Assembly: GCA_043819075.1 (NCBI GenBank)
Contig: JBDRFE010000035.1
Coordinates: 1 to 15,374 of the forward strand
Direction of reading: 5' to 3'
Length of the DNA stretch: 15,374 nucleotides
Source: an archaeon
GTDB taxonomy: Archaea; Iainarchaeota; Iainarchaeia; Iainarchaeales; 1-14-0-10-31-34
Position numbers and translations under genes: made by a program. This document shows, in pieces, positions 1 through 15,374 of this stretch (within the stretch, counting starts at the first letter, position 1; each line of letters starts with the position of its first letter). The notes beneath the pieces were generated by a model. That model was given only the letters and a program-made list of their open reading frames with translations. It was not told the DNA's origin and searched no databases.

Positions 1-883
1 TTGAAACATTGTTTTGAATCATCCATGCCTCGATTTCTTGCACGATTTCTTTGAAACAGGTTTTGCCTCTTGAATAAATTACTGTTCCAAGCCCTACAGC
101 TGAAGCCCCTGCCATCATCAATTCAACTGCATCCTCACCGTTTGAAATGCCTCCAAGGCCTAAAATCGGGATTTCAACTTCCTTGTAAATGTCATAAACG
201 CATCTTACTGCAATTGGCTTGATTGCTGCTCCGGTGTAACCGCCTTTTTTGAATGACAAAACAGGTTTTCTTGTCTTTAAATCAATTTTCATTGCAGGGC
301 CGACAGAATTAATTGCAGTGATTGCATCTGCGCCTGCTTCTTGGCATGCTTTTGCAATTTTTCCTATTTCGTTTGCCTGTGGCGTAAGTTTTGGGGTTAC
401 AGGAATTTTTCCTGTAACAGACTTGACTTTTTCAGTTATTTTTGCAGCAATTTTTGGGTCGCATCCAAAAGGCATTCCGAATTTTTCTACATTAGGGCAG
501 CTGATGTTTAATTCAATGCATTCAGGTTTTTTTCCTGCAACAAACTCTGCTACTTCAACGAATTCATTTATTGTTGTTCCGTAAATGCTTGCAATCAAAG
601 GAAAATTTCTTTTAGACATTTTTTCCCAGAATTCCTCCATATTCTTGTAGCCCGGACTGGGAAGCCCGACTGCATTAATGTAACCGTAATCTAATTTCAT
701 TATTGTCGGAGGGGGATGAGGCTCTTTTTTTCTTGGCCCAATGCTTTTCAAAGTGACTGCCCCTGCACCAGAATCAAATATTTCCTGCATTTCCTCGAAT
801 TTGCTTCCAAAAAAGCCTGAAGGCAGTACAGTTGGATTCCTGAAATCAAACACCTTGTTTTTTACTCTCAAATCAGGTTTCAT
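1..883 (-). CDS. pyrD: Dihydroorotate dehydrogenase, class 1 catalytic subunit (3' end runs off the window)
   Basis: Not in the ORF track. Manual translation from ATG at 883 gives MKPDLRVKNKVFDFRNPTVLPSG...GAGAVTLKS...YINAVGLPSPG...IELNISCPN (catalytic Cys)...PKLTP...AINS...GGYTGAAIKPIA...IPILGLGGI...MMAGASAVGLGT, open to the window edge. Confidence 0.95.
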   Translation of the reverse strand, partial: MKPDLRVKNKVFDFRNPTVLPSGFFGSKFEEMQEIFDSGAGAVTLKSIGPRKKEPHPPPTIMKLDYGYINAVGLPSPGYKNMEEFWEKMSKRNFPLIASIYGTTINEFVEVAEFVAGKKPECIELNISCPNVEKFGMPFGCDPKIAAKITEKVKSVTGKIPVTPKLTPQANEIGKIAKACQEAGADAITAINSVGPAMKIDLKTRKPVLSFKKGGYTGAAIKPIAVRCVYDIYKEVEIPILGLGGISNGEDAVELMMAGASAVGLGTVIYSRGKTCFKEIVQEIEAWMIQNNVS

Positions 884-907
884 CTGAATAAATTTAATGC
901 AATACTC

Positions 908-919
908 TTTTTATTTTAA
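908..919. promoter_or_regulatory. A/T-rich TATA-like element probably shared by divergent pyrD and the microprotein gene
   Basis: TTTTTATTTTAA lies about 25-35 nt upstream of the pyrD ATG (883, -) and about 18-29 nt upstream of ATG 937 (+). This spacing fits leaderless archaeal transcripts. Confidence 0.4.
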
Positions 920-936
920 CGCAGTCAAATAGATTT

Positions 937-1065
937 ATGTTTTATTTTAAGTGCAGTGAATGCGGGTTATCTTACAAAGAAAAAAGCATTGCATTAGAAT
1001 GCGAAAAATTCTGCAAGAAATTCAAGGCATGTAATCTGGGAATAATAAAGCACGCGATAAAGTAA
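937..1065 (+). CDS. 42-aa Cys-rich zinc-finger-like microprotein
   Basis: ATG 937 to TAA 1065: MFYFKCSECGLSYKEKSIALECEKFCKKFKACNLGIIKHAIK. Pattern CxxCG-x11-Cx3C-x5-C-x6-H. It fills the pyrD/ACT gap, and an A/T box lies about 20-28 nt upstream. It is below the length cutoff of the ORF track. Confidence 0.85.
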   Translation: MFYFKCSECGLSYKEKSIALECEKFCKKFKACNLGIIKHAIK

Positions 1066-1070
1066 TTGCG

Positions 1071-1706
1071 CTAAAACTTAAGAAAGTTCATTACCATAGG
1101 AATGTCTTTTTCTGAAACAACAAAAATAGTGTCAGTCCAGCAGCTCATTGTTTCAGTTATGTTGATTCCACGCTCGCCAAAAAGCGAATAAAGATATGCA
1201 GTGACTCCAGGGGTACTTTCCAATGATTCAGAGCTCTTAAAAATAATCATTGCAAGGTTTTTTGAAACATTAATTATGTTTCTCTTGAATAGCTTGTTTA
1301 ACTCATCTAAGTATTTTTCCGACACGATTACAGTAAAAACATTCACTCCTTCAATCGCATAAAAAGTGTCTGAATTGCTTCTTATTTTCTTTTCAATCGC
1401 AATAAGATTTTCTCCATAAATTTTTTTGTCTATTATAAACACAACAATTTTGTTTTTTATTTCAAGCTCTGAATTCTTAAGAATTTTAAGTATTTTGTCC
1501 TCAAGAGATTTCTCTTTCTTCAGTTTCATTGCATATCTTCTGCATGCAACCAGAACTGCCTCAACACTTGATTTCTTTTCAACGTCCAACTCCCTTGAGA
1601 TTTTTCTTGCAAGCTTGGAGTAGTTAATCACTCCGTTTTTTAGGCAGTCCCTGATGCTTGGCCGCTGACCCAAATATTTTTCTGTTAATTCTGTTGTTGA
1701 AGGCAC
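1071..1706 (-). CDS. Archaeal ACT-domain protein (helical N-terminal domain plus C-terminal ACT_7/CASTOR-like domain), putative amino-acid-sensing regulator
   Basis: N-terminal RPSIRDCLKNGVINYSKLARKI...VLVACRRY and C-terminal TPGVTAYLYSLFGERGINITETMSCWTDTIFVVSEKD (ACT pattern PG...L...GINI). GTG start about 25 nt downstream of a TTTAAAAA box. Confidence 0.85.
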   Translation of the reverse strand: MPSTTELTEKYLGQRPSIRDCLKNGVINYSKLARKISRELDVEKKSSVEAVLVACRRYAMKLKKEKSLEDKILKILKNSELEIKNKIVVFIIDKKIYGENLIAIEKKIRSNSDTFYAIEGVNVFTVIVSEKYLDELNKLFKRNIINVSKNLAMIIFKSSESLESTPGVTAYLYSLFGERGINITETMSCWTDTIFVVSEKDIPMVMNFLKF

Positions 1707-1720
1707 AGAATAATTATTCT
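1707..1720. promoter_or_regulatory. Perfect 14-bp palindrome next to the ACT gene start
   Basis: AGAATAATTATTCT is its own reverse complement and lies between the TATA box and the GTG start. Confidence 0.45.
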
Positions 1721-1728
1721 TTGATTTA

Positions 1729-1736
1729 TTTTTAAA
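1729..1736 (-). promoter_or_regulatory. TATA box of the leaderless ACT gene
   Basis: Minus-strand TTTAAAAA lies 23-30 nt upstream of GTG 1706. Confidence 0.55.
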
Positions 1737-1792
1737 TGTTTGTTTTGGAACAAAAATGTCTATTTCAGAACTTTTGTTCTGTTTAGAACAAA
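1737..1792. promoter_or_regulatory. Three tandem palindromic operator-like boxes, TGTy-N7-GAACw
   Basis: 1737 TGTTtgttttgGAACA; 1757 TGTCtatttcaGAACT; 1775 TGTTctgtttaGAACA. The third is the core of the perfect inverted repeat TTTGTTCT-gttt-AGAACAAA (1773-1792). Confidence 0.65.
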
Positions 1793-1855
1793 TTAGTCAT
1801 TTTTTGTCTTGCTTTGGTCACTAAAAATAATAATCCCCTGAAACAAGTGTTTGTA

Positions 1856-3073
1856 ATGGAAAAACAAAAAGTTGTTTTGGCTTACAGCGGGGGGCTTGAC
1901 ACTTCAGTAATATTGAAATGGCTTGTAAATAAAGGATATGAAGTAATTGCATTTACTGCTGATGTGGGCCAAAAAGAGGATTTTAATTCTGTCAAGGAAA
2001 AGGCGTTGGACTGCGGTGCAACAAAATTTTACTTGAAAGATTTAAGGAAAGAGTTTGTTGAAAAATTTATTTTTAGTGCGCTGAAGGCAAATGCAGTGTA
2101 TGAGGGAAAATATTTGCTGGGAACAGCTCTTGCCAGGCCTCTTATTGCAAAAAAGCAGGTTGAAATAGCAAAAAAAGAAAAAACAAATATTCTAGCTCAT
2201 GGCTGCACTGGAAAGGGAAATGATCAGATTAGGTTTGAACTGGCTTGGATGATGTTCCTGCCAGAAGCAGAAATAATCAGCCCGTGGAAAGAAAAGGAAT
2301 GGCTTGAACAGTTTAAGGGAAGAAGTGATTTGATTAATTACGCGGAAAAGAATGGGATTCCGGTTAATGCAACATTAGAAAAACCTTATAGCATTGATGA
2401 AAACTTGATGCATGTAAGCTATGAATCAGGGGTGTTGGAGGATGCATCAATAGAACCTGAACCAGAAATGTTCAAGTTCACTGTATCACCAAAAAACGCG
2501 CCGCATAAGGAAACGAAAATCTTTATAGAATTTAATACGGGAATTCCAGTAAAAGTAACTAATTTGAGTAAAAGTGAGGAAGTGAAAGGCTCGCTTAAAT
2601 TATTTGAATACTTGAACAAATTGGGTTCAGAAAACGGTGTTGGGAGAGCTGATATTGTGGAAAACCGTTTTGTTGGAATAAAATCCAGGGGAGTGTATGA
2701 AACTCCTGCAGCAACAATTCTCTTGAAAGCACACCAGGATTTGGAAAGCATTACATTGGATAAGGAAGTAATGCATTTGAAAGAATTGATTTCTCCGATG
2801 ATTTCCAAAATAATCTACAATGGTTTTTGGTTTGCCCCTGAAATGGATTTTTTGATGGCCGCAGTGAACAAAAGCCAGGAAAACGTTTCAGGAAAAGTTT
2901 ACATTACGTTATACAAAGGAAACGTAATTGTTACCGGAAGAGAATCAGAAAACTCTTTATACAATCAGGCAGTATCTAGCATGGAAAAAGACGGGGGATT
3001 CAATCAAGCAAACGCAAAAGGTTTCATTGAAGTAATTGGATTGCGTTTTAAGCTGCAGGGGATGAAAAAATGA
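1856..3073 (+). CDS. argG: Argininosuccinate synthase
   Basis: [55 protein letters not shown]. Start placed at ATG 1856 (MEKQKVV), where homologues begin, rather than at TTG 1814. Confidence 0.98.
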
Positions 3074-4269
3074 AGTTATGGCAAAATAAAAGTAAACTGA
3101 ACAAAAAAATAGAAGAATTTACTGTGGGAAACGATTTCCTGCTTGACAAAAAACTGGTGAAATATGACTGTATTGCATCAATTGCTCATGCGAAAATGTT
3201 AAAAAAAATAAAGGTACTGAACAAAAAAGAATGCAGCAAAATAATTGAAGCATTAAATGAAATAATAAAGCTTGATTCAAAAGGAAAATTTTTAATTAAA
3301 CTGGATGATGAAGACTGCCATACAGCAATAGAAAACCATCTTGTTAAAAAATTAGGGAGCACTGGAAAAAAAATTCATTTTGCAAGGTCAAGAAACGACC
3401 AAGTCTTGACTGCGTTAAGGTTGTATTGCAGGAAAGAAACTGAAGAAATAATTGAATTAATTGAAGAACTAATAAAAGAATTAGTTTTGTTTAAAGGAAA
3501 ATACGGAGAAACTAAAATGCCTGGTTATACTCACATGAGGAAAGCCATGCCATCTTCTGTTGGGCTGTGGAGCGAGTCTTTTATTGAATCAATGAAAGAC
3601 AACAAAAAACTAACTGAATTTGTCATGGAACAGTTAAACCAGAATCCTTTAGGCACAGGAGCTGGTTATGGAGTGCCAAATAAAATTGACAGAAAACTGA
3701 CAACAGAATTGCTGGGATTCAAAAAAATACAGAAAAACCCAATTTATGTTCAGAACAGCAGGGGAAAACTTGAATCTTCTTTAATTCATGCATTAAACCA
3801 GACAATGTTTGATTTAAACAAAATGGCTTCAGATTTAATTTTGTTCAGTATGGAAGAATTCGGTTACTTTAGGTTAGCTGCAGAAATTTGCACTGGAAGT
3901 TCCATGATGCCTCACAAGAAAAATCCAGATGCGCTTGAACTGTTAAGAGCAAAATACCATTACTGCTTATCCTGCGAGTTTCAGCTAAAAACTTTAATAA
4001 GCAATCTTCCATCTGGCTATAACAGGGATTTGCAGTTAACTAAAGAGCCATTGATTAAAGCCATTGAAACAGCAAAAGAGAGCCTGAAAATCATGAAGCT
4101 TATTCTGAAAAAAGTTGAAGTTAATGAGCATGAATGCCTTAAAGGAATAACAAAAGAAATGTATTCCACAAAAAAAGCGATTGAACTGGCAAGAAAAGGA
4201 ATTCCGTTCAGGGAAGCACACTCAAAAATTTCTGGAGAGATTTTTTATGCTGCTGCAAAAAACAATTAG
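3070..4269 (+). CDS. argH: Argininosuccinate lyase (short, about 400-aa form)
   Basis: [30 protein letters not shown] signature, [20 protein letters not shown] overlap with the argG stop. Confidence 0.97.
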
Positions 4270-4272
4270 TAA

Positions 4273-4305
4273 TTTAAAGGTTTTTGCACATAAATTTTTT
4301 TTTTT
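4273..4305 (+). promoter_or_regulatory. Possible internal carAB promoter (TTTAAA) followed by a T11 tract that may terminate argGH
   Basis: TTTAAA at 4273-4278 lies about 30 nt upstream of ATG 4307, and 11 Ts occupy 4295-4305. This is the only non-overlapping junction in the cluster. Confidence 0.45.
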
Positions 4306-4306
4306 A

Positions 4307-5353
4307 ATGAACCAAGTAAAAAGCCAGAGAGTTGAACTGATTTTAGAGGATGGAACTGTTTTTTCCGGTAAAAGTTTTGGCTTTCCTGAATCTGTTTCAG
4401 GCGAAGTGGTTTTTTCAACTGGAATGACAGGCTACACTGAAAGCCTGACTGACCCAAGCTATTGCGGGCAAATTTTAGTCCTAACTTACCCTTTAATTGG
4501 AAATTACGGTGTTCCAAACAAAAAAGAATTTGAGTCAAAAAGAATTCAGGTAAAGGGATTGATTGCGGGGGATTATTCTTTTGAGTTTTCCCACTGGAGC
4601 GCAGAAAAAAGTTTGGCTGAATGGTTAAAAGAGTTTAAGGTTCCTGCATTGACTGGAATTGATACAAGGGCTTTAACGCAAAAGCTCAGAAGCAATGGAA
4701 CAATGCTTGGAAAAATAGTCATTGGAAAAGACACTGAATTCTTTGACCCAAACAAGATTAACTTGGTTGAAAAAGTTTCCTGTGAAAAAAAGCATTGGAT
4801 TGGAAAAGGAAACAAAAAAATTGCCTTAGTTGATTTCGGCGCAAAACAAGGAATAATAAGGAGCTTAACAAAAAGAAAAATCAAAGTTTTGAGAGTTCCG
4901 TGGAATTCTAGCTTGAAGGAACTTGACGTTGACGGATTTGTTTTAAGCAACGGCCCCGGAGACCCTGCTTTGCTGAACCAACCAATTGAAAACATCAAAG
5001 AATTATTAAAAGAAGAAAGGCCTGTTTTTGGAATCTGTTTAGGAAACCAGTTACTTGGCCGTGCAGCAGGAATAAATACTTTTAAGTTAAAGTTCGGGCA
5101 CAGAAGCCAGAACCAGCCATGCATTAATTTAGAAACAAAAAACTGTTTTATTACCTCTCAAAATCATGGATTTGCATTAGAAAATAAAATGAAAAACAAT
5201 TTTATTAAATGGTTTGAGAACGCAAACGACAAAACAGTTGAAGGAATAAAACATAAAACCAAGCCGTTTTTTTCTGTCCAGTTCCATCCAGAAGCCTGTC
5301 CTGGCCCGACTGACACAGAGTTTTTGTTTGATGAATTCAGGGAATTATTATGA
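4307..5353 (+). CDS. carA: Carbamoyl-phosphate synthase small (glutaminase) subunit
   Basis: LILEDGT, GEVVFSTGMTGY, LTDPSY, LSNGPGDP, GICLG (catalytic Cys), SQNHGF, QFHPEA (His-Glu). ATG 4307 avoids overlap with argH. Confidence 0.97.
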   Translation: MNQVKSQRVELILEDGTVFSGKSFGFPESVSGEVVFSTGMTGYTESLTDPSYCGQILVLTYPLIGNYGVPNKKEFESKRIQVKGLIAGDYSFEFSHWSAEKSLAEWLKEFKVPALTGIDTRALTQKLRSNGTMLGKIVIGKDTEFFDPNKINLVEKVSCEKKHWIGKGNKKIALVDFGAKQGIIRSLTKRKIKVLRVPWNSSLKELDVDGFVLSNGPGDPALLNQPIENIKELLKEERPVFGICLGNQLLGRAAGINTFKLKFGHRSQNQPCINLETKNCFITSQNHGFALENKMKNNFIKWFENANDKTVEGIKHKTKPFFSVQFHPEACPGPTDTEFLFDEFRELL

Positions 5354-8300
5354 AAAAAGTAGTTTTTGGTAAAGCTTTTTCCAAAAAAGGTTTTTTTGAT
5401 AAAACTTTGAAAAAAGTTTTGTTGTTGGGAAGCGGTGCACTGAAAATCGGTGAAGCAGGGGAATTTGATTTTTCGGGTTCGCAGGCAATAAAAGCATTAA
5501 AAGAAGAGGGAATTAAAGTTGTTTTAATTAACCCGAATATTGCTACAATCCAGACCTCGGAAAATTTTGCAGACAAAGTTTACTTTCTGCCTTTGACTCC
5601 TTTTTTTGTTGAAAAAGTAATTAAAAAAGAAAAGCCTGATGCAATCCTGCTGTCTTTTGGAGGGCAGACTGCATTAAACTGCGGATTAGAATTAGAAAAA
5701 AAAGGCGTGCTAAAAAAATTCAAAGTAAAAGTTTTAGGAACATCAATTAAAACAATTGAAGAAACAGAGGACAGAAAAAAATTCACTAAAAAATTAAATG
5801 AAATCAAAGTCAAGACACCTGAATCAACTGCAGTTACAAATATTTCAGACGGAATAAAAGCAGCAAAAAAAATCGGTTTTCCTGTAATGCTTAGAGCAGG
5901 TTTTGCTTTAGGAGGAAAAGGAAGCGGAATAGCCTTGAATGCAGAAGAACTCAGGAAAAAATTAGGCAGTGCTTTTTCTTTTTCAGAACAGGTTTTAATT
6001 GAAAAAAGCCTTAAAGGATTCAAGGAAATAGAATACGAAGTTGTAAGAGACAAATTCAATAACTGCATTACAGTCTGCAACATGGAAAACTTGGATCCAT
6101 TAGGAATTCATACAGGGGAATCAATTGTTGTTGCCCCAAGCCAGACTTTAACAAACAAAGAATACCATTTGTTGAGAGAAATTTCAATCAAAACCATAAA
6201 ACATTTAGGGATTATAGGGGAATGCAATATCCAGTTTGCATTGAACCCAAAAAAAGAAGAAGTTTATGTAATTGAAGTTAACGCAAGGCTTTCAAGAAGC
6301 AGCGCGCTTGCATCAAAAGCAACCGGCTATCCACTTGCATTCATTGCAGCAAAATTAGCATTAGGCTATTCCCTGACTGAATTAGAGAATTCAATTACAA
6401 AAAAAACCATTGCATGCTTTGAGCCAGCACTGGATTACTGCGTGGTGAAAATGCCGAGATGGGACTTAAAGAAATTCAGGAACGCTGAAACAAAAATCAA
6501 TTCACAGATGAAATCAGTCGGCGAAGTAATGGCAATCGGAAGGAAATTCGAGGAAGCACTGCAAAAGGCAGTGAGAATGGCTGACACAGGATTCAACGGA
6601 CTGGATTCAGGTTTTTTCAGGACAGAAAAAGAGATTAAAACAGAATTAGCTGAACCTTCGCCTGAAAGAATTCACGCGGTTGCTTCAGCGCTTGAAAAAA
6701 ATTTTTCAGTTGAAGAAATACATGAACTTACAAAAATAGACAAATGGTTTTTATTCAAAATAAAAAACATTATTGAAACAGAAAAAAAGCTGGCAAAACA
6801 AAAAAATGGCTTAACAAAAGAATTATTGCTTGAAGCAAAACAAAACGGCTTCAGCGACAGGCAGATTGCTTTTCTGCTTAAAACAACTGAAGAAAAAATA
6901 AGGGAACAGAGAAAAAAGAACAAAATCCACCCTGTAATAAAACAGATTGACACTCTTGCGGCAGAATACCCTGCAAAAACAAATTATTTATATCTTACAT
7001 TTAACGGCGAAAAAGATGACGTTAAGGCATTAGAAAAAAATATTATTGTTTTGGGCGGAGGGCCTTACAGGATTGGCTCAAGCGTTGAATTTGACTGGTG
7101 CTGTGTCAATACATTAAAGGCTTTAAGGAAAAACGGCTTCAAAACAATAATGATTAACTGCAATCCAGAAACAGTTTCAACTGACTACGATGAATCAGAC
7201 AAGCTTTTCTTTGAAGAATTGTCTCTGGAAACAGTGCTGGAAATTTACGGGAAAGAAAAAAGCCTTGGAATAATAATTTCAATGGGCGGCCAGACACCAA
7301 ATAATCTGGCATTAAAGCTGGATGAAAATAAAGTGAAAATTTTAGGCACTAAAGTGAAAAGCATTGATTTAGCTGAAAACAGGAACAAGTTTTCTGCTTT
7401 AATTGATTCCCTTGGAGTCAACCAGCCTGAATGGAGGGAATTAACTTCCTTGAATAAAGCAAGCGAGTTTGCAAAAACAGTTGGCTTTCCTGTTCTTGTA
7501 AGGCCAAGCTATGTTTTAAGCGGTTCAGGAATGGCTGTTGTATTCAACGAAAAAGAATTAAAGGGTTATCTGGAAAAAAACAGGATTTCAAAAGAGCATC
7601 CGACAGTAATAAGCAAGTTCATCATTAATGCAAGGGAAATTGAAATTGACGGAGTGGCAAAAAATGGGAAACTGATAATTTATGCTATTACAGAACACGT
7701 TGAAAACGCCGGCATTCATTCAGGCGACGCAACAATTGTACTTCCTGCACAAAAAATTTACATTGAAACAATTAACAGGATTAAATCGATTACAAAACAG
7801 ATTGCAGCAAAACTTGAGATTACCGGGCCGTTTAACATCCAGTTTATTGCAAAAGACAATGAAATAAAAGTAATTGAATGCAATCTCCGCGCGTCAAGAA
7901 GCTTTCCTTTCTGCTCTAAAGTAATCGGAAAAAATTTCATTGATTATTCTGTTAAGGCAATTTTAGGCAAGCCAATTGAAAAAACAGTTGACTATTTTGG
8001 GAAACTAAATTATGTTGGAGTCAAGGCACCACAGTTTTCTTTTTCAAGATTAAGCGGCGCAGACCCTATTTCCGGAGTGGAAATGGCTTCAACCGGAGAA
8101 GTTGCATGCCTAGGAAAAGACCTTTATGATGCTTTTCTGAAAGCAATGCTTGCAGCAAACAATTCACTTCCAAAAAAAAACATTCTTGTTTCAATCGGCG
8201 GAGAAGAAAACAAATACGTTTTGCTTAAGCCAATCCAAAAACTCGTGAAAAAAGGCTTCAGTCTTTTTGCAACAAAAAACACTCACAGGTTTTTGAAATT

Positions 8301-8616
8301 TCACGGAATTAAAAGCAGGAAACTGTTTAAGGTGCAGGAAAAAAAAGAGCCAAATGTTTTAACTTACCTGACAGGAAAAAAAATTGATTTTATTATTAAT
8401 GTTCCAGACAAATATCATTCAAAGGAATGGGACCCGGATTATTCTTTGAGAAGGACTGCAACAGACTTTAATGTGCCGTTGATTACAAACCTTGAATTAA
8501 CAAAACTGTTTGTCAAATCACTGGCAGAAAAAAATATTGATGAACTGGAAATCAAGAGCTGGGATGAATACTTGAAAAACGGTTCAAACGGAAAACAGGT
8601 TTATTCAGCCAAATAA
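5350..8616 (+). CDS. carB: Carbamoyl-phosphate synthase large subunit
   Basis: GSGALKIGEAGEFDFSG, GIHTGES, IEVNARLSRSSALASKATGYP, second half GGGPYRIGSSVEFD, RPSYVLSG, GIHSGD, C-terminal MGS domain. ATGA overlap with carA. Confidence 0.98.
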   Translation: MKKVVFGKAFSKKGFFDKTLKKVLLLGSGALKIGEAGEFDFSGSQAIKALKEEGIKVVLINPNIATIQTSENFADKVYFLPLTPFFVEKVIKKEKPDAILLSFGGQTALNCGLELEKKGVLKKFKVKVLGTSIKTIEETEDRKKFTKKLNEIKVKTPESTAVTNISDGIKAAKKIGFPVMLRAGFALGGKGSGIALNAEELRKKLGSAFSFSEQVLIEKSLKGFKEIEYEVVRDKFNNCITVCNMENLDPLGIHTGESIVVAPSQTLTNKEYHLLREISIKTIKHLGIIGECNIQFALNPKKEEVYVIEVNARLSRSSALASKATGYPLAFIAAKLALGYSLTELENSITKKTIACFEPALDYCVVKMPRWDLKKFRNAETKINSQMKSVGEVMAIGRKFEEALQKAVRMADTGFNGLDSGFFRTEKEIKTELAEPSPERIHAVASALEKNFSVEEIHELTKIDKWFLFKIKNIIETEKKLAKQKNGLTKELLLEAKQNGFSDRQIAFLLKTTEEKIREQRKKNKIHPVIKQIDTLAAEYPAKTNYLYLTFNGEKDDVKALEKNIIVLGGGPYRIGSSVEFDWCCVNTLKALRKNGFKTIMINCNPETVSTDYDESDKLFFEELSLETVLEIYGKEKSLGIIISMGGQTPNNLALKLDENKVKILGTKVKSIDLAENRNKFSALIDSLGVNQPEWRELTSLNKASEFAKTVGFPVLVRPSYVLSGSGMAVVFNEKELKGYLEKNRISKEHPTVISKFIINAREIEIDGVAKNGKLIIYAITEHVENAGIHSGDATIVLPAQKIYIETINRIKSITKQIAAKLEITGPFNIQFIAKDNEIKVIECNLRASRSFPFCSKVIGKNFIDYSVKAILGKPIEKTVDYFGKLNYVGVKAPQFSFSRLSGADPISGVEMASTGEVACLGKDLYDAFLKAMLAANNSLPKKNILVSIGGEENKYVLLKPIQKLVKKGFSLFATKNTHRFLKFHGIKSRKLFKVQEKKEPNVLTYLTGKKIDFIINVPDKYHSKEWDPDYSLRRTATDFNVPLITNLELTKLFVKSLAEKNIDELEIKSWDEYLKNGSNGKQVYSAK

Positions 8617-8652
8617 AAAGATTTTTATATTTGAATGCTGTTGCTTTAATGA

Positions 8653-9276
8653 ATGAAACAAATGAAATTAAATGATTTTAAAGTCCATGTTTTTGCATTA
8701 ATTGTTATTGCACTCGTATTCGTTGTTTATTCAATGAGCGATGCCTCGCAAGGAATTAATTCAATAAAGCTTGCAACAAGAATGCTTGCTTTTGCCGGAG
8801 CAGTTTTATTGAGTGTTTCTTTTCTGCTTGGGCCAGTTAAAGCATTCAAGCCTGAACTCGCAAAATATTTGAAGTACAGGAAAGCCTTGGGTTTATGGGG
8901 CGCTTTCTTAATCATATTGCATTTTTTGCTTGCAATGAACTTTCAATACAAATGGAGTTTTAGTGCATTATTTAATTTTAGTGATCCGTTTGGTTTTCCT
9001 TTTACTGTTGCATTAATTTCTTTTTTGATTTTTATTGCAATGACTTTAACTTCTAATCCAAAATCAATGCAAAAACTTGGCTTAAGGAAATGGAAATGCC
9101 TGCACAGAATAGGATACATTGCATTGTTTTTAGGAATACTTCATGCATTATATATTCCTCAAAGTGTTTTCTTTTCAACAAGGCACGGAATGTTTTTGGT
9201 TTTATTAGTGGCAATTGCTTTGCTGTTAAAGGCTGCTTCAATTTTAAAGGATATAAAAAAGTATCCTGTTTGTTAG
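8653..9276 (+). CDS. MsrQ/YedZ-like ferric-reductase transmembrane haem protein
   Basis: About six TM helices. RKALGLW...ILHF, LTSN...LG.KWK.LHR.GY and ILH motifs match the MsrQ His-ligand pattern. TTTATAT lies about 25 nt upstream. Confidence 0.85.
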   Translation: MKQMKLNDFKVHVFALIVIALVFVVYSMSDASQGINSIKLATRMLAFAGAVLLSVSFLLGPVKAFKPELAKYLKYRKALGLWGAFLIILHFLLAMNFQYKWSFSALFNFSDPFGFPFTVALISFLIFIAMTLTSNPKSMQKLGLRKWKCLHRIGYIALFLGILHALYIPQSVFFSTRHGMFLVLLVAIALLLKAASILKDIKKYPVC

Positions 9277-9284
9277 TGCTTTGA

Positions 9285-9722
9285 ATGCAGATAAGAAAAA
9301 AAAGTCAGTTGAAGGAAAAGAAGCAGACAAAAAAAGAGTTAATAAAAAAGCTTTTGAAGGTCAAAGTAAAAAACTTAAAGTTTTCAGGGAAAAAAATTTC
9401 TTTTGAGTTTTTTGGAAGCAAAATAAGCGATGTAATTGAATTAAAAAAAGAAGATCATGTGGCTGAATGGAGCAGAAGGCACAGAAAAATTTTTATTGAC
9501 AAAAATTTCAGCAAAAAGGATTTAAATAAATCCTTTAAAGCATTATGTGTGCATGAAGCAGTGGAAAAATTCCTCTCAGAAAAAATGCACTTTAATGTTG
9601 ACAAAGAAGCCCATCTGATTGCAACAAAAAAAGAAAAAGAGTTTCTGGAAAAAATGCAAGGCAACTGGAGAAGCCACGAACTAATTGTTTACTGGGACTG
9701 GCACAGGCAAGGCGAACACTAA
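9285..9722 (+). CDS. Hypothetical protein with zincin-like HExxE motif
   Basis: KIFIDK...ALCVHEAVEKFL...EAHLIAT. Packed between co-oriented genes. Confidence 0.7.
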   Translation: MQIRKKSQLKEKKQTKKELIKKLLKVKVKNLKFSGKKISFEFFGSKISDVIELKKEDHVAEWSRRHRKIFIDKNFSKKDLNKSFKALCVHEAVEKFLSEKMHFNVDKEAHLIATKKEKEFLEKMQGNWRSHELIVYWDWHRQGEH

Positions 9723-9743
9723 AAAAAACAAAAAGGCAGCCGC

Positions 9744-10460
9744 ATGAAATTCGTTAAAATCTTTTTAGAGAATGACAAGAACAGCTTTTACTGGACATGG
9801 CAGGACATTTATTTTATGCCTTATGGCTGGCTGGAAAAAAAACAGCTAAAAAAACTGCCTGTTCCATTTTTATTGGAAGAAATCCATCCTGACTGTTCTG
9901 TCGGAACCGAATCAGATGAAATTGATTCAGTCTCAAACACAATTGAACTGCCTGACAGCTTTGACAAACTGAAAATCAGCCATGACTTCACGAAAGACTT
10001 AAAGAGAATTGAAAAAAAGAATTCTGAAACAAAAATTATTGCCAACGAAAAAAAGGCCTTGAACAAAAGCAAGAAATGGTTTTTGGAGTTATGGAAAGAA
10101 GAAAAACAGGATTTCAACAGAAGGCTTTTTTTGTGGGAAAAAAAAGCTTACACTTTAAGCGCTTACTCTGGAAAAGAGCTTTTAGGAGTGCATATTGCGT
10201 TAAAAGAAAAAGACACAATATTTTATTTAGGCTGCTGGTGGAACAGGCAGAAAAAAAACAAATGCATTCCGACTTTTTTGCTTAAAAAAGACATTGAGAA
10301 CTCAATAAAAAATAAAACAAAATACTATGATTTAGGAATTGGAGACGAATCATACAAAAAAAAATGGAATCCAACTGAAAGGAGAACAAAATATTTTGCC
10401 GTAATGACAAAAAAAATGGCTAAATACTTTGGAATAAAAAAATTCACTGAAATTCCTTAA
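9744..10460 (+). CDS. GNAT-family acetyltransferase (CelD/BcsL, Acetyltransf_6-like)
   Basis: C-terminal YYDLGIGDESYKKKW matches the D(L/F)GxGxExYKxxW pattern, preceded by GNAT-like strands (TLSAYSGKELLGVHI, TIFYLG). Confidence 0.8.
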   Translation: MKFVKIFLENDKNSFYWTWQDIYFMPYGWLEKKQLKKLPVPFLLEEIHPDCSVGTESDEIDSVSNTIELPDSFDKLKISHDFTKDLKRIEKKNSETKIIANEKKALNKSKKWFLELWKEEKQDFNRRLFLWEKKAYTLSAYSGKELLGVHIALKEKDTIFYLGCWWNRQKKNKCIPTFLLKKDIENSIKNKTKYYDLGIGDESYKKKWNPTERRTKYFAVMTKKMAKYFGIKKFTEIP

Positions 10461-10569
10461 GCTAAATTTTGTTTGATTTGGACCGCCATCAAATACATTG
10501 GCTAAATGGCTGATGCATTTTTTGCAGGTTACTTCAATAGTTCTTTTATTCCAAGGCCGTTGATTTCAG

Positions 10570-10875
10570 TTAATTAAAACAGATTTTTTTCCCCAACGGA
10601 GTGAAAACTGCTGCAAGCCATACAATAAAAACCGGAACAAGCATTGCGATTCCAAGCAATCCTGCATTTGAAATCAAGCCGTCAGTTGAAAATTCAATGA
10701 AAGGACTTCCTTCTTCCAAAAAAGCAATTGAGTGGTCAACTAAAATCATTATGAATGTTCCCCAGAGCATTAAAGCAAGAAAGCCTAGCTTGAATTTCTT
10801 GTTTTTTATTTTCATCCACGCAATGCTTGCTGTCAAGGCAGCAATAAAAGTTATTATCAGCCACATTCTAGTCAT
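10570..10875 (-). CDS. Small 3-TM membrane protein B (paralogue of the upstream gene)
   Basis: Three hydrophobic segments and the motif KLGFLALMLWGTFIMILVDH. ATGA-coupled to the upstream gene, with an alternative start at 10866. Confidence 0.85.
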   Translation of the reverse strand: MTRMWLIITFIAALTASIAWMKIKNKKFKLGFLALMLWGTFIMILVDHSIAFLEEGSPFIEFSTDGLISNAGLLGIAMLVPVFIVWLAAVFTPLGKKICFN

Positions 10876-11210
10876 TCTCCGAATGCATTTATTGGCGCAG
10901 TTTTTGGTGCTAAAACTTTTTCATAAACAAAAACCATTGCAATCCAGCCCAAAACCAGTGCAAGTGTCATTGGAATTCCGACTAAAACCAGTTCTTTCAG
11001 CATTACTGCTGTGTCAGCCGGATTATTCATTGCAGTCAGGAAAGGCGGCCATGGAACAATTTCTCCGTGAGCAACATGTTCTACTGCCAAAGCCATTGCT
11101 CCGCCAAAAATCATTGCAATAAGCCAGTTAATATGCAGTTCTTTTGGAAACTTTTTTCTAAAAAAAATTATTATGATTCCAAAAACCGTTGCAACAGCAA
11201 AACAAGTCAT
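10872..11210 (-). CDS. Small 3-TM membrane protein A
   Basis: MTCF...HINWLIAMIFGGAMALAVEHVAHGEIVPWPPFLTAM. ATG 11210 is preceded by GAAGGT, with TTTATAAA at 11241-11248. Confidence 0.85.
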   Translation of the reverse strand: MTCFAVATVFGIIIIFFRKKFPKELHINWLIAMIFGGAMALAVEHVAHGEIVPWPPFLTAMNNPADTAVMLKELVLVGIPMTLALVLGWIAMVFVYEKVLAPKTAPINAFGE

Positions 11211-11245
11211 TTCATTAACCTTCAAACAATTCTTTTTTTCTTTAT

Positions 11246-11360
11246 AAAAAAAAGAGCGACAGGAATAAAAACATTAAGCCTGAATTTGGTTTTGGAAAAA
11301 GTTGTTTGGGCTCAGTTTTGGGTTAGCCCGATTCCGTACGGGTACTCCGGAATATGTCAA
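11246..11360 (-). other. Candidate structured RNA (5' leader or sRNA) ending in a U8 tract
   Basis: GC-enriched island with adjacent hairpins AUUCCG/CGGAAU (11353-11331) and GGGCU/AGCCC (11329-11308), then CAGG/CCUG and T8 at 11253-11246. TATA TTTATAA at 11390-11384. Confidence 0.4.
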
Positions 11361-11390
11361 GGCATTTCATTTCATTCAATGCCTTATAAA
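11359..11390 (-). promoter_or_regulatory. TATA box overlapped by inverted repeat AAGGCATT-N11-AATGCCTT
   Basis: Perfect 8-bp arms at 11359-11366 and 11378-11385; minus-strand TTTATAA at 11390-11384. Confidence 0.55.
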
Positions 11391-11451
11391 TATATTAATG
11401 CTCTGTCGAAGATAGAGCGATATATTTCGTCACAAACCGGCGAAACGGTTT

Positions 11452-11580
11452 TTGGACTCAGTGTTGAGTTAATTCATCATGCCGTCTGCTCACGGCAGTA
11501 GAGTGCACAACTTTCAGTTGAGCTTGCTCGCCCTGCTCGCGTTAAACCGGTCAGAAGGTGTTAACATCGTCATAGTCCAA
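11452..11580 (-). ncRNA. Box C/D guide sRNA with a 70-nt insertion between D' and C'
   Basis: Minus strand: UUGGAC-U-[C AUGACGA]-12 nt-[D' CUGA]-CCG...CGG-C-[C' AUGAUGA]-12 nt-[D CUGA]-GUCCAA. It has a 6-bp terminal stem, two K-turns with 3-nt bulges, and two canonical 12-nt spacers. Confidence 0.88.
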
Positions 11581-11581
11581 T

Positions 11582-11589
11582 AAAAAAAA
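11582..11589 (-). terminator. Oligo-T tract after copA (putative archaeal terminator)
   Basis: T8 on the minus strand about 30 nt after the copA stop and directly before the C/D RNA 5' stem. Confidence 0.35.
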
Positions 11590-11619
11590 TAGCTGAAAAG
11601 CCTTTAATCTATTTGGTTG

Positions 11620-13788
11620 TCAGATTTTTGCGTTTTTTAGGAGAAGAGAATTAGAAACAACTGAAACACTGCTTAAAGCCATTGCACCGCCTGCAATTAC
11701 AGGAGAAAGAAGGATTCCAAAAGAATAATATAAAACTCCTGCAGCAATCGGTATTCCTAATACATTATATACCAAAGCCCAGAACAAATTCTGTTTTATT
11801 TTGTTTAATGTTTTTTTTCCAAGAGTTATTGCAGAAACAACATCAAGCGGATTGCTTTTCATTAAAACAATATTGCCTGCTTCAATTGCAATATCAGAGC
11901 CCTGAGACATTGCAATTCCTAAATCAGCCTGGGCTAAAGCAGGCGCATCATTTATTCCGTCGCCGACCATTGCAACAATTTTTCCCTCTTGCTGGAGTTT
12001 TTTAATGTAATCAGCTTTCTGGCCCGGCAGCACTTCTGCAAACACGTTTTCAATGCCAAGGCTTTTTGCAATTGCATTTGCTGTTCTATTGTTGTCGCCT
12101 GAAATCATCCACACCTGAATTTTCATTTGATTCAGTTTTTCAACTGCGTTCTTGCTTGACTCTCTTACAACATCAGCTACAGCAATTCCGCCTAAAACCT
12201 TGTTTTTTGAAAAAACAAGCATCACTGTTTTTCCTTTGGCTTCTAATTCAGAAACCTGAAGATTAATTTTTTCAAGAGAATGAATTTCTTTTGCATAATT
12301 AATGCTTCCTAAAAAATATTCTTTGCCTTTAATTTTGCCTTGAATCCCTTTTCCCGGAACTGCTTTAAATAAATCAACTTTTGAAAAAAAAAGTTTTTTT
12401 GCTTTAGCGCCTGCAACAACAGCTTCTGCCAGAGGGTGCTCTGAATTTTTTTCAAGTGAAGCTGAAATTGAAAGAATTTCATTTTCTTTTAGTTCAGAAA
12501 CAGAAAACACGTCAGTTAATTTTGGCTTGCCTATTGTCAGAGTTCCTGTTTTGTCAAAAACCACTGCATTAATTTTATGGCTTAATTCAAGGGCTTCAGC
12601 ATTTTTTATCAGAATTCCGTTTTCCGCTCCCTTGCCTGTGCCAACCATTATTGCAGTAGGGGTTGCCAGCCCTAAAGCACAAGGGCATGCAATAACAAGA
12701 ACTGAAACTGATGCAACCAAAGCAAAAGAAAAGCCTTCATTAAAGACAATCAGCCAAGCCAAAAAAGTAATTAATGCAATAACAAGTATTGCTGGAACAA
12801 AAACTGAACTAACTTTATCTGCAAACCTTTGGATATCTGCTTTAGAGCCCTGTGCTTCTTCAACAAGCTTTATTATCTGGGCTAAAACCGTTTCTTCCCC
12901 TATTTTTGTTGCCTTGAATTTTATAAAGCCATTGAAATTCATTGTGCCGGCAAAAACTTTGTCATTAACTTTTTTTTCAACTGCAATGCTTTCTCCTGTA
13001 AGCATGCTTTCATTAATTGAAGTGTTTCCAAAAACAATTATTCCGTCAGTCGGAATCTGCGCCCCAGGCTTTACTAAAATCAAATCATTTTCAGCAATTT
13101 CTGTTGCAGGAATTAAAACTTCTTTTCCGTTCCTTTCAACTAAAGCAGTTTTAGGGGAAAGATTCATCAGTTTTTTTATTGCCTCGCTTGTCCTGCCTTT
13201 TGCCAGGGCTTCCAGGTATTTTCCAAGCAAAACCAGGGTTATAAGAATTGCAGCGGTTTCAAAAAATTGTTCTGAAACAAAACCAAACAATGCACTCACA
13301 CTATAAAAATATGCAGCGCTTGTGCCAAGCGCAATTAAAGTATCCATTGAAGCGGTTTTATTCCTAAGGGAACTCCATGCGCCAAGATAAAACCTTTTGC
13401 CTGCAATAAACTGCACTGGAGTGCTTAAAATAAAAAGAAGCCAGAGCCTGAAAGGAAAATCCATTAAAATCATTCCAAGAAAAAACACAGGAATTGTGAG
13501 CATTGTGCTGAAAACCAGGGTTTTTTTTAGGGAAGAAATTTCTTTTTCCCTTAATTTTCTTTCCCTTTCCAAATCAAATCCAACGATTGCCTTATAGCCT
13601 AACTTTGTTATTATTTCAGTTATTTTTTCCAAAGCAATTTTTTTTTCATCGAATTCAACAAAAGCTTTTCCTGCGGCAAAATTAACATTGCTTTTTTTTA
13701 TTCCGCTGGCTTCAGAAAGTTTTCTCTGAATTAACGCAGAGCAAGAAGAACAATGCATTCCTTCAATAATTAATTCTGTTTTAGCCAT
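11620..13788 (-). CDS. copA: Cu(I)-translocating P1B-1 ATPase
   Basis: N-terminal HMA GMHCSSC, TGES, IACPCALGLATP, DKTGTLT, SEHPL, GDGINDAP, YN and MALSS Cu(I) ligands. SD AGGTGA at 13798-13793. Confidence 0.96.
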   Translation of the reverse strand: MAKTELIIEGMHCSSCSALIQRKLSEASGIKKSNVNFAAGKAFVEFDEKKIALEKITEIITKLGYKAIVGFDLERERKLREKEISSLKKTLVFSTMLTIPVFFLGMILMDFPFRLWLLFILSTPVQFIAGKRFYLGAWSSLRNKTASMDTLIALGTSAAYFYSVSALFGFVSEQFFETAAILITLVLLGKYLEALAKGRTSEAIKKLMNLSPKTALVERNGKEVLIPATEIAENDLILVKPGAQIPTDGIIVFGNTSINESMLTGESIAVEKKVNDKVFAGTMNFNGFIKFKATKIGEETVLAQIIKLVEEAQGSKADIQRFADKVSSVFVPAILVIALITFLAWLIVFNEGFSFALVASVSVLVIACPCALGLATPTAIMVGTGKGAENGILIKNAEALELSHKINAVVFDKTGTLTIGKPKLTDVFSVSELKENEILSISASLEKNSEHPLAEAVVAGAKAKKLFFSKVDLFKAVPGKGIQGKIKGKEYFLGSINYAKEIHSLEKINLQVSELEAKGKTVMLVFSKNKVLGGIAVADVVRESSKNAVEKLNQMKIQVWMISGDNNRTANAIAKSLGIENVFAEVLPGQKADYIKKLQQEGKIVAMVGDGINDAPALAQADLGIAMSQGSDIAIEAGNIVLMKSNPLDVVSAITLGKKTLNKIKQNLFWALVYNVLGIPIAAGVLYYSFGILLSPVIAGGAMALSSVSVVSNSLLLKNAKI

Positions 13789-13854
13789 GACTTCACCTTA
13801 AAATTAATTCCTGCATTAATTTATTGGAATGATTAATTGAATACATTATCTTTT

Positions 13855-14310
13855 TCACTCAAACCTGTATCTTCCTTTATCTAAATCAGATTTTTTTATA
13901 ACAATGCTGTCACCGACAACTTTGTTTGGCAGAAAACCAGGCCAGCAGCCTCCTCCATTTTTATTTTCTGTTCCAAGCCCGTCAATCGGATATTTATTCC
14001 CGCAGTTATTGCACACCATTTCATTTCCGTTCTGGCTGTACCCTTTTTTTGAAGCAAAACAGACATCGCATGCATCAAAAGCTGTTTTAATGCTGCCATC
14101 GCTTGCCTTTACCGCAAAAAACCTTATTGTAGTTCCATTGGATTCAAATTCAAACCATTTCGCATTCTCGCTTATGCTTGAAAGAGGAATTGAAATTGAA
14201 TCAGTCGGAACCTGTTGTGCAGCAGCAACAGAAAAATTTCCTGTTGAATCAGAAACACAGCCTGCAAAAACAAGCACTGCAAAAAGAAAAAGAAATAAAA
14301 TGAATTTCAT
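13855..14310 (-). CDS. DUF2318-family Cys-rich (putative Fe-S/metal) lipoprotein
   Basis: Lipobox VFAG-C, then FDACDVC, GYSQNGNEMVCNNCG and GGCWP. ATGA overlap with the upstream gene. Confidence 0.85.
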   Translation of the reverse strand: MKFILFLFLFAVLVFAGCVSDSTGNFSVAAAQQVPTDSISIPLSSISENAKWFEFESNGTTIRFFAVKASDGSIKTAFDACDVCFASKKGYSQNGNEMVCNNCGNKYPIDGLGTENKNGGGCWPGFLPNKVVGDSIVIKKSDLDKGRYRFE

Positions 14311-15056
14311 TTATTCACTTCCTTTGCAAGCTCGCTTTCAATTAACTGTTCAAATGCACTGAATGACTGGGCTCCAACCAATTTTGTGTTGTTCACAAAA
14401 AAAGTCGGGGTTGCTGTTACACCAGATTTTTGGCCGTCAGCAAAATCTTTTTGCACTTCTGAAGCCATTGCACTTGAATCAAGGCATTGATTAAACTTTT
14501 CTTGGTTAAGCCCTAATTGCACAGCATATTGTTTCAATGACACAATATCAATTGCTGTTTGGTTATCAAATATTTTATTGTGCATTTCCCAGTATTTTCC
14601 TTGTTCTCCAGCACATTCTGCTGCTTCAGCTGCTTTTTGTGCATTCTCGTGGAAACCCAAAGGGAAATCCCTGTAAACAAGTTTTACTTTTCCTGAATCA
14701 ATGTATTTTTGCTGTATTGACGGCAGGGTTTCTGCATAAAAACGCTCACAAAAAGGGCACTGATAATCTGAAAATTCAATGATTGTCACTGGCGCGTTTT
14801 CAGCACCTTTAACTGTATCGTCATCTGCACTCGCATTAACAACTGGTGCAGGCTGGTTTACTGTTAGCTGATTATTCACTGAAGGAGCTGTTTCACTGAT
14901 ATCTGAACCAACTCCATTTGTGTTTGCATTAGATAATGCAATTTGTGCAGTAATAACATCAAGTTTTTGATTTAGTTCTGCGTTAGAAAATGCATTCACG
15001 AAAGTAAGAACTAACATTACTCCCAGCATAATATAAATCAAAGTTTGTTTTTCCAT
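14307..15056 (-). CDS. Membrane-anchored DsbA/BdbD-like thiol-disulfide oxidoreductase
   Basis: N-terminal TM, GAENAPVTIIEFSDYQCPFC, YRDFPL, cis-Pro loop ATPTFFVN. SD AGGAGG upstream. Confidence 0.92.
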   Translation of the reverse strand: MEKQTLIYIMLGVMLVLTFVNAFSNAELNQKLDVITAQIALSNANTNGVGSDISETAPSVNNQLTVNQPAPVVNASADDDTVKGAENAPVTIIEFSDYQCPFCERFYAETLPSIQQKYIDSGKVKLVYRDFPLGFHENAQKAAEAAECAGEQGKYWEMHNKIFDNQTAIDIVSLKQYAVQLGLNQEKFNQCLDSSAMASEVQKDFADGQKSGVTATPTFFVNNTKLVGAQSFSAFEQLIESELAKEVNK

Positions 15057-15070
15057 TTTTTATTCCTCCT

Positions 15071-15374
15071 TTAAATTCCGCCGCAGCCGCAGCCAGATGC
15101 ATTTCCCCCGCAAGACCCTGCCTTTGGGGAAACAGCTGAAAAAGCGCTGGCTTCATTTGCTTCAGTTGTATTGCCTGAACTTTCATTTGATTCTGAAATC
15201 AGTTCTGCAGGGTAAGTTTTAAAGACTTCAAGCAAAAGAATTTTTTCTTTGGATGTTTTTTCCGGGGCAAAAGCCACATCAAATAAATTAGGCGACCTGA
15301 ACCTTACTCCGGTTACCCCGTCAATTTTTTTGAGCTCGCCTGAAATCAATGAGGCGTGGCCGGAACAAGGAATA
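15071..15374 (-). CDS. HMA-like metal-binding protein with CxxH motif and Cys/Gly tail (5' end outside the window)
   Basis: The frame is open to the window edge and reads IPCSGHASLISGELKKIDGVTGV...FDVAFAPEKTSKEKIL (HMA-like), ending GSCGGNASGCGCGGI. Confidence 0.8.
   Translation of the reverse strand, partial: IPCSGHASLISGELKKIDGVTGVRFRSPNLFDVAFAPEKTSKEKILLLEVFKTYPAELISESNESSGNTTEANEASAFSAVSPKAGSCGGNASGCGCGGI

Follow-up and report, generated by a model that had tools for sequence, protein, structure and literature searches.

The window, a stretch of 15,374 nt of DNA, belongs to an archaeal genome (G000) of 1.24 Mb that is 91% complete, and carries on its minus strand a box C/D sRNA gene (11452..11580) whose 129-nt precursor is predicted to measure 73 nt once spliced. 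A gene for a heavy-metal P-type ATPase with HMA and E1-E2 ATPase domains (11620..13788, minus strand) terminates, with its stop codon, 39 nt upstream of the RNA on the same strand, and further upstream a group of FtrD-like, DsbA-like thioredoxin and small Cys-rich reading frames (13855-15349, minus strand) makes up a probable copper cluster. On the plus strand, the stretch 1814-8616 holds what we take, by sequence, to be argG-, argH-, carA- and carB-like genes, a biosynthetic block notable for a DPANN genome. The 3' end of the C/D RNA is abutted by further hairpin-repeat modules (11389..11451), which are multi-copy and are replaced by other sequence in DNA run X3. The 129 nt themselves are present without any listed difference in contigs from runs X1 and X3 (two studies, one of which may be the window's own source); contigs of two RNA runs leave the RNA uncovered, which weighs neither way on its expression. 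A copy of the D guide with one mismatch, followed by a box D, lies in a small hairpin without a C box at 11312-11325 (minus strand), and is possibly a relic half gene, though the pattern is within the range of chance.

Read along the minus strand, the RNA consists of a 6-bp terminal stem (11580-11575 paired with 11457-11452), box C (11567..11573), a D' guide (11555..11566), box D' (11551..11554), a D'-C' loop formed by a 70-nt insert (11550-11481), box C' (11474..11480), a D guide (11462..11473) and box D (11458..11461). The first-pass annotation had placed the boxes, both guides, the terminal stem and the insert exactly here, and all the insert helices it listed lie within the minimum-energy fold of the RNA (-38.1 kcal/mol, z -2.2, with 5 of 200 shuffles as stable). 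The four-box pattern has two matches across the genome's 1.24 Mb and no match in any of ten Markov shuffles. With boxes C, D', C' and D in k-turn geometry, a terminal stem, and guides of 10-12 nt that are complementary to the 23S rRNA of relatives with a Watson-Crick pair at N+5, the locus is, on all sequence criteria, a member of the archaeal C/D guide family. A match to an existing Rfam family, which the first-pass annotation had named as an outcome against novelty, is not seen for the 129-nt stretch at E<=5.

The target region of the host's own 23S rRNA is unassembled, as its two pieces miss it, and the targets were accordingly assessed on the 23S rRNA of nine relatives. For the D' guide, the A-loop is the top-ranking site in seven of the nine, six of them with 11 contiguous pairs and one weaker, and the other two carry a G at the target position; the nucleotide at N+5 coincides with the base that opens the loop of the A-loop hairpin, as aligned in Rfam. 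The D guide forms 10 contiguous pairs, one of them G-U, with 23S rRNA 29 nt downstream of the A-loop site, and its best site lies at this distance in all nine. An equally good match was reached by 0 of 300 shuffles of the D' guide and by 5 of 300 of the D guide. Adding 29 places the N+5 nucleotide of the D guide at what would be G2581 in E. coli numbering, if no indel is assumed between the two. The first A-loop uridine corresponds to E. coli U2552 (PMC4644070). We thus predict a C/D sRNA that guides 2'-O-methylation at two sites in the catalytic centre of the ribosome, U2552 and G2581. In one relative (G013), the 23S rRNA has a G at the position of 2552, and the guide carries a compensating C at N+5; the loci L028 (G013) and L030 (G037) both display this replacement of the nearly universal first A-loop uridine by G.

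The rule applied by the first-pass annotation, which counts to the fifth nucleotide, yielded the correct target nucleotides for both guides. Its suggestion of non-canonical targets did not survive: the targets are canonical rRNA sites, and a scan of the whole genome with both guides gives scattered one-mismatch matches only, with poor sites in the 16S rRNA. The search for complements that it had proposed was therefore unconvincing in the host's own genome, because the relevant part of the 23S rRNA is missing from the assembly, and succeeded in the 23S rRNA of the relatives. Ordinary rRNA targets were among the outcomes it had itself named as counting against novelty. Among the sites predicted in the PMC4644070 supplement, G2581 is absent (position 2855 by our own offset, 0 occurrences), and the one paper that a literature search for Gm2581 brought up concerns B. 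subtilis, with its own numbering. The guide family, with its predicted Gm2581, is missing from Rfam, to which it would be a routine addition. The three proteins whose genes the annotation had proposed to confirm, fibrillarin and Nop5 (in adjacent genes) and L7Ae, are all encoded in the host genome. Matches to the FtsJ family in 61 genomes are weak and partial, the best reaching 52 bits and all others staying below 33; we infer that RlmE is absent from the 61 genomes searched and that the guide stands in for it, as was likewise predicted for Pyrococcus abyssi sR25 (PMC2584109).

The RNA or its guides were found by blastn in 19 of 60 relatives, and pattern searches gave 33 and 28 loci, some of them by chance. 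The titled homologous records are mostly from Iainarchaeum or Diapherotrites, with four titled as Micrarchaeota (three) or bacteria. The D'-C' loop is 36 nt or shorter in 51 of 63 distinct guides of two families and spans 61-85 nt in the remaining 12, in a set enriched for long loops because these were sought. Across the phylum, the long-loop 23S guide is present in 6 of 215 genomes and a long-loop 16S guide in 5 of 215, after one pattern match in each search (G082 and G122, respectively) was dropped as no long-loop guide; the 16S guide motif itself occurs in 123 of 215. Four matches of a further pattern search (G047, G104, G187 and G198) were dropped as not being C/D RNAs. The insert is patchy even within one genus (two of six genomes of g1). 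In the host genome, the guide has an uninterrupted paralogue with a 15-nt loop (C20:1835-1895, plus strand), and an uninterrupted 16S guide (C27:5792-5847, plus strand) has sites at 1015 and 1359 of the host's own 16S rRNA, the latter of which we take to be probably C1402; together with the interrupted gene, these are the only three C/D RNAs in the genome that pass the filter. Since the loop is short in most homologues and an uninterrupted paralogue is present in the same genome, we do not regard the insert as a domain specific to the guide, and the extra domain for a protein dock or sensor envisaged by the first-pass annotation loses its ground, all the more as the insert recurs outside C/D RNAs.

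Circularly permuted 23S guides with swapped halves occur at L006 (G044), L021 (G042), L069, L070, L083 and L101 (G080), and the permuted guide of G080 carries the insert at its other junction. At L162-L174, in family f2 and its neighbours, a guide of the A-loop type and a guide of the 16S C1402 type are combined in one composite C/D RNA. The 16S-guide motif is amplified locally, with 11 copies in G052:C54 and 9 copies in G151, which suggests mobile or tandemly duplicated C/D genes.

What is the nature of the insert? Its body is a GC-rich mosaic hairpin repeat composed of three modules. Module 1 (11526..11540, minus strand) contains two GCGAGC units that are able to pair via tandem G.A pairs; module 2 (11504..11524, minus strand) is the apical hairpin, with four more copies in the genome at up to three mismatches, one of them within a tRNA-Pro intron; module 3 (11480..11497, minus strand) is a 6-bp palindrome. 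Modules 1 and 3 have no near copies in the host genome at the mismatch limits used. A covariance model of eight inserts (R1) matches 20 of 141 genomes. We examined 34 matches (30 of the 49 listed, plus four weak ones from the host genome), of which eight lie in C/D loops and the rest in RNase P RNA, within tRNA genes or next to them, or in intergenic DNA; the RNase P RNA copies, confirmed by Rfam, come from three genomes (L108, L111, after the conserved ACAGAA segment, and L112, in the 5' part). All three modules covary as hairpins in the examined copies, and the tandem-GA hairpin is compensated by G-C in 14 and by A-U in 8 of 22 cases, one of the eight being a spurious register. The claim of a structured insert thus holds, in that its helices covary in homologues. 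The model was built on the RNAalifold fold, and it scores divergent C/D inserts poorly, at 15-21 bits, so that their homology to this insert rests on likeness of motif.

Clusters of GC-rich hairpins number 34 in the host genome against 0, 0 and 1 in three shuffles, and 11 of the 34 lie within 150 nt of a tRNA, in zones that make up 1% of the genome. In twelve tRNA calls of the host genome, long introns of 76-185 nt are packed with hairpin repeats rich in GC or in AT, which is also the reason for several wrong anticodon calls. At G000:C2:38005-38094, a tRNA-Leu(UAA) reported by ARAGORN resembles, by eye, a tRNA-Lys(CUU) with a 15-nt canonical intron. Judged by these sequences, the insert is a member of a dispersed family of GC-rich hairpin repeats proper to the lineage. 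With its multi-copy short palindromes in mosaic clusters, the repeat behaves like a BIME-type element, but a cognate transposase was not found. The Y1 transposase was rejected as its mobiliser in the host, as PF01797 (RAYT/Y1 transposase) has no match in this 91% complete genome; the domain occurs in 41 of 141 relatives, and in 7 of the 20 genomes with a match to the repeat model. The repeat shares with REP/BIME mosaics, with Rickettsia palindromic elements (PMC3733652, PMC1779305) and with the MITE-like C/D elements of Pyrobaculum calidifontis (PMC6009581) the short GC-rich palindromic modules, the mosaic clustering, the restriction to a lineage and the occurrence within genes. Unlike REP/BIME as described there, it is archaeal, is concentrated at tRNAs and in structural RNAs, and lacks a detectable Y1 transposase in its host; in P. 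calidifontis, as that source presents it, the sRNA lies within the element, whereas here the element lies within the sRNA (PMC6009581).

Other identities for the insert were considered and rejected. A viral carrier was dismissed since the 35 exact matches of a 15-nt motif in viral contigs are accompanied by neither the first hairpin nor a C box and model scores do not exceed 23 bits, as befits chance. Descent from a tRNA-Lys anticodon arm, an idea derived from the 16S guide insert of G155, found no backing in ten other matches of the pattern in G155, none of which is a tRNA and one of which is an intergenic AT-rich repeat. A likeness of the apical hairpin to domain V of group II introns fails on the lower stem, which is too short, and on the lack of an Rfam match. 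An H/ACA pocket is contradicted by alignments that show, by eye, variable letters on the pocket side and no conserved ANA box, and an internal k-turn drawn with the GA pairs is disrupted in several copies that show compensation in the alternative tandem-GA hairpin.

At the base of the insert, the first-pass annotation had overlooked a motif of the bulge-helix-bulge (BHB) type. We call such a motif strict (hBHBh') when two 3-nt bulges on opposite strands surround a 4-bp helix with further helices on both sides, in the orientation found in pre-tRNA, and relaxed when it comprises a helix h, then a 3' bulge of 3 nt and a fully paired 4-bp helix. A strict hBHBh' begins on the first base after box D' (shuffle P 0.004). 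The 3-bp stem closing the C'/D' k-turn (5' arm 11548..11550, paired with 11484-11482) doubles as the exon-side helix h; it is followed by the central 4-bp helix (5' strand 11544..11547, paired with 11491-11488, two of the four pairs being G-U), by 3-nt bulges on the 5' strand (11541..11543) and on the 3' strand (11485..11487), and by a 3-bp intron-side helix h' formed by the first three nucleotides of module 1 with 11494-11492, all on the minus strand. EndA, the tRNA splicing endonuclease, cuts after the second nucleotide of each bulge. Cuts are hence predicted between 11542 and 11541 and between 11486 and 11485; they would remove 56 nt (11486..11541, minus strand) and leave a guide of 73 nt with a 3-bp stem and a 7-nt loop.

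The motif is not confined to this RNA. In a fixed-register test on 12 long loops, six were strict, four relaxed and two failed, against a null of shuffled loop interiors of 0.03-0.10 per sequence for the helix and 0.003-0.024 for the strict form; the register is set by the k-turn, but was picked after a first look at the motif. In a set of 12 rows, to which G031 was added and from which G157 was omitted, and in which the stem offset of the G155 23S guide was set by hand, a 4-bp helix follows a 3' bulge of 3 nt in 11 of 12, and follows bulges of 0, 1, 2, 4, 5 or 6 nt in none. Of six distinct 3' helix strands (GAGC, GCUU, GGCC, GGCG, GACG and GAAG), every one pairs with the 5' strand of its own insert, for which the exact permutation probability is 1/720. 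Counting all long-loop C/D genes, drawn from host families f1, f8, f13, f16, f20, f24 and f32 and one metagenome contig, 12 of 15 fit the BHB geometry with two guide families and six central helices among them, although most of these rows are homologous and hence not independent, and the count includes G074, truncated by a contig end and judged by eye. The misfits are G031 with three of four pairs, G015 with a 4-nt bulge and otherwise perfect helices, found after the BHB idea had formed, and G157 (61 nt) without any such motif. The 16S guide of G155 carries a strict BHB in an unrelated AT-rich insert. Within the repeat family, a BHB-like motif is seen in 9 of 10 C/D copies and in 7 of 26 non-C/D copies, under the same loose window. 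The host's own tRNA introns are at least relaxed BHB in 11 of 12 cases and strict in 4 of 12, and the 51 short-loop guides would represent, as judged by loop length, intronless homologues with a contiguous loop. The locus fits a BHB intron on all sequence criteria, and its cleavage is predicted.

The reading we favour, and consider reasonably likely, is that the D'-C' loop of this guide is interrupted by a 56-nt BHB intron, whose removal by splicing yields an ordinary guide of 73 nt. The thermodynamics of the insert complicates this picture. The BHB conformer lies 2.7 kcal/mol above the minimum-energy fold, which keeps a 6x6 internal loop open without the central BHB helix. Module 3 is mutually exclusive with both the k-turn stem and the BHB, and RNAalifold favours the fold with this 3' palindrome. 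On an alignment of eight sequences, a three-hairpin fold that destroys the BHB has 93.8% of cells paired, a covariation of 0.40 and seven double-change pairs, and the rod with the BHB has 91.1%, 0.33 and seven; none of the double changes in the rod lies in the central helix, whose own double changes come from divergent inserts outside this alignment. The two folds are 0.4-6 kcal/mol apart.

This closeness in energy, together with covariation in support of both folds, could indicate a functional switch, in which a retained insert would toggle between the rod, with the k-turn closed and the guide active, and the three hairpins, with the k-turn stem open, or else would dock a protein. The sharing of the module by two guide families and a circularly permuted copy would also agree with such a role. 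We nevertheless find it improbable: the insert has the patchy distribution within g1 described above and is absent from the paralogue and from the 16S guide of the host, no conserved single-stranded ligand motif specific to the C/D copies was seen, and the three-hairpin fold is the fold of the free repeat, so that its covariation may be inherited.

Another reading, which we regard as rather unlikely, though less so than a switch, is that the repeat is a tolerated passenger. It would remain in the mature 129-nt RNA, selection having kept only the rod that closes the C'/D' k-turn, and the BHB-like geometry would be a by-product of the conserved loop length of the repeat. The absence of the central helix from the minimum-energy fold speaks in its favour, as does the k-turn stem, which 9 of 10 inserts preserve at 3-5 bp. 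The repeat moreover sits, unspliced to all appearance and with no clear BHB, in the RNase P RNA of the three genomes, and a BHB is lacking from one guide loop of 61 nt and from loops of 27-36 nt, the latter showing that the RNP tolerates some extra hairpin. Mere tolerance leaves unexplained, however, the joint change of the helix strands, the sole fit of a 3-nt bulge and the recurrence of the same strict motif in an unrelated insert. Furthermore, EndA recognises structure (PMC4731332, PMC7714728), and by these sources a strict BHB would be cut whenever it formed.

How could splicing of the guide proceed? EndA and the ligase RtcB are both encoded in the host genome. Read-through or transcription of its own would give the 129-nt precursor, in which L7Ae bound to the C'/D' k-turn would favour the closing stem over the 3' palindrome, and this stem would serve at the same time as the exon helix of the BHB. 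EndA would then cut both bulges and RtcB would join the halves into the 73-nt guide, whose stem and 7-nt loop would resemble a spliced anticodon arm, with the excised 56-nt RNA probably circular. The guide would assemble with Nop5 and fibrillarin and methylate U2552 and G2581. The body of the intron would be repeat filler, as in the tRNA introns of the host, with no functional domain. Expression, cleavage, ligation and methylation of the RNA are thus all steps that we infer from the sequence. The RtcB gene of the host (G000:C45:2616-5432, L147) is itself interrupted, in frame, by an insert of some 500 aa, the junctions of which are, by their motifs, presumably intein-like. In G023:C1:136827 and G055:C22:827-1564, the 16S guide gene lies 0.5-4 kb from endA. 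EndA of five relatives is a single domain in a frame of 171-179 aa, the size of the alpha4 type. Enzymes of this type are listed as narrow, cleaving relaxed BHB poorly (PMC6379350), which makes the five relaxed BHB cases uncertain; in DPANN archaea, alpha4 EndA has been associated with more disrupted tRNAs (PMC5829648).

The intact paralogue in the host implies that the interrupted copy need not work and that selection on it is relaxed. With a further intact paralogue in G008, and with degenerate and half copies of these guides common, one might suppose that the interrupted gene is a redundant or damaged copy, cut by EndA without religation or simply silent, the paralogue on C20 doing the work. 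We give this a slim chance, slimmer even than that of a switch, as no box or guide is damaged, strain X3 carries the 129 nt unchanged, and in G046, G080 and G155 (67-84% complete) no copy besides the interrupted one was detected. Splicing of the interrupted gene into a working guide remains our preferred account.

Known systems provide partial precedents. Double guides to the A-loop include P. abyssi sR25, directed at U2669, equivalent to E. coli U2552 (PMC2584109), and Sulfolobus acidocaldarius sR7 and Nanoarchaeum equitans sR10, directed at alignment position U2826 (PMC4644070). The present RNA shares with them, as far as these sources describe them, four boxes, 12-nt guides, an N+5 nucleotide on the first A-loop uridine and a second guide to a nearby site in domain V; it differs in the 70-nt insert with a BHB in its D'-C' loop and in its second target. 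Archaeal BHB introns are described in pre-tRNA, pre-rRNA, cbf5 mRNA and the HVO_1309 5' UTR (PMC7714728, PMC6379350), and the permuted SRP RNA of Thermoproteus has BHB-processed termini (PMC4731332). The hBHBh' arrangement, the 3-nt bulges, the 4-bp helix, the predicted exon product of a stem with a 7-nt loop and the presence of EndA and RtcB are common to those introns and to our case, the difference from the cases in these sources being that the host is a C/D guide RNA and that splicing is predicted from sequence. A C/D guide is also tied to EndA processing in the pre-tRNA-Trp intron of Haloferax volcanii and in Pyrococcus sR50 (PMC7994747); the arrangement reported there is the reverse, the guide being the intron, whereas here it is a pair of exons. 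The literature names tRNA, rRNA, two mRNA cases and SRP termini as substrates of EndA, and also describes C/D guides within tRNA introns (PMC7714728, PMC7994747, PMC4731332, PMC6125680, PMC12558985, PMC4090602, PMC6009581). An intron inside a C/D guide was not found in full-text searches of largely open-access literature.

We tentatively propose, as a possibility short of an even chance, that palindromic repeats of Iainarchaeota become true introns in guide RNAs by building a BHB to which both their own 3' hairpin loop and the k-turn stem contribute, that the tRNA splicing machinery removes them, and that they spread among C/D genes of different targets, including the 23S guide, its permuted form and the 16S guide. 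If true, a C/D sRNA would here contain a BHB intron for the first time, EndA would gain a new host class among its substrates, and the modification of the rRNA A-loop would be tied to tRNA splicing in a lineage seemingly without RlmE; C/D searches limited by size would miss such interrupted genes. Since the body of the intron is recognisable as a dispersed repeat, and alleles without the intron are present within the same genus and within this genome, the question of how BHB introns originate can be put to the test here, and Iainarchaeota would offer a living model of their emergence from selfish repeats.
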